Assembly: GCA_000165345.1 (NCBI GenBank) | Contig: CM000434.1 | Location: 736,001 to 800,000, forward strand | Reading direction: 5' to 3' | DNA: 64,000 nt | Shown: positions 1 through 64,000 of the stretch, one piece after another | How the letters are laid out: every line of letters begins with the position of its first letter | Numbering within the stretch: position 1 is the first letter of the stretch | Position numbers and translations under genes: made by a program | The notes under the pieces: model-generated | The model's database searches: none | Told to the model about the DNA's origin: nothing | The model's input: only the letters and a program-made list of their open reading frames with translations

Positions 1-235
1 CTTTATATAATCGTTCAAATTCTACAATATCCCCAGTTTCAAATTTATCAAACAATCTACCATCAAAGTTGAATTGGAAACACGAAGAAAATCCACCAAA
101 TGGAAATGAATAAAGCATTAAATACTCATTTGTGATTCTTATCAATACATCTTGGCATTTAAACCCTCTCAAGAGACAACTCAAACAATTATTTAATTGC
201 TTAATTATACTATTATCCCCCTCCACAGAAATCAT
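1..235 (-). CDS. 5' part of a minus-strand gene that runs off the window start; hypothetical protein
   Basis: Open frame on the minus strand with ATG at 233-235 (plus 'cat'), stop-free down to position 1 (M-I-S-V-E-G-D-N-S-I-I-K-Q-L-N-N-C-L-S-C-L-L-R-G-F-K-C-Q-D-V-L-I-R-I-T-N-E-Y-L-M-L-Y-S-F-P-F-G-G-F-S-S-C-F-Q-F-N-F-D-G-R-L-F-D-K-F-E-T-G-D-I-V-E-F-E-R-L-Y-K…). An in-frame TGA lies just upstream (248-250). The promoter cassette at 541-615 sits ~300-380 bp upstream in the same orientation as for other minus-strand genes. No homolog recognised. Confidence 0.3.
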   Translation of the reverse strand, partial: MISVEGDNSIIKQLNNCLSCLLRGFKCQDVLIRITNEYLMLYSFPFGGFSSCFQFNFDGRLFDKFETGDIVEFERLYK

Positions 236-540
236 TATCAGAATTATTCAAATCTTCTACCTTTCAAGCAATAGCACACACAAATACATATGTAATCAAA
301 TCATCCAGATCCAATTATTTAACAAATTTCTGAGAAGATCGGATTAAGGGAATTCAAGCTTTTATATTTATTAAATCAAGTTGGCGCCAATTATTCCAAC
401 AATTGAAAAACAAATGAGAGATTTATTTCTATTAATTCAATGAACACTCCTTTTTTCAAAATCAATTAATCCCCACTTAATTTCAGCTCATTCTTTATCC
501 ATTCCTTTAATCTACCCAAAATAAATTCCTTTTTATTTTA

Positions 541-615
541 TTTTGGTACCCAACATTTATTTTTTTTCAAATACCGGTATATAATACATGTTTGGCGCCC
601 GCATGTTTTGGCGCC
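541..615. promoter_or_regulatory. Composite promoter cassette: GGTACC (545-550) – ACCGGTATATAA (573-584) – CATGTTTGGCGCC (588-599) – GCATGTTTTGGCGCC (601-615)
   Basis: Read directly from the sequence. The same ordered cassette recurs at 19725-19767. It lies in the divergent region between the partial minus gene (start 235) and the INCENP-like gene (1124). Confidence 0.5.
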
Positions 616-660
616 ACGTTATTATTTTTTCATTAATATAAGGTAAAGGGGAAAAAAGTA

Positions 661-700
661 ATAGGGAGGGGTGGAGAGGGGAGGGGTTTGGGTAGGGAGG
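661..700 (+). repeat. G-run purine tract (potential G-quadruplex) in the INCENP-like 5' region
   Basis: 'gggaggggtggagaggggaggggtttgggtagggagg': seven GGG(G) runs within 40 nt in a ~70% AT context. Confidence 0.5.
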
Positions 701-1123
701 ATAAAATAAAATTTTGATAAATGTGAAAAAAACTTAAGTGGGAAGGGTGGAAAAGGAGTTAAAAGAAAAATATTGATTTGCAATTAATAGTTTAAATCTT
801 AATTTGAATATTGGGAACATATAGGAAGTGCTCACGTTGCAATCCTTTAGATACGGATTGAGGGTGAGGCATCGATCCACGCCTTAGTGAGAGAGGTAGT
901 ATAAAAGGTATTAAAAGGAGGTAATATTGGGCTTATTTTTCAGCTTTAGCATTGAGATTTATCGTATTAAGGGAATCTGAAGAGTGTCAAGACGAGAAAA
1001 GGAGAGAAGTTACTGAGAGTAACAAATTGCATGCAAAAGTGTGTGGTTACGGAGAGAGAAAGACTGGATTTAGATTATATAGAATAGAGCCAGAGGCAGA
1101 TAGAGACTATAGAATAACAAGAT

Positions 1124-3610
1124 ATGGAGACTGAAAATAAAGTTGAGGTGATTGACTTTGAGATTGGTGAGAAAGGAAAGGATAATGCAGATACAAAAGA
1201 AATGGAACAACTTCTGGCCCTGGACGACTTTAAAAAGGTGATTGGACTATTAGAAAGAGCAAAGGAATCAAGCCTAAGGAGGTTGGATAGGACTTTATTA
1301 CTAATAGAAGAAAATTTTGAGCAAGTGAGTAAAAGGTTCGATCAAGACGATCTATCATGCCTGGATTATCGCATGTGTGATGTGGATCTTCCTGAAATGG
1401 AGGTTGATCCAACTGAAGAAGAAATTAACAATACTGTGAATTGTTTTTTGAGCAAATTAGTAGAAACAGGAAAGATCCAGCTTAGGCAGCTAAAGAGAGA
1501 GCTGAGCGAAGTGAAGGAAGTCACGGAAAGTATCCTAGTTTCAGAGGTAAATGAAGAAGAGAATAAACAAATCTTTGAAAGCCCTAAACCAAAAAAGGTC
1601 AAGGATGAAAGCGGGTTTGTAGCGAGTATGAAACGTCTCTGGGAAAACAAGACCCCAAAGCTTTCCTCAATTTGGAGGAGGAATGAAGAGAGTAAGAACC
1701 TGATTGTTAATAAACTTGGAGTGTCCAGATTGGATAAGTTGGATATTGTGGACGGCTTTTTGTTTAAAGACGATGATACAGAAAAGAAGGATGGAGTCAG
1801 TTTGGATATAGAAATGGAAAGTATTGTGGAAGCTGAAGCTGATGTTGAGGTTGATCCTGAGACTGAATTTGGGGTTGAGACAGAAATTGAAGGAACTGGT
1901 GAGGCAGAGGCAGATATGGAGCAAAATATAGAAACAGAAACGGAAGTGATGACATCTGCCAGAAATAATACATCCTTCAAGTCGATTTCTAACGAGGACG
2001 TAATTTCTCCAAAACCTCCAAACGCCATTTTGTCTATGGGAGGATCATCTCCACTTCAGAGCCCACCTTTGTTAGTTCTCACTCCTTCTACTCCCATCCC
2101 GATTGTTCCAACTACAATATCTCACCAGGCTCAAGGAGGAGAAGCAAGGAACTCCATCGCAAAGGTTCAAGTAGGGGAAACCTCTGCAGGGACAGAAATT
2201 CTAAGGACTTCAGTAGTTATCGGTTCGGGTGAGATCGAAAGCCATACAATAGAAGGAAAAGAAAGAGTCTCAAAGTCTACGACAAATGCTAACGAGGATT
2301 CCCCTCTACCTCCAAGGCCAATCAGAAGACAAACAAGTGAGAAGATGCAGGAAAAAGGAGAAAATAGGGTTGAGGAAGTTGAGGGAGGAGAGCAGACTCC
2401 AATTCTAAAGGGAGGATTGGAGGGAACTCCCATAGATAAAAATAGAGAAGAGGTGGGAGAAAATGATTTTGTTCGACCAGAGAGAATTAGCCATGTAAAA
2501 AAAAGTGGATTGAGGTCCATTCTCCACCACTCTGCCAATAGGATTCCTTTGGAACAGACGATGTCTTCCTCTGGGCTTGGAACAGGAGCCGGAGGAGGAG
2601 CTGGAGCAACTGCAGGAGCTGGAGAAAACAATAATACTGCTAATAGAGGAAGTATAAATACTGTCAGACAAAGTAGAGGATCTACAGCTGCTAATAACTT
2701 GGTGAAAACTCCAATCAACAAGGGATTCTGCGAAATGGAAACAGAAGGGAAGGACAAACTTAGAATTGGAGAAAGCCCATGTAGAAGGTACCATAAACGC
2801 CTGAAACTACTTCCTCCTGTAAATCCAGATGAATGTTATGTGCTAACAGACAGTGAAGATGAACAACAGAACTGTGGAGTAGGAGGAAATGGAGGTGGAG
2901 AACTTAAGATTACTAAAGCTCAAAAGAAAATACCACTCTGGGCAAGAAGCATGAATTGGATCCCAAAAATGAAGGAACAAAGAAATGTAGATCCATTCAG
3001 TATCTTTGGAGACTCTTGTATGTTCATGGACCTCGAGGATGTATTCCAAAGACCTTGGTATATCTCCACCATCGCTAGAGATAACAGAATCAAGTCGTGG
3101 CAAAATGATCGGCTCACCTCTCTCAACTGGAGTGAAGACTCTCTTACTTCTGACGAACTCAGACAATACAAGATGAGAATGAACCTCTATATTGATAAAT
3201 CCAATGAAGTCTATGTCACAGAACCTTGCTTCACTCCTTCCCCAAATCCTCTTGCCAATGGCGCATGGAACCATATAAACAAACAAAGAATCAACAGTGG
3301 AGGCACCACAGTCATTCGAAAAGCTCTAAATCTATCCATCCATAGACTTAACAATAGCATCTCCAATAAACCCAACTCCTCCATTCCTTCCTCTCATCTA
3401 GCTCCCCCATCCTCTTCAGTCTCATCTTCCAAACTTGGCGAAGCTACCTTAAACCATCTACAAACAGACAAAAATTCCTCCATTTCCAATATTGAAAACA
3501 ATAATATCGCAAACTTCCTCTCCAAACCAATTAATTCATCCAAAGACTGCCCCAATGTCGCACATCAACACAGCAATCACATTATTGGTAATTCATCCTT
3601 CCTTCAGTAA
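1124..3610 (+). CDS. INCENP-like chromosomal passenger protein; low-complexity E/S-rich body with a C-terminal IN-box
   Basis: 828-aa ORF, ATG at 1124 verified. C-terminal segment 'KIPLWARSMNWIPKMKEQRNVDPFSIFGDSCMFMDLEDVFQRPWYISTIARDNRIKSWQNDRLTS' follows the INCENP IN-box pattern (IPxWA … DP..IFG … DLE[ED][VI]F … R…SW). The rest is acidic/Ser-rich and unalignable. Confidence 0.55.
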   Translation: METENKVEVIDFEIGEKGKDNADTKEMEQLLALDDFKKVIGLLERAKESSLRRLDRTLLLIEENFEQVSKRFDQDDLSCLDYRMCDVDLPEMEVDPTEEEINNTVNCFLSKLVETGKIQLRQLKRELSEVKEVTESILVSEVNEEENKQIFESPKPKKVKDESGFVASMKRLWENKTPKLSSIWRRNEESKNLIVNKLGVSRLDKLDIVDGFLFKDDDTEKKDGVSLDIEMESIVEAEADVEVDPETEFGVETEIEGTGEAEADMEQNIETETEVMTSARNNTSFKSISNEDVISPKPPNAILSMGGSSPLQSPPLLVLTPSTPIPIVPTTISHQAQGGEARNSIAKVQVGETSAGTEILRTSVVIGSGEIESHTIEGKERVSKSTTNANEDSPLPPRPIRRQTSEKMQEKGENRVEEVEGGEQTPILKGGLEGTPIDKNREEVGENDFVRPERISHVKKSGLRSILHHSANRIPLEQTMSSSGLGTGAGGGAGATAGAGENNNTANRGSINTVRQSRGSTAANNLVKTPINKGFCEMETEGKDKLRIGESPCRRYHKRLKLLPPVNPDECYVLTDSEDEQQNCGVGGNGGGELKITKAQKKIPLWARSMNWIPKMKEQRNVDPFSIFGDSCMFMDLEDVFQRPWYISTIARDNRIKSWQNDRLTSLNWSEDSLTSDELRQYKMRMNLYIDKSNEVYVTEPCFTPSPNPLANGAWNHINKQRINSGGTTVIRKALNLSIHRLNNSISNKPNSSIPSSHLAPPSSSVSSSKLGEATLNHLQTDKNSSISNIENNNIANFLSKPINSSKDCPNVAHQHSNHIIGNSSFLQ

Positions 3611-4346
3611 TTTGTGCATCACGTGAGGGTTCCCGCGCGCGCCTCCATCTGCATTTTACTCTAAGTTGGAATATTTCTAGTGCTTCTAAAAGTTAATTAA
3701 GGATTAATAAGTTGAATATCTTTCAAATAATTGTTTATATATATACGTATGTATGTATATGCTTATTTATTTATATTTCTCAGAAATTTCTGACTGTTGT
3801 ATTCCCTATTCTTCAATATTAGTTTCCTTATCATCAATTCTCCCTTACCAATACTGCCAATCCCTTATAAATTTGATTCTTGAATCTTTTCAAATCTTTA
3901 AACAACTTTCCTTTTGGCTTTGGAGTCAATCCTTCCCTCCCCCCATCTACCCACTCACCAATTCTTTCGTTCACCCCTCCCCCTCTTCTCTATTCTGAGA
4001 TTGGAAGGTTTCGCATGTTTTGGCGGTAAAATGTGAGTCAGAATTATTAGGTAAAGGATTATCCCACTAAAGTATAAATACATCAAATACGCTTCAAATC
4101 TCAACTAAGCAAGTAAAAAGGAGTGAATATACCTTAGGATTACTGCTCTATAAAAATAGGCAGGAAGGGAAATTAAGCAAGAAACACGGCTTTATAGCCT
4201 TGTTAAAGTACATCAGCTAAAAATAGAATGAATCTAGGGAGGAGCAAAAGTAGAGGCTTGGCTTAGGAATCATTTTGATGTGATGTTAACTAAGTGTTAT
4301 AGGAAGAAAACTTTAACCCACAAAAAGAAGAAGAAAAATTCTTGTA

Positions 4347-6824
4347 ATGATTAAAGAAAGAATGAAAATACAAGCCATGTTTTTCTTAAATATCATCAAA
4401 ATTATATTTATTATACATTTTTTCACTTTAATACACGGTACCGAATTCAAATTAGATCATGATCAAGAATTTGACCAATTTGAAAAGTTATATAGAGAAA
4501 AAAAATATGAGAAGCTATATAGAGAATTAAAAGAATGTGAATTTAAAGACTCAAGATGCGCACAAATATTGGGAGAAATGTATTTCATAGGATTGCATGT
4601 CGATCAAGATATTGTTACAGCAATATCATACTGGAAATTATCTTCAGATTATGGAAATTCTGAAGGTCAATTTTGCATGGGTATGGTTTACACGCTTTTT
4701 CCGTTCTTGGACTCACTTGAGTGCATCACTAATAGTCATGTTGGCGCCAAACACCCAAAAATTACATTGGACAATTTTCTAGAAAATGGTAGTCCGATAC
4801 CATGTGATTTTTATCCATATTCAAAAGATGACGCTCCAAAATTCTTAAAAAAGTATAAGTCTCTAATAATTAATCACTCTTTTAATGATCAAGATTACGA
4901 AAAGGATGCAAATGTTATAGAAAAAGTGTCAAAATCTATACAGCTTTCAAATCTATATTTATATTTTTCTTCACTCTCTGGTCATACTGGAGCACAGTTA
5001 GCCTTAGGATTTAGATATGAGCATGGACTTGGAGTACCTAGATCATGTGAAGCTGCAATATCTAACTACATTGAGACAGCAAAAACTTCAGTTTCATTTA
5101 AAAAACAAGGATTTTCAGAAAAAGAACAACTAATACGCCTTTCAATTCCGGACTGGGAGCCAATGAAAAAGCTTTTTAATCCAACAGAAAATAGGAATCG
5201 TGAAGATCTAGCTATAAATTTGGCAGAATCTGGAAGTATTACAATCCAACTAGCCTTAGCTAAAAGATATCTATTAGGAGTAGATGGATTTAAACAAGAC
5301 GCTACTAAAGCTTATAAATATCTAAGAAAAATTGCTGATAAAGCTAAATCAATGGTTGGAGTTGTATTAGATATTCCTTCTACACTTATTTATGGCGAAG
5401 CTATTGGGTTACTTGGTTACATGCATGCATTAGGTATCGGTACCTCTCCAGATCTAAAAACTGCATCTGAATATTTTTCAATTTCAGCCTTTATATATAA
5501 CGATCCAGGAGGCCATAATGGTATGGGATATGTTTATTTTCATGGATGTGAAGGATTTGAGAGAAATTTTAGATTAGCTTTTCACCACTTTAATGAAAGT
5601 GCTTTTCATTTATTTGCTGATGCACAATATAATTTAGCGTCTCTTTATCTTACCGGTATGGGTACCCCTCAATCATATTCAGATGCAATTTCTTGGTATA
5701 CAAGAGCTTATGAGCAGGGACATCTTCCATCTGCATATGCACTTTCACAGTTAAATTTGAATGGGCTTGGTATAAATAGAGATTGTAATACAGCTTTGGG
5801 ATTTCTTAGAGAAATTATACAAAGATCAAATTGGACAAATAATTTGATTTCAATTACCAATAAATTTTCAAGATCCAAAAGTAAAGATGAAAAGAATCAA
5901 ATGATTCTCAGTACAATGAAACTTGCAATTACAGGATATGCACCATCTATATCTAACTTAGCCTCTTTATTAGATCAAGATCTTAGAAATAATAAACATC
6001 TTGAATGGGTATCGTCCATAATTGGAATCCCTCTTCCAGATTTTTCATTTAAGCCAAATAGAGTTGAGTACTGGTTTAAGTTATTATCAGCCAAAGTTAT
6101 CCCAAAAATCCTTTTAAAGTTTTTTCCTGATCTTGAAAATATTAATTTAGATACTTATAATATAGGTAACGAAAATAATGAAAAAGGTATCGAAAATATT
6201 AATAAATGGTATTTACCACAAATGTTTTTAGAATTTTCAATATATAATGAGAATGTTGATTCAATTATAAGATATGGAGATTACTCATACTATGGAAAAG
6301 GAGTCGAACTTAGATATAAACTTTCTCCAAAGCTTTTAGAGAATTCTTCTAATTCTAGCTGGATTAGACCTTTAGAGCTCGAAATTGTTTCTATGGAATC
6401 TCCAAATTATTTGGCAGCATTCGATCTTTATAAGATTGTCTCAAATAGCATAATAACTTCTAGATGGATGATTTCTCCTATTTCAGAAGCCTCCTTTAAT
6501 TTAGCATTTATGGCTCAATTCGGAATAGGAATTGTGCAAGATCTTCATTTTGCAGAAAAGTATTATAAAAAGATGGTTGAAACTGGGAGTATCAATAGAA
6601 TAAGCAATGGTATTGGAGATCTTCTTATCTATTTTACGCAAATCCATAGAAGTCTTAATAAAACTATTAATTCTTTAAATAAGATTTCATATCAGGACCT
6701 AAAGGCCAATGGGAATTTCTTCCTCATTCTCAAATTAGGCCACCTCTTACTTTTCCTATTGATTCTCAAACTACTCGTCTATATTTATACTAAATGGACA
6801 AAAACTAGAGGAGATTCTTCTTAA
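4347..6824 (+). CDS. Sel1-repeat (TPR-like) membrane protein, Hrd3/SEL1L-like ERAD adaptor
   Basis: 825 aa with an N-terminal hydrophobic signal (MKIQAMFFLNIIKIIFIIHFFTLIHG). Multiple Sel1-like repeats (…AQLALGFRYEHGLGVPRSCEAAISNY…, GMGYVYFHGCEGFERNFRLAFHHF, AQYNLASLYLTGMGTPQSYSDAISWYTRAYEQGH). C-terminal TM helix (FFLILKLGHLLLFLLILKLLVYIY). The true start may be a downstream in-frame M. Confidence 0.6.
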   Translation: MIKERMKIQAMFFLNIIKIIFIIHFFTLIHGTEFKLDHDQEFDQFEKLYREKKYEKLYRELKECEFKDSRCAQILGEMYFIGLHVDQDIVTAISYWKLSSDYGNSEGQFCMGMVYTLFPFLDSLECITNSHVGAKHPKITLDNFLENGSPIPCDFYPYSKDDAPKFLKKYKSLIINHSFNDQDYEKDANVIEKVSKSIQLSNLYLYFSSLSGHTGAQLALGFRYEHGLGVPRSCEAAISNYIETAKTSVSFKKQGFSEKEQLIRLSIPDWEPMKKLFNPTENRNREDLAINLAESGSITIQLALAKRYLLGVDGFKQDATKAYKYLRKIADKAKSMVGVVLDIPSTLIYGEAIGLLGYMHALGIGTSPDLKTASEYFSISAFIYNDPGGHNGMGYVYFHGCEGFERNFRLAFHHFNESAFHLFADAQYNLASLYLTGMGTPQSYSDAISWYTRAYEQGHLPSAYALSQLNLNGLGINRDCNTALGFLREIIQRSNWTNNLISITNKFSRSKSKDEKNQMILSTMKLAITGYAPSISNLASLLDQDLRNNKHLEWVSSIIGIPLPDFSFKPNRVEYWFKLLSAKVIPKILLKFFPDLENINLDTYNIGNENNEKGIENINKWYLPQMFLEFSIYNENVDSIIRYGDYSYYGKGVELRYKLSPKLLENSSNSSWIRPLELEIVSMESPNYLAAFDLYKIVSNSIITSRWMISPISEASFNLAFMAQFGIGIVQDLHFAEKYYKKMVETGSINRISNGIGDLLIYFTQIHRSLNKTINSLNKISYQDLKANGNFFLILKLGHLLLFLLILKLLVYIYTKWTKTRGDSS

Positions 6825-7278
6825 ATCCTAATGATATTGAAATAATATAATTTTTTATTTTCCTTTATATATTTTCTCCTATTTAATTAATCTTTTTAAC
6901 ATTATTCGCCTATGCATGTTTTGCGCGCCAGTTTGCCGGTGTTTAATTTAAAAGGTAACGTGTCTCGTAATTATATAAAATATTATTAAAAAATTTTATT
7001 CAATATTATTTAATAATATATGTGAAATGTTAATAAATAAAAAAAAATTTAATCAGACCAAAAGGCGGCAACTTCTAATGGCAATTAGAAATTTCTGTCT
7101 ACAATTTTAAATTGTCAAAAATTAATGAATTAAATATTAAATTGCTGATCATCTTATTTAAATTATTAAAATTATATTCCGCGTAAATAATTAATAAAAG
7201 AATAATTCATCCAAGTTCCCATTGAAACTAAGTAAGAAGTCTTGTTTTAAAAGATAAACTTCAACTCGAGAAAAAAAA

Positions 7279-7716
7279 ATGGCAGATACTGAACAAAAGA
7301 AGAGAACCTTCAGAACTTATAGTTACAGAGGTGTTGACCTCGACAAGCTCCTTACCATGAAATTGGATGAGGTTGTTGAGCTTTTACCAGCACGTAAAAG
7401 ACGTAAGATAGCCAGAGGTTGTCTTAACAGAAGAACTGCAGCTTTTATCGCAAAGCTCCGCAAATCTAAGGCTGAATGTCCAATGGGAGAGAAACCTGTT
7501 GCTGTTCGTACCCATTTACGTAATATGGTTATCCTCCCAGAAATGGTTGGTTCTGTTGCAGGTGTCTACAATGGTAAGACTTATGTTACTGTTGAAATTA
7601 AGCCAGAAATGATTGGAATGTACCTTGGAGAGTTCTCTATCACTTACAAGCCAGTACGTCATGGTAAGCCAGGTGTTGGTTCAACCAGTTCTTCCAGATT
7701 CATTCCTCTAAAGTAA
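7279..7716 (+). CDS. RPS15: 40S ribosomal protein S15 (uS19), intronless
   Basis: 145 aa, aligns along its full length to eukaryotic RPS15 (…[68 protein letters not shown]). Confidence 0.95.
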
Positions 7717-9072
7717 AAGGTTATTTTAAGTTACCACCATTATTTATAAGAAAATATTTGGTGCGTATTATTGATTGGCCCTACCATATTCTATTTACAG
7801 AAAAGTTTGTTAACTTTGGAAATATAATAACATGGTCTCTTCTTAAGGGAAATAATCCAGTACTTTCTTTTTTTTCATGTGCTCGGTATGTTCTGAAATC
7901 TAAGGTTGAGAGGATATTGAAGGAGGGGGTCCTCATTTTTTGTATTATTATTCCTTAGAAAAATGGCTCGACCTGCAATTGAAGTAAACAATGAAGAATA
8001 GAAGAAGATGGAATTTGGCATGTAGCTTATTATGAGAGCTTTACAATCATTAACACTGATTTTGTTGAGTATTTGGTACCTTTTCTTAAAATTTGGACTA
8101 TTCCAAAATATTTAACTATAACTCACATTTCAAATCTTATTCTAAAACCTTTATTGATTATATACAATACATCATTATTGTATCGTTTCATGCTCTAAAT
8201 TCCATTAAAGTTGAATAAAACTAACAGCCGCCCCTCCAGTCTTGAAACTATTGGTAATAGATGTATAAATATATATGTATGAGAGACTTCAGCTTCACCA
8301 TTGTTTGGTCTTGGACAAGACAGCCTAAATAATTGATGAACAAAACGATATTGAACTGTCAATTTCTCCTTGAAGTATGCCGCTACACTGACTTTGTCTG
8401 ATTATCAAGTCAATTCCGCATGATTATACCTCCCTAGTGTATATTATGTTGGTGTAGTATGGTCATGTTTATGATGATTATGATGTGGGTCTCTGAATAC
8501 TGATTGTTTACTATTCTAATAAGGTGAAAAGTTTTGATGAATATTGATAAAAACCATTGACTAGCTTTTTTTCAAGAGAGGCTATATATCGATATTTTAT
8601 TCATTTTAGTTCACTTTCTTTTTAGATAGAGGAGGATCTTTATAATTTTTCAGAGTTTTTACTCTTTTCTTTATTTCCTTTCCCACTGCATTTTATATTT
8701 ACCTTTTAAATAATCGATATCAATTCTAATGCATTATGCCTTTGCCTTTCTATGTGACCACTTTTTCCCCACCCGCTAATTTTCTCTTTTGATGCATTTC
8801 TTTTCTTCCCATCAACATAATTTTTCACAAATATGGCGCCTAAATGCGAGACGACAATGACCCGGTACTGAAACTTTATGGCGCCATTCTAAAATATTAA
8901 TTTTTATTTGTAAATAGATTTTAATTATATTTAATTATTATAATATAATTAACTATTTACAAAAAGAGTCATTTAAAGAAAATTTTTTTTGCCTTAAAAG
9001 AAAATTTACTTCTTTTAAAATAACAAATTTTTGAAATTTTGGGACTTTTGTAATTTTAAAGTATTTCCAGAA

Positions 9073-11310
9073 ATGACTTTTGCAAGACCAATTGTTAGTG
9101 TTTTTCCATCAAACGACTCTACAAAGGCTACTTCCAGTATTCCTTTGCCAACAGTCTTTGTTTCTCCATTAAGACATGATCTTGTTCGTTATGTTTTCAC
9201 CAATATGTCAAAGAACAAGAGACAAGCTTATGGTGTTTCCACTAAAGCAGGTAAGTTCTTGAAGATTCAACAGAGGAAATGTAAATGATTTGGTCATTCG
9301 TGATGAAAGCTATTGATAGGGACATCTGAATTTTCCATGATGTTCTGAAGAAATATTCATTATTTCTAAGATAGTAGATTCTGATCATTATGTATATAAT
9401 ACGCCACTTTTACATTTCAACTATATTAATATTATCCAATTGTCTTGAACATCGATTAATTTCTATATTCCACTTTTAGGCCACCAACATTCTGCTGAGT
9501 CATGGGGTACAGGTAGAGCTGTTGCTCGTATTCCTCGTGTTTCTGCTTCTGGTACTAGCAGATCAGGTAAGTTAATGGTAAAACTCATGTTAATAAATGG
9601 CTTGCTCAGTTGATTGGTTAATCTATTTAACTGGGATTAAATAGTATTATTTTCCAAGTGGTGCCATTCTTTTTTTATGGATATAAAGAGAATAACCGGG
9701 ATGAGAAAATTTGATGATCAATAAATATGGAGAGCTTTTTGGTAGACAAATGATGTTAATAAGTCGTGCACCACACTGAATATTTTATGTGGATAAAACG
9801 ATTCTTTGCTGCCTGTTTTAGAGAAAAAGGAGAAATCTTTTGTATCTATAACAGGTAGTCTGACTAACCAATAACTTTCCAGTGATGGTGGATCGTCAAT
9901 GAAACTAGCAGTGTTCATTTTAACATGAGATATCACTTGATTCTAAATCAACTTTATTTTTTCAACTTTTCAATTATAGGCCAGGGTGCTTTCGGTAACA
10001 TGTGTCGTGGTGGTCATATGTTCAGTCCAAACAAGACTTACAGAAGATTCCACAGAAAGATCAATACCACTGAAAAGAGACATGCAGTTGCAGCAGCCAT
10101 TGCAGCTACCGGTTGCCCATCTTTGGTAATGGCTCGTGGACATCGTATCAATAATGTACCAGAATTACCTTTGGTTATATCCAATGAAATCCAAAACATC
10201 AACAAGACTAGTACTGCTGTTGAATTCTTCAAGAATTTCGGTAAGTTTTGAGATTGTATTTGGCCAAAAGATATTTAAGATGATGAGGTACTATGACAAG
10301 CAAGTTTTGTATCTCTTGCTTTTTATTATATGAATGGGAATTTGGTAGTGGTCTGTATTTGATGGATTCCTGTTTCTATATTTGCATTTTTTGGGATGAT
10401 TTTGGAAGTTACCCAGCTCATACTGAAATATGTAACTGTTGAGAATGCTTCCTTTATTTTATATCTGAAATTATGCAGGTAAATTTCTCTGCCTTCTTAA
10501 CTCGTAAGAAAGTGAGAAATAGAAACATTCATATATATTTGTTACTTTATCATCTTTATGATCATGATCATTCCATTTGTCAATAATATTGGCCAAATAT
10601 ATTTATTATATAACCATTAGTAACAATTTTTAACTTAATATCTTTTTAATTCAATAGGTCTCGAAGAAGAAATGAAGCGTATTGAATCTTCAATAGCTAT
10701 TAGATGTGGTAAGGGTAAGATGAGGAATAGAAGAAGAGTCTGCGCTGTAGGACCATTAGTTGTTTATGCTGAAGATAATGGTATTGTTAAGGCCATGAGA
10801 AATATCAAGGGTGTCGATACATGCTCTGTTGAACGTCTTAATCTCTTGAGACTTGCTCCAGGAGGTACATTTGGTCGTCTTACAATCTTCACAAAGGGTG
10901 CCATTAAGAGACTCCAAGAGATCTATGGTAGCTATACTCATGGCTCATCTTCAAAGGTTGGATACACATTGCCACGTCCAGCAATGACTAACGCTGATAT
11001 TACCCGTATCATCAACTCCACTGAAGTTCAATCTGTATTAAGACCATTACGTGGATTCAGATGCATGGGTAGTATGGGTAGATCCAAGACTAAGAAGAAT
11101 AACTTGACAAATCTCACAAAGAGAGCATGCTTGAACCCAGCATACACCAGCCTCAGAAAGAGCGCAAGATTAGCCCAAATCCCAGGTACTAGACTCCATG
11201 CAATTAAACAACGCCAAAAGGCAGCAAACCGTGCACTCAAGAAGTCAATCAAACAGAAATCTGAGACAGCTCTTGCTGCTAAGGCCTTATCTGGTCATAA
11301 CCAAAATTAA
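9073..11310 (+). CDS. RPL4: 60S ribosomal protein L4 (uL4); 4 exons, 3 introns
   Basis: Exon 1 is 9073..9250 ([11 protein letters not shown]…STKAG). Intron 1 has a GTAAGT donor at 9251 and an acceptor AG at 9478-9479. Exon 2 is 9480..9566 ([29 protein letters not shown]), followed by gtaagt. Exon 3 is ~9980..10240 ([44 protein letters not shown]…), with a gtaagt donor at ~10241. Exon 4 is 10658..11310 ([27 protein letters not shown]…). Phases are consistent and the spliced product is ~392 aa. The ORF track shows only fragments (9031, 9925, 10672). Confidence 0.85.
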
Positions 11311-11763
11311 ATCTGTCTTGAATATGTTTCTTTTTAGACCATAGTAATGGAGATGACGATTTTGAAGGGGTTACAACTCTTCGTTACACAAGTAGATTTT
11401 CTTTTTGTATTAGACTTTTGATAACTGATACTTATTAAATATTTACGATTTGTTTTATTTGTATTAATACTTTAGTAATAAGATGTATATCGTACTCAAG
11501 GAATAAAGACTTGGGATTACGGTCTAGTAATGATTATGATGATAATTATAAAATTAAGATTACTCTCAATCACCAAATTTACTTAAGTCATAAGGTTTAT
11601 TCATGATATACTTTCAATTGTGATATTTACTCTAGGATTTGCCTTTATCAGTCTTTTTCCCAATTGTTCAGTTAATTCTGTTAATTCTTTGATATAGTTT
11701 TGTCTGAAAATATATTTTAAAGATTAAGCTATAGTCATAAGTTAGAAATCAGATTACTCCAAC

Positions 11764-13258
11764 TTACCTTTCTTCTTCGTATCTTTTCTTGGATATATTT
11801 TTCAAAATATTCTTTATTTTGAGTAATCTTTGTTTACTCTCTAAAATTTGATCTTCTGTATTACTTAACTCTCTCTGTTTCTTAAGTAACTCAGAATTAA
11901 GCATTCTAGCTTTGTTAATCTTTTCATTAATTTCAATTTGAATCTCTTGTATTTTATTTGAATTCAAATCTTGTTCTGATAACTTTTGTTTTATTATCTC
12001 AATTTCATCTATCAAACTATTTTTTGTTATCATCAACTCTCCATTTTCTCTTATATAAACTGATATATTAAAATGACTATCATTTAGTTTATTATTGGCT
12101 TCCATAATAATTTCTTCATCATCAAATACCTCATGAATATTGAAATCTCTTTTTGTTTCCCACAAGTACTTTATTACTCGAATTTTTTCATCTAGTCCAG
12201 ATAACTGAATTTTTATTGCATTCATTGTTGACTGGATCTTATTCAAATTTGAATCCTCAATTGTATTCTTTCCTTTTATACTGATTAATTGTTCATTTAA
12301 CTTTTCTATTATTTCAATTTTCTTGCTTTCCTCACTTTTCAATTGCAATATTTGCTTTTTATTAATTAATATTTTCTTATTCAATTGTTCAATCTTTATT
12401 TTTGTATCCTTTCCTGCTCGAATCAGCTTATCTCTCTCAGTTTCTAAACTTTTTACCATCTTTTTCTTTTGTTCGTTAATTTGAGCATACTCTGTTCTTA
12501 CTGACAATATTGCAGTATTCTCCATTGACATCATTCCAAGTATACATCTTGTATTATCCTCCAGCTCTTTTAATGTATCCTCTAAATTTATTATTTCTTT
12601 CCTTCTCATTTTTGAACAAGATTCTAATGCAACAGTATTTAACTGTTTTATCATTAATTCATGTGATAACTCCTCATTCTTTTTTATTACATTACTTAAA
12701 TTCCTATCACAATTTATCTTCATTCCCACCTTCTCTTTGAGCTCCTCTTCATTTGTAATCAACCTAGATGATAATTCAGCAATATCATCCTCAATAAGCT
12801 TCAATTGACTTTTATAATCCTCCTCTTTACTTGATAATCTACTCGTTTCATTCATATAGTCGGATATCAAATCTTTAATTTCTTTAAAATTTTTTTTTAC
12901 TTCAAAATATGTACTATTTTTCATCGTTTCTATTGATTTTCTTACTCCTACTATAATCTCTTTTTCCTTTTGATACTCATCTTGAATTATCGTAAATTTT
13001 GACCAAATCTAAAACATAAAAAATTAGTAATTAATTTCTATCTTTTTTTCCTTCCAAAATCAAAGTTTTCAACCCAAATTGGTTAAATACTTCAAGTACT
13101 ATGGTTCATTAAAAAAAAGAACTTACCTTTTTAAGATTTTCATTGTTGTTTAATACTCTTTCAAATCTATGATAAAGCTCTTTAGCCTCACTTGGAGTTA
13201 CTTCCTTATTATTTATATAATTTTGGACATATTTTGAAATTTTTGAATTCAACATCAT
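11764..13258 (-). CDS. K/E-rich coiled-coil protein (hypothetical); 2 exons
   Basis: The main ORF 11764..12924 is a continuous heptad-like coiled coil. The frame stays open up to 13008 (…IWSKFTIIQDEYQKEKEIIVGVRKSIET-MKNSTYFEV). A short 5' exon at 13127..13258 (MMLNSKISKYVQNYINNKEVTPSEAKELYHRFERVLNNNENLKK) is bounded by a GTAAGT donor (plus 'acttac' 13121-13126) and joins in phase 0 via acceptor AG (plus 'ct' 13009-13010). An in-frame TAA precedes the ATG. Confidence 0.5.
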
Positions 13259-13812
13259 TTAATTAATATTCCTGCTAATATTATTACCCATCAAAACAAA
13301 TATATTATAGCTTTCTCTAAAAAATTGATTTGATTTTATCCAATGAGAAATTTAATTAATTCCTAATTTTCCGTTCCTTGCTTTTCTATTTACAGCTTTC
13401 AACATTTATTTTAATAATTTAATCATAAAACTTGTCGAAAAATTGCAAAAATACTCAATTTTACTCAATTTCTATTTTTTACTCTTTTTTTAGTACTTTG
13501 TCGCATCTGCATTATGGGCCGCATGCAATTTGCAACTAACCTTGCAATAATTTGCCCGGTATGCAACTGGCGTTGTCCACATGCAAATTATTATTACTAA
13601 TAACATCGGTATGTGCAAGTTTGCATGTAAACGAGCGCAAAAAAAAAAATATTACGTAATGTAAAAATATACAAAACAAAAATACACGTGTCAAAATATA
13701 TGTTAAATAAAATGGTTTATAAAAAATAAAAAATTTACTTAATATTTGAAGAAAGTATGAGAAATCAAATTATCGTATTTTATTGTAAGTAGTCAGAAAG
13801 ATGCTTAAGTAG

Positions 13813-15255
13813 TCAAATTTTTTTCTTAAAATGTGACTTTTTGATATTGTTGAGCTTAACTTTGAGCATCCAAGAAGGTACATCTGCGCCAGAAGACTTT
13901 ATAACCTTTGCAATGGACTTAATTTTTGGAATGTCTCTTAAAGTAAAGAAGGTTATTGCATATCCAGTTCTTCCAGCACGGCCACAACGTCCCACTCTAT
14001 GAATATAATTACTTGGAGAATGAGGGAAATCATAGTTAACTACGCAAGAAACGTTCTTAAAATCAACTCCTCTAGCCATTAAATCAGTGCAAATTAATAT
14101 CCAAATCTTACCAGTCCTAAACCTCTGAATAATGTTATCTCTCTTTACTTTTGGCATATCAGAATGTATAGCTTCCACAATCAAGTTATCATACATAAGT
14201 TTCTTAAAGAGTCTTTGAGCATCATCCTTGCTGTTTGTGAATACAAGAGTAGGAAGCATTATTTTGCCTTGCTTAATAAGTTGTCTTAATGATTCAATTT
14301 TTGCATCATCTTTTGTGACACAAACAAGCTCTTGAATGATGGTACTTGAAGCAGCTAATCTATGGCCAAGTGTTACTTTCACTGGAGATTTCATTATAGA
14401 ATCTGCTAAATTTATTACAATTTGAGGTAATGTTGCAGAAAATGCTGCAATCTGAACCTTTCCACCCTTTGGAATATTTGAATGTGATAGTATTTCATCA
14501 ATTTGAGGAGCAAAACCCATATCCAATAACTTATCAACTTCATCTAAAACAATCATTGAGCATCCTTGCAAATTAATTATATTATTACGACAAATATCTG
14601 CTAAACGATATGGAGTTGAAACCGCTATATCTAACCTCTTTGTGTTACTTTCTTGAGCTTTATCAATCTTGCCACTAATATATCTGCAACGATACTTTTT
14701 GCCATGAATATCTAAAATTATCTTAATCTCACGAACTATTTGCTGTGCTAACTCTCTTGTTGGACTTAAAATCAAGTTTGCACAGTATACTTTATCATTT
14801 TTTAATCTGCCAAGTATTGGAAGTATATAACATAAAGTTTTTCCCGAACCTGTTGGAGATTGTACAAGCAAATCAACTCCAGAAAATAGCAGAGGGATTA
14901 CCTGAGACTGGATTGCTGTTGGCTTTTGGTATTTCAATATGTTCATTATATTATCTAAAACCCAATCTGGAAGATTTCCACATTCTTTTATTTCTTTAAA
15001 TGTTAGTAATGGCATAGTCTTATTGTCTCCATCTACTGCTATATTCATTGAATTCCTCTTATCAATAATATATTCCTCATTTATTATCGTTTCTCCTTTA
15101 CTTTCTTTATCTTCTTTTTCAAAATTCTCTACGGAATTGCCATATTCTTCCAATCTTGCTTTTTCATAAGATATCTTCTCCCAAAGCTCTCTAGATTTTC
15201 TTCCGTTTGTAAATGATGTACCTGAAGCCAAAATTGAGAATGATGAACGATCCAT
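13813..15255 (-). CDS. DEAD-box-family ATP-dependent RNA helicase (motif II variant DEVD), ROK1/DDX52-like
   Basis: 480 aa. Motif I GSGKT, Ia PTRELAQQ, II VLDEVD, III SAT, VI HRVGRCGRAGRTG. ATG at 15253-15255 verified. Confidence 0.8.
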   Translation of the reverse strand: MDRSSFSILASGTSFTNGRKSRELWEKISYEKARLEEYGNSVENFEKEDKESKGETIINEEYIIDKRNSMNIAVDGDNKTMPLLTFKEIKECGNLPDWVLDNIMNILKYQKPTAIQSQVIPLLFSGVDLLVQSPTGSGKTLCYILPILGRLKNDKVYCANLILSPTRELAQQIVREIKIILDIHGKKYRCRYISGKIDKAQESNTKRLDIAVSTPYRLADICRNNIINLQGCSMIVLDEVDKLLDMGFAPQIDEILSHSNIPKGGKVQIAAFSATLPQIVINLADSIMKSPVKVTLGHRLAASSTIIQELVCVTKDDAKIESLRQLIKQGKIMLPTLVFTNSKDDAQRLFKKLMYDNLIVEAIHSDMPKVKRDNIIQRFRTGKIWILICTDLMARGVDFKNVSCVVNYDFPHSPSNYIHRVGRCGRAGRTGYAITFFTLRDIPKIKSIAKVIKSSGADVPSWMLKVKLNNIKKSHFKKKI

Positions 15256-16630
15256 TCTTAGTTTGTTATTGTAACTATTGCCACTAACTTATGCTTTAAG
15301 CTTTATTTAATAATTTTCTAAGCTAATACCTAATAAGAACTTTCCAATTATTATTTAGTCTCCAAATACAGCTTTCGTTATTTATCTAACTTTCTTTTTT
15401 TTTTATTTCCGAGAAAACTCCTTAAAGGCATACTTAACCTCTAATTTATATTATAAGATTCCTACGAATATTGGCGCCAAAAGTCAAATTATACAAATAT
15501 TGGTTGAGTTGAATAATGCATTAAGAATAAAATAAATTCAAAATAAAAAGAAACATATTATAAAAATATAATTATAGTTAGAAAAATGGTTAGCCTTACA
15601 AGTAATTCTATTATTAAAAATAACAATGTAAGTTGAACTGTACTAAGGACTTAAGATGCTTTAACTTCAAGTTAGCTAGTAATAGCAAGAGAAAAGTCAA
15701 GAAGATTATCAGAATTCCTTTTATTTCACTAAAAAGATTTTCAAACCTAACATGTAATTTTAATTCATCACTTAAACCAACTTGACATCAATCCCTCAAA
15801 CTTGAAATCTGTTCTGTCCTCAATATCATTTCAAAATAAGCATTAAAATAAAATAGAGAATTCCAATTTAGTATCCTCAATAAGCCTTATAGATGCTAAA
15901 AATAGTTTAAATTAATTAAGTTAACTCAAAATATTTATTTCTTTAATAGTTTTAATGGTTCATCAGAAATTTGAGCGAAGATTTCTGTTTTCAACTGCTA
16001 TTTAACAGATTCAATAGGGGAATCTTTGTTTCATCATATTAAACCATTAATGACATTATAAACTTACATTTTAATTTAAACCTTGAAAAAAAATAAGAGA
16101 ATATTTACTTCTGATTCATTTTGTCCCAAATAAATTTTTAGTACTCCGTGAAATACCAATTAAGACAAAAATCCAGAATGGCGCCAATTGTCATGGATGT
16201 GGCGCCAGAACATGCAATTTGAAGAAACCATTCAGAGAATGTTTTGAAGCAACATCAAGAATGGCAATATAGAAAAGAAGCAAGAAATCCGTATGGGAAA
16301 TACAAGTCATACACCGAAAGAAAATAGTAAAAACACGGTTTAAGTCATGAAATCTTTAATGACATTGCAATTGTATGCTATCTAAAAAAATATATATGTA
16401 GGTAACAAGTTCAAAGTAATGTTGCAAAGCTAATAATATTCAAACTCAAAATTGAAAATAGATACTGGAAAACTTTATATCAATTTAGCAATTTATAATA
16501 TGTAACCATGTGTGTTCCTAATGGATAGTAGCATTGTAAGTATCAACACTTGCAATAATAATCTAAACGTTATTCCATATAAATAAAAACCAAAAGTGTC
16601 AATTCTACATAAGAGCTACAAGTGCAATAT

Positions 16631-17242
16631 TTATGAGCAGCATCCGCCTTGTCTAATTGGCTGAGCTCCTGCTAACTTGGGACCTTGTTGCGCAGAGCCC
16701 CTTGTATTCTGACTATTCACTTGAACTCTCTTCTTGATCTCACCAGCCATTGTATGGAATGCTTGCTCAACATTATAAGCGTTTTTAGCAGAAGTTTCTA
16801 TAAATTTTATTCCATGAGAATCTGCAAGTTCTCTTCCCTCGTCTGATGTTACCACTCTCTTGCTCACAAGATCGCACTTATTACCTACTAACAATTTATT
16901 AACATTCTCCATTGCGTATCTATCAATCTCTTGGATCCATTGTTTAACATTATCAAAAGAATCTCTATCTGTAACATCATAGACAATAATGATTCCATGT
17001 GCCCCTCTATAATAACTAGAAGTAATTGTTCTAAACCTTTCTTGTCCTGCAGTATCCCAAATCTGTAACTTTACTGTCTTATTCTCCAAACTTATTGTTC
17101 TTATCTTGAAATCAACCCCAATTGTTGAAATATAACTGTCAGTATAGGTGTCATCAGCAAATCGTAAGAGTAAGCATGATTTACCTACACCACTATCTCC
17201 TATTAAAAGTAGTTTGAATAAGTAGTCGTACTCAGGATTCAT
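16631..17242 (-). CDS. RAB1: Rab1/Ypt1 small GTPase
   Basis: 203 aa. [22 protein letters not shown]…[14 protein letters not shown]…WDTAGQERF…GNKCD…ETSAK…GGCCS, a diagnostic Rab1 sequence with a C-terminal CC prenylation motif. Confidence 0.95.
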
Positions 17243-17579
17243 CTGAACCTATTATCCTGAGAAACTCTAAATTTTATATATTGTAATCACTTGATCCTTC
17301 CCTTATGTATCACCCTTACAACACAAAAAAAATTATCCTTTTCACTCAAGTTAGCGCTGAAGACGCCAGTAATTTGTATGGTTAAAATGCTTTTTTTCCC
17401 TCAAATTCACAATTTATGCTAGCCTCCAAAAAATGTGGTTCACAGATGGCGGGTTTTGTGGCGCCAAGAGTTCAAATTTTGTTATAATTTAATTTAAAAT
17501 ACTAATTAACTATGAAAAAACAAATATTGAAATAATAAAAATATTTTTAAAAAAAGTTATTATAGTTATCTTTAATACC

Positions 17580-17692
17580 TCAAAAAACAACTAAGTGGGT
17601 TAAAAATACAAAGTGAGCTACCTGAGAAACTTCCTTGTCTGTGGTTGGTTTACCAATATATAAATTAGTCTTGGAATTTGCTTCTCCCCACA
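17580..17692 (-). CDS. Possible small ORF (~37 aa) between NOP2 and RAB1; unverified
   Basis: ATG at ~17690-17692 reading MWGEANSKTNLYIGKPTTDKEVSQVAHFVFLTHLVVF*. It lies ~30 bp downstream of a minus-oriented CATGCATG…TGGCGCC composite (17723-17742). No homolog recognised and below the ORF-track threshold. Confidence 0.15.
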
Positions 17693-17770
17693 TATTATAA
17701 TTTAATGGTGCACGTAATTTTGTGGCGCCAGAGTCATGCATGTAAAATAGTGTATTGGATTTTGCATGCG

Positions 17771-19399
17771 CTAGTTTACTTTGACATTGGGCTTTTTATG
17801 CAAGGGTTGTGAGCTTGATTTATCAGAATTCTGTTTAAGAGAACGAGAAAGCATTCTGTCTCTCTTACCGGGTTTATTCTTTGACTTTTTAATAGGTGAA
17901 ATGGTGTTAAGAATTTTAGAATCTCCTGAAGTATTTTTGATTTGTTCTTGTTTAGAATAATCAGAGTCAGCTACTGGATCAATCTTGTGTATAAGATCAT
18001 TAGTCCATTTTTCTTTGCCCCAAGTCTTGATGTAGCTATTTGACTTGCTTCTGTCTTTTTTAATTTGTTTAGGAATATCATTCGAAATCTTTTTAAGCTT
18101 AGCAACGAAGAAGCCATCCATATTATTGAGATGAGGGTATATTCTTCTAGTATATGTGGAAATTGTAGGATTAAATCTATGCTCCCTAAACTTGGAGATA
18201 CCATTTGATCCAATTTCAACTCCTAAAGGAACCAACTTAACATGACGAGTTCTTAAAATATAGTCAATAACCATCTCATTTTCCTCAATAGAAATAGAAC
18301 AAGTAGAATAAACAATATACCCACCTGTTTTGCTATTAGCATCAACCATATCAACAGCAGCTTTAAGGAGTTCCTTTTGCAACAAAGAGTGTTGAGCCAA
18401 CTCTTTAATGCTTCTCTTTACCTTAACAGATGGATCCCTTGCAATAATTCCAAGACCTGTGCATGGAGCATCAAGTAGTACTCTATCAAGTTTTGGAAGG
18501 AATGATCCTAACTCCTTACCATCCATATTAACTACAATACTATTATTAATACCCATTCTATGAAGATTAGCAATCAAACCAGTACATCTGTCCTTTCTTA
18601 AATCATTTGCATATAATATGCCAGAGTTCTTCATTAATTGTCCAATATAAGTTGTTTTACCACCTGGAGCTGCTGCCATATCAAGAATCTTCTCTCCTGG
18701 TTGAGGGGCTAATGCCATAACTGGAATAAGACTAGAAGCGCTTTGAATCATATAATGTCCGGCAAGATACTCTGGAGTTGCACCAATTGGAACACTACTC
18801 GAATATATTGTAAGTCCAACCTTGGTCCATTCACCTGTAGGATCTACGTTTGCACCTCTAGAAATCAATTTCTGTGCCAAATCTCTTCTTCTACTCTTAA
18901 GCATATTGGTTCTAATTGTTAAAGGTCTCTTATTTTCATTTGCCTCAAAGAAATCTAAAGCTTCTTTTGGAGAAAACAAGTTTAATATGTAGTTTGTAAG
19001 CTCAGTATTATATCCATATAGGATTGATATATCATCCGCTAATTTATCCATCAATTCACTTCTGGATGCTTTTTTTGAGTTTAAGCCTTTATATTCTATA
19101 GTGGCTTTACCTGGACCTTTTGAGTCCAAATACTCAACTATTGATTCTACTCTTGATTTTATTGTTTCCAAATCTTCACCAGTAACTCTTAATCCAAATG
19201 GGCCAATAGTATCGTCATCACCTTTCTTAATATTTATGGCAATTTCATCTTCATCATCCCTTTCTTGATCAAAATTTGTTACAAATTCGTCATTTATCTC
19301 CTCTCCTTCCTCAGATTGTAAATCAGAATCTGAAAATCCCTCGTTTGAGAAATGATCTTCAGTCTCCGAATCCGTAGATAATACGTCCTTACCCTTCAT
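17771..19399 (-). CDS. NOP2: NOL1/NOP2/Sun-family rRNA (cytosine-C5) methyltransferase (Nop2)
   Basis: 542 aa. SAM-binding motifs (…LDMAAAPGGKTTYIGQLM…, …LLDAPCTGLGIIARDPSVK…) and a catalytic TCSI motif. Acidic N-terminus and basic C-terminal tail are typical of Nop2. Confidence 0.85.
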   Translation of the reverse strand: MKGKDVLSTDSETEDHFSNEGFSDSDLQSEEGEEINDEFVTNFDQERDDEDEIAINIKKGDDDTIGPFGLRVTGEDLETIKSRVESIVEYLDSKGPGKATIEYKGLNSKKASRSELMDKLADDISILYGYNTELTNYILNLFSPKEALDFFEANENKRPLTIRTNMLKSRRRDLAQKLISRGANVDPTGEWTKVGLTIYSSSVPIGATPEYLAGHYMIQSASSLIPVMALAPQPGEKILDMAAAPGGKTTYIGQLMKNSGILYANDLRKDRCTGLIANLHRMGINNSIVVNMDGKELGSFLPKLDRVLLDAPCTGLGIIARDPSVKVKRSIKELAQHSLLQKELLKAAVDMVDANSKTGGYIVYSTCSISIEENEMVIDYILRTRHVKLVPLGVEIGSNGISKFREHRFNPTISTYTRRIYPHLNNMDGFFVAKLKKISNDIPKQIKKDRSKSNSYIKTWGKEKWTNDLIHKIDPVADSDYSKQEQIKNTSGDSKILNTISPIKKSKNKPGKRDRMLSRSLKQNSDKSSSQPLHKKPNVKVN

Positions 19400-19706
19400 T
19401 TTTCAATTTATATATGTTACCTTTTATGCTAATTTACCTACAAACTTCGGCTAATATCTAAAAAGTTTCACCCTTGAATGGCAACTAAATCAATACTTTG
19501 ATTCTGCCTTACTTTATTATTATTATTGGCTTCTCTTAAATATCTTCCAAGTTTATTTTACTTATTCAATAAGTTCAACCTAGAAGCAATTTTGACCGGT
19601 TTAACTAATTTTTTATGCTCTAGTCATCTATCAAATTCTATCTAAATTATCAAATTTGACTATTGCTTTTTTATTTCTATATTATTTAATTTCTATCATT
19701 TCACCG

Positions 19707-19767
19707 TTGGCGCCCAACCAGTAGGTACCGCATGTAGCTACCGGTATATAAGCCATGTTGGCGCCCA
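19707..19767. promoter_or_regulatory. Composite promoter cassette upstream of NOP2: GTTGGCGCCC (19707-19716) – GGTACCGCATG (19725-19735) – TACCGGTATATAAG (19739-19752) – CATGTTGGCGCCC (19755-19767)
   Basis: Same order and orientation as 541-615. It lies 310-370 bp upstream of the NOP2 ATG (19399, minus). Confidence 0.5.
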
Positions 19768-19888
19768 TTTTCATTTAAAATAATTGATTAATCAAATGTG
19801 TGGAAAAATAAATATAAAATTAAAAAGTAATAAAAATTTAAATTATATTGATCAAAATTGATTTGTATTCAACTTTTCTTAGTATTAA

Positions 19889-21646
19889 TTAAAATATAGA
19901 AATGTTTTTGAGACTGAGTTGAATAGGCCTGGTTGTAATTACTATTCCAAAAATTATAAAAGCGCTTGTAATTGCGACAACATTGAAAGTCATTGTATGG
20001 TCTAAAAAAACCGTTGGAATTATATTTATGTTGTGATATATAGTTTTATAATCATTATTATTTTCCTTTAAATCTTCTTGAATTTTCCAATAAGATAGTG
20101 AAGGAGGAGATATCTGCCCTCTTTTAAGCTTTGCACCAAGATATACAAGTGGGAGAAAGTATTTTTGAAATTTGAATATAACAATAACATTTGTATTTGG
20201 AGTTAAATCGATACAAAAGTTTACCAATATATTTTCTGATTTATAAATCTTAATATTTAGAAACTGTAAGGCTTTAAAAGAGTCCAAAATTAGAATATCA
20301 TCATTTTTGTTATGTATATCTATAATATTTTTGATCACTTTGGATCTTGCTAATAAGACTCGGGTATTGTAGAACCAAGGATTAATATATCTTGGGAACT
20401 GCTCCCAGTGACAAATTCTTATTGTTTTCTTAGAAAGAAGATTATCAAAAGCAATTATTAAACTTCCTTCTGTTCTATCATTCTTAATGTCATTTCCTAT
20501 TACTGACTTGACATAGGATCTATCTATATGTAAAAAGTTTAACTTTGACTTATTCTCAAGTTGTTCCCGAGGATGTAAAGCAGAAATATCTTTGATCCAT
20601 TTTAATCCACATACTTGTTTTAAAAACTCTAAACTTAATTTTATTGTTGTGTTATTTAGGTTTAATGTATTCATCTCTAAGCTAAATAGATCCTCATGTA
20701 TTGGGTGTTTATATGGAACAATATTGCAAATATCGTTATTTTCATGATCTAATACATTTTTTTTCAGAGGTATACTATTTAAAAAATAACTAATCTTGGA
20801 CTCTGCAACAACTGAACAAATAAAATCTTTGTAATCTGGTTCTTCAAGATCAATCAATGACCATAAAGTCTTGTTTTGCTCCTTTTCTATTGTATATAAA
20901 GGTTTTCCTTTCAAAACTATATTAAAGAAGATCCTGAAATATGCTTTTTTTCCTCTTTTCTTGAGCTCTAATCCTATTGATTTGTACGATGCTTTTACAA
21001 AAGAATCCAATGATATATTCTTGAGTATGCCATAAGATCCTATTTTACTTGAAAAGTCTAAAGTTGTACAAGGAAGTAACTTTCTCCAGCAATTCAAATT
21101 ATCCATACATAAAGTATCGTCATAGTTATTACATATTTGTCTATTTAAACCGGTACCTTTCTTAATTTGAGTACAACTCTTTTCTCTATCTAATGAATTA
21201 CTAAAGACTGTCAAAGAATTACACATCATCGAAGAAACTCTAGTTAATATGGATGACCATAACTCTTCTGAAACTAAGCTTGCATCTGAAAACCCCAGAT
21301 TTAATATTGAACCTGTAGTATAAATATCAACAGGAGGTTCTCCCCAGTTAACTGTTCTCCACATTCCTTGTGTTGAAACTACTAACAAATCGTCAAGTAA
21401 AGGAATCTGCAATAATCCCAAAAGTTCATTTGGAATAAACTTATCATCTTTATTGGTCAAATTATTATCTACTTCTATCTCCAACTCGTATCCTAAAAAA
21501 TATTTAGTTTTATGAGGTAGTCTATTAATTGTAGTCTTTTCCAGATACTTTTCCCTATTTTCGTTACTTTGAACAAATCCAACTAATACTATAAATATCA
21601 AAGATATTGTCAAGAAACTCATTTTGAATAAACTCATGTCCTTCAT
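19889..21646 (-). CDS. PIGT: GPI-transamidase component PIG-T/Gpi16
   Basis: 585 aa with a signal peptide and a C-terminal TM helix. Conserved blocks match PIG-T: 'LLVVSTQGMWRTVNWGEPP' (cf. LHLSFTQGFWRTRYWGPP) and 'DNLNCWRKLLPCTT' (cf. ENLTPWKKLLPCSS). Confidence 0.7.
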   Translation of the reverse strand: MKDMSLFKMSFLTISLIFIVLVGFVQSNENREKYLEKTTINRLPHKTKYFLGYELEIEVDNNLTNKDDKFIPNELLGLLQIPLLDDLLVVSTQGMWRTVNWGEPPVDIYTTGSILNLGFSDASLVSEELWSSILTRVSSMMCNSLTVFSNSLDREKSCTQIKKGTGLNRQICNNYDDTLCMDNLNCWRKLLPCTTLDFSSKIGSYGILKNISLDSFVKASYKSIGLELKKRGKKAYFRIFFNIVLKGKPLYTIEKEQNKTLWSLIDLEEPDYKDFICSVVAESKISYFLNSIPLKKNVLDHENNDICNIVPYKHPIHEDLFSLEMNTLNLNNTTIKLSLEFLKQVCGLKWIKDISALHPREQLENKSKLNFLHIDRSYVKSVIGNDIKNDRTEGSLIIAFDNLLSKKTIRICHWEQFPRYINPWFYNTRVLLARSKVIKNIIDIHNKNDDILILDSFKALQFLNIKIYKSENILVNFCIDLTPNTNVIVIFKFQKYFLPLVYLGAKLKRGQISPPSLSYWKIQEDLKENNNDYKTIYHNINIIPTVFLDHTMTFNVVAITSAFIIFGIVITTRPIQLSLKNISIF

Positions 21647-21905
21647 AAGGACCTTCCCACACTCAAAAAGTCTCCAAGCTCCTCCCTTCTCTTTAACTCA
21701 AATTATACTCTTTCAATTCCTCTTCAAACCTTAACTATATTTCCTTTTATTAATTAAAATGTTTTGGCGGGCTTTCTGGCATCAAAGAAATTTTACAAAA
21801 ACTTGAAATCAAGTTAAGAAGTAGAAATAATGAAATTTTGATGTGTTCTTTGTGTGAATTAGATGAATAGAGCAAAGTACTTTTAATCTGATTAAGAATA
21901 CAGAG

Positions 21906-22583
21906 ATGTCAGATGTTAGTGAAAATACGCTCAAGATTATTAAAGCAGCAAATAGGTCTCTTCAGCTTCATCAAGATAGGCTAGGAAAGACAAAAATAGC
22001 AGAGAATAAGGAGAACTCTCAATTTAAGAGCCAAAATAAAATAGAACTTGGGGATGAAAAGTCTTCAAGATTAAAGACTAAGCGAGTAAATTCAAAAAAA
22101 GAGATAGAAATAGTAACAAAGAAGCAACATGACGAGGAATCAATAGAAAAAACTCAAGAAAAAGTCAGAGAACTTGAAGACCAGATCTCTAAAATACTGG
22201 AATATTCATCAGTACTTGAAGAAACTTTAAAAAAAAATATTGACCAAACAAACAAAATTAATAAGAACCATTGCTGTTGCAATCAGCAGACCCACAATAA
22301 GAAACTTGACAAATTAATGATTGCTGATATAGTAAAAGATGTTGTTTACTCACTAAATAGAAAGAAAATACAACCCCAAGTCAAACCCTACATTATTCAC
22401 ACTAAAACACAATCAAAAATTAATTCTAATCTATCAATTTACACATCAACCGTGGAATATCTTTCAAACTTCATCCTAGAACTATGTATTGATGATATTC
22501 TAACCTCTTTAGACACTTCCATACACAATTTTTCTGTCAAACTTGTAAAAGGAAAGTATTTTGAAACTGAGACCATCCCATAA
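21906..22583 (+). CDS. hypothetical K/E/Q-rich protein
   Basis: 225-aa ORF, ATG verified. No recognisable domain. An E2F-like composite lies upstream (21758-21772). Confidence 0.45.
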   Translation: MSDVSENTLKIIKAANRSLQLHQDRLGKTKIAENKENSQFKSQNKIELGDEKSSRLKTKRVNSKKEIEIVTKKQHDEESIEKTQEKVRELEDQISKILEYSSVLEETLKKNIDQTNKINKNHCCCNQQTHNKKLDKLMIADIVKDVVYSLNRKKIQPQVKPYIIHTKTQSKINSNLSIYTSTVEYLSNFILELCIDDILTSLDTSIHNFSVKLVKGKYFETETIP

Positions 22584-22755
22584 ATACTTGGCGCCATGTG
22601 GCGGGAACTCTGGGAAATTAAGAGTAATTGGATAAGCTTGAGTAAATAAATTAAAGCAAGATAGGAAAAAAATAATAAGGAATTCAAAATTTAAAGAATT
22701 GGCCATAAGAGAAAGATTTTTAGGAGTATTTCTTAAGTAAGAGTATAAAAAGAAG

Positions 22756-23075
22756 ATGTTAAGCAAGGTACTTAGTTCTATAGTTTTTTGTCTGGTTAGT
22801 TTGTTTTGTTTTGCAAACGTAAGTTTAATAATTACACAACAAAAGTTGTGAAAAGAATAGGAATAAAATTTAACTTTAACCTATTTTGTTTTGTTTTTTA
22901 GGCTCAATCTGTACCAAGAGATGCAACAAGTATACAAATTACACTCTGGTTGAGTGTTTCTCTGGTTGCAACTTTGATAGTCTTTTTATATTTTATGATT
23001 AAGACTGCTCCAAATACTGGAAGAGACCCCTTGTTGAATATGAGAATTAAATCTGAGGCAGATAAATCAAAGTAA
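22756..23075 (+). CDS. small (78 aa) secretory/TM protein, 2 exons; not in the ORF track
   Basis: Exon 1 is 22756..22818 (MLSKVLSSIVFCLVSLFCFAN), a signal-peptide-like hydrophobic stretch, followed by a GTAAGT donor at 22819. The intron has a poly-T tract with acceptor AG at 22900-22901. Exon 2 is 22902..23075 (AQSVPRDATSIQITLWLSVSLVATLIVFLYFMIKTAPNTGRDPLLNMRIKSEADKSK*), in phase 0. E2F-like boxes lie ~150 bp upstream (22587-22607). Confidence 0.55.
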
Positions 23076-23592
23076 GCCATCTATTAGATAGCTTAATTGA
23101 AATAGTTATTATTTGTGAGCAAGCAATAGCATCCATAGAATTTTAAGCTCCGCATTATATTCAGAATGTCTTTCTTTTATATCTATCTCTTTATATAATT
23201 ATGAAATATCTTCCATAATTGTCCCACATATTATTAATTTTGTATTACTACTTAAATCTACCATTCTTCCCTTTGCTTTTTTTTTCCCCTTTTTCATCCA
23301 TATTTTCTTCTATTATAGGTACCTTATTATGTTTTGGCGCCAAAATAATACATGATCCTGTGAGTAGGAAAAGTGGTTGAAAAGGAAAAATTGAAGAGAA
23401 TTTGTGATTAGGGAAATAAAGTAGCTTCTTATTTTTTTCTTGTAATAATTTTGAGGTTTGAATAATGAAATAGATTTCCCAGATCTTGGATTTTTTTTAT
23501 TATTACAGAAATAAACTTGCAAGTAATTTTGGAAATGAGATTTCAAGTTCTGGGTTGAATAAGTGATTGAAAAGACAAAAAAGAAAATTAAA

Positions 23593-26223
23593 ATGAGCTC
23601 TGAAAGAAAACACTGCATTCATGTAATAGCAGCCAAGAAGTTTCTACAAAGCTTCTTAAAGCTCCCTGAGGAAGCTCTAAGAGAGGACTTTGATATATGT
23701 TATAACAATCAATGCAATTCCCAAAATAAGTCTAAAATTGAATACTTTGGGATCCCAAGAAAAGAATGTCAAATACCACACGAATTTGTTGGTATTGGAC
23801 TTAATACTGGAGAAAATGTCCCTTTTGAAATGAAAAAAGTTACTAAAATGAAGAATCCAACAAATAGTAATCAGATTGATAAGTTATTGGGAGATATTGG
23901 TGAGCCTACATATAGAGAAATTGCAGTTCGTCAGGAAGACTCTAGAAAGGCAATTAGAGAGATTTTTACTTTGTCCCATGAGATAGAAAAGGATTTAAGA
24001 GATAATATTACTCATAGATCTCGATCAATAGCTTTTTGTCCAGAATCTGAGTTCAATAACGAAAATGAGTACAATCTAAATTCTGTTGAAGTATCTAATA
24101 ATAGTAATAGATCCAAAATACTCAATTGGTTTAGAGATCAAAAACCAATTTGGGATGAAGAAGACTATTTTGTAAAGAGTGAATTGTTTAGGTCAACCCC
24201 AGACTGGAAAAGACTTGAGACTTATAAAGACCTAATTAGTTGTGAATGGGGATCTGCAAAGGTTTTGATGATTATTCAATTCTGGCAGACTTCTTTAACA
24301 TTTACAGACAGGCTAGTTAATAATAGAGATTCTTCTATTATAGAGTATGTTGGAGGAAATGAAGAGAGTTGTTTACCTTTGAGAATACTAATCAAGTTTG
24401 AAAGAAAAACATTAAAAGATAAAGATAGAGAGAAACCAATTAATGAAACAAAGACTTTACATTTTGAAGAAAAGTTGGAGATGAGACAAATGAAAGATAC
24501 TCAAATTAGTCATGAGACAAGTAAAATAAGAAGAAAGGATCCAAATGAATATAGCTCAAGCTTAGAATCATTATCAGAGGATGAGATCTTAACTAATAAA
24601 GATCATGAGACACAAACCAATCAAATTAATATAAAGTATTTGGAGATGGTCAAGTACATTCAAGGAAAAGACAAATCCAAGGAATTTAAGTTTCTCGAAA
24701 ATAGATTCAAAGATTCAGATAAATCACATTGCTATTTATATATTGAAAATAAAAAAGATTTCTTCCTTAAGCTTCAAACTAAATATGATAAGGAAATTAT
24801 CCATATGATTAAAACATGTATTAAAGGTAGAAAGTATGATAATGAAAATAAGCTTTGGTTGCTTCCAATTGATACAATTTATGAATCAGTTCGTATAGTT
24901 GAATTTCTTGGAGGAACTATTGACAAGAATGTTTTGGCTCTATTAGTAAACGGAAACAAAACAGATTTGGATCATGAACTAATGTTTTCTACAGATGAAC
25001 TGGATAACTGGAAAAATCTGTTACCAAAATCTTCTCAAGGAACATGGTATAGGTTAAGTATTAAATTTCATTTGAACATTTTAAATGAAATATATAGAGG
25101 AAATACTGAAAGGTTCAAAGATCATACATTTAAGCTCACATTTTTTAAAGAGGGAATTGATGAACATTACCATAGTGAGTTAATTAAGACTCTTAGAAAT
25201 AACAAGATTTCAATGAAGTGGGACACAAATGAAAAGAGTTGGAAAATACCGATAGATCAATTCACAAAAGTAATTAGTACATGTAGAGGAAGTCTAGAGT
25301 TTTACTTTTCTAGCATGTTTGACCATATAGTATTTAAACAAGCACAAGAAATGATTAAGAATCCAAACTTTCAAAATAAGAGAAAAGAATATGGATTAAA
25401 TAATTCAATTAAGAAGAAGAGACTGACAGCATCAGAATCAGATGAAGAAGAAACAATAAGAAGTAGCCAAAGGATTAGATATGATGAAGATGATGATGAA
25501 GAAAACATTGATTTAGGAAGAAACGAACAAGCTTTAATTCTAAGCTGTCTTGGGAAAGATGACCATGATAATAGAAGACTTGAGGTAAAAATATCAAATA
25601 TGATTAGAAATATGAAGACTCCTAAACATATTGATAAGATTGAATTTGTGCTTTGGCCTAGGCATTACAAAGACTGGGAATCTATTTCATTTCTAGTATT
25701 ATCAAAAGATTTCATAATGAACGTTTACCATCCAAAACTACTTTTATCTATTGTAAGCAATGTAATGATTGTCTCAGAAGGAATGATTGATTATTTAACA
25801 AAGAAGAATACTTGGCCTGATAATTCATTTGAAACCAAATTCGAACTTGTCAAAGGACTTCCTTCTTTAGAATCTAGACTCTACATTAGCGAAGGGATAT
25901 TTTGTAAAACAAAACTATTTATTGTTGGACCACCAGGAAATAATCATTTCAAATTATGTACTCGTTTAGCTACCTTAGGAAATGCTTCGTTTGTACAAGA
26001 TCCATTATTAGCGGACTATATAATAATTTGTGATGAATCAGACCCAAATGCTTTGAAAATTAAGAAATCAGTACCTAAAAAGCAAGCAAGTAAAGTACAA
26101 AACACACATGGAGAGACTCATTCAATTCAGGTGACTCCAAAATGGGTATATGATGTAGTTTTAGATTTTACCATTATTAAGCCAACTTCCAAACGAAATC
26201 ATAAAGCCTGGATGATTGAGTAA
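23593..26223 (+). CDS. hypothetical 876-aa protein; possible C-terminal BRCT-like fold
   Basis: The ORF track starts at a GTG (23563); the first ATG is 23593 (MSSERKH…). No strong family match. The C-terminal segment 'KLFIVGPPGNNHFKLCTRLATLGNASFVQDPLLADYIIICDE' loosely resembles a BRCT repeat. Acidic/Ser patches elsewhere. Confidence 0.4.
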   Translation: MSSERKHCIHVIAAKKFLQSFLKLPEEALREDFDICYNNQCNSQNKSKIEYFGIPRKECQIPHEFVGIGLNTGENVPFEMKKVTKMKNPTNSNQIDKLLGDIGEPTYREIAVRQEDSRKAIREIFTLSHEIEKDLRDNITHRSRSIAFCPESEFNNENEYNLNSVEVSNNSNRSKILNWFRDQKPIWDEEDYFVKSELFRSTPDWKRLETYKDLISCEWGSAKVLMIIQFWQTSLTFTDRLVNNRDSSIIEYVGGNEESCLPLRILIKFERKTLKDKDREKPINETKTLHFEEKLEMRQMKDTQISHETSKIRRKDPNEYSSSLESLSEDEILTNKDHETQTNQINIKYLEMVKYIQGKDKSKEFKFLENRFKDSDKSHCYLYIENKKDFFLKLQTKYDKEIIHMIKTCIKGRKYDNENKLWLLPIDTIYESVRIVEFLGGTIDKNVLALLVNGNKTDLDHELMFSTDELDNWKNLLPKSSQGTWYRLSIKFHLNILNEIYRGNTERFKDHTFKLTFFKEGIDEHYHSELIKTLRNNKISMKWDTNEKSWKIPIDQFTKVISTCRGSLEFYFSSMFDHIVFKQAQEMIKNPNFQNKRKEYGLNNSIKKKRLTASESDEEETIRSSQRIRYDEDDDEENIDLGRNEQALILSCLGKDDHDNRRLEVKISNMIRNMKTPKHIDKIEFVLWPRHYKDWESISFLVLSKDFIMNVYHPKLLLSIVSNVMIVSEGMIDYLTKKNTWPDNSFETKFELVKGLPSLESRLYISEGIFCKTKLFIVGPPGNNHFKLCTRLATLGNASFVQDPLLADYIIICDESDPNALKIKKSVPKKQASKVQNTHGETHSIQVTPKWVYDVVLDFTIIKPTSKRNHKAWMIE

Positions 26224-26588
26224 ATGGTGAATATATTAGGTGCAGATGATTAACTTTTTTCCATTTAGTTTATACTTTTGTCCAAAATAAAGCTGATAAA
26301 TTTGACAATTTTTCTTTAACTCAAAAATTTGTTATAAGCATGACTCCTTTTCTAAGATTAGATGACATGTGGCGGGTAAAATTTGGCGCTCTGGGTTGGG
26401 TTATGGGGGTTAAAATGTTTATGTGAGGCTAATAAGTACAAGTAGGGAAATAATAAGAGGAAATTGAAATTTTGTGAATCCTGGGGGGGGGGAAAAAAAT
26501 TAAAGTTAAATAGGTTAAGGAGAGAATTTCTTGACAATATAGAGGAATCAAGGAGTTAGTTTGTAAGCTGGTGGTAGGTGAAAAGAAA

Positions 26589-27536
26589 ATGTCAGGGTTT
26601 CAATCAAATATACGTAGTATGTTGGGTAATTTGCATGGATTTGGAGGTTTAATGGCACAAGATCCAGATGCTCCGATACCAGATACATCAGAACAAGTAT
26701 ATATATCATCATTGGCTTTATTAAAGATGTTGAAACATGGAAGAGCAGGTGTTCCAATGGAGGTAATGGGACTTTTGTTGGGAGAATTCATTGATGATTA
26801 TTCAGTACGTGTAGTTGATGTATTTTCAATGCCTCAATCAGGAAATAGTGTCAGTGTAGAAGCAGTAGATCCAGTTTATCAGACGGATATGTTAGAAATG
26901 TTAAAAAGAGTTGGAAGATCAGAATTAGTTGTAGGATGGTATCACTCACATCCAGGTTTTGGTTGCTGGTTTTCAGGCACAGATGTAAGTACTCAGCAAA
27001 GTTTTGAGCAGTTAAACCCCAGAGCAGTGGGTATTGTTGTTGATCCTATTCAATCTGTGAAGGGGAAAGTTGTGATTGATTGTTTTAGATTAATTAGTCC
27101 TCACTCAGTAATTGCAGGTCAGGAGCCTAGACAGACAACTTCAAATATAGGGCATCTCCAAAAACCTTCAATAACAGCTCTAGTTCATGGACTTAATAGA
27201 AATTACTACTCTATTGCTATCAGATACAGAAAGAACCTTCTGGAACAGAAAATGCTTTTGAACCTCCACAAGCCTACATGGAGTGAGCCATTAAGATGTG
27301 ACAAAGAGGAGAATTTTAACGAAAGGAACAATTCAATGATCAAGAGGATTTGTGAAACTAGCAAGCAATATCACGAATCTACCAAGCTTGGGTTATCAAA
27401 AACTTCGGAAGAATTCGAATTAGAAAATGTTGGTAAGATTGATGCCAAGAAAAGGTTGAATGCTGATGTTGAAACAGTTTTAACTGATAATATTCTCCAG
27501 ATTCTTAAATCAAACATCGCTTCTTCCGTATTTTAG
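26589..27536 (+). CDS. RPN11: 26S proteasome lid deubiquitinase Rpn11/PSMD14 (JAMM/MPN+)
   Basis: Near-identical to Rpn11 across the MPN domain ([33 protein letters not shown]…[27 protein letters not shown]…[20 protein letters not shown]). The track start 26571 is GTG; the ATG at 26589 gives 315 aa. Confidence 0.9.
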
Positions 27537-27657
27537 TCATATATTCAATCATAAAACAACACATTTTATTGCATTATTAGCACTTTTTATACACTACATT
27601 AATTTCTCTACTCTTATTATTATTATTTTTTTGCTGTTCTTGTTTTAAATAGTTTAT

Positions 27658-27704
27658 CCACATTGCAGTTATTTTTTTAATTGCATGCATGCAATTCAAT
27701 GTGG
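27658..27704. repeat. Perfect 18-nt palindrome AATTGCATGCATGCAATT (27679-27696) flanked by inverted CCACATTGCA / TGCAAT..CAATGTGG
   Basis: Read directly from the sequence. Centred on a GCATGC doublet. It sits in the RPN11–GBE intergenic region, with TATATACCGGTAATGCAAAATTTGCAAG following at 27720-27748. Confidence 0.6.
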
Positions 27705-28531
27705 ACAATACAAATGTTGTATATACCGGTAATGCAAAATTTGCAAGTAAATTACGTGTGAAGCAGATGGATAGTGAAAATGGAAGCAACTATTAATTAA
27801 TTATTTAAAATAATGTAATAATTTTTTTTGGGAGAAAGAATTTTTTTTGAGTTGAGAAAATAGTGAAATAAAAGTACCAAAATTAAGGTTAAATAAAATT
27901 AGCAATGATAATATTGTCATAAATATTACGAAAAGTAATATTATAAGTGAAATTTGGAGTGGGAATATTTTAATGGGGAAAAAATCCAATAAATTGAACA
28001 GAAATTTTCAAGGCTCGTAAAAAAGTGTTAACATTTTTTCGATAGTGAGCCCCCCACAGAAATCAATAAATAGGGGGAAAATAAAGAGTGTCTATTAGGC
28101 TTAAAAGATTTATATATTTTTCTCACTGTTAAAATAAAAGTACAAATATAAAAGGAAAGTTGAAAGAATTGAAGAGTTTTTTAACTACCAACTGTTTGTA
28201 TTCTTGTTTAACACGGCCTTAGAGGTGGCAAAGAGGCAGAGAAAATAAGATAGTATTCACACGGGAGAATTTTGTGAAGTGATTCAAGAAAAATAAAGGG
28301 TATAAGGCTTTAAGATATTAATTTTTAGTTAATTGGTTTATATATTATATAATTTATGGAAACATAGTATAATTTGAATACAGGGACTTCAAATACAATC
28401 TAGAGAAGATTTAAAGTGTTTATACAAAACATAATCTTTTTTTTTTGAATATAAAATAGAGATTTATGATCCATTTTTCTTTGAAATACAGATTTTAAAC
28501 GTGATTCCATTGCATGAAAGGCCCGTGAGAA

Positions 28532-31500
28532 ATGTCAACAAGAGGAGTTTTGCAAAAGTATAACATGAAGTCATTGAAAGAACAAAAGATTGACACAACA
28601 TTATCGGGGAAACAAAAGACTGAATGTAAAGTAAAAAGCAGCAGCAAATTTACAGGCGAAGTATTGATAACAAGTAAGAATATATCTAGCCCAACACAGA
28701 GTCTGGAAAAGAGTGATTCACTACCTGTTTCATCAAGTGATAATTCTAGGATTGAAAGTAGTGTTCCAACTGCAGCAAATAGTCCAACTTCATATTCAAG
28801 TTCAATGGCTTCAATTCCAGATGAGCGAGGCGATATTTACGAAGCCTTGGATAGAGTTCCAGATGATGGAAAAATTCTGGACCATGATTTACATCTTTTA
28901 AATAAGGCTTTACATCCTGAACCATTTGGTGTTCTTGGGTATCAAAAGTTTGGTGATGATGGCCAATACGAATATTATGTCGTTAGAGCATGGGTCAGGA
29001 ATGCTAGAAGAATTCAAATAAAAGCAATTGACTATTCATTTTCTTCTATTGGTACTAACAATACGCCTGTTGAAATGGAACAAAGATATATTGATGGTAA
29101 TCCAAGTTGGATGTTTGAGAAAGCTTTTAAAACACTTAAGGAAAAGATACCTACTTGTAGAACCCACTTTTGTGGATATGACGAGAATTTGGAGAATTCT
29201 AATATTGAAAATAAGAGAATTGGAAACCAAAGCAATAAGGATGATTATTCAACCGATAAGTTTTCAGATGTTGGGTCTGAAGCTAATAATAAAGTAAACA
29301 AAAATACGATTGTTTCTAAGAAAAAAGAAATTACTGCCGATTGTAACTCGATTGTGGAAAAAACATATTCTAATGTTATTGTAAATACTCTGAATAAATC
29401 GAAAACCAATTTGGTTCCGAACAAGGAATCGCATAAAGGAAATGAAATGCCTAAGCTTGAATTGAACCAATCAAATTTGATGTCTTCAAATATTCCGAGA
29501 AATAAAAATATTAGAAGTGAAGCATGCAGTTCAGATGAAGCTTGTAATTGTTATGTGCATGACAACATTAACTCTCAAGAGTGTGTGAGAAAATTATATT
29601 ACGAATTGCTTGTTGAATACAATGGAGATGATTCTGGTAAAGTCTATGCTATTAGAGATACCTATTCGTTTGGATTACTACTATCAAATGGTGATATGGA
29701 GCTTTTCCAATCTGGTAGTTGTTGGCATGTCGACAATATTCTAGGTTCCCATATTATTGAATACAATGGAGTAAAAGGGGTAAGGTTCTCAGTTTGGGCC
29801 CCCCATGCCAAATATGTTCGTGTTGTTGGAGACTGGAATTCTTGGGATGGAAGAGTAAATCCCATGCGATTTCGTCATGGCGTTGGAATCTGGGAGTTGT
29901 TTATTCCGCATCTAGGCCCAGGTGAGAAGTATGGATATGAAATACACTCTCAGTCAAACGATGTGTTTGTTAAAATTGATCCATATTCACAAGAATATGA
30001 GGTTCCTCCACGATATGCTTCCATTATTAGTGCTTGTGATGATTCATACAAAGATGAGACTGACCGTTTTCGTTGGGAGGATCAAGAATGGATAAAGAGA
30101 AGAGAGCAATTGGGTTCCAAAGGTGAGATGAGAAGGCAACCTATGTCAATTTACGAGGTTCATCTTCCAAGTTGGATGAGGAGAGAAAATGGAGACTACT
30201 TGGGATATAGAGAGATTGCCGAGAGACTTGTTGAACACGTTAAAAACCTTAACTTTACTCACGTTGAGTTCCTCCCTCTTGCTCAACATCCATTTGAAGG
30301 AAGCTGGGGATATCAAGTAACTGGACAATATGCTCCATATAGTCGTTTAGGTACTCCTGATGATTTTAAATACTTGGTTAACGAGCTTCACAAGGCCAAG
30401 ATTGGAGTCTTTATTGACTTTGTTCCTGCTCATTTTTGCAAGGACGCTTGGGGATTGGTATATTATGATGGAACTCCGACTTACGAATATGGTGATCCAA
30501 GAGAAGGTGAACACAAGCAGTGGGGAACTGCTGTATTCAACTTTAGAAGAAATGAAGTTCGTTCATTCTTGCTTGGAGCTGCTTACCATTGGTTGCGTCG
30601 TTACCATATTGATGGGCTAAGAATTGATGCTGTTAGCTCAATGTTATACAGAAATTACTTAAGACCGAATGGTGAGTGGATCCCCAATGAGTTTGGAGGA
30701 GATGCAAATCTTGAAGCTGTTAGCCTTCTACAAGAGCTTAACTGGGTTATTCATAAGGAATTCCCTGGTGTTTTCACTATGGCTGAGGAAAGTACTGCTT
30801 GGCAGGGAGTTACACACAAGGATGGAGGACTTGGGTTTGATGCTAAATGGGACTTGGGATGGATGAATGATACTCTAAGTTATTTGTACACCCCCCCTGA
30901 TAATAAAAGCAGTAAGCATAATAAGCTTACATTTAGAGGGCTTTACATGTCTCATGAACATTGGGTTTTGCCATTAAGCCACGATGAAGTTGTTAATGGA
31001 AAGGGAAGTTTACTTGATAAGTGTGGATTCACTGGAGCGCCTTATATGGATAGAATTAGGACATTAAAAACGCTATTTGGATATCAGGTTGGAATGCCTG
31101 GCCGTCCTTTGCTTTTCCAAGGGGCTGAAATTGCTCAAGGTAGAGAGTGGAAGGAGAATAGATCTGTTGATTGGCATGAAGGAGAGGAGGACGTGAGAAA
31201 AAAAGTCTGTATTTTCCTAAGCGATTTATTAGCTGTTTACAAGAATAACGTCAGTCTCCATGCTGGAGATGATGAATCTTGGAACTTCCAATGGGTAGAT
31301 TGTGAAAACTCTCAAGATTGTATTATTGCTTTCCTTAGAAAGTACAAAGAATGGTATAACGACGTAGTGGTCGTTTGTAACTTTAGCTCAAGGCGATACA
31401 ATCATTATCCAATTGGAGTTCCTCATGGAAAGGAGTGGCTTGTAATGCTTAATTCGGATGATTGGAAGTATGGAGGAGCAATGTTTGGTCCTGGAAACAA

Positions 31501-31624
31501 CTCCACTGTTCATGCTTCTCACGGAGGGAGAGTTGGCTGGGATTATTGTCTCTGGATTGACATACCCGAGTTCTCTTGTATGTATTTAAAGCCTTTATTT
31601 AATCCTAATGAAAATGATTCATAA
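28532..31624 (+). CDS. 1,4-alpha-glucan branching enzyme (GH13, CBM48 + catalytic) with a ~380-aa Ser/Asn-rich N-terminal extension
   Basis: The C-terminal ~650 aa align to eukaryotic GBE (…VRFSVWAPHAKYVRVVGDWNSWDG…GIWELFIP…, …HYRIDGLRIDAVSSMLY…, …FTMAEESTAWQGVT…). The first ~380 aa are low-complexity with no homolog. Confidence 0.85.
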   Translation: MSTRGVLQKYNMKSLKEQKIDTTLSGKQKTECKVKSSSKFTGEVLITSKNISSPTQSLEKSDSLPVSSSDNSRIESSVPTAANSPTSYSSSMASIPDERGDIYEALDRVPDDGKILDHDLHLLNKALHPEPFGVLGYQKFGDDGQYEYYVVRAWVRNARRIQIKAIDYSFSSIGTNNTPVEMEQRYIDGNPSWMFEKAFKTLKEKIPTCRTHFCGYDENLENSNIENKRIGNQSNKDDYSTDKFSDVGSEANNKVNKNTIVSKKKEITADCNSIVEKTYSNVIVNTLNKSKTNLVPNKESHKGNEMPKLELNQSNLMSSNIPRNKNIRSEACSSDEACNCYVHDNINSQECVRKLYYELLVEYNGDDSGKVYAIRDTYSFGLLLSNGDMELFQSGSCWHVDNILGSHIIEYNGVKGVRFSVWAPHAKYVRVVGDWNSWDGRVNPMRFRHGVGIWELFIPHLGPGEKYGYEIHSQSNDVFVKIDPYSQEYEVPPRYASIISACDDSYKDETDRFRWEDQEWIKRREQLGSKGEMRRQPMSIYEVHLPSWMRRENGDYLGYREIAERLVEHVKNLNFTHVEFLPLAQHPFEGSWGYQVTGQYAPYSRLGTPDDFKYLVNELHKAKIGVFIDFVPAHFCKDAWGLVYYDGTPTYEYGDPREGEHKQWGTAVFNFRRNEVRSFLLGAAYHWLRRYHIDGLRIDAVSSMLYRNYLRPNGEWIPNEFGGDANLEAVSLLQELNWVIHKEFPGVFTMAEESTAWQGVTHKDGGLGFDAKWDLGWMNDTLSYLYTPPDNKSSKHNKLTFRGLYMSHEHWVLPLSHDEVVNGKGSLLDKCGFTGAPYMDRIRTLKTLFGYQVGMPGRPLLFQGAEIAQGREWKENRSVDWHEGEEDVRKKVCIFLSDLLAVYKNNVSLHAGDDESWNFQWVDCENSQDCIIAFLRKYKEWYNDVVVVCNFSSRRYNHYPIGVPHGKEWLVMLNSDDWKYGGAMFGPGNNSTVHASHGGRVGWDYCLWIDIPEFSCMYLKPLFNPNENDS

Positions 31625-31635
31625 AAGAGAACGTT

Positions 31636-31656
31636 CAAAGAGAGAGAGAGAGAGAA
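31636..31656. repeat. (GA)n microsatellite immediately 3' of the branching-enzyme stop codon
   Basis: 'agagagagagagagagaag'. Confidence 0.6.
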
Positions 31657-32020
31657 GAAAAAAAGTAAGCAAAGAGTACTCTTTAACTCCCAGATAAATT
31701 TCATATTTTTGGATATCATATTAGAATTTAAATAATAAACTATTTGGAAATCCTTCTTTCATTTCCACATATTTCTCCCACCACCACCTTAAAAAGAATA
31801 GATAAGACTCGAATTCAAGATATACTCAGTTTCAAGATCTACGCAATTTAAAAATACTACACTTGATCATATATAAAATATTACTTAAATTCCTGAAGAA
31901 CCTAATAAAGAAATTCTACTCTGACATTATATATATCCATATATTAAGTTCAACTGGTGAAATATAATCTTAAAAATAAATCCAGGGAAAATCACCAGGG
32001 ACTATAGTACTACTCTGCCA

Positions 32021-35000
32021 CTAACAATGGTCTCTGGGCAGAGTCTGTTTTTTTATACTACTTAAAAACTGTGAAAGCCTTCCAACTGAATCTTTCTTGC
32101 TTCCATTCAGAAATAATTTGCTTTTTTGTATATTTGAAGGGGAGTTATAAAGGATATCAAAAGATCCGGTACCAATTTTTATAGGCTTACCCATTATAAC
32201 ACATTCACTAACACCAAATACTGGATCAACTCTATTCTGAAAAGCTGCTTCAAATAAATGCTCATTCGTCTCCTCAAATGATGCCAACATAAGTGTTGAA
32301 GTACGCATCTTTTGAATACCAAATCTAGAAATACCCAAGACGTCTCCTCTAAAAGTCATGATGTCAGCTAGTAACTGTATATGCCTTAGATCAATATCCA
32401 TACTATAAGCATCCATACATTTCTGTACTTCTTGAATAATTACTTTTCTTGCTGCTTCAATTCCAAGTACTTCTCTTACCTCCATTACATGATTTGATAC
32501 TGTTGTTGTACCAATTATACCATTGATACCCATCAATTTTAAAAGTCCATATCCTTCTACTGCAAGACTATAACACTTTCTCTTCTCTCCAGTGATTGGA
32601 TCTTCCTTATCATCCTGCCTAATTACACTTCTTTTTATCCCAGGTATACCACTAACTACAACATTTTGTAAACCTTTTTTAAGTAATTGTGTCTGGAAAT
32701 AAACATTCATTGTATTTCCAATACCGGTATTTAATGTATTAACGTTACCGGTACCGTTAATATTATTAGATGAAGATCCAATTTGTGAAATTCCACCGCC
32801 AATAAGAATTGAAAGTTTCCAAAGATCAAGAACTTGAATATCTTCTAATTTAAGTTTAATCTTTGAGATAGGTCCGTGACTAACTATAGAATCTCTTACA
32901 GTGTATGCATTAATATCAAGATAATGGCCTTTAATGGTTTCTTCATTAAGATTTATGTTAATAAAGACTCCATTTGGTGAATAAAGCTCTTCAATATCAG
33001 AAACTACTTCGTTTAAAAGTGTTTTTACAATAGATCCTTTAACTATTTGGGCATAATTAAAGTCTGAATCATTTTCAAGCTTAGCTTCAATAATAGGGGT
33101 AAGAATCTTCGTAGCAGCATTAATGATTTCTTTAATTCTTGGTACTCCCAAAGTAACATTCATACTAGCAACTCCTGCAAAGTGGAAAGTTTTTAAAGTC
33201 ATTTGAGTTCCTGGCTCTCCAATAGATTGAGCAGCAATTGCTCCAACAGCTTCACCTGGTTCTGTGATTGCTTTCATGTACTTACTCCAACTCGCTTTAA
33301 TGAATTCATACAATTGTCTAATAGTAATAGCATATTCAGGATTATATCTTATAGACTTGAATTCTGAAGAGTAAGTAGATGAGGAGATTCCAAATTCTCC
33401 TTCATCATCAATAATTCTCCTCTTTGAAGAGTTTACAGCATTAATGAAAGAGCCTACTTCCATACTTCTCTTCCTTCCTCCGAGACTTTCTTCTTCCTGT
33501 TTTTTTTCTCCTAATTCTGTCTCTATGTTATCACTATTAGGAATAATTACAGAATAGAATCTTCGGATATACCTGGAGAATTCACTAAGTTCCTTAGATC
33601 TTCCTAAAGATGCAATTCTGGAAACATTTGGATCATGTTGAAGGATTTGCATAAACCACTCGGAGTCTAATCTGGAATCATTATAGAAATCTTCAATAAT
33701 TTGCATGTAATCTTCCAATTTGAGTCCCTCCTTTTCTCCTTGAGCTTTTCTATAGTTTGAAATTTTCTCAATATGGGAAACCAAAAACTTCCTCATATTA
33801 TTTGAGAATATATTCAATTTATGAGTCTTTTCTTGGTGAGTTGGTGACTCTAAAATTGAAATCTTTTGATGGACTAAAAGAGAGCTTGGAACAAGCTCTC
33901 TTGTCATCCTAATCAAGAATTCCATCCATTTCAGCATCTCAAAAGGAATTAGAGGTACATTTGTATCCATAATTGGCAAGTAATTGTAGATCAAATAGTG
34001 AGCTAATACACTATTTCTCATACAAATACATGTCTCGTTATTCCTACACCACTTTAATCCATTCTTTGTATACCAAATCTTCAAAGTCGTCAATTTATCC
34101 ATTACTGATTTCGGAATCTCCTTGGACTCATTTTCAAAGTACTTTGGATCAAATATGATCTGGCTAATACTTTGACTGCAATAATCAGAAGAAAACTGAA
34201 AATCTTCTAGTTTCTGTTCCTCCAATTGTTCTACCTTAACACCGATATTCTCCTCTTGTTTTATCATTTGTTCCTCTTTCCCCAAATTCTCCTCTTTATC
34301 TTCTTCTTCTTCCTTTATATCTACCATTCTTTTAAGCTTTGATCTAATTACACCTTCTCCCATCTTTTTCTTTGCTCTTCTTCTCTCCTCCTCTTCCTTT
34401 TCTTTTTTAATCCTTCTTTCCTCTTCCTCACGTTTTTTTTCTATCTGAACCAATAAATCATCTATTTCATCAAATATTAGCTCTTTTTTAAAATCACCAG
34501 TATCGACGGTATTTATAGTGCATGCATGTGCATCATTTGTTCCCGCCGGCGCCAACGAATTATTTAAAAGTTCACATGAACCATTAGATAGATAGTTTTC
34601 AAAAAGCAAAATAAGGTGGTTAACAACTTCATTTGAGGGTGGGAGAAGTTTAAATCTGTGAATATTTCGGTCATTTTTTGTTTCTTCCATAGTGGAGTTT
34701 GAATCACAAGAATTTGTTGAGGATTTTCTTTTGGATCTTTTGGAATTTGATGGTTTGGGGTTTTCTGAAATATTTAAATCATTCTTCAGGGGTTGATTTT
34801 CTAAAAAGTTGAGATAATTGTTAAATAGGAAGTAAAAGTTGGAATGGACTTTAGTTTGCGAGTAAATATGTTTGAAAAGCTTTCCAAAATTAACAAGTTC
34901 TAACTTTTCTTCCATAAGCATTGGATTAAGTCCGTCATCTCCATATATGAATTGAATAATCTGTCCATCACTTGTTCTTACTGTTTGGTCATATTTGATA

Positions 35001-37636
35001 CAAAGATCTTCTAATGCTTTCACAAGTCTTCTTTGCATATATCCTGTTTCAGCTGTCTTAACAGCTGTATCAACTAGTCCCTCTCTCCCTGACATTGTAT
35101 GGAAGAAAAATTCATCAGGTTGTAATCCTGAAAAAAAGCTATTACCTACAAATCCTCTACTTCTTCCATCAACACAATTCATCTTGAAATGAGGAAGAGT
35201 TCTATTGGTAAAGCCATTTTGAATTCTTTGTCCAGCAACATTTTGTTGGCCTACACAGGCAACCATTTGAGCTATATTAATTAGTTGACCTTTTGCTCCT
35301 GATAGATACATAAGAAGAGGTTTGTTAGAAGGAGGGAGACTAATATGAGAAGCTTTACCTGCTTCATTTCTAATATCGTCTAGAATCTTTTTTACTTTAA
35401 GTTCTAAAGTATCTTCAAGAGAAAGACCAGGATGAGGAGTTAGTTTCCCCTTTTCGTATGAATTAATCTCATCTTGAACTCTTTGATACCCATCTTCTAA
35501 TAGATTCTTTTTTGCTACAAGAAGTTCAGCATTTGGAGTAACATCATCGATTCCAATTGTCATTCCTTTATTAGCTAAATACCGTGAGACAAATCTAGAA
35601 ATACGTCCCATACATTCTGAGCTCTTTTTTGCATTGTTTTCAAGTAATATATAGAAAAAGAGTCCTTCCTTAGATCCTCCTCCAAGTACTTTCTTTCCTA
35701 TTGCTCCTGCTAAAAGTTCAGAATGTCTCACCACTACATAACCTTCATTAGGACAAAGATCTTTTAGATCTGATTTTGAGTCATAGTCTCTTTCTTTTAA
35801 TTCAAATGAAACATCTATTCTCTCTTTTTCATTCGAGTTTGGTCTTAATATCATATTAAATACCTGTTTTCCTGTCCAAAGCTCTACAGGCTTTAGAATT
35901 GTTGGAGGAGGTAGCTCCATTGGTATTTGTCCATTTGAAAAGTGACAACAGTATTGGGAGAACTGATCTCTTGTTAAGAATATATCTCTTCCTGTTAGTA
36001 CATACATTCCTAAAAGAAAATCTTGAGTTGCTGCTATCAGAGGTTCTCCGTTTCTTGGAGTTACTAAGTTATTCATAAGTCCCATCAAATGTTTGGATTC
36101 TGATCTAGCTAGTTCATTCTGAGGAAGATGAAGATTCATTTCATCTCCATCGAAATCTGCATTATAAGGAGCACAAGCACATTCATTGAATCTAAAAGTT
36201 CTCCATGGCATAACTACAACTTTGTGAGACATAATACTAAGTCTATGTAAACTTGGTTGTCTATTGAATAAGACGATATCTCCAGTTTTCATATGTCTTT
36301 CTACAATATCTCCAATCTCAAGACGCTCTGATACAACTCTTCTATTAGCATATCTAAGACTAGATTTGCTTCCATTACTCTTATAAACATAGCATGCTCC
36401 TGGCCAAATATCATGTCCATTTAGAACAGCTTCTCTTAAAGAGTCAATATTAATAGCATTAACTCTTTCGGGATAAGTCAATTTCTTTGCAATGATCATA
36501 GGTACCACAACTTCATCAACTTCAATATTAGGGTCAGGAGAAATAACAGTTCTTCCACTAAAATCAACTCTTTTACCACTCAAATTTCCTCTGAAACGTC
36601 CTTCTTTACCTTTAAGCCTCTGACATACTCCTCTTCCAGCTTTTGGGATATTCTTACTAGCTAAGAGTTGGTTAACTCCTGGAGCATCAGCATTAATTAG
36701 TCTAGTGCATTGAAGCTGAAGAAATTCCCAATTCCCAAGTAACTGAAAAGTTTGAAATCCTGATTTCATTTGAGATTTGATAATATTATTCAAATCAGTA
36801 ATTTCAGACAGAATTACTGTCAAGTCATCCTCATTACTCCCAGATTCTCCCATAGTAACTGATGGTCTAATACAATTAGGTGGGACAGGAAGGCGTGAAA
36901 TGAGTAGATTTCCAGGCTTAAAAGTTTCAAGAATATCCAAATCTTGATATGGAACTCTTTCTAAAAGTGTTTGAACAAAAATTGGAGTTAAATCCTCAAC
37001 ATATTCTTTACCATCAACTTTAATAGTATGAGTTAACTTCATAAACTGGTCTAAAGTTGGTCTAATTGTTCTCCTTAGTTGACCTTGCTGAGACATACAT
37101 CTTGGACATGTTTTGACTTTCTTACATCTCTCAACAAGCTTTCTAAATTGTAATCTATAAGAATGAGCAATAGAATATGACTGTTTTAGCCTGGCAAGAT
37201 GCTGACGTTTCTCCTCTCCTTTAAGGAGAAAAGCTCCACAACTCTTACAGATACAACACAAAACTCCATATAAATGCTTAAAATAACCAACATGAAAGAC
37301 AGGTTGTTGTAGATCAATATAACCCCAATGACCTCCACAAGTCTTTAAAGTACCTCCACAACTGGAACACTGAGCATCAGCCCTATGAGCTCCTAATCTT
37401 GAATCTAAAACCCCTCCTTGAAGTGGTATATTTGTCATTGGTCTATAAATCTCTCTATGCAAAACTTCCATATGGGCAGATCTAGCAATTTCATCCTTTC
37501 CCATTGCAGAGAACTCAACTGCTTCAATATTTCGTCTTTTAAAGACATTGACTACATTTTCCTTACTAAGATTCACATTTTTTGGAATCAAAAGCTCCTT
37601 ATCTCCAACTTTAATCCTTGTTCTGATCGTCGACAT
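32021..37636 (-). CDS. RPC1: DNA-directed RNA polymerase III largest subunit (RPC1/C160) with a large lineage-specific insertion
   Basis: 1871 aa. The N-terminal clamp 'GHWGYIDLQQPVFHVGYFKHLYGVLCCICKSCGAFLL' matches Pol III (cf. GHYGYIDLELPCFHVGYF). Active site YNADFDGDEMNLHLPQ. A ~400-aa K/E-rich and Asn/Ser-rich insertion occupies the middle (approx. nt 33650-34925). ATG at 37634-37636 verified. Confidence 0.8.
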   Translation of the reverse strand: MSTIRTRIKVGDKELLIPKNVNLSKENVVNVFKRRNIEAVEFSAMGKDEIARSAHMEVLHREIYRPMTNIPLQGGVLDSRLGAHRADAQCSSCGGTLKTCGGHWGYIDLQQPVFHVGYFKHLYGVLCCICKSCGAFLLKGEEKRQHLARLKQSYSIAHSYRLQFRKLVERCKKVKTCPRCMSQQGQLRRTIRPTLDQFMKLTHTIKVDGKEYVEDLTPIFVQTLLERVPYQDLDILETFKPGNLLISRLPVPPNCIRPSVTMGESGSNEDDLTVILSEITDLNNIIKSQMKSGFQTFQLLGNWEFLQLQCTRLINADAPGVNQLLASKNIPKAGRGVCQRLKGKEGRFRGNLSGKRVDFSGRTVISPDPNIEVDEVVVPMIIAKKLTYPERVNAINIDSLREAVLNGHDIWPGACYVYKSNGSKSSLRYANRRVVSERLEIGDIVERHMKTGDIVLFNRQPSLHRLSIMSHKVVVMPWRTFRFNECACAPYNADFDGDEMNLHLPQNELARSESKHLMGLMNNLVTPRNGEPLIAATQDFLLGMYVLTGRDIFLTRDQFSQYCCHFSNGQIPMELPPPTILKPVELWTGKQVFNMILRPNSNEKERIDVSFELKERDYDSKSDLKDLCPNEGYVVVRHSELLAGAIGKKVLGGGSKEGLFFYILLENNAKKSSECMGRISRFVSRYLANKGMTIGIDDVTPNAELLVAKKNLLEDGYQRVQDEINSYEKGKLTPHPGLSLEDTLELKVKKILDDIRNEAGKASHISLPPSNKPLLMYLSGAKGQLINIAQMVACVGQQNVAGQRIQNGFTNRTLPHFKMNCVDGRSRGFVGNSFFSGLQPDEFFFHTMSGREGLVDTAVKTAETGYMQRRLVKALEDLCIKYDQTVRTSDGQIIQFIYGDDGLNPMLMEEKLELVNFGKLFKHIYSQTKVHSNFYFLFNNYLNFLENQPLKNDLNISENPKPSNSKRSKRKSSTNSCDSNSTMEETKNDRNIHRFKLLPPSNEVVNHLILLFENYLSNGSCELLNNSLAPAGTNDAHACTINTVDTGDFKKELIFDEIDDLLVQIEKKREEEERRIKKEKEEEERRRAKKKMGEGVIRSKLKRMVDIKEEEEDKEENLGKEEQMIKQEENIGVKVEQLEEQKLEDFQFSSDYCSQSISQIIFDPKYFENESKEIPKSVMDKLTTLKIWYTKNGLKWCRNNETCICMRNSVLAHYLIYNYLPIMDTNVPLIPFEMLKWMEFLIRMTRELVPSSLLVHQKISILESPTHQEKTHKLNIFSNNMRKFLVSHIEKISNYRKAQGEKEGLKLEDYMQIIEDFYNDSRLDSEWFMQILQHDPNVSRIASLGRSKELSEFSRYIRRFYSVIIPNSDNIETELGEKKQEEESLGGRKRSMEVGSFINAVNSSKRRIIDDEGEFGISSSTYSSEFKSIRYNPEYAITIRQLYEFIKASWSKYMKAITEPGEAVGAIAAQSIGEPGTQMTLKTFHFAGVASMNVTLGVPRIKEIINAATKILTPIIEAKLENDSDFNYAQIVKGSIVKTLLNEVVSDIEELYSPNGVFININLNEETIKGHYLDINAYTVRDSIVSHGPISKIKLKLEDIQVLDLWKLSILIGGGISQIGSSSNNINGTGNVNTLNTGIGNTMNVYFQTQLLKKGLQNVVVSGIPGIKRSVIRQDDKEDPITGEKRKCYSLAVEGYGLLKLMGINGIIGTTTVSNHVMEVREVLGIEAARKVIIQEVQKCMDAYSMDIDLRHIQLLADIMTFRGDVLGISRFGIQKMRTSTLMLASFEETNEHLFEAAFQNRVDPVFGVSECVIMGKPIKIGTGSFDILYNSPSNIQKSKLFLNGSKKDSVGRLSQFLSSIKKQTLPRDHC

Positions 37637-38261
37637 GTTAAATTTTGACTTTCTCTCCTGGATTTCCTCGAAAATAGCAATTAAATCAGTTGTATTTCTT
37701 CCTCCTTTGAAACTTTTTAATGTTTAAATTACACAATGTCTACTATTACCATGAATAACTCCAGTTTTACCTCCTCTTTTCATTTCATTGCTCAATCCTG
37801 CTCTTGACCAACACAATACTGAGTCTTAATTATTCTATCTAAACCCTTTCTCTATTTCTGCTTCTTTTCCTCCGTTTTCTTCCCCTTTTTTCATTCAAAA
37901 TAAACTAAATTTTTCAGAATGGTAGTTTTTTTAGTCATCTTAAATTAATTCAGAAATTCCAAAAAGCCCGCCTAAATTTTATGTCAATAATAACCAAAAA
38001 TAGGCAACCGGTATATGGGAAAAAAAGAATAAAGTAAAAAAAAAGTTGGGGGGGAAGTGAGGATTAGAATGATTTAGGATATTGAAGAATAAATTAGTCA
38101 AAAGTATTTGGCAGAATATAGGTTTTCTGAAGAATAAGAGAGATTGATTAAGAATTGTAAAAGAAATTATAGAGTTTAATATTACTTGAAAATATGAAAA
38201 AAAATTAGAATTTGCATGCAAAGCCCGCCAAAACATAAATATATTTTAAGGAAGAATTGAA

Positions 38262-39143
38262 TTAAGATGATTGAGAGTTTTCAGAATGATTGGAATCAGA
38301 TTCGGATGAATGATATGAATCTGATTCTGAGATGAGTTCTTGTGGTATAGATGCAATATTAAATGTTCCTTTAGTGGGGAGACCACATTGAAAGCATTTT
38401 GAGGTATTAGTATAATGACTAAAGGCACATTTTTCGCAGAAATAGTGATTACAGAGGGTAACAACAGGATTTGAGTCAGATTTCCACTTTTTATTACAAA
38501 TAGAACATTTCTTTGGAAGTTTATTATTGTTAGTTGAATTAGATGATAGGTTTCCATCTCCAATACTAGATTTGTCTTTAGAAATAGATTCAATCTTTAG
38601 TCTCTTTTTTTTCTGCTCTATTTCCCATTCTTTATCAAGTTTCCAACCACTTTTGAAGTCACTCCTATCATGAAGGAATTTGCATGTATCTCCAAAACCA
38701 CAGTATCCAGTTTCTTTAAAATCTTTACAAATATCATGCTGGTAATCAATCATCAAAGTAAGTTTAATATTTGGATTTCTGGATTCTAAAGTATCATATT
38801 TTTTCTCTGAATAGATACTCTTAGAAGTTTCTTTCTTAGGAGGATTTGGGTCATGTAGGTCTAAGTCATAGTTATTTACGATATTATCACGACTAAACTT
38901 TCGATTATTTTTATGGGAAAAGATAGTAACAAGTTCATCAAGTTTTTCATCTTTTTCAAAATCTGAGTCTTTTACAAGATCTGAATCCTTTTTTAGCAAG
39001 TTTCTTTTCTTAATTTCATCAATATCTGTATTTAAGGACCCTTGAAAAGTTCTTTCCTCAAGTGTTTTTGGTTGGTTTTCCTCAAAATTATCATTTTGAA
39101 TCTTTCTAATCTGTTCTTTGCTAACATTTCTCTTCTTAAACAT
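38262..39143 (-). CDS. CWC24: Cwc24/RNF113-type splicing factor (CCCH zinc finger + RING)
   Basis: '[29 protein letters not shown]' matches the RNF113A CCCH finger ([29 protein letters not shown]). Followed by a C3HC4 RING 'CSICNKKW…[37 protein letters not shown]'. Confidence 0.85.
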   Translation of the reverse strand: [293 protein letters not shown]

Positions 39144-39284
39144 TATTCTTATCAGAGAAAATGAGAAAGAATTTAAATACTTTAATTCTTTTCGAGATCA
39201 AAGCAAAAATGGGTTTGGCGCCAAAATCATGTATATGAAAAAAATACCAAGTAAATAGTCTAAAAGTTGATTTGGAAATAGGAG

Positions 39285-40693
39285 ATGACTGAGACTCAGA
39301 AAACTCTGCATTTGCTTGAGGGTAAGTTAATTTGTGAGTGTTGAGAGTTGGTTAGTATTGGTGGAATGTTTTATCAATATAATTAGTAACATCTTCATTT
39401 TCTATGAAATGTACTTTATTGCAATATGGAATAAGAGGAAGAAATAAGGGAATGTTCAAGCTTTTCTTTTCTTAGTTTTTTTATTTCTTTAGTTTTCTAT
39501 TATTCCTTTGTTTCTCAATCTTTCTCATTACTCACTTTCTCTCTAACTCAATTTCTAACTTTGCGATTTTTAGAAGCAGAGTATGTGGTAAGGAGTCTAT
39601 TGGAATTTGAAAAAGATGATTTGGAGAAAGGATTACAGGATTATGTGGCATTGAAATCAAAAATGGAAGTTTTAATTCGTAAGACTAGTAAGTATAAGAA
39701 GTTTCTTGCAATCAAAGACCCTTCTAAACAGATTTATGGTCCAAAGATGCTTGAAAAGATGAGAAATATGTGTTCAAGGTTTGAAGATATAGATGAGATA
39801 TTTGAGGAGCAGTTAAATCCAATTTACGAAAGTGTAGAGGCTGAGTATAATAGGAAGTTGTTGGAAATGGATCAGGAAGAAAGGAGGAGAAAAGAAGAAG
39901 AGTTTAAGAGAAAAGTTCAGCAAGGCATCCAAGAGACTTATCTTGAAGAAAAAAGGCGATTAGAGAAGCTAAAGGAGAAACAAGAGGAAGAGAAACGAAG
40001 GAAAGAAGCTTTGGAACGTTTAAATCAAGAGGAGAAAGAAAGATTGGAAAAAATGAACAGAAATATAGAGATAATGAGTATTTTTATTAAAGAATTGGAA
40101 ACTGGAGAAGTTTTGAATGAGTTTAAAGATACTCAAGTTTATTCAAAATTGGAAATTTACGAATTTAAGATAATAGGGATTGGAATATTGTTATTATTGA
40201 GACAAGAGTTAGATTTGAAGGAGTTTTATACTTGTATTGGATTAGTTTCAGATCTTCTTGTATCTATATTAAAGTAAGTTGATTCAAATATAGTTTAAAT
40301 TAAAGCTAAATAATATTGTTCATTTGAATTTTAAATAGAGATCCATCTGATATTAAGTATCGTTTGTTAAGGATGAATAATGAGAACTTTTTTAAATCTT
40401 TTGGAGACAAGAAAGGATCATTTGCAATATTCTATGGAATTGGATTTAGAATAATTCAATCAGAAGAAAGAAAAGAATACTTTGAGATTTTATCTTCAGA
40501 TAAGGATCTTGGAATAAATGTGAGCCGTCTAAATTCAAATGATGAGTATTTAATACTTAGAGAACCTGATCCAATTGATCAATTTGAGATTTGGGTAACT
40601 TGGATGGAAAAATTGAGTTTAATTAACGACATATTGGTAAGTTTTATGAATATTGAAATTGGGATAGAATATCCACATTTCAAAGGAAAATAA
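39285..40693 (+). CDS. PUB-domain (p97/VCP-interacting) coiled-coil protein; 3 exons including a 37-nt first exon
   Basis: Exon 1 is 39285..39321 (MTETQKTLHLLE + 1 nt), followed by a GTAAGT donor. Intron 1 is 39322..39573, ending in the acceptor 'ttttag'. Exon 2 is 39574..40273; the track's '39561' start is a TTG. A GTAAGT donor sits at 40274. Intron 2 is 40274..40338. Exon 3 is 40339..40693; the track's '40364' start is also TTG. The spliced protein is ~363 aa with a central R/K/E coiled coil and a C-terminal PUB-like domain (…IGILLLLRQELDLKEFYTCIGLVSDLLVSILKDPSDIKYRLLRMNNENFFKSFGDKKGSFAIFYGIGFRII). Confidence 0.55.
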
Positions 40694-40936
40694 GCTATTT
40701 TAAAGTTGGATAAACAAAACCTACTCTATTATAATAACTTATAGAAAGAAATATTAACACTTAGATATGATAGAGACCTTAAAAAAGATGATATAGAAAA
40801 ACTATTAGTAAACATTATATTAAGTATAATCCAAGATAAACATTAGAGTATAGTAGATTGATAATAGTTTATAGAGTAGTACTATTATTTTGAGATTAGA
40901 TATAGTAAAATAACAATATGATTAGCTCAATTCAAC

Positions 40937-43900
40937 CTAATGATACAAATATTTACCATTTGAAATAGATTGATTATTATAATTTTGAAGTAATAATTGA
41001 TTTTCATTCTGGTTATTCTGGTAATAGTGGTTGTAATCTTCTCTATAGTATTCATGAATATCTTTGAAATGCTGTTTATGACCACCAACAATAATATTTA
41101 AGAGCAAAACTGATGTTAGAGAAATAATCAAACACATAACTAACAAAGTTGGGCCAAACTTATCATTATAAGAAATTGGCTCTTTAGTTTCCAAAGCTCT
41201 ATTTCTTTTCAAGTAAATATAATAAGAATAAGCAATAAAGAAAATAGCAACAGGAGCCATAATTAAACCACATATACGACCAACTTGTGTTCCAAAACTA
41301 AGTAAAGAAACGGAAATAGTTGCCAATAAAACTGACATATTCATCCACTGAAGTAATGTTCTCTCATTAGCAAAAAATGTCTTCGGTTCAACTCTAACAG
41401 CAGAAGATACACACTTTTTTTGAATATTATTAATACCATGATTTGCTGATCCTTCTCTACACAGGCAAAAAATTGACCTGAAAGTGCGCGCCAGTGCATG
41501 TGGAAAAGTCTGCTCATGCGCATGTACAATACCGGAATCCACGTCATTGCCAAGAAGTGGCACATGCAGTGTGTGCGGTTGGGATTGTGTGAGTTCGCGT
41601 TTAATTTCATTTTTTTTAATTGGTCGATTTTTAAGTTGATGAATATTTGAAAGAGTATGGGTACTATTTAAAGAAGAAAGGGAATTAGTTTGAATTTCAT
41701 TAGTAAGAATGCTGGCTTCTCTTTGAGCAGTGACTTCTTGATCGTGAAGAATTCTTGCATTTTTTCCAGTATGAAGAACATCAATTTTTAGTAAAGAATT
41801 ATTGAAAGAAGATTTTTCGTGTTCAAAAGATTGAAGTTGTTTGACCCCAATCAATTCCTTGTTTAAAGAAGCAGATCTGTTTAGACTTCGTACAGTTTGG
41901 GGTTCAGAGTTAGTATCTTTGATATTATTTGTAATTTCTTGTTGGCTTTCAGATTCTATAGCCATAAAATTGAACCAATGTGGAACTTGAAGTAAATTAT
42001 TACTGAATAAAAGAGCAGTACAAGTTTCAAGATTTGAAAATCCGTTAACTTCTGAAACAGAAGCAAGACCAAGAATATCTTTAAGTATTTCTCTGGGGTT
42101 AGAATTAGTGCTGGATAAGTTTCCAGAATCTTGGGAGAGACTTACACTTAAGATTCCGTGAGAAACAATTTTCATATTTTCTGATACTAATGCTTCAGTT
42201 TGGGGGCAAACAATGTAAGTATTATATAATATTGAAGGTCTCATATTGAAGATGGAGTTTGTTCCAAGTTCAGTGTTCACAATTTCACAATTGCTTCTAT
42301 TTGTTTCAGAACTCAGTTTCCTTTCACTTTGAGCAGGTAAATTATTCAATGACGAATTGTTTCTTTGGGAATGTTCATCTATTAATAATTCCAAGTCAAT
42401 TTCAGGCATAATCTTTAAGTTATTATCAATATGGACACATATATTTCTTTTTGGATTTGCAAAAGTTGTTCTATGGAACCAAAGATGTGAAAATGGTCCT
42501 AGTTTTCTAAATTGGATAAAATCTATAAAGCAATTAAGCAACATTATTTGGTCTTGTGAAAGGTTTCTTCTGGTTTCATTTAAATATGTATTCAAATCAA
42601 AGTTAAAAGATAGCGATGGATTCTTACTTTCACGTCTGAAATCCCCGTAAGTCTTAAGGATATGAAAAACATCTTTTTGTTGGATCAATAAGGTTTTACT
42701 ACTTACTAAGGCCTTTGATCCTTCAAAAGAAAAAGTTCTTTTTCCTCCTCCTTGACTCACTTGACTAGTATTTGTTGCTTGACTAACAAAGTTATTATTA
42801 TTCTTTGGTTCATGCCACTCAGTATTTGAACAACTTGGTTCCATTGGATGTATCCAATCCAAATTAAGCCATTGGTCTGGACTTCCTTCATTTTCTCCAT
42901 ACCATCTTAATCTAAATGTATAATCCAAGTATTTTTTTGGAACAATCTTCTCATCTGAGTATGCTTGAATCCTTCCAGATGAATTTTCCTCTATTTGATT
43001 CACTTGAGAGTTACAAGAGAATCTGGACCTTATTTCACGAATTCTATGGTATTCACTGAATTCTCTATTATCAAAATACAAATAAGATACTGTTGAGGTT
43101 TGCAATGTTAAAGAAGATACATTTTCTGTTGAAGCTGCCTTTTGAGAATTTGTATTATTATTTATTGGAGAAGATAAACATGGCTTGTTACTCATTCCAT
43201 CCTCTATATTCAATAGACCTATTGAAACTAGAGGAACTATTTTTGCTAATAGTACTTTAACCTTCATTACATCTTCAGCTAAAATAAGATGTTTTGAATG
43301 AAGTTCAAAAGGTGGATGTGTTGATATATCACTTTCTGATGTTTTATCACACTTTAAAGATTCTTCTTTCATCAGAAAAGCACTTTTTAGCGTTTCAATC
43401 TTTGAATAGCAGTTTGAAAGACTTTCAAGAAGTAAGTCCAAATTCATATTCATAAATGATTCTCTTGCAAGTCTTGCGAGATACCAAGAAGAAGAAGTTG
43501 ACTTATTCATCTTATCATATTTTTTGGTAATCTTTCTAAAGCCCGTATAATTCAGTTGTTGGTAACTTTCTAAAAATATTATTTCACCACTTTTACGTTC
43601 AAGTTGTTCAATTAAAGGCGAAATTAAGTCATCCAAAAGTTCTTTACTCATGCCAGATTGAAAAAATGAGCTATCGGAGTCATTTTGGTTATTATTATTA
43701 ACATTACTGGAGTTATTTATTATACCTAAATCTCTGCTAATTTGATCTATATATCCTTGAATTTGTTTAAGAGAATCTTTTATGTCAGTATACATAATAC
43801 TACTAAATGAATTAATCTTATCCAATTCATGGTTTAATAGATCCATAAATCTACTTTCTGCTGGCCTATATATGGATCCTGCTAAAGCTTTAATATTTCC

Positions 43901-44047
43901 AAAGTTATTTGTTACCTCATTAATAGTATAACTTGAAGTATCTGATCCAGTTATAAGCTTTATTGCTTTTTTAAGATCCTTATAAGATAAGTAATGTTGG
44001 ATATACTGTTGATTTACATAATGCTGAAGTTTTTTACTGAATTTCAT
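40937..44047 (-). CDS. VTC4: Vacuolar transporter chaperone Vtc4-like polyphosphate polymerase (SPX + VTC catalytic + DUF202 TM domain)
   Basis: N-terminal SPX (MKFSKKLQHYV…YKDLKKAIK). Central VTC-like region containing '…YLYFDNREFSEYHRIR…'. C-terminal DUF202 with 'ANERTLLQWMNMS' and three TM helices. Large Asn/Ser-rich insertions. The track start (44086) is TTG; the first ATG gives MKFSKK… (~44047). Confidence 0.65.
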   Translation of the reverse strand: MKFSKKLQHYVNQQYIQHYLSYKDLKKAIKLITGSDTSSYTINEVTNNFGNIKALAGSIYRPAESRFMDLLNHELDKINSFSSIMYTDIKDSLKQIQGYIDQISRDLGIINNSSNVNNNNQNDSDSSFFQSGMSKELLDDLISPLIEQLERKSGEIIFLESYQQLNYTGFRKITKKYDKMNKSTSSSWYLARLARESFMNMNLDLLLESLSNCYSKIETLKSAFLMKEESLKCDKTSESDISTHPPFELHSKHLILAEDVMKVKVLLAKIVPLVSIGLLNIEDGMSNKPCLSSPINNNTNSQKAASTENVSSLTLQTSTVSYLYFDNREFSEYHRIREIRSRFSCNSQVNQIEENSSGRIQAYSDEKIVPKKYLDYTFRLRWYGENEGSPDQWLNLDWIHPMEPSCSNTEWHEPKNNNNFVSQATNTSQVSQGGGKRTFSFEGSKALVSSKTLLIQQKDVFHILKTYGDFRRESKNPSLSFNFDLNTYLNETRRNLSQDQIMLLNCFIDFIQFRKLGPFSHLWFHRTTFANPKRNICVHIDNNLKIMPEIDLELLIDEHSQRNNSSLNNLPAQSERKLSSETNRSNCEIVNTELGTNSIFNMRPSILYNTYIVCPQTEALVSENMKIVSHGILSVSLSQDSGNLSSTNSNPREILKDILGLASVSEVNGFSNLETCTALLFSNNLLQVPHWFNFMAIESESQQEITNNIKDTNSEPQTVRSLNRSASLNKELIGVKQLQSFEHEKSSFNNSLLKIDVLHTGKNARILHDQEVTAQREASILTNEIQTNSLSSLNSTHTLSNIHQLKNRPIKKNEIKRELTQSQPHTLHVPLLGNDVDSGIVHAHEQTFPHALARTFRSIFCLCREGSANHGINNIQKKCVSSAVRVEPKTFFANERTLLQWMNMSVLLATISVSLLSFGTQVGRICGLIMAPVAIFFIAYSYYIYLKRNRALETKEPISYNDKFGPTLLVMCLIISLTSVLLLNIIVGGHKQHFKDIHEYYREDYNHYYQNNQNENQLLLQNYNNQSISNGKYLYH

Positions 44048-44337
44048 AACTATTAAAACAATCAACCAAGTCAATATTAAAGCCAAAGTACCATTTAAAT
44101 AATTTCTTATTATAAATGGTTTATTGCTAGCAACAATTATATTTCTATCACTATTGATATTTTTGTTGCTGATTTAATTCTATTATTAATGAATATTTCA
44201 ATTAAATAATAACAAGTATTAAATATGTTTGAGAAATTCATCAACTAGTCAGAATCACCCCCATATGTAGAAAGATCCAATATCGACGAGCGAACTTAAA
44301 AGCTGGGCAAGATAATCCCCTCTCCCTCTTTTTCTCA

Positions 44338-44351
44338 CCCCCCCCCCCCCC
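44338..44351. repeat. Poly-C homopolymer (≈13-14 C) in the VTC4 upstream region
   Basis: 'ctcaccccccccccccccaacttt'. Other long G/C homopolymers: G10 at 26484-26494 upstream of RPN11, and G8 inside the kinase CDS (~62113). Confidence 0.5.
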
Positions 44352-44528
44352 AACTTTCTCCAAATGGAACTGGATCCCTATTTAACCCCTCCAGAAAATC
44401 CTGCATCCCTCGACAAGAAAAAAGAGCAAATTGAAAAAAAACATGCAAATGAAAAAAAAAATAAGATTCAAGCAAAACTGCTGCTATAATTGAAAGATTA
44501 AAGGTAACCTAAGCTAAGGGAATTTCAA

Positions 44529-44942
44529 TTATTCGTCCTCCTCAATTGCGAGTCTGGCATTCTTGTTCAAAACCTTTAAGTTCAACTGCTCAGCTCTCTC
44601 CAAAATCTCTCTTCTCTTACGACTACTTACTCCAGATGCAATCTCAACACAGAAAGTCTTGTTATGCATTAAAAGCATATGAACTTCCTGGGGATTTGAT
44701 ACAGTGAATTTATACAAACCATTTGGAAGCATCTTACGTGTCTTGGCATCACTACCATAACCAATCTTTGGCATTAAATAATTACCCTTGAATTTTCTAC
44801 GTACACGACAATCAATACCTTTTGGTTTTCTCCAGTTTGGCTTGACTCTTAAGAAGCGATCAGATTGGAATCTGGTGAACTTTTTTGTTCTCTTCTTAAT
44901 GATTGCCTTTTTTGGCTTATTCTTAAAGCTTACGATGGACAT
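44529..44942 (-). CDS. RPL32: 60S ribosomal protein L32 (eL32)
   Basis: 137 aa, full-length match to eL32 (…[64 protein letters not shown]…). Confidence 0.95.
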
Positions 44943-45856
44943 CCTCTTAATTTAAAAAGAAATTAGACCTGTGAAATCTTCTATAACAGAAATAGCAAGT
45001 TAGTATTTTTTTTTTTTCTGAGTGGAAAAAAAAATCAATTAACTTGTTTCTAAATTAATCCAAACTTTCTCCTTCAAACAAAGTTTCTGTTTTTCTTATT
45101 TATATTTAATAGAAAACAGAAAATAATTAACCGGTCTTTTTTTCAACCTTATATAATACTTTACTTATATTAAGTTAATATAATAATTAATTAATATTTA
45201 ATTTGAGACAAAACATTTAGTAGACTATTTATTTCAATGAGACAGTATTAATAAATTATTTTTTTTAATTAAAAAAATTAATTATTTGTTTATATATTAA
45301 AACTTTTCTCTATTTATTAATTCCTTTCATTAAATTGTCTCTATTATTACTATTAATACCGGTTCGGTACCCCAATTATGGCGCCACAATGTTCCCGCCA
45401 CATCGTGTGCTACATTATTTAAGAAGAAAATAATGGAAAAAAAAGGAGAAAAAAGGAAATGGAAAGAGAATAACAGAGCAAAATCAGAAATAATTATGTT
45501 TATATTAGGAGATGATTAATTTGATTTCTAGAATGGAAATAATTTGTTGTTTGTGCTTTGTATCGAATATAAGAGGGGAGAGGTGCATTGCATGCATTTT
45601 GAGATCTTGAAAAATAATTTATTTGAACAAATTATTTTTCATTATTGTTTTTTTTCTTTTCTTTCTCTTTTATTGTAGAATTTGGAAAAAAAGTAATTAG
45701 TAAGTTCATATATCTTTTAAAATATAGTATTTTTGGGATTATCTGTACTATTCTTTTAAAATAAGGAAAGAATATATTGTAGCAGGAGTAATCCTGGAAT
45801 GGTTTGTATTATTTCTATTGAGATGTTTGGGATTAAGTTTGGAGGAAATAAAAGTA

Positions 45857-47029
45857 ATGGAAGATTGGCTTCCTGAGTGGGTAAAAATAGGAAACTATGA
45901 ATTGAGAGAAATATATATACCAAAGAGTAAAAAAGAGTTGGGAATATGCCAATATAATATATTAACTTCCGGTAATAAGTTGAAAAAAGATCACGAATGG
46001 TTTTTAGAGAATCGAATTGAGTATTCAAGAAAGAATGGGTATTGTTATTTTCATTTGGATTTAAGTTTTGGTGAGGTTAGAAATCCTCATTATTGGAGAT
46101 ATATTGGAATAATTAAGTTATATAAAAAAGTTCAAGGCTTACTTTCTGATCATAAAGAGCATAATTATTTGGTACTATATATGGATTCCGATACCATGTT
46201 TTCAAGATTTTCTGTAAGAATTGAGGATTTTCATGAAAAGATGAAAGATTCATTTCTATATCTATCAGTGGATGATAATTGTGAATTACAGCATTATTTA
46301 TTAAATGTTGGAGTCTTATTAATGTCTTTAAGAAGATTAGAGACATTAATATTTTGTATTCAAGTACTGGCTTTACAGAAGACTCAGTCTATACTATCTT
46401 ATTCATCAGAATGGAGTAGATCGGGTTTGAATGATCAAAACATTGTTATTTCTGTTTTAAATGATACAGGAAGGTTGGATATTGAGAATATACAAAGTTA
46501 TTGTTTGAGGAAGAAGAATTCATCTTGGTTGGATAATGAAGATCAGTGGATTAATTTGAACTATTCAAAGCAAAACAAAGGAGTAGTGGTTGTTCCCAGT
46601 TTATATTTGAACCAAATTATAAGGATGGATTATATAATGAAATCAAGCGAGTTAAAAACCAATCTTTGGTTAGAAAGGTCATGGATTATTCATTTTAGTG
46701 GATCTAATAGACTAGAACAATGCTTTATGATACAAAAACTTTGTTTAGATAGGATTAGAAAGTTCAAAACAAAGTATAATCATTATTTTAAGGAATGTCC
46801 AGAGAAAATGGAAGAATTGATGACCAAAAATGAACTTAAAAAGATTGAAACTCTATTTTCATTGAAGATGGATTCAAGTTTAGATCCTAATAACTATATT
46901 GGACAAAATTATTTGGTATGGATTAAAGATCTCGAACAGATAGATCTTGGAATAAGAAACTTAAGTAACAGATACTCCATTCTAATTAAAAGGTATGTTT
47001 TAATAAGAATAATAGAAAGGAAGTCTTGA
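45857..47029 (+). CDS. GT34-like glycosyltransferase (DxD motif 'YMDSDTMF'); possibly extended by two 3' exons to 47457
   Basis: 'HNYLVLYMDSDTMFSRF' resembles the GT34/GT32 'W(L/M)DSDA(M/L)F' DxD block; '…WIIHFSGSNR' resembles the C-terminal HFAG block. The track start 45818 is TTG; the first ATG is 45857. No N-terminal TM seen. Possible continuation: GTATGT donor at 46993, exon 47105..47246, GTAAGT donor at 47247, exon 47326..47457. Both exons are stop-free in phase. Confidence 0.45.
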   Translation: MEDWLPEWVKIGNYELREIYIPKSKKELGICQYNILTSGNKLKKDHEWFLENRIEYSRKNGYCYFHLDLSFGEVRNPHYWRYIGIIKLYKKVQGLLSDHKEHNYLVLYMDSDTMFSRFSVRIEDFHEKMKDSFLYLSVDDNCELQHYLLNVGVLLMSLRRLETLIFCIQVLALQKTQSILSYSSEWSRSGLNDQNIVISVLNDTGRLDIENIQSYCLRKKNSSWLDNEDQWINLNYSKQNKGVVVVPSLYLNQIIRMDYIMKSSELKTNLWLERSWIIHFSGSNRLEQCFMIQKLCLDRIRKFKTKYNHYFKECPEKMEELMTKNELKKIETLFSLKMDSSLDPNNYIGQNYLVWIKDLEQIDLGIRNLSNRYSILIKRYVLIRIIERKS

Positions 47030-47608
47030 GAAAATTGAATATTAACTTTAATCTTTAATTACTATAAATTTTGCTATTTTAATATTGTGATTTCATTATT
47101 TTAGAATAATTAAGCTTCTAAAACTAAGTAGAACCAGACAATTCACTCAAAAATCAAAAAGAGAACTAGTAGGAGCAGTTCTACAATTCTTAGAGAATTC
47201 AAACAAATTTGGATTAATTTTTGAGAAACTATATCTCACAGGAATAGTAAGTTTATATAAAATCTTTTCTCTATTTTCCTCATTTTTCCAATTTATTTAA
47301 TTTTTCTTTTTATTCCCTCTTTCAGTCAAACAGAAGAACAATAAAGTATGAAGCAAAAAATGCTATTGAATTCTCTAATATATTCAACTTCTTTTCTCTA
47401 CTAAACAAATGCCCTAATAATTTTGAATATGAAAAAAAATTTACCTCAAAATTTTGAATCACGTTACCTTTTAAGATCACATAAAAATATCCGATACCTG
47501 CAGAATGCATGCATGCAACTGTGCATGCATGTGACCGGTAATGACATGAGAAAAAAATTTGAAGAAATATGGAAAAAAATTAAATAAATTTTATGTATTT
47601 TTTTTATT

Positions 47609-48681
47609 CTAGCAGCAAAATAAGTTTTTGAGGTTTATAATGATTCTTTCTACACAATTAACAAGTTGATGATTATCAAAAATGATGGCAGAGTTTTCAA
47701 GTATTGAATGAGGTATATAGTCGTCTTGTAGGCCTAAGGAGATAGTTCTAATTCTTCCAGCTCCTCTTTGGTTTTCTGGAGAATTTAGTTGATAAGATTC
47801 AGCTCCATAATTGTTTGTAAGTTCTTTGACTCTTTGTTCAAGTCTAAAACATCTTACTCTAAGCCCATCATTTTCTAATCTAAATTTCTCCACTAAAGTG
47901 GAAGTTTCATTAGCTATACTTTTTAAATTATCTTTTTCAAATTTTATCCTTTTTAATGATTCTATAATATCTTTAGATTGTTTATATTCTTCTTTTAAGC
48001 TTTGAATATGAGATTCTCTGAAGTTTTTTTTTCAATAAAGAAAATAAAACAAAATAAGATCAAGTCAAATTCTTAAATAGTGGCTAAATATTGTTTAAGT
48101 TTAACTTACAGAATTGATATATTGTTACTCTGTTGACTTATTTGAGATCTTAAATTTGAGTTCTCCACTTCCAATTGTCTGTTTTTCTGATTCCATTTTT
48201 GGATTCCAACTAGTTTCATTTTAAAAAAATATATATTTTTCATTCATTTCATAAAACTAAACTTACCTTGACTTTCAAATAGAAGATTCTGTATATTCTC
48301 GGTACCCTCAATTTCACAAATTGATTTCCATAAACCTTGAAATGATATAATTTCTTCTAAAGCTATAATAAATTGTTTACACTTTGAAATGATTTGAAAT
48401 TGCTCCTCTAAGCCTTTTTTTAAATTCAAATTTATTTGATCCTTCACATCTAACTCTTCCTGAAGTATATTATTTGTCTCAAGATATAATTTAGATATAC
48501 ACTCTTCACATATTAATTTATCGTATATTTTATATTCAACTGTATTACTTATGTTGCAATTTGAACATTTAACTCTTCCACACAAAGTGCAACAAATTTT
48601 ATGAAACTCATCTAAATTCATACATTCTTCACATATTTCAGTATCTTTCATTAATTCTCTACTTTCAATATTCCTATTCAA
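47609..48681 (-). CDS. Cys-rich zinc-finger + coiled-coil protein (hypothetical); 3 exons merging two listed ORFs
   Basis: Exon A is 48267..48681 (MNRNIESRELMKDTEICEECMNLDEFHKICCTLCGRVKCSNCNISNTVEYKIYDKLICEECISK…FESQ + 1 nt), followed by a GTAAGT donor (plus 'acttac' 48261-48266). Exon B is 48110..48209 (VGIQKWNQKNRQLEVENSNLRSQISQQSNNISIL), preceded by acceptor 'ctag' and followed by a GTAAGT donor (plus 48101-48109). Exon C is 47609..48017 (ESHIQSLKEEYKQ…VEKFRLENDGLRVRCFRLEQ…NLFCC*). Phases are consistent and the product is 307 aa. The N-terminal CxxC×4 pattern is B-box/Atg14-like. Confidence 0.55.
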
Positions 48682-49223
48682 ATATAAAATGCATGAAATT
48701 CTTTTTTTACTATGATCTTTTTCTTTTTTCCACTTACTCTGGTGAGTTTTCTCTAATTTCTCTTTCTATTGGTCCTGGACTCCAACTCATTTCTCTTTTT
48801 TTACTTTTTTTTTCTTTTATTTTTCCTTTGAATCTTTAATATTCAATTTTTTTAAGTTATTGCATTTTTATGCATATTCACCCATTCCCCCCTTTATTGT
48901 CCTCTATACCGGTGTTTACCGTTATTTTTTTTTGTGGACAAAAAAAGTGAGCGGGAAACATCGAACGCCGGTATATAAATATTAAAGCATTAAAAAAAAA
49001 AATATTTTGATTAGTCATTTTTGACAGGAAGAACTTTGTATATTTTTTTTTTCCTCAAAAGTTTTAAATTGAGGAAAATATAAATTTATATTCAAAGTAC
49101 AAAGAAGCCTGTACTCTGATACCATAGGATATAGTCGAAGCAATAAACATTACATTAATAAAGGAGTGAGGAGGGTTTAGAAAATTACAAAATTACTACA
49201 CAATTTAAGCAAGTCAGAAGGCA

Positions 49224-50618
49224 ATGGATAACACAATGATGGAGGATAAAGGGGATTCACAAGTGGAGGTTTTCTTTTGGACGAAGATTAAAGATCCAAG
49301 ACTTCAGGCTCCTGAAGGATCCTTTATGATAGATTCAAAATCTGGAAGAGCGGAACTTTCAGAATTATTAAATACCTTATTAGAAACAGAAAACAGGATT
49401 GCTTTTGATTTTATTATAGATGAAGTGTTTTTGAGAGGTACTATTTATGATTATATGAGACAGAATGAGAAAACAAGTGAATCAAAACTTAAAATAGAGT
49501 ATCTTAAAACCCTTGGAAAACCATCAATAAAGATTTTAGATAAGCAAAAGGATTGGATTAGGAGCATCACATATGGAATAGAGACAGATAATCCCATGGT
49601 AGTAGCAGGATTCTACGATGGAAGGATTAGATTTTATGATACAATTTCACATAAAAAAGATAAGAAAGTCAAATTGGACGAAGATGATAATATTAGAGAC
49701 AATAAAAGTCAAACATTTGAATTTAATGTCAATGAATTATTACCAGAAGGAGATTCTACTTCTGTTTTTAGAGTCCAATCTCAACAACTAAATGATTCCG
49801 AGTTTTCCAAAGTTTGGGCCTCAACAATGAGCGGTTCCATTATAGGTTTAAGCTATTCAGCAAAGAGACAAGAATGCATTTTGAAAAGTGTTAAACTCAA
49901 AGCCAGTATTGCTCCTATTGAAGCTCTTTGTACTGTAAAAGGATGCGATTCAATAATATCAGCAGGAGATGCAAATGGTAATGTTTTAGTATTTTGTAAG
50001 GAGTCCACAGATAATGGTACTTTAAATAATATAGAAAATACAAACAGCTTAAATTGTACTGCTAAGATAAAAATCCATTCTTCTAACGTTACAGATATAC
50101 TATCTTTGGGAGATAATTTGATTTCCTCAAGTTTGGATGGTAATATTAAGGTGTCTAAAGTTTCATTAGGAGAAGCTGTTTGCGGGTGGAATATTAAATT
50201 TCCAACATTCTCTTTATCTACTCAAAATTCCATGGTAGGAAATGTAATTTGTACTTCTCATGATGATGGTAAAGTTAGGATTTGGGATTTAAGGGCAGGA
50301 GCAACCAGCCAAATAGACCTTAAAGCAAAAAAAGATATGGGTTTAGTATCTTTTGATAGAAATACTCGTTTTGTCCATAGGAGCAGACTTCTTGCTCATA
50401 AGGAAGTTGTTCCACAAGCTGTTTGGAGTCCATATAGTGAATATATGATAGGGTCAGTTTCACATGACATGGATTTGAAAATCCTGGATATAAGGTCACC
50501 AAATTTACCACTTCAAGCAGCAAAAACTGACTCAAAATTACTTAGCCTCTGTTGGATGAATGAGCATACCATTTATACAGGAGGCTCAACAGGAGAACTT
50601 ATAGTTTGTTCATTTTAG
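49224..50618 (+). CDS. YTM1: Ribosome biogenesis WD40 protein Ytm1/WDR12 (N-terminal ubiquitin-like NLE domain + WD repeats)
   Basis: N-terminus 'QVEVFFWTKIKDPRLQAPEGSFMIDSKSGRAELSELLNTLLETENRIAFDFIIDEVFLRGTIYDYM' matches the Ytm1/WDR12 NLE domain (…FDFLI.GELLRTSL.DYL). Followed by seven WD-like repeats (e.g. …SHDDGKVRIWDLR…). Confidence 0.75.
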   Translation: MDNTMMEDKGDSQVEVFFWTKIKDPRLQAPEGSFMIDSKSGRAELSELLNTLLETENRIAFDFIIDEVFLRGTIYDYMRQNEKTSESKLKIEYLKTLGKPSIKILDKQKDWIRSITYGIETDNPMVVAGFYDGRIRFYDTISHKKDKKVKLDEDDNIRDNKSQTFEFNVNELLPEGDSTSVFRVQSQQLNDSEFSKVWASTMSGSIIGLSYSAKRQECILKSVKLKASIAPIEALCTVKGCDSIISAGDANGNVLVFCKESTDNGTLNNIENTNSLNCTAKIKIHSSNVTDILSLGDNLISSSLDGNIKVSKVSLGEAVCGWNIKFPTFSLSTQNSMVGNVICTSHDDGKVRIWDLRAGATSQIDLKAKKDMGLVSFDRNTRFVHRSRLLAHKEVVPQAVWSPYSEYMIGSVSHDMDLKILDIRSPNLPLQAAKTDSKLLSLCWMNEHTIYTGGSTGELIVCSF

Positions 50619-50893
50619 ACATTATAGTTAAGTCTTTGTTCTAAAACTTACAGTTAGAATACCAATAATATATATTTGATTGATTTTTAGATAATTCAAA
50701 ATAAGAATTTCGATTTAATCTATTCCAATGTAATAGTTTTCCGCTGATTGGCATTCTTTGATTTATGATATAATTTTCCTATTAATAGCTTTTATTAGCA
50801 AAAGTTAATAGGGAATAATATTTTAATAATAGAAAAGGAATGACTCAGCATTTTTTTAAAATTTTTTAGATACTTGTAATACCTTTTCTTCAT

Positions 50894-52183
50894 TTAAATA
50901 AATTCATCCAAGTCATCCTCAACCACAGCATAATCTTGGAAGTCTACTTTGTATCTCAAAATACCACCAAAGCCACCAAATCCTTTTTGGAATTGATTTC
51001 CTTCTTGAGACTTATTTGTAACAAATTCCAATTGAGCTCCGTAATTTTGATATGTATTTACAAGCCATTCAGTCAAAGGAAGTATTTCAATAACATCAAG
51101 TTCTGCTCCAGTTTCTGGATCCTTGAATTTGGATTCATCATGCTGTTCAGTTGGGCTATTTAAGAATACTTTTTCTTCGCCAGTAGATGGGTTCTTAACA
51201 ACCATCCTTTTAGTTTCTAAGTTTTCCCATACAATCAACAATTCAATTGCACCCATTTCTAAAGCTTGAAGGGTTTCATTAATTCCGTAAACATACTTTC
51301 CAGTATCCTGTGCAACTTCATCAAAGAATTTAGTGATGAGTTTCTTCTCCTGAACAAATTTAACATTTTGAAGCGCATCAGAAGATAGCTCAATGGCTTG
51401 ATTAAAACCATTATCACCTCCATATGAAACATCAACAATCTTTAGGATCTTGCTTGCTAGTCTTTGATCAAAAATATCACTTTGAGCTAGCTCATTTTTA
51501 AAATCAGCACTTCCTGCTAATATCAAAGCCGCAACATTAACTTGGTCGTTAGTAATAAACATAGTAGTTGCAGTTTCAGCAACTTTTCTCAAATAATTGT
51601 GACGCTTTTCCATTCTCAGACGAGCAAAACGTAAAGCTGATTGACCACCACGACCGTGCTTTTTTGGTAAATCCACATTAAATCTAAGCAAGACTTCTCT
51701 CGAACTACCTTGCACAACACCATACAAGGCACCATTACCATCAACAATAATAAATCCAAATTTATCATCAGTCTCCAGTAACTCTTTAAGAGCATCAACA
51801 TGGAACTTATTATCACATAAATAAAGAGACGTATTAATAGGTTTAAATGGCTCAAAGTCAATATTTACTTTCTTTTCCTTCCCATCTTCAGTAATTAAAG
51901 TTCCACAATAAACTACTAATCCATTTTGAGGAGTTCTATTATATAATTTTAGACGTTGTTGAGTACTTGTAATTGCTGATAAAACCGAAAGTCTATTTAC
52001 TCTACTCTTAATATTAGAAGCTGTACCATACTCATCAGCAAGCATTTTTGAAATTCTGGATATTTCATCCTTTGGTTTAATAACCAAAGAAATCATAGAA
52101 GTACCATTTCCTCTAGCAGCTTCCAGTGTCGCTATTAGTCTTCTGACTTTCCACTGTTTAACGTTTGTATCGTTATCACTCAT
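50894..52183 (-). CDS. ERF1: Eukaryotic peptide chain release factor subunit 1 (eRF1)
   Basis: 429 aa. NIKS decoding motif ([10 protein letters not shown]), GGQ peptidyl-hydrolase motif ([16 protein letters not shown]), conserved C-terminal domain. Confidence 0.95.
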
Positions 52184-53248
52184 TTCTTGTCTTCAATTTA
52201 ATACTTTTCTATCTTGTTTCCTTTGGCAATATTTTCACCTCTATTTCATAATATTCTCAATATTTTCTCAAAACTACAATTGGAAAATACTGGTTGAGTA
52301 AATTCTTGGAACTTTTTGGTATTTTTTCAAAACCAATAAATTACTCTTTATTTCAAACTTTTCGACAAAAAAGCAACGCTTGGCGCGTAGTCTCTCTTAA
52401 TTATTACCTCCATTGCTCAGCCATTAACTTTTTCTTTAGGAAAATTAAAAAAAATTTAAAAACCAAAAAACTCCACCTGTCAATTCTCAAATCCATCAAA
52501 TTAAAGCATTACATTTGTTTGCATGCACTAAAAGTTGTTCTTGCATGTGCTTGTCCACATGCTGACACGTGTACTATGTTTTCTTATACCGGCATTTGCA
52601 TGCACGCACTTGTGTATGAAGAAAAAAAATTATGACACGTATCAAAATAATTTACTAAAAATAAAAATTAAAGTGTGAATAGTTTGTGTTTTAGATTTAA
52701 TTTGGTTATTTTTTTCCTTTAAAAATTATATAGTCAATTATTTCAAGAGTTTTATAATTGATTAAGATATGTAGAAAAAAGAGAAATTGTGTAAAGAAGG
52801 AAATAAAGACATTAGAAGAATATAAAAGGGATGATGGCCAGTTCAGAATTATCAATAAGGTAAAATAATTTACGAAATAAAAGTAAGCACATTTCAATAA
52901 ATAGTAAAATATAAATAAAATAAATTTTTTTTTTCTCCAAATAGCATAATATATTTTTTATGCCTTTTAAGAGGAAGAACTTTATATGGAGTGTGGGGGG
53001 AAGATCAAAAAATATGCTCTGAAAAAAAGAAAAAATTGAATTAAGAAAAAATTATTATAAAACCAGTCAAATAAATAAAAATACATGAAATAAATATAAT
53101 TCCAGAATAATATTAGTAATTAGAAACTTTTTAAGTCAAACTATTGACTCACAGATATATGATGATCATACAGCAATTGGCTATATGTGAAAACTATTAG
53201 AGTAAACTTAATATTAATTTCATTTTAAGAACTCTATGAAAATCCAAA

Positions 53249-56200
53249 ATGAGTTGTGGGAATAAGTACTTTTGGAATTTGGAAGGGCGTGATCCTGCAT
53301 TAGCTTTATTGGACTTATTTGAAAATGGTAAAAAATATAATTCTTTGGAAACATTAGTGGATTTCTTATCAAAAAACATTGTTTTGCTTGAAAACATGAA
53401 AAACAACTCAAATTCTAAAAAGGAAGGCTTATTCAATTTCTTATTTTTGTTTCAAAAGCTTAATGGAAGACCAACGGAAAATGAGAATCTAGAGCCCGTA
53501 CCATTACTCTCTTTAGATTTGAAGCTTGCAGATACAATACTTGTGCAGAAAGCTCTATTAAAGGATCTAGTATTTCTACTAGGCAACAGAGAGTTTGATG
53601 TATTTAGGAGACTATATAGTCTTTTAATCAAATTTGCTCCTTTAGATTTGAAGGATCTAATCAGCATTGAAAAGAATCATGGTTCAATGATATGTATTTA
53701 TTTCACAATTTATTTTTCCATATTGTTGAATATATTTGGATACGAGAATATTGGAGAATTTAGAAAAGGAGAGGAAATTGAGGAGCTAAAATTAAATTGG
53801 ATTAATAAATTTGTTTCTCAAATAAATGATTTACTGGATTACTTTATTGATAAGAAAACCAATCTTTTGAGAATTACGGATATTAACAATGACTGCTTAA
53901 TACTAATCTTTGCATTAATCCTTTATTTGATAATTTCTATTATCGATATAGGAAGTGATAAGATGACTGAATTTAAATTAGTAATCATAAAATTAATAAA
54001 GATTCAGCTAAGTAATTTAATGTTCAATTATTGGTATTTGAAGATTCTATTGATTATTATTGAAAGAATTGGCATGGATTTGACAGTTTCTGAATTAGTA
54101 TTGGTTGTTCTTCAATATCAAAAATTCATTGGTGAACAATCTATTAAGATAGAAAATAATAGTTTCGACAAATCAATGAATAAATTGGGAGTATTTGAAG
54201 TTCATATTGTTACTCACTTATGTAGAACATGGGTGGTTAAAGAAATAACTCTCAAAAAACAGCTTATGGAGTTTGTTGAACAATTTATTTTTACATATGG
54301 AAAATTGAAAGAAAAGAAATTTGATGATTATTTTTTGAAAAAAGAAGATGATTTATCAATGTTGGATCCGATTAATATTGTCTTTATAAAGTTAGTAAGC
54401 TTGTTTTCCAAAGCATTTGGAGTTTTTATGACGGGAATTGATAAAGAAGAATACAAAAATAAAGAAATGTCAGATTCAAAAGAAATTGACAGTCTGGTTC
54501 TGCTTAATTTATTGGAAGAACTTCTACAAGGAAAAAGGTCCCAAAAAATATGTGGATTGATTCTATTTGATTCAATAAGAATGCTTGTCAGTGTTTTAAC
54601 AATCGTTGTTGACCATCGAAATTTTGAAAGTGAAAATTATGATATAAAGAGAGAAATTATTCAAAATGATCTTGTCATCGTTAACTTACATAAGGGAGGA
54701 TGGAATTTGAAGGCTTACAAATGCATTGACTTAATTGAAAAATTATTTGAAGTCATCACTCATTTGATTATAAGATACAAAGAAGATTATAAAGAGTTGA
54801 ACAATTCTGTTAATACAATTTCTTCTGTTTCTTCTTCATCAACAGGCTCAATATTTAAGACAACTAGTTTTGACATTTCATTATTCCTGATAGTTTGGAA
54901 AAATTATGTGACTCTAATAACAAGAAAGGAATACAGAAATGATCAAATCATACTCAATAAATCCATTCATCTTATTTCTTTATATCTTGTTAGTAGAAAA
55001 TACAAATTGGATATCCTATGTGAGATTACATTTCCAATCAGTGAATATAGTGATAATTTACCAATATTATTGGATGAAAGGTATTCTGATTTGATTGACT
55101 TATGGACCATTTTATGGAGGAATTATTTGAATGAAAACATTCATCTCTTTTACAATAAGAGAGATGAAGTAGAAAATATTTTCACAGTTCCAAATATCAA
55201 TTACTTTTTTGAGTATCTAAGAATTTTGGATCAAGTTATTACACTAAATAATGGAATCTCATCTCCGGGTTTGGCCTTAAGTGATAAAGAATCTATGCAT
55301 GCTCAGAAATTCACCACCAAGGTACTTGAACTTACTGGAATTATATCAAGTATTTTAATTTGCCACAAAATTGTTCATTCTTCTGATAGGCATAATACTC
55401 TAATGGCAATACTTTCAGCTTCAGAAAATCCTAGAATAATGTCTGAATACATTTATAAACAAGCTACTAATTCTCTTCAGTTTGACGGTGCATATATATA
55501 CAATTGTCTAAAATTCTTCAGAGAAAAATGGAGTTCCAGTATTAAAATTCGAGTATTTTCACTCATTTCAGACTTATATATTTCTATTATGAAACAGAGC
55601 CTTTTTCAGTTTATTCAATGCTTGTTAAGCAATTTTTCAGTCAGAGGAGGAATTTTTGAGAAAAGTTTTGCTCTTTTCAAAATACGTGGGATGAGAGGAA
55701 TCATTTCCGAAGAAGACTTTGAAGTTCTTCAACAAAAGTTGACAAATATTTTTTCGTACTCGAATTCTGATTTAGATGGGGACTTGACTTCATCTCTAAT
55801 TAAAAATGAGATATTTTTTGGATGCTATTCTATTGATCTCTATTACACAATAAATAATATTCAAAAAGGGTGGCAGAGTCCTTCATTATCTATTACCCCA
55901 TCTTCTCCCAAGACATTTCTAAATAAGAAAAGACACTCATCATTAATGATTACAGATTCAGAAGATGTATATTCTATTATTAACCGATTAAACCCACTAT
56001 TTGATCAACTGATCAATGATGATGATTATTTAAAGTTATTCATGGATACTGTGGGTGAAATTAGTAAATGCTACTTTTACTTTCTATTTGAAAATAAAAG
56101 TTCTGATAGTGGAGGAAGAAGCTTAATCGATCAGATCTCAAACTTTTCTACAATATTTGGTGTCAAATTTGAAGACGAAAAGTTCATGGCAAGTATGAAC

Positions 56201-59200
56201 TTAAAGAATGAGCTATTAAAGAATGTTAATTATTCCAATCCAACAGAGGAGGTGATTGTGGAGAGATTCAACTATAAATTCTATTCTCAACTAATAATCA
56301 GGATGATATACTTATGCACATGGATGATTGTGGATAATAATTATGAGTCTTATAAATCGTTATCTGATTTATTTGCTGAGAAAATACTAAATGGACTTTT
56401 TGGAATATCTAATGAAGGTGGGAATGATACATTTTCATACAAGTCCAGCCAAGGAAATGATCAATTTGATAGGTTTAAAAGTTCACTGACTGATTATTAT
56501 GTCTTAGAACACTATACAAAGTTTGTATGTATTATTTGGTCAATAATTTCCTCAATGGATCCAGAGTCTATTTTTAAGAGTTACATTAAAATTCTTGAAA
56601 GGGAATCTTTATCGTATTATCAGCTTTATATTTTACTAGTTTTTCTAATTGAAAGTTCTGACTGGTTTATTCATCATGGCTATTTCCAGCATATTAATTT
56701 ATTAAAGATATTAAGACAGGTGGAATTAATGACTTGTTTATCGTCAGCATATTTACAGGTAAAAGATGAAAATAAGGAAAAAACATCTCAAATAAACTCT
56801 TCAGACTTACACTTGAAGATTTTATTGGTTTGCTTGATTCAGAAATCGATAACAGTAGAAATATCAAAAGAAGTACCTTTAGAGTATTATAAGAAGAAAC
56901 ATCCAACAATTTCAAAGACCAATCACAATGATTTGGATATTCCACAGATAAGGATATACAAATTTAATAATAAATTTAATCAAAGAGATGCGTACATTAA
57001 TGGAGGAAGGTCGATGATAAGTACCTCATACTTCCTTTCATGCCGAATATTGCCGTATTTATGGTCATTTTATGAAAGTTACCCAACTTATAAAGATATT
57101 TATACGAGATTATTGCAATCTTCTACACAACTTACAACTTATTTGGATAATTTATGCATAAATCTATATGAAACGAAGAATTGGCAAGGAATGATGAACA
57201 ATTTCAATAATGTACATTTAGAATCTTCAGTTGAAATATATGATAACAGACTAATACCTTATAATCAATATATTGTTTTAGAGTATATTTGGGAATATTT
57301 TATTAATGGAAATACGATGATTTTAATTGAAAAATACGTCTCAGCATTGATATTTTCGATATATAGCTCAAAAAAAGTGGGATTCTTTGAAGTCTGGTTA
57401 TTATTATCTTTATGGAAGAGGTATCCAGCTAGGATATATAGACATATGATGAAGACTAGTAGCACTTGGATTGTTCCATTTTTAATGGATCATCTAATTC
57501 ACTATTCTATTTTGGTTAAAAACAATTATATCGGAATTTCTTCACCAGAGAATGATTTAATCCGCGTTTTTAATAACATTGAGTTGGAAAATACATTTTC
57601 ATTCTTGTTGTATCATTACCATCCACAATATTATCATGATAGAATGAGTGGTAAATATTTCTGGTATAATGCAAGTAGTGAGCAAGGTTATTTGAATAAG
57701 ATTAATTCTCATAATACTGAGATTAAAGGATTAGTGATGAATTGCAGATACACTCAGGGAAATCATCAATTAGTATTACAGTTCCACGATTATTTACATT
57801 ATATTGGTCATTCACTTCCATTCCCAGTGGTAATTTACTTATTAAGTAATCAATTTTCATCAGAAAAAAAGAAGTTCATGTCAAATTCACATCATTTTCA
57901 CAATTATTTCCATCATAATCTATATACAAGCACTTTAATTGTTTGGAGTTGTGTTAGGTCGTTATTATTATCTCAAGAATCTGAATGGGAGTTATTGTTA
58001 CTACAATATATGGAAATTATTAAAAGTAACAAAAGAAATAACCAGTTGGTATTAACTGGCTTGTTAGATATGGCATTAAAAAGCACAAGGTTCTCTCAAA
58101 TATTGTGTATATACACCAATAATCCTAATTCACCAATAATGAATATATTTCAAAAAAGTTTATTTAAAGAGTGTGACTTTTTATTAACTTGCAAAAGCAT
58201 GAAAAGTTCTGAGGAAAATATTGAAAGGAATGAAGAAGATCAAAATATGAATGGGAGATATGAAAAAAGAAATAGTTCAGAAATTCATGGAAAAGGTGTT
58301 ATAAATCGTCTAAGAACAGTTCAGGATAGTATGGAGGGATTGAACTTGAGAATGTCAAGTGTCTCTTCCTTGATTAATAAATGTTTTGATACTATATCAG
58401 AGACTTCAGAAAACTTGAATAGATCTAGTCTAAATATATTACAATTTGAAAATAAAAAACATTCTTTGGCAAATGTTCAGTTTTCCTTCTTTTATATACT
58501 TTGTCAGCTTGGTGAGATGGCAAAGTATAGGAATAGAAAAGAAGGAGGATTAGGTTTACCTATAGAAGAAGATGATAACCCTTCAGCTTTAATAGGAAGA
58601 TTAAATTCAAAAGAGATTGCACAATTAAAGTCAGAGATTGCTCAAGATTTATTAGCAAAGATTGAAAACGTGATACAGAGGAGGGAATACAAAAATGTTC
58701 CCTTTTTGAATACAAACATGTTAAAATCGTCTGAAAACAAAACAAAACTTTTATCAATAAAGAAGATTAACAAGCTTAAAATACTTCAAAGTGCTAAGAA
58801 TATTCCATATTTACTTTCACTACAACTAACAGATCATAATTCAGATAACCAGGACACATTAGTAGATATTCCAAAAACAGAACCTGAACAAGACTATGAA
58901 ATGACCATTAATTTGATCGTGAAATGTAATGATGATTGCCGCCAGGATGTAATAACTATGCAATACATACATGTTTTTCAAAAGATTTTTGAATTGTATA
59001 ATATTCCTGTATGGCTATACCCATATAGAATTCTACCAATGATGTTCAAGGATATTAACAATTCAGTAATATATGGAGGGATAATTGAGTTCATTGAGGA
59101 GAGCATTTCTCTACATGAGATTCATGAACTTCATTCTGAAGGTGGACTCAAAGCCTATTATGAATCTACTTTTGGTGGTAAGAATAGTCATATTAAAAGA

Positions 59201-59725
59201 TTAGAAAATGATAACAGTGTTAGTTATGAACAAGCCAGATACAATTTTATCTCAAGTTTGGCAGGATATTCTATAGCTTGTTATGTCTTGCAGATCAAAG
59301 ATCGACATAATGGAAATATTTTAATCACAAAGAATGGGCATATAATACACATTGACTATGGATTTATTTTTGATATTTCTCCAGGAAACAATTTACATTT
59401 TGAAAGAGCAGCTTTTAAGGTAACTCAGGAGATGTTAGATTTCATGGATGATCAGGTAGACTTATTTGATGATCTTTGCTTGTCTGGCTTTTTAGCTGTA
59501 AGAGAACATGCAGATTTATTGCTATCTTTAACACAGATGTTGATAAATAGTGGTATTCCATGTTTTCGTGGTGAAACAATCAAGAAACTTAAGGAAAGAT
59601 TACTGCTAAATTTTTCGCAACAGCAGGCATCAAATATATTCTCAAAGAAGATTCACTCAGCTCATAATCATATTACGACTAAAGGATATGACCTCGTACA
59701 GTTTATCCAACAGGGAATTAAGTAA
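53249..59725 (+). CDS. Phosphatidylinositol 4-kinase, Stt4/PI4KIIIalpha-like (2158 aa)
   Basis: C-terminal PI3/PI4-kinase catalytic domain ('…FIVKCNDDCRQDVITMQYIHVFQKIF…', 'GYSIACYVLQIKDRHNGNILITKNGHIIHIDYGFIF', 'PFKVTQEMLDFM'). The very long helical N-terminal region is typical of Stt4. Confidence 0.8.
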   Translation: MSCGNKYFWNLEGRDPALALLDLFENGKKYNSLETLVDFLSKNIVLLENMKNNSNSKKEGLFNFLFLFQKLNGRPTENENLEPVPLLSLDLKLADTILVQKALLKDLVFLLGNREFDVFRRLYSLLIKFAPLDLKDLISIEKNHGSMICIYFTIYFSILLNIFGYENIGEFRKGEEIEELKLNWINKFVSQINDLLDYFIDKKTNLLRITDINNDCLILIFALILYLIISIIDIGSDKMTEFKLVIIKLIKIQLSNLMFNYWYLKILLIIIERIGMDLTVSELVLVVLQYQKFIGEQSIKIENNSFDKSMNKLGVFEVHIVTHLCRTWVVKEITLKKQLMEFVEQFIFTYGKLKEKKFDDYFLKKEDDLSMLDPINIVFIKLVSLFSKAFGVFMTGIDKEEYKNKEMSDSKEIDSLVLLNLLEELLQGKRSQKICGLILFDSIRMLVSVLTIVVDHRNFESENYDIKREIIQNDLVIVNLHKGGWNLKAYKCIDLIEKLFEVITHLIIRYKEDYKELNNSVNTISSVSSSSTGSIFKTTSFDISLFLIVWKNYVTLITRKEYRNDQIILNKSIHLISLYLVSRKYKLDILCEITFPISEYSDNLPILLDERYSDLIDLWTILWRNYLNENIHLFYNKRDEVENIFTVPNINYFFEYLRILDQVITLNNGISSPGLALSDKESMHAQKFTTKVLELTGIISSILICHKIVHSSDRHNTLMAILSASENPRIMSEYIYKQATNSLQFDGAYIYNCLKFFREKWSSSIKIRVFSLISDLYISIMKQSLFQFIQCLLSNFSVRGGIFEKSFALFKIRGMRGIISEEDFEVLQQKLTNIFSYSNSDLDGDLTSSLIKNEIFFGCYSIDLYYTINNIQKGWQSPSLSITPSSPKTFLNKKRHSSLMITDSEDVYSIINRLNPLFDQLINDDDYLKLFMDTVGEISKCYFYFLFENKSSDSGGRSLIDQISNFSTIFGVKFEDEKFMASMNLKNELLKNVNYSNPTEEVIVERFNYKFYSQLIIRMIYLCTWMIVDNNYESYKSLSDLFAEKILNGLFGISNEGGNDTFSYKSSQGNDQFDRFKSSLTDYYVLEHYTKFVCIIWSIISSMDPESIFKSYIKILERESLSYYQLYILLVFLIESSDWFIHHGYFQHINLLKILRQVELMTCLSSAYLQVKDENKEKTSQINSSDLHLKILLVCLIQKSITVEISKEVPLEYYKKKHPTISKTNHNDLDIPQIRIYKFNNKFNQRDAYINGGRSMISTSYFLSCRILPYLWSFYESYPTYKDIYTRLLQSSTQLTTYLDNLCINLYETKNWQGMMNNFNNVHLESSVEIYDNRLIPYNQYIVLEYIWEYFINGNTMILIEKYVSALIFSIYSSKKVGFFEVWLLLSLWKRYPARIYRHMMKTSSTWIVPFLMDHLIHYSILVKNNYIGISSPENDLIRVFNNIELENTFSFLLYHYHPQYYHDRMSGKYFWYNASSEQGYLNKINSHNTEIKGLVMNCRYTQGNHQLVLQFHDYLHYIGHSLPFPVVIYLLSNQFSSEKKKFMSNSHHFHNYFHHNLYTSTLIVWSCVRSLLLSQESEWELLLLQYMEIIKSNKRNNQLVLTGLLDMALKSTRFSQILCIYTNNPNSPIMNIFQKSLFKECDFLLTCKSMKSSEENIERNEEDQNMNGRYEKRNSSEIHGKGVINRLRTVQDSMEGLNLRMSSVSSLINKCFDTISETSENLNRSSLNILQFENKKHSLANVQFSFFYILCQLGEMAKYRNRKEGGLGLPIEEDDNPSALIGRLNSKEIAQLKSEIAQDLLAKIENVIQRREYKNVPFLNTNMLKSSENKTKLLSIKKINKLKILQSAKNIPYLLSLQLTDHNSDNQDTLVDIPKTEPEQDYEMTINLIVKCNDDCRQDVITMQYIHVFQKIFELYNIPVWLYPYRILPMMFKDINNSVIYGGIIEFIEESISLHEIHELHSEGGLKAYYESTFGGKNSHIKRLENDNSVSYEQARYNFISSLAGYSIACYVLQIKDRHNGNILITKNGHIIHIDYGFIFDISPGNNLHFERAAFKVTQEMLDFMDDQVDLFDDLCLSGFLAVREHADLLLSLTQMLINSGIPCFRGETIKKLKERLLLNFSQQQASNIFSKKIHSAHNHITTKGYDLVQFIQQGIK

Positions 59726-60138
59726 ATCAATACTTAGAGTATTTTTGGATATTATTTTCCGCACAATTTGAAGCCTCCATTTTTCCTTTAAGGAAAATAT
59801 TAACAAATTGATAAAGGTACCGAATTTCAAGATCACTTGGCGCCAAGTTGGCGCCGAGAAACACTACGAGTTAATTGAGGATGTATTAAGAAAAAAAAAA
59901 GTCAGAGATAAGAGGAAGTAATTGTTATTATTATTTAATATTGCATTTATTGGATTAAAATAATTGAAATAAAGGTATCTATTATATAAATTGGAATCTA
60001 ATTAACAAAAATAAGGTATTAAATAGTGAAGGAATACCTAGTCAATATTAAGTAGACAAGGGGGGAAGGATTTGAAATAATACATAAGCTGATTTCATAA
60101 GGTAAATAGTGAATAGAATAGAAGAACTTTAGAGATAT

Positions 60139-63078
60139 ATGATAGACTCGAACCAACAACAGAATGGTTTACCTTCCACATTTTTTGGTCAGTCTGGGAT
60201 AGGGTATAAAATATGTGATCGACTTGGAGCAGGAAGCGCTTCGGTGGTTTTCAGATGTAAATCTGTGGGAAGAGTTAGAGAAGATGGAATAATGGTACCT
60301 ATTGATGAGGAATATTTTGCTGTGAAAATTATTGATATGAAGTCGATATATTTGACTCCAGATTTTATGGATAAAAAGAACAGGTTATTAGAAGAAGCAA
60401 TGATATTACACAAATTAAGACATCCAAATATTGTAAGCTTGGTTGATTTTTCTGATTCTGGTGATACATTTTACTTGGTTATGGATTTAGTTGAAGGGGG
60501 AGAGCTTTTTTACAAGATTGTAGAACATGGTTCACTATCAGAATCAAGTGCAAGATTTATATTAAAACAAGTTGTTGAAGCTTTGATATATATGCATCAA
60601 AAGGAAATAATTCACCGTGATTTGAAACCTGAGAACATTTTGATTGAAAAGTCATATCCTGGGGAGTATTTTGTAATTAAAGTAGCAGATTTTGGAGTTG
60701 CAAAGTTTTTAAGGCAAGGATATACACAAGCAAGAACTTTGGTTGGGACACCACAATATTGGGCTCCTGAGGTGTTAAGCGCCTCTAATAGTGGAGAATC
60801 TTATGGTACTGAGGCTGATTTATGGTCTTTGGGGGTCTTATTTTATGTAATGCTTGGCGGAGCTTTTCCATTTGATGAAAGAAAAGGCAATTTAGAGCGT
60901 TTAATTAGAGAAGGAAATTATCATTTCAGATATCCTCGATTTAAGAGGGTTAGTGAGCAAGCTAAGCAATTGATTAGGAGACTGTTAACAGTTGATCCAA
61001 GTCAGAGGATGACTCTTTCTGAGTTAAAAAATGATCCTTGGATGAAAATTAAGTGTGAAAATGAGCCAAATATGGCAGACATACAAGATAATATTGGCTC
61101 TCCTCTTCCTGAGAGACATGAAATCGTACTATTTAAATCAATGGAAGATGCTAATAATACAACTTTTAGCAAAGCTATTACTAAAAAAGAGACTATAAAG
61201 ATGATTGAGACAGCTGAGAATGGTAAAGGTTTTTCAATTCAAAATAAATCTATCAACTCATCAAAAACATCATCAATTATGGACATTAATAGCTTGTTAG
61301 ATCTTCAATTAAGTGTTGCATATAAGCTACATGGAATTTATATTGCTTTTAGACATAATTCAGCAATTTGTAGAGTAATTCAGCAACACATTCACAAGTG
61401 GAGAATATTACAACAAAGATCTTATATAGCAATTGGGAAGTTTAAACAAACTTGTGAATCTGTATTGGATGAACTTCCTGATTTTTTATTAGCAGTTAAC
61501 ACAAATGAGCCAAAGCTTGCAATTGAGTTGTTATCGCATGTCAAAAGTTTAGTAGATGTAACACAAAATGATGTTGAAGATATTCAAAGCTCTTACAACA
61601 ATTTTTTATTTGAATTATCCAATTTTGTGGAATCTGTGAGAGATATTAAAAGAATTACAGAGACAAGTGTTAATGCTATTCCATATGAAGCCAATAAAGA
61701 AACATACGAAACGGAAGTAAGAGATCAATCATCATCTTTAACAGGAGGTGGTAGTTCTTCAATGAATTTGGATAGAAATAAAGAAGGATTATATGATTCT
61801 CGAGCAAGGAGTGATTTTGATTCTTCTTCAATGGATATAAGTTCAAATGGCTTTAACACAAATGAAAGTGTGAGTTTTTCAAGATCCGGATCAAATATTA
61901 TGAGTAATTCAAACGGTATTGGCAATGGAATTAAAAGTGAATTTGATCCAAGTATATTTATTGGTTATAATTCAGCAAGGGATAGAGTAATAAGAAAGAT
62001 TACAGATATATTCTTAAATTCAGAAATTAATGCTTTATTTGATAATTTAGAGAATGAAGATCCAAGTTCAAAGATTACAGATATAGGTGGAGAAGGGAAT
62101 GTTACTACTATGGGGGGGGTACCGGCTGAGGAATTTAACAGTAATAATTTATCATCAGATTTATCAATACAGGTTCATGGAAAGTCTCAATTTAATCAAA
62201 ATTCATCATATATTACTACTTCTTTGGCAAGTACAAGAGACTTACTTTTAGATTTCTTGTTTCTCCCTGCTAGTATATGTAATGTTCCTCCAACAGGAGT
62301 TGAATCCCTACTACAGGAAGGAGTGGATTTTGATCTTCCAATCTTGTCAAATTTTGAAATAACACCAGAAAAACTTAATAGCTTGGGAAGAGATTATGAA
62401 GGTGGAGGTTCTTCCGGGGGTGGTTCTGTTGAAGATATGGCGAATGTTAATATGTATAGAATTGACAGAGTTCATACTAATAGCAATGGTTCAGAATTCT
62501 CATCTAAATCTGGAGCAAAGAAAATCAATTCTACAGAAAAAATAGATTCTCAAATGGCAACAGAAGAGTGTAAGAATGGTGTGGAAAATAGATTAGAAGA
62601 ATCAATGATGGGATCAATGTCTAGTGGATTTGATTCTTTCACAGAAAAAGGTGGATACGCAATTCCAGGCTCAAATTCATCTACAATTTATGAACAAAGT
62701 GTTATAAAGAGGAGGAGTGAGAATCAGCTAAAGATTTCTTACATATTGGTAAGAGTTTTGGCTCAACTTAGAATGATTGAGAGTATACTAGGAAGATGCG
62801 TAGCTTTTTGGGGTAATATGAATATTATGATAGAGAAGATTTTACAGCTAAGGCAACATGCTGAAAGACTTTTAGGGTTTACAGGAAATCCCGTATTAAG
62901 AACAAGGTTTGACGAAAGGGTTGAATCATATAGAGAATTCTGGCAAGAGTTAAGAGATATTTGTGATTCCTACCTTCGCTCATCTCAAATTAGGCAACTA
63001 AGCCTTGAGAATCAGGTTCATGAGCTGCTTGATGCCGCCTCTAAAGTGGATACAGTTTTCAATATGAATATGAAATAA
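60139..63078 (+). CDS. Ser/Thr protein kinase (CAMK-like catalytic domain) with a long Ser/Asn-rich C-terminal region
   Basis: GxGxxS loop (LGAGSASVV), VAIK-like 'FAVKII', HRDLKPENILI, DFGVAK, GTPQYWAPE. The domain occupies ~aa 20-300 and the C-terminal 680 aa have no recognised domain. Confidence 0.8.
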   Translation: MIDSNQQQNGLPSTFFGQSGIGYKICDRLGAGSASVVFRCKSVGRVREDGIMVPIDEEYFAVKIIDMKSIYLTPDFMDKKNRLLEEAMILHKLRHPNIVSLVDFSDSGDTFYLVMDLVEGGELFYKIVEHGSLSESSARFILKQVVEALIYMHQKEIIHRDLKPENILIEKSYPGEYFVIKVADFGVAKFLRQGYTQARTLVGTPQYWAPEVLSASNSGESYGTEADLWSLGVLFYVMLGGAFPFDERKGNLERLIREGNYHFRYPRFKRVSEQAKQLIRRLLTVDPSQRMTLSELKNDPWMKIKCENEPNMADIQDNIGSPLPERHEIVLFKSMEDANNTTFSKAITKKETIKMIETAENGKGFSIQNKSINSSKTSSIMDINSLLDLQLSVAYKLHGIYIAFRHNSAICRVIQQHIHKWRILQQRSYIAIGKFKQTCESVLDELPDFLLAVNTNEPKLAIELLSHVKSLVDVTQNDVEDIQSSYNNFLFELSNFVESVRDIKRITETSVNAIPYEANKETYETEVRDQSSSLTGGGSSSMNLDRNKEGLYDSRARSDFDSSSMDISSNGFNTNESVSFSRSGSNIMSNSNGIGNGIKSEFDPSIFIGYNSARDRVIRKITDIFLNSEINALFDNLENEDPSSKITDIGGEGNVTTMGGVPAEEFNSNNLSSDLSIQVHGKSQFNQNSSYITTSLASTRDLLLDFLFLPASICNVPPTGVESLLQEGVDFDLPILSNFEITPEKLNSLGRDYEGGGSSGGGSVEDMANVNMYRIDRVHTNSNGSEFSSKSGAKKINSTEKIDSQMATEECKNGVENRLEESMMGSMSSGFDSFTEKGGYAIPGSNSSTIYEQSVIKRRSENQLKISYILVRVLAQLRMIESILGRCVAFWGNMNIMIEKILQLRQHAERLLGFTGNPVLRTRFDERVESYREFWQELRDICDSYLRSSQIRQLSLENQVHELLDAASKVDTVFNMNMK

Positions 63079-63248
63079 TCCCAATATTTTGGTACGAGTG
63101 CTCTATGACTGTACCGTTGCCATTAATAAAACTACGACCACTTTTTACCTTCCTGCAATTCTAATAATAATAAATGAATAAATAATAATAGTAATTAGTG
63201 TTTATAATAGAATTAATTATTTTCTAAATTGCATAGTTTCTTTGTTTT

Positions 63249-63268
63249 GCATGCATGCATGCATGCAT
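63249..63268. repeat. (GCAT)5 microsatellite followed by an E2F-like box TAGGCGGGAAAC (63281-63292)
   Basis: 'gcatgcatgcatgcatgcat', in the convergent 3'–3' junction between the kinase and the partial minus gene. Confidence 0.6.
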
Positions 63269-63323
63269 GGGACAGAAAAATAGGCGGGAAACAAGTTATA
63301 ATAAGAATTATTAAAGATTTACA

Positions 63324-64000
63324 CTAATCTAAGAACTTAATATGTAGTGTGAACTGCTCCAGGAGTGATTCGAAGAGATTGATTTGGAAATGAAGAAGTG
63401 GATCATACTGGAGATATTCTTGTTTAAGTTGAACCAGTAAAGTGAGATTAGTATGAAAAGTTTTTAAGCAATTCTTGAAATTGTTACTGGATTCATAAAT
63501 TTCGTCTATTGGAGACGAAATAGTATTATCCACTTCAAGAGAGAGTATCTGTTTCAAGCCATTTTCGTGATCATTCTCATAAATAAGCAGATTGTTTAGG
63601 ATGGTATGATTGATTTTACAAAGGAAGAAGGATGATTCAAAAAGGAGATCAAGACAAAGATATAAGCTCTGGGTAAGTTTTTGTTCTTGAGAGGGTGAGG
63701 AAGAGGAAGAGGAGGAGGAAGAGATAAAGAGGTTGGATTCTATGTAAGAAATATAGGTATCGTGTATATCTCTGATTTTGTGAATATTAGAGGCTTTTGG
63801 GAGAAGATTCTCAAATGATGACCAGAGATAGCTGATAGAACTGAATGAAAGAAGGTTTTGGATGGTATTTAAGGTGATAATAAGACTTCTAATGAGACAA
63901 CTGGATTGCCTGAGGAGTGGGGTATTATCAATGGAATCAGAGGGAACGCAAAGTTCACTTTGACGAAGATATTTAATGAGTTTGATCCATGTAGAATTGA
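63324..64000 (-). CDS. 3' part of a minus-strand gene continuing past the window end; hypothetical
   Basis: The listed 77-aa ORF (63324..63557) begins with a TTG. The same frame stays open upstream through at least ~63700 (…SSSPSQEQKLTQSLYLCLDLLFESSFFLCKINHTILNNLLIYENDHENG-LKQILSLEVD…*). The stop is at 63324. Confidence 0.35.
   Translation of the reverse strand, partial: NSTWIKLIKYLRQSELCVPSDSIDNTPLLRQSSCLIRSLIITLNTIQNLLSFSSISYLWSSFENLLPKASNIHKIRDIHDTYISYIESNLFISSSSSSSSSPSQEQKLTQSLYLCLDLLFESSFFLCKINHTILNNLLIYENDHENGLKQILSLEVDNTISSPIDEIYESSNNFKNCLKTFHTNLTLLVQLKQEYLQYDPLLHFQINLFESLLEQFTLHIKFLD

Follow-up and report, generated by a model that had tools for sequence, protein, structure and literature searches.

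A putative GT34-like glycosyltransferase gene of Cryptosporidium parvum: evidence for two short 3' introns, a conserved C-terminal tail and a candidate membrane anchor upstream of the annotated start

The window analysed here is a 64,000-nt stretch of chromosome 6 of Cryptosporidium parvum (contig CM000434.1, positions 736,001 to 800,000, forward strand) with a G+C content of 31.5%, and coordinates below are window positions. The region of interest carries, in this order, genes for a VTC/SPX protein, ribosomal protein L32e, and a GT34-like protein, then a convergent gene on the minus strand and one for an NLE/WD40 protein; this order recurs in the C. parvum and C. hominis assemblies. When 44000..50000 was scanned against Rfam, one sub-threshold snoRNA match within the WD40 gene was the only result. 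The coding part of the GT34-like gene is modelled in three exons (Table 1), and the glycosyltransferase-like (GT-A) domain with its DxD motif (LYMDSDTM) sits, according to the translation, in the first of them. The 3' UTRs of this gene and of the convergent gene must both be confined to the short gap that separates the two stop codons.

Both introns follow the GT-AG rule with a pyrimidine-rich tract upstream of the acceptor. The sequence directly before exon 2 reads ...tttcattattttag, and the pyrimidine tract ...ttattccctctttcag lies before exon 3. When intron 1 is left unspliced, the frame continues as RYVLIRIIERKS to a stop at 47027-47029, which gives the old 390-aa model. A naive frame-1 translation of exon 2 contains stops because its first base finishes the AG|A codon for arginine, whereas the spliced CDS, which joins the three exons, amounts to 1410 nt (469 codons and TGA), with a frame that is unbroken over both junctions to the stop. 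The elements listed in the first-pass annotation, including the GTATGT at 46993, the two downstream exons, the GTAAGT at 47247, the pyrimidine tract, and the translations, are all present, and its proposal that both exons are open in the phase set by the upstream splice is borne out by a CDS free of internal stops.

Table 1. Features of the GT34-like locus and its immediate neighbours (window positions).
Feature	Position	Strand	Description
Ribosomal protein L32e ORF	44529..44942	-	
Unannotated in-frame conserved coding sequence (candidate)	45758..45856	+	Adjoins the annotated ATG: KIRKEYIVAGVILEWFVLFLLRCLGLSLEEIKV; basic cluster, then putative hydrophobic membrane anchor
Exon 1 as now annotated	45857..46992	+	From ATG 45857 to a phase-2 donor; residues 1-378 plus two bases of Arg379
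Intron 1	46993..47104	+	112 nt; GTATGT (46993-46998)...TTTTAG
Exon 2	47105..47246	+	142 nt (1 + 47 codons): (R)IIKLLKLSRTRQFTQKSKRELVGAVLQFLENSNKFGLIFEKLYLTGI
Intron 2	47247..47325	+	79 nt, phase 0; GTAAGT...pyrimidine tract...TTTCAG
Exon 3	47326..47457	+	132 nt: 43 codons and TGA (47455-47457): SNRRTIKYEAKNAIEFSNIFNFFSLLNKCPNNFEYEKKFTSKF, then stop; holds the invariant KC motif
Gap between this gene's stop and the convergent gene's stop	47458..47608		151 nt; TGCATGCA repeats
Convergent gene	47609..48790	-	

An exact-sequence look-up showed that the spliced 469-aa product is identical, residue for residue, to QOY41220.1 (CPATCC_0014920), WKS78449.1 (cpbgf_6003350), and WRK32940.1 from three C. 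parvum assemblies. QOY41220.1 and WKS78449.1, both named "uncharacterized protein", are built from the same three CDS segments, and their start likewise lies downstream of the candidate membrane anchor discussed below. C. hominis (KAL3127687.1) and C. meleagridis (POM84652.1) each have an orthologue model of 469 aa, and gene calls with 469 residues on three assemblies of C. parvum and C. hominis (on L001 at 7486..9086, minus strand) correspond to 45857..47457 of the window. The exact three-exon model is thus already present in newer public annotations, so that the finding is correct but already known. For the CPATCC annotation, PMC8744675 states that 100% of the introns have RNA-seq support, which backs the splicing of this gene indirectly. 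No mention of the gene under the tried locus tags and accessions was found in the literature searched.

Other deposited models differ at the 3' end. The C. parvum Iowa II model XP_627680.1/EAK89958.1, whose old locus tag is, as we presume from the cpbgf numbering, cgd6_3350, shares the start and exon 1 but reads through the donor at 46993 and therefore ends without the 91-residue tail encoded by exons 2 and 3. Unspliced 390-aa models of this kind were also deposited for C. hominis (CUV06761.1) and C. tyzzeri (TRY51229.1), and genes of the same form were called on L003 and L004. A third version, CAD98376.1 (444 aa) from the 2003 annotation of C. parvum chromosome 6, has the same intron 1 and exon 2 as the current model, but its last exon is different and non-conserved (QQNKFLRFIMILSTQLTS).

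Conservation of the 3' exons was followed in orthologous loci of chipmunk genotype I (L007), C. canis (L008), C. xiaoi (L009), C. ryanae (L010), C. muris (L011), C. meleagridis (L013), a Logan contig (L012), and an ENA metagenome contig (L014). With tblastn, both exons were found in C. hominis, chipmunk genotype I, C. canis, the Logan contig, C. xiaoi, and C. ryanae (E values from 1e-6 to 1e-26), while in C. meleagridis and the ENA contig they were recognised by inspection. They occur 3' of exon 1 even in those intestinal lineages that are annotated only to the read-through end. In all nine Cryptosporidium lineages both junctions are GT..AG with the same phase and exon 2 measures exactly 142 nt. 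In seven lineages, exon 3 varies between 132 and 156 nt. The length of intron 1 lies between 67 and 179 nt across the nine lineages, and that of intron 2 between 46 and 86 nt in the same seven, reaching about 108 nt in the ENA contig; both introns contain stops. C. xiaoi and C. ryanae proteins show only 43-44% identity overall, yet the alignment covers the entire tail. The conservation of the extension in orthologues, which the first-pass annotation had named as a check, is therefore seen at the protein level in nine lineages.

The substitution pattern points in the same direction. Differences in exon 2 at codon positions 1, 2, and 3 number 4, 7, and 25 between C. parvum and C. canis and 6, 3, and 20 between C. 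canis and the Logan contig, and the first 25 codons of exon 3 differ between C. parvum and C. canis at 3, 4, and 11 sites, respectively. Introns lose identity to C. parvum faster than exons do in chipmunk genotype I, C. canis, and the Logan contig; in C. canis the identity is 0.50 for intron 1 and 0.38 for intron 2 versus 0.77 for exon 2. These data indicate that purifying selection is acting on exons 2 and 3 in the proposed frames. The gastric lineage C. muris has a same-phase GTAAGT donor, an acceptor, and a 145-nt open exon ending at another GTAAGT. A search of C. muris DNA with an HMM of the tail (three-sequence search) gave only a weak similarity for exon 2 (E 0.026) and no clear match for exon 3, and conservation of the 3' exons in the gastric clade is for these reasons graded as probable.

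The region 46993..47457 is thus very probably the 3' part of one C. parvum gene, CPATCC_0014920/cpbgf_6003350, in which two short spliceosomal introns, of 112 and 79 nt, alternate with the final pair of coding exons. Splicing from 46992 to 47105 (phase 2) and from 47246 to 47326 (phase 0) would append a conserved, predicted-helical tail of 91 residues, and the splicing of both introns would be constitutive. The extension of the gene and the different C-terminus suggested by the first-pass annotation were well founded, as the 469-aa product is deposited and the tail is conserved with identical junction phases in nine lineages.

Counting against the three-exon reading are the 390-aa models for C. 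hominis as well as C. tyzzeri, both from the era of RNA-seq-informed reannotation. Together with XP_627680.1 and the genes called on L003 and L004, they would fit a main or regulated product that ends at 47027-47029, with intron 1 often retained and the downstream exons used in a minor isoform. We consider this very unlikely; some 390-aa protein may still arise through retention of intron 1. The peptides read through after exon 1 are unconserved and unrelated between species, with stops placed anywhere from 1 to more than 30 codons past the donor, whereas the downstream exons are under purifying selection and the GTATGT donor and the acceptor are canonical in all lineages. Moreover, models of this type are the expected output of ORF calling that is blind to introns.

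Even less probable is the third exon of CAD98376.1, in which an acceptor near 47610 would replace that at 47326 and the protein would end in ...LYLTGIQQNKFLRFIMILSTQLTS. This exon was used by a deposited model that agrees with the current one on intron 1 and exon 2; nevertheless, it would start at about 47613 and overlap the coding end of the convergent gene (stop at 47609), and it was dropped from newer annotations. The competing exon at 47326, on the other hand, is kept in nine lineages with third-position bias.

An independent small gene located 3' of the glycosyltransferase-like gene, which the first-pass annotation alone had offered as an option, seemed conceivable as the two frames follow the in-frame stop of the upstream ORF. 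It can be excluded because neither C. parvum exon contains a methionine codon from which an independent gene could start, and exon 2 in every species owes its phase to two bases of exon 1. The available 75 nt is too little room for a promoter, and in C. xiaoi, C. ryanae, and C. meleagridis the full-length orthologue models treat the frames as a continuation of the upstream ORF.

The first-pass annotation had also regarded open frames of 47 and 43 codons as improbable by chance at 70% AT. Among 5000 dinucleotide-preserving shuffles of 47030..47608 (579 nt; plus-strand frames), 52% held a stop-free run of at least 47 codons in some frame and 15% held two non-overlapping runs of at least 43 codons, so that the length of the open frames on its own is not unusual here. 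The argument stands for the full arrangement: a splice-compatible chain was found in 0 of 3000 shuffles. Such a chain starts at an acceptor in the right phase, continues through at least 120 nt of open exon up to a GT[AG][AT]GT donor, and resumes at another acceptor with no less than 100 nt of open exon that run to a stop. Notwithstanding the frequency of long runs in shuffled sequence, the idea that the frames are open by chance, in AT-rich DNA of a 3' UTR or an intergenic region, is already refuted by the cross-species conservation of both exons at the protein level (tblastn), the conserved junctions, the codon-position bias, and the fixed 142-nt length of exon 2 next to introns of variable length.

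The three-exon structure has consequences for work on this gene. The present analysis is an independent confirmation of the public gene model from sequence alone and comparative data. The 390-aa and 444-aa models still in circulation (XP_627680.1, UniProt Q5CWX4) are truncated or wrong at the 3' end, and so are annotations of C. hominis, C. tyzzeri, chipmunk genotype I, and C. canis. For tagging or deletion in C. parvum, the proper target is the stop at 47455-47457, not that at 47027-47029. Correct 5' and 3' ends are a precondition for the study of this GT34-like gene in a major diarrhoeal pathogen.

The 5' end of the gene is less settled. Upstream of the annotated ATG the frame is open back to a TAG at 45725-45727 and includes no in-frame ATG, and the stretch adjoining the annotated start encodes a segment with a Kyte-Doolittle maximum of 2.15. 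This stretch is conserved in C. hominis, C. meleagridis, chipmunk genotype I, C. canis, and the Logan contig; corresponding anchors occur in C. xiaoi, C. ryanae, the ENA contig, and C. muris, and in every lineage the anchor precedes a WLPEW motif. Differences from C. parvum by codon position number 3, 1, and 9 in chipmunk genotype I and 11, 9, and 23 in C. canis, while the ten codons further upstream of the anchor stretch show no third-position bias. Between the anchor and the stop that lies upstream of it, no in-frame ATG was found in any of the nine lineages readable there (C. parvum and eight others). Two out-of-frame ATGs are located just 5' of the annotated start, at 45799 and 45823. All ten members of the 90% cluster are at most 469 aa long; therefore, no public parvum-clade model includes the anchor.

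The newest models look 5'-incomplete because the conserved anchor lies upstream of an annotated ATG and is not accompanied by an in-frame ATG. In our judgement, the chances are about even that the parvum, hominis, and meleagridis models lack a coding-constrained anchor sequence, the translation of which would start in a 5' micro-exon or at a near-cognate codon (candidate ATA at 45761). For C. xiaoi, C. ryanae, and C. muris, the annotated models take the ATG from a very small 5' exon. The ATG-AGA-AAA with which C. muris initiates seems to match ATA-AGG-AAA at 45761 in C. parvum, and C. canis has ATT there; near-cognate initiation at this ATA would be an outside possibility.

Three 5' exon models were tried, and none fitted all of C. 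parvum, C. hominis, C. meleagridis, and chipmunk genotype I. An exon running from the ATG at 45592 (MHFEIL...) straight into the anchor was rejected on account of indels in 45611..45700 whose lengths are not multiples of three among these four lineages. An intron of 28-35 nt from GTAATT or GTAAGT (45693/45700) to the TAG at 45727 was discarded as both sites are lost in C. meleagridis. The use of the acceptor ...aaaataAG (45765) would entail a 1-nt shift in C. meleagridis, where the change from AGG to AAG fits a conservative Arg-to-Lys replacement instead. A type II topology, as in GT34, would be provided by the candidate N-terminal signal anchor, which is in frame upstream of the ATG and for which the start codon was not found. 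The unannotated anchor may be the sole new element of this analysis.

At the opposite end of the protein, splicing exchanges the 12-residue read-through end for the tail spanning residues 379-469. Its conserved blocks are SKRxLVG..QF..NS..F, NRKTIK, and F.FFS...KC, and the cysteine of the KC motif is invariant in nine lineages. In the AlphaFold2 model, the tail extends the long helix 352-386 with helices at 394-424, 429-438, 446-452, and 460-468, all of which are predicted at pLDDT <50, so that the structural role of the tail is conjecture. As a working inference, it could constitute an integral helical part of a luminal enzyme, possibly disulfide-linked or mediating oligomerisation, and it is probably not a dispensable appendage. 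The tail HMM gave nothing significant against 29 remote homologues and cluster members, including chromerid proteins and the C. parvum paralogue CAD98280.1. Since neither a chromerid homologue nor the paralogue was matched, the tail appears to be specific to Cryptosporidium orthologues.

The assignment to a glycosyltransferase family is indirect. The C. parvum protein has no Pfam match even at E<=10, and PF05637 (Glyco_transf_34), with a gathering cut-off of 23 bits, matches 4 of 11 orthologues weakly (best E 1.9e-4). A profile search of 1.84 billion representatives identified 30 relatives, among them proteins of Chromera velia and Vitrella brassicaformis and the paralogue CAD98280.1, and two of these relatives exceed the PF05637 cut-off (P0019 with 28.9 bits and P0022 with 46.2 bits). 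The link between the C. parvum protein and PF05637 is thus transitive only, because it is other homologues, and not the protein itself, that exceed the cut-off. D110 and D112 of LYMDSDTM are invariant in 11 sequences. A published reconstruction of Cryptosporidium glycosylation pathways does not include the gene and has no entry "GT34" (PMC9713705).

The AlphaFold2 model has a mean pLDDT of 60, and most of residues 1-250 lie between 65 and 88. Its best PDB matches with Foldseek are 2P6W and 2P72 (E 2e-4), structures of the PBCV-1 capsid glycosyltransferase; other GT-A enzymes come next, and the top matches have TM-scores of 0.3 by query and 0.6 by target. When PDB sequences were searched with a profile, no match appeared at E<=10. 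We take PBCV-1 A64R, the protein of structure 2P6W, to be a GT34 member according to CAZy. The label "GT34-like" of the first-pass annotation holds in its "-like" form only, considering that chromerid homologues pass PF05637 and that the fold model has its best PDB matches in the PBCV-1 enzyme, while the protein has no Pfam match of its own. With the invariant DxD, the relatives passing PF05637, and the PBCV-1 fold matches, "putative GT34-like GT-A glycosyltransferase" seems a fair description, to which formal Pfam membership does not extend. Compared with GT34 (PF05637, the GMA12/MNN10 family), the C. parvum protein stands apart by its 91-residue C-terminal tail, for which neither the chromerid homologues nor CAD98280.1 have an equivalent; it has in common with this family the DxD motif and, tentatively, a GT-A-like predicted fold.

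The two 3' exons of the GT34-like glycosyltransferase gene are truncated or omitted in several public models of its orthologues. The read-through end after exon 1 is the annotation endpoint in chipmunk genotype I, C. canis, the Logan contig locus (L012) and the 390-aa entries of C. hominis and C. tyzzeri, although both 3' exons are intact downstream. The C. canis models (321 and 332 aa) additionally begin at internal starts. In C. ryanae, the deposited protein P0016 lacks ILKYLS because its model takes as acceptor an AG lying 18 nt into exon 2 (...tatttaag/T; C. ryanae locus L010, 3992..4080), while the acceptor ...acaaaag/A matches that of all other species and restores the 142-nt exon 2.

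The 5' end of the gene harbours a conserved signal anchor that is left out of all public parvum-clade models (469 aa or shorter). No in-frame ATG for this anchor was found in C. parvum and eight other lineages, and the ATGs at 45799 and 45823 are out of frame with it. Further upstream, a conserved block is still discernible in C. canis, the Logan contig and C. ryanae, and its ATG is the annotated start in C. ryanae. The adjoining sequence is less conserved than the block itself and carries indels that are not multiples of three. The block could represent either a promoter element of the TGCATGCA type or a portion of a first exon.

Features at the glycosyltransferase-like locus and its flanks (window positions)
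Feature	Position	Strand	Description
Motif series	45355..45415		CCGGTTCGGTACC, GGCGCC...TTCCCGCC, CATCGTGTGCTACAT, in this order; divergent L32e/glycosyltransferase-like intergenic region
Conserved block	about 45575..45610		GGGGAGAGGTGCATTGCATGCATTT[T/A]GAGATCTTG; near-invariant in C. parvum, C. hominis, C. meleagridis, chipmunk genotype I
Signal anchor	45728..45856, especially 45758..45856	+	KIRKEYIVAGVILEWFVLFLLRCLGLSLEEIKV; in frame, conserved, 5' of annotated ATG 45857
TGCATGCA motifs	47506, 47510, 47522		Three, overlapping; within 47490..47540, in the 151-nt gap between convergent stop codons
CCGGT/GATACC motif	47490..47540		Same gap
Convergent neighbour	47609..48790	-	Multi-intron gene; Cys-rich, coiled-coil-like product

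Within the motif series of the divergent intergenic region, GGCGCC...TTCCCGCC is E2F-like; similar paired GGCGG/CCGCC and CACGTGCTGCAT motifs lie at the equivalent position in C. canis, the Logan contig, C. xiaoi, C. ryanae and C. muris. Since TGCATGCA normally counts as an upstream element, the gap between convergent genes is an odd site for it. TGCATGCA and GGTACC-like motifs occupy the equivalent gap position in C. hominis, chipmunk genotype I, C. canis and the Logan contig, and the cluster might act as an antisense or bidirectional promoter. The protein of the convergent neighbour gave no Pfam match. Its annotated length varies from 319 to 342 aa among assemblies; therefore, this gene model also seems unsettled.

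A profile search retrieved a second GT34-like C. parvum protein, CAD98280.1 (563 aa, E 5e-34), encoded elsewhere on chromosome 6, alongside homologues from Chromera and Vitrella. Not mentioned in the glycosylation-pathway reconstruction (PMC9713705), the C. parvum GT34-like proteins and these homologues constitute a small alveolate family.

Follow-up and report, generated by a model that had tools for sequence, protein, structure and literature searches.

FCP (“FYVE and coiled-coil domain-containing protein”) of Plasmodium falciparum (PF3D7_1460100, Q8IKN0) is an apicomplexan protein whose C-terminus reads QRRMCNIM and for which the primary reference is reportedly McIntosh et al. 2007 (J Biol Chem 282:11499). 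In the cross-braced topology of FYVE fingers, the first and third cysteine pairs bind one zinc ion and the second and fourth pairs bind the other. Atypical FYVE-like fingers are able to bind other lipids or proteins, and in rabphilin-3A and melanophilin a Rab is bound by helices that flank the finger. Sections of PMC5141570 (Table 4), PMC11173270 and PMC6667170 describe the P. falciparum FCP as a prenylated, PI3P-binding protein that is trafficked to the food vacuole. Passages in the same three sources also describe its localization as dependent on farnesylation.

The DNA analyzed here is a window of 64,000 nucleotides, AT-rich with a GC content of 31.5%, in which we studied a minus-strand gene at 47609..48790. 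The locus is the Cryptosporidium parvum chromosome 6 gene cgd6_3360 (UniRef Cgd6_3360). We consider it probable that this four-exon gene encodes, as a protein of 322 aa, the form of the apicomplexan FCP (PF3D7_1460100) that Cryptosporidium has inherited. The coding sequence of 969 nt has one terminal stop and the gene and its product have the following features:

48738..48790, minus strand: exon 1, 53 nt, with the ATG at 48790..48788, encoding codons 1-17 and 2 nt of codon 18
48674..48737, minus strand: intron 1, 64 nt, GTAAGT..AATAG, with its donor at 48737 and an in-frame join to 48673
48267..48673, minus strand: exon 2, 407 nt, encoding the N-terminal tail, the zinc module and the first helix
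48210..48266, minus strand: intron 2, 57 nt, GTAAGT..ACTAG
48110..48209, minus strand: exon 3, 100 nt
48018..48109, minus strand: intron 3, 92 nt, GTAAGT..TTCAG
47609..48017, minus strand: exon 4, 409 nt including the stop codon TAG at 47611..47609
48490..48645, minus strand: region encoding the putative degenerate FYVE-type zinc module, residues 28-79
47813..48489, minus strand: span encoding the coiled-coil core, residues 80-255, which contains introns 2 and 3 and is the part common with FCPs
47612..47674, minus strand: region encoding the C-terminal amphipathic helix ending in NLFCC, residues 302-322

The initial annotation of this region had joined two separately listed ORFs into a single three-exon gene. 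Both ORFs, 48244..48681 and the GTG-initiated 47609..47893 on the minus strand, were found as it had described, with the GTAAGT located at 48266..48261, and they are indeed pieces of one spliced gene. The segments it had proposed, 48267..48681 (415 nt), 48110..48209 and 47609..48017, join in frame to give 924 nt (307 codons and a stop), and the introns of 57 and 92 nt were confirmed, each running from GTAAGT to AG. A polypyrimidine-AG acceptor had also been claimed and fits the 57-nt intron only loosely, as a T7 run in that intron is followed by A-rich sequence and then by CTAG. The exons and introns claimed were thus present and in frame, but a fourth, upstream exon at 48738..48790 had been overlooked. 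As a result, the proposed 307-aa product gives way to the 322-aa product of the four-exon join, which is 100% identical to the deposited protein. The start that had been placed at TTG 48681 must also be abandoned: the true ATG is at 48790, the deposited product begins 109 nt upstream of the TTG, and the region of that TTG is composed of the end of intron 1 and the beginning of exon 2. In a eukaryote, a TTG start codon would be implausible.

Retention of introns in the C. parvum gene would close the reading frame at each of the three positions. Intron 1 would give an immediate stop, intron 2 an in-frame stop (GKFSFMK*), and intron 3 a stop one codon in. With a stop frequency of 0.076 per codon, 322 open codons would be expected by chance at a probability of ~1e-11, which excludes a chance origin of the frame. 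Logan ORF fragments were examined as possible spliced transcripts and none of them crossed a junction. All of the fragments read through the introns, and these calls are thus genomic or unspliced. The predicted splicing is backed by the cross-species comparison described below and by the deposited annotation. Initiation at an internal ATG at 48651 (M26) is conceivable because the sequence of exon 1 is poorly conserved.

The gene model and its FYVE-type label are already in GenBank (CAD98377.1, QOY41221.1), and cgd6_3360 is in this respect an ordinary annotated gene. Along its entire sequence the 322-aa product has 100% identity to CAD98377.1, QOY41221.1, WKS78450.1 and KAL5368214.1, with the deposited name “putative zinc finger and FYVE domain-containing protein”. 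The gene DNA matches three chromosome 6 records (CP029785.1, CM109966.1 and BX526834.1) without a mismatch, and the annotated gene range in all three, 1182 nt, corresponds to 47609..48790 of the window. A literature search for “cgd6_3360” found no papers. Several orthologue models were flagged as faulty, namely those of Iowa II (135 aa), C. hominis (342 aa) and C. tyzzeri (285 aa). The original Iowa II protein, XP_627681.1, represents exon 2 from M26 running into intron 2, while some C. hominis models keep intron 2, which has no in-frame stop in that species.

To place the exon-intron structure in a wider context, orthologous loci were compared from C. ubiquitum, C. canis, C. ryanae, C. felis, C. 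xiaoi, C. meleagridis and one SRA assembly. The gene order was kept in all compared loci: eRF1, an NLE-WD40 (Ytm1-like) gene, the cgd6_3360 orthologue, a gene of unknown function and RPL32e. When the exon set at each locus was chosen as the one that reproduced the deposited protein, four exons with phases 2,1,2 and GT..AG introns were common to all seven annotated species, and exon 3 was exactly 100 nt long in each of them. The intron lengths across these seven species ranged over 48-74, 52-72 and 54-92 nt for introns 1, 2 and 3, respectively. Consistent with this, the DNA alignment showed conserved exons split by three unalignable, length-variable blocks that were bounded by GT and AG, and intron identity was below exon identity in most comparisons.

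The substitutions within the exons were of the type expected for coding DNA. In exon 2 the change rate at the third codon position was 0.47, versus 0.24 and 0.20 at the other two positions, and the corresponding values for exon 4 were 0.44 versus 0.22 and 0.13. Exon 3 had 72-95% DNA identity to C. parvum, with change mostly at third positions. Exon 1 was weakly constrained in sequence, yet its ATG, phase 2 and GTAAGT donor were retained, and this intron 1 donor was kept in all annotated species. At the other end of intron 1, the acceptor has gone in C. meleagridis (AATAG to AATTG), and the model for that species takes an in-frame AG 12 nt downstream.

These comparisons bear directly on whether the 135-aa Iowa II protein is a real product, with the downstream ORFs being independent or non-coding. 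In favor of such a product, XP_627681.1 remains in databases, the 57 nt of intron 2 are a multiple of three, and in C. hominis this intron has no in-frame stop. Even so, we regard such truncated or separate products as barely credible. Exons 3 and 4 are the best conserved of the locus, with coding-type substitutions and phases kept in seven species, and what they encode shares homology with the coiled coil of FCP (see below). Intron 2 varies from 52 to 72 nt and its sequence is not conserved.

The family to which the spliced product belongs was not apparent from domain searches. A Pfam scan of the C. parvum protein returned sub-threshold coiled-coil noise and nothing significant. We also searched 1.8 billion representative proteins exhaustively with a profile of the family. 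The matches outside Cryptosporidium had E values of 9e-15 to 1e-4 (hmmsearch) and were only from Toxoplasma, Besnoitia and related “FYVE zinc finger” proteins and from unnamed transcriptome or metagenome relatives. These non-Cryptosporidium relatives carry a canonical Pfam FYVE domain at 63-76 bits. By comparison, the protein of C. muris, C. andersoni and C. serpentis scored 23 bits against Pfam FYVE, below the cut-off, and that of C. parvum 9.3 bits (E 1.6), which does not reach the threshold of 27.8. The Pfam alignment nevertheless pairs C. parvum residues 28-80 with positions 7-65 of the FYVE profile.

The connection to FCP came through one of the search matches, P0024, which is a haemosporidian member of the FCP family with an E value of 1e-107 to the FCP of P. 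reichenowi (P0151). The 90%-identity cluster of the latter also contains the P. falciparum 3D7 protein. A search with a mixed alignment gave generic FYVE proteins (RUFY1, RUFY2) with the FCPs unlisted, and it was the single-sequence search with P0024 that linked the FCPs. Comparison of the Cryptosporidium and FCP alignments by hhalign gave a probability of 99.4% and an E value of 5.8e-22 over 212 columns (43-254), a match that takes in the latter half of the finger and all of the coiled coil. A direct BLASTP against the P. reichenowi FCP gave an E value of 3e-16.

These relationships can be set against the domain assignment in the initial annotation, which had read the N-terminus of a three-exon gene starting at 48681 as B-box or Atg14-like cysteine repeats. 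On that reading the product would be an Atg14/Vps38-type subunit of autophagy or PI3-kinase complexes. N-terminal CxxC repeats followed by a coiled coil do superficially resemble Atg14, and the C. canis orthologue has a faint match to Pfam ATG14 (11 bits, E 0.23). Plasmodium is described as having no detectable orthologues of Atg6, Atg14 or Vps38 (PMC13497265, 2026), so that a divergent one would fit. Those 11 bits are, however, the best score of any orthologue against a cut-off of 33.2, the best that the B-box (PF00643) achieved was 8.4 bits in one orthologue (E 3.4, cut-off 24.1), and the C. parvum protein had neither an ATG14 nor a zf-B_box match in a Pfam scan to E=10. In addition, the zinc module aligns column for column with the FYVE fingers of FCPs and the homology continues through the coiled coil. 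An Atg14/Vps38-type subunit is, in our assessment, very unlikely. The B-box and Atg14-like assignments therefore do not hold. The four CxxC pairs that had been noted, followed by long helices, are present, the order of an N-terminal zinc module (Cys4x2) and then a coiled coil was correct, and the FYVE-like class, which had been listed among the things to check, proved to be the right lead, the module being homologous to the FYVE finger of apicomplexan FCPs. The suggested direction of function, trafficking, also survives, with a membrane-trafficking role as the best guess, although the domain families named in its support were wrong.

AlphaFold2 was run on the full-length protein with an alignment of the genus. 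In the resulting model residues 1-30 are disordered and residues ~31-73 form a small beta-rich zinc module of moderate confidence, followed by long helices at 74-137 and 142-255 with pLDDT values of 84-94. After residue 255 there is a disordered linker and then a C-terminal helix at 302-320, which has a hydrophobic moment of 0.58. The four cysteine pairs of the C. parvum module (C32/C35, C46/C49, C54/C57 and C73/C76) align to the cysteines of the FCP FYVE fingers. A model of the domain alone (pLDDT 75.5) showed two beta-hairpins and then a helix. The structural neighbours of this domain model were weak, the best Foldseek E value being 0.5, and were FYVE/PHD cross-brace fingers that included melanophilin, rabphilin-3A and the ALFY FYVE domain; the closest of these weak matches were PHD fingers, not FYVE. 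Foldseek searches of the PDB found nothing significant for either the full-length or the domain model, and the Cryptosporidium family profile had no match below E 0.25 among PDB sequences. On the basis of the models, the module is predicted to fall in the FYVE/PHD cross-brace class, with no finer placement within that class.

The alignments indicated that the finger of the Cryptosporidium proteins differs from that of its relatives at the positions that define a FYVE domain. Every non-Cryptosporidium member that was aligned has WVP(D/S), (R/W)KHHCR and (V/Q)R(V/I)C, whereas all the Cryptosporidium proteins are without the WxxD, R(R/K)HHCR and RVC signatures. In C. parvum the replacements are WVPD to LMKD, RKHHCR to HKICCT, and VRVC to L-IC. 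The loop that precedes the basic motif and the strand that follows also carry deletions of 2-3 residues in the Cryptosporidium fingers. We infer from these motifs alone that PI3P binding has probably been lost.

The zinc ligands have been affected as well. Within the genus, cysteine pairs 2 (C46/C49) and 4 (C73/C76) are the sole invariant pairs, and in C. meleagridis, C. felis, C. xiaoi and C. ryanae pairs 1 and 3 are missing in part or entirely. Given the FYVE topology, the joint loss of pairs 1 and 3 is the pattern expected for the loss of a whole zinc site. The rate of evolution also differs along the protein: C. felis, C. xiaoi and C. ryanae, the most distant species, had an amino-acid identity to C. 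parvum of 66-78% in the coiled coil and 29-33% in the zinc module. As judged from these identities, the zinc module is the fastest-evolving structured region of the predicted protein and the coiled coil its conserved core.

We considered whether the module could still function as a FYVE domain, that is, bind PI3P and bring the dimer to PI3P-positive endosomal membranes in the manner of the Plasmodium FCP. “Putative zinc finger and FYVE domain-containing protein” is among the deposited names, all eight cysteines are kept in C. parvum at FYVE-like spacing, and the homology to true FYVE proteins is secure (hhalign). Against these points, all three PI3P-binding signatures have been replaced and the loop before R(R/K)HHCR has been shortened, the Pfam score of 9.3 bits is below the cut-off of 27.8, half of the zinc ligands have been lost in four species, and the rest of the protein has changed much more slowly than the module. 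A functional FYVE finger thus appears improbable to us, although less so than the Atg14-type or truncated products discussed above.

The C-terminus of the FCP descendant has also changed. A stretch rich in cysteine and arginine, followed by a CaaX box (CNIM, CHIM, CVIQ, CVVQ), forms the C-terminus of the Plasmodium FCPs and of the full-length homologues from Toxoplasma and Besnoitia. The Cryptosporidium C-termini read FCC, CCC, LYC or FCW, with an extension in C. felis, and none has a CaaX box. In C. parvum the helix ending in NLFCC occupies the place of the Cys/Arg-rich tail and CaaX box of other FCPs. Rab-type geranylgeranylation of the terminal CC was considered as a separate matter and rejected, because there is no Rab fold here; Rab GGTase requires a REP-bound Rab fold.

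Based on these observations, we propose that the cgd6_3360 product would dimerize through a parallel coiled coil and, in the way that FCP does, serve as an endomembrane scaffold or adaptor. Its zinc module could be a structural or protein-binding remnant that holds one or two zinc ions and no longer reads PI3P, and farnesylation of the Cryptosporidium protein would have been lost. Contact with membranes might instead be made by the amphipathic C-terminal helix, the terminal cysteines of which are possibly S-acylated, or through partners bound to the coiled coil. The idea of S-acylation is weakened because C. felis does not have the terminal cysteine arrangement. A tentative scenario, to which we would give a little less than an even chance, is that on the Cryptosporidium stem FCP lost its PI3P pocket and its CaaX anchor together, with the coiled coil remaining constrained and the finger decaying to a single zinc site in several species.

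If this scenario is correct, the Cryptosporidium proteins would represent a natural “pseudo-FYVE” separation-of-function variant, and would show the coiled coil to be the seat of the essential FCP activity. It would also mean that the coiled-coil activity of FCP had been rewired in a parasite without an apicoplast, as Cryptosporidium is described in a passage of PMC6667170. What is mildly new here is the candidate FCP orthologue with an apparently decayed FYVE finger and no prenylation box. The gene cgd6_3360 can be regarded as the Cryptosporidium counterpart of Plasmodium FCP, a farnesylated PI3P effector that is relevant to antimalarials that target prenylation. The database label “FYVE domain-containing” probably overstates the function of the protein, which has neither the PI3P motifs nor a CaaX box any longer, and we caution that the PI3P and prenylation biology of Plasmodium should not be transferred to this Cryptosporidium protein.

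Comparison with described systems helps to define the position of the cgd6_3360 protein. Like Atg14/Vps38 (PF10186), it has N-terminal CxxC repeats, a coiled coil and a C-terminal amphipathic segment, but Atg14 has two CxxC pairs where the cgd6_3360 protein has four pairs that align with FYVE. The fingers of the Rab effectors rabphilin-3A and melanophilin/Slac2-a (Pfam FYVE_2) are FYVE-related and do not bind PI3P, and no sequence homology between them and the C. parvum module was detected. Canonical FYVE domains (PF01363), such as those of EEA1, Hrs and Vps27, have eight cysteines in four CxxC pairs at a spacing comparable to that in the C. parvum module; the module differs from them in that the PI3P signature motifs are absent and its scores are non-significant.

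The closest resemblance is to the FCP of P. falciparum and its homologues in Toxoplasma, Neospora and Besnoitia, which bear the name “FYVE zinc finger domain-containing protein”. The P. falciparum protein is similar in size to the cgd6_3360 product (325 versus 322 aa), and the FCPs and cgd6_3360 share the same order of elements: an N-terminal finger with eight cysteines, an LQE(E/D)L..QIN..LK..L.E motif directly after it, and a coiled coil of ~170 residues, which is followed by an R.RC..LE motif, a T-x-(A/S)-x-G motif and a C-terminus that contains cysteine. The three introns of cgd6_3360 are counted as a difference from FCP. A further difference lies at the C-terminus, where FCPs have a polybasic, Cys-rich tail and a CaaX box, described as farnesylated in Plasmodium in the portions of the literature cited above, and the Cryptosporidium proteins have neither.

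The gene order around cgd6_3360, with eRF1, the NLE-WD40 gene, the FCP-like gene, a gene of unknown product and RPL32e in succession, was the same at every Cryptosporidium locus compared. The two immediate neighbors of cgd6_3360 in the window are as follows.

About 45857..47457, plus strand, convergent neighbor of cgd6_3360, with a 469-aa product in current annotations
49224..50618, plus strand, intronless gene for an NLE-domain WD40 protein of 464 aa

The NLE-WD40 gene, whose product is a Ytm1/WDR12-like ribosome biogenesis factor, is divergent from cgd6_3360, and 433 bp separate it from the cgd6_3360 start codon. The convergent gene contains introns, and no Pfam family is recorded for it; the largest of its ORFs (45818..47029) gave only a weak match to GT34 (GMA12/MNN10) galactosyltransferases (E 0.01). 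In an older annotation, BX526834, this neighbor was drawn longer, so as to overlap the 3′ end of cgd6_3360.

Deposited models of the FCP-like protein differed in their treatment of the introns. Intron 2 (48210..48266) is 57 nt long, a multiple of three, and its C. hominis counterpart lacks an in-frame stop, which is why some annotations of that species keep it as a 19-aa insertion. The C. hominis model OLQ18910.1/PPA63558.1 (342 aa) retains the intron in this way, and alternative models of 323 aa have it spliced out. In the 285-aa C. tyzzeri protein (TRY51070.1), exon 3 was translated out of frame, giving ‘GNWNPKMESEKQTIGSGELKFKISNKSTD’, and part of the coiled coil was missed; this deposited model is probably a mis-spliced annotation.

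At the C. meleagridis locus the intron 1 acceptor itself was altered, from AATAG to AATTG (the orthologous position of 48674..48680 in the window), and the annotated model uses a replacement acceptor AG 12 nt downstream and in frame, with the loss of four residues. Zinc-site 1 of this orthologue carries three Cys-to-Tyr or Cys-to-Ser changes, yet the protein is 92% identical overall to that of C. parvum. In C. felis there is no stop at the conserved stop position, and the model has 12 extra C-terminal residues (…PCFPQDDREFTNRS), indicating that the terminal-cysteine arrangement is not universal across the genus.

The 3′ ends of cgd6_3360 and its convergent neighbor lie ~150 bp apart, and the gap holds three overlapping or adjacent copies of a palindromic octamer, TGCATGCA.

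47506..47529, TGCATGCA copies; further copies at 27682-27693, 63248-63267 and elsewhere

Counted over the whole window, the octamer occurs 16 times versus 0.61 expected. DNA alignment of the orthologous loci placed a related sequence, ACATGCATGCA, at the equivalent position in the species assembled from SRA reads (L007). TGCATGCA is a known over-represented apicomplexan cis-element, but its location at cgd6_3360 is 3′ intergenic.
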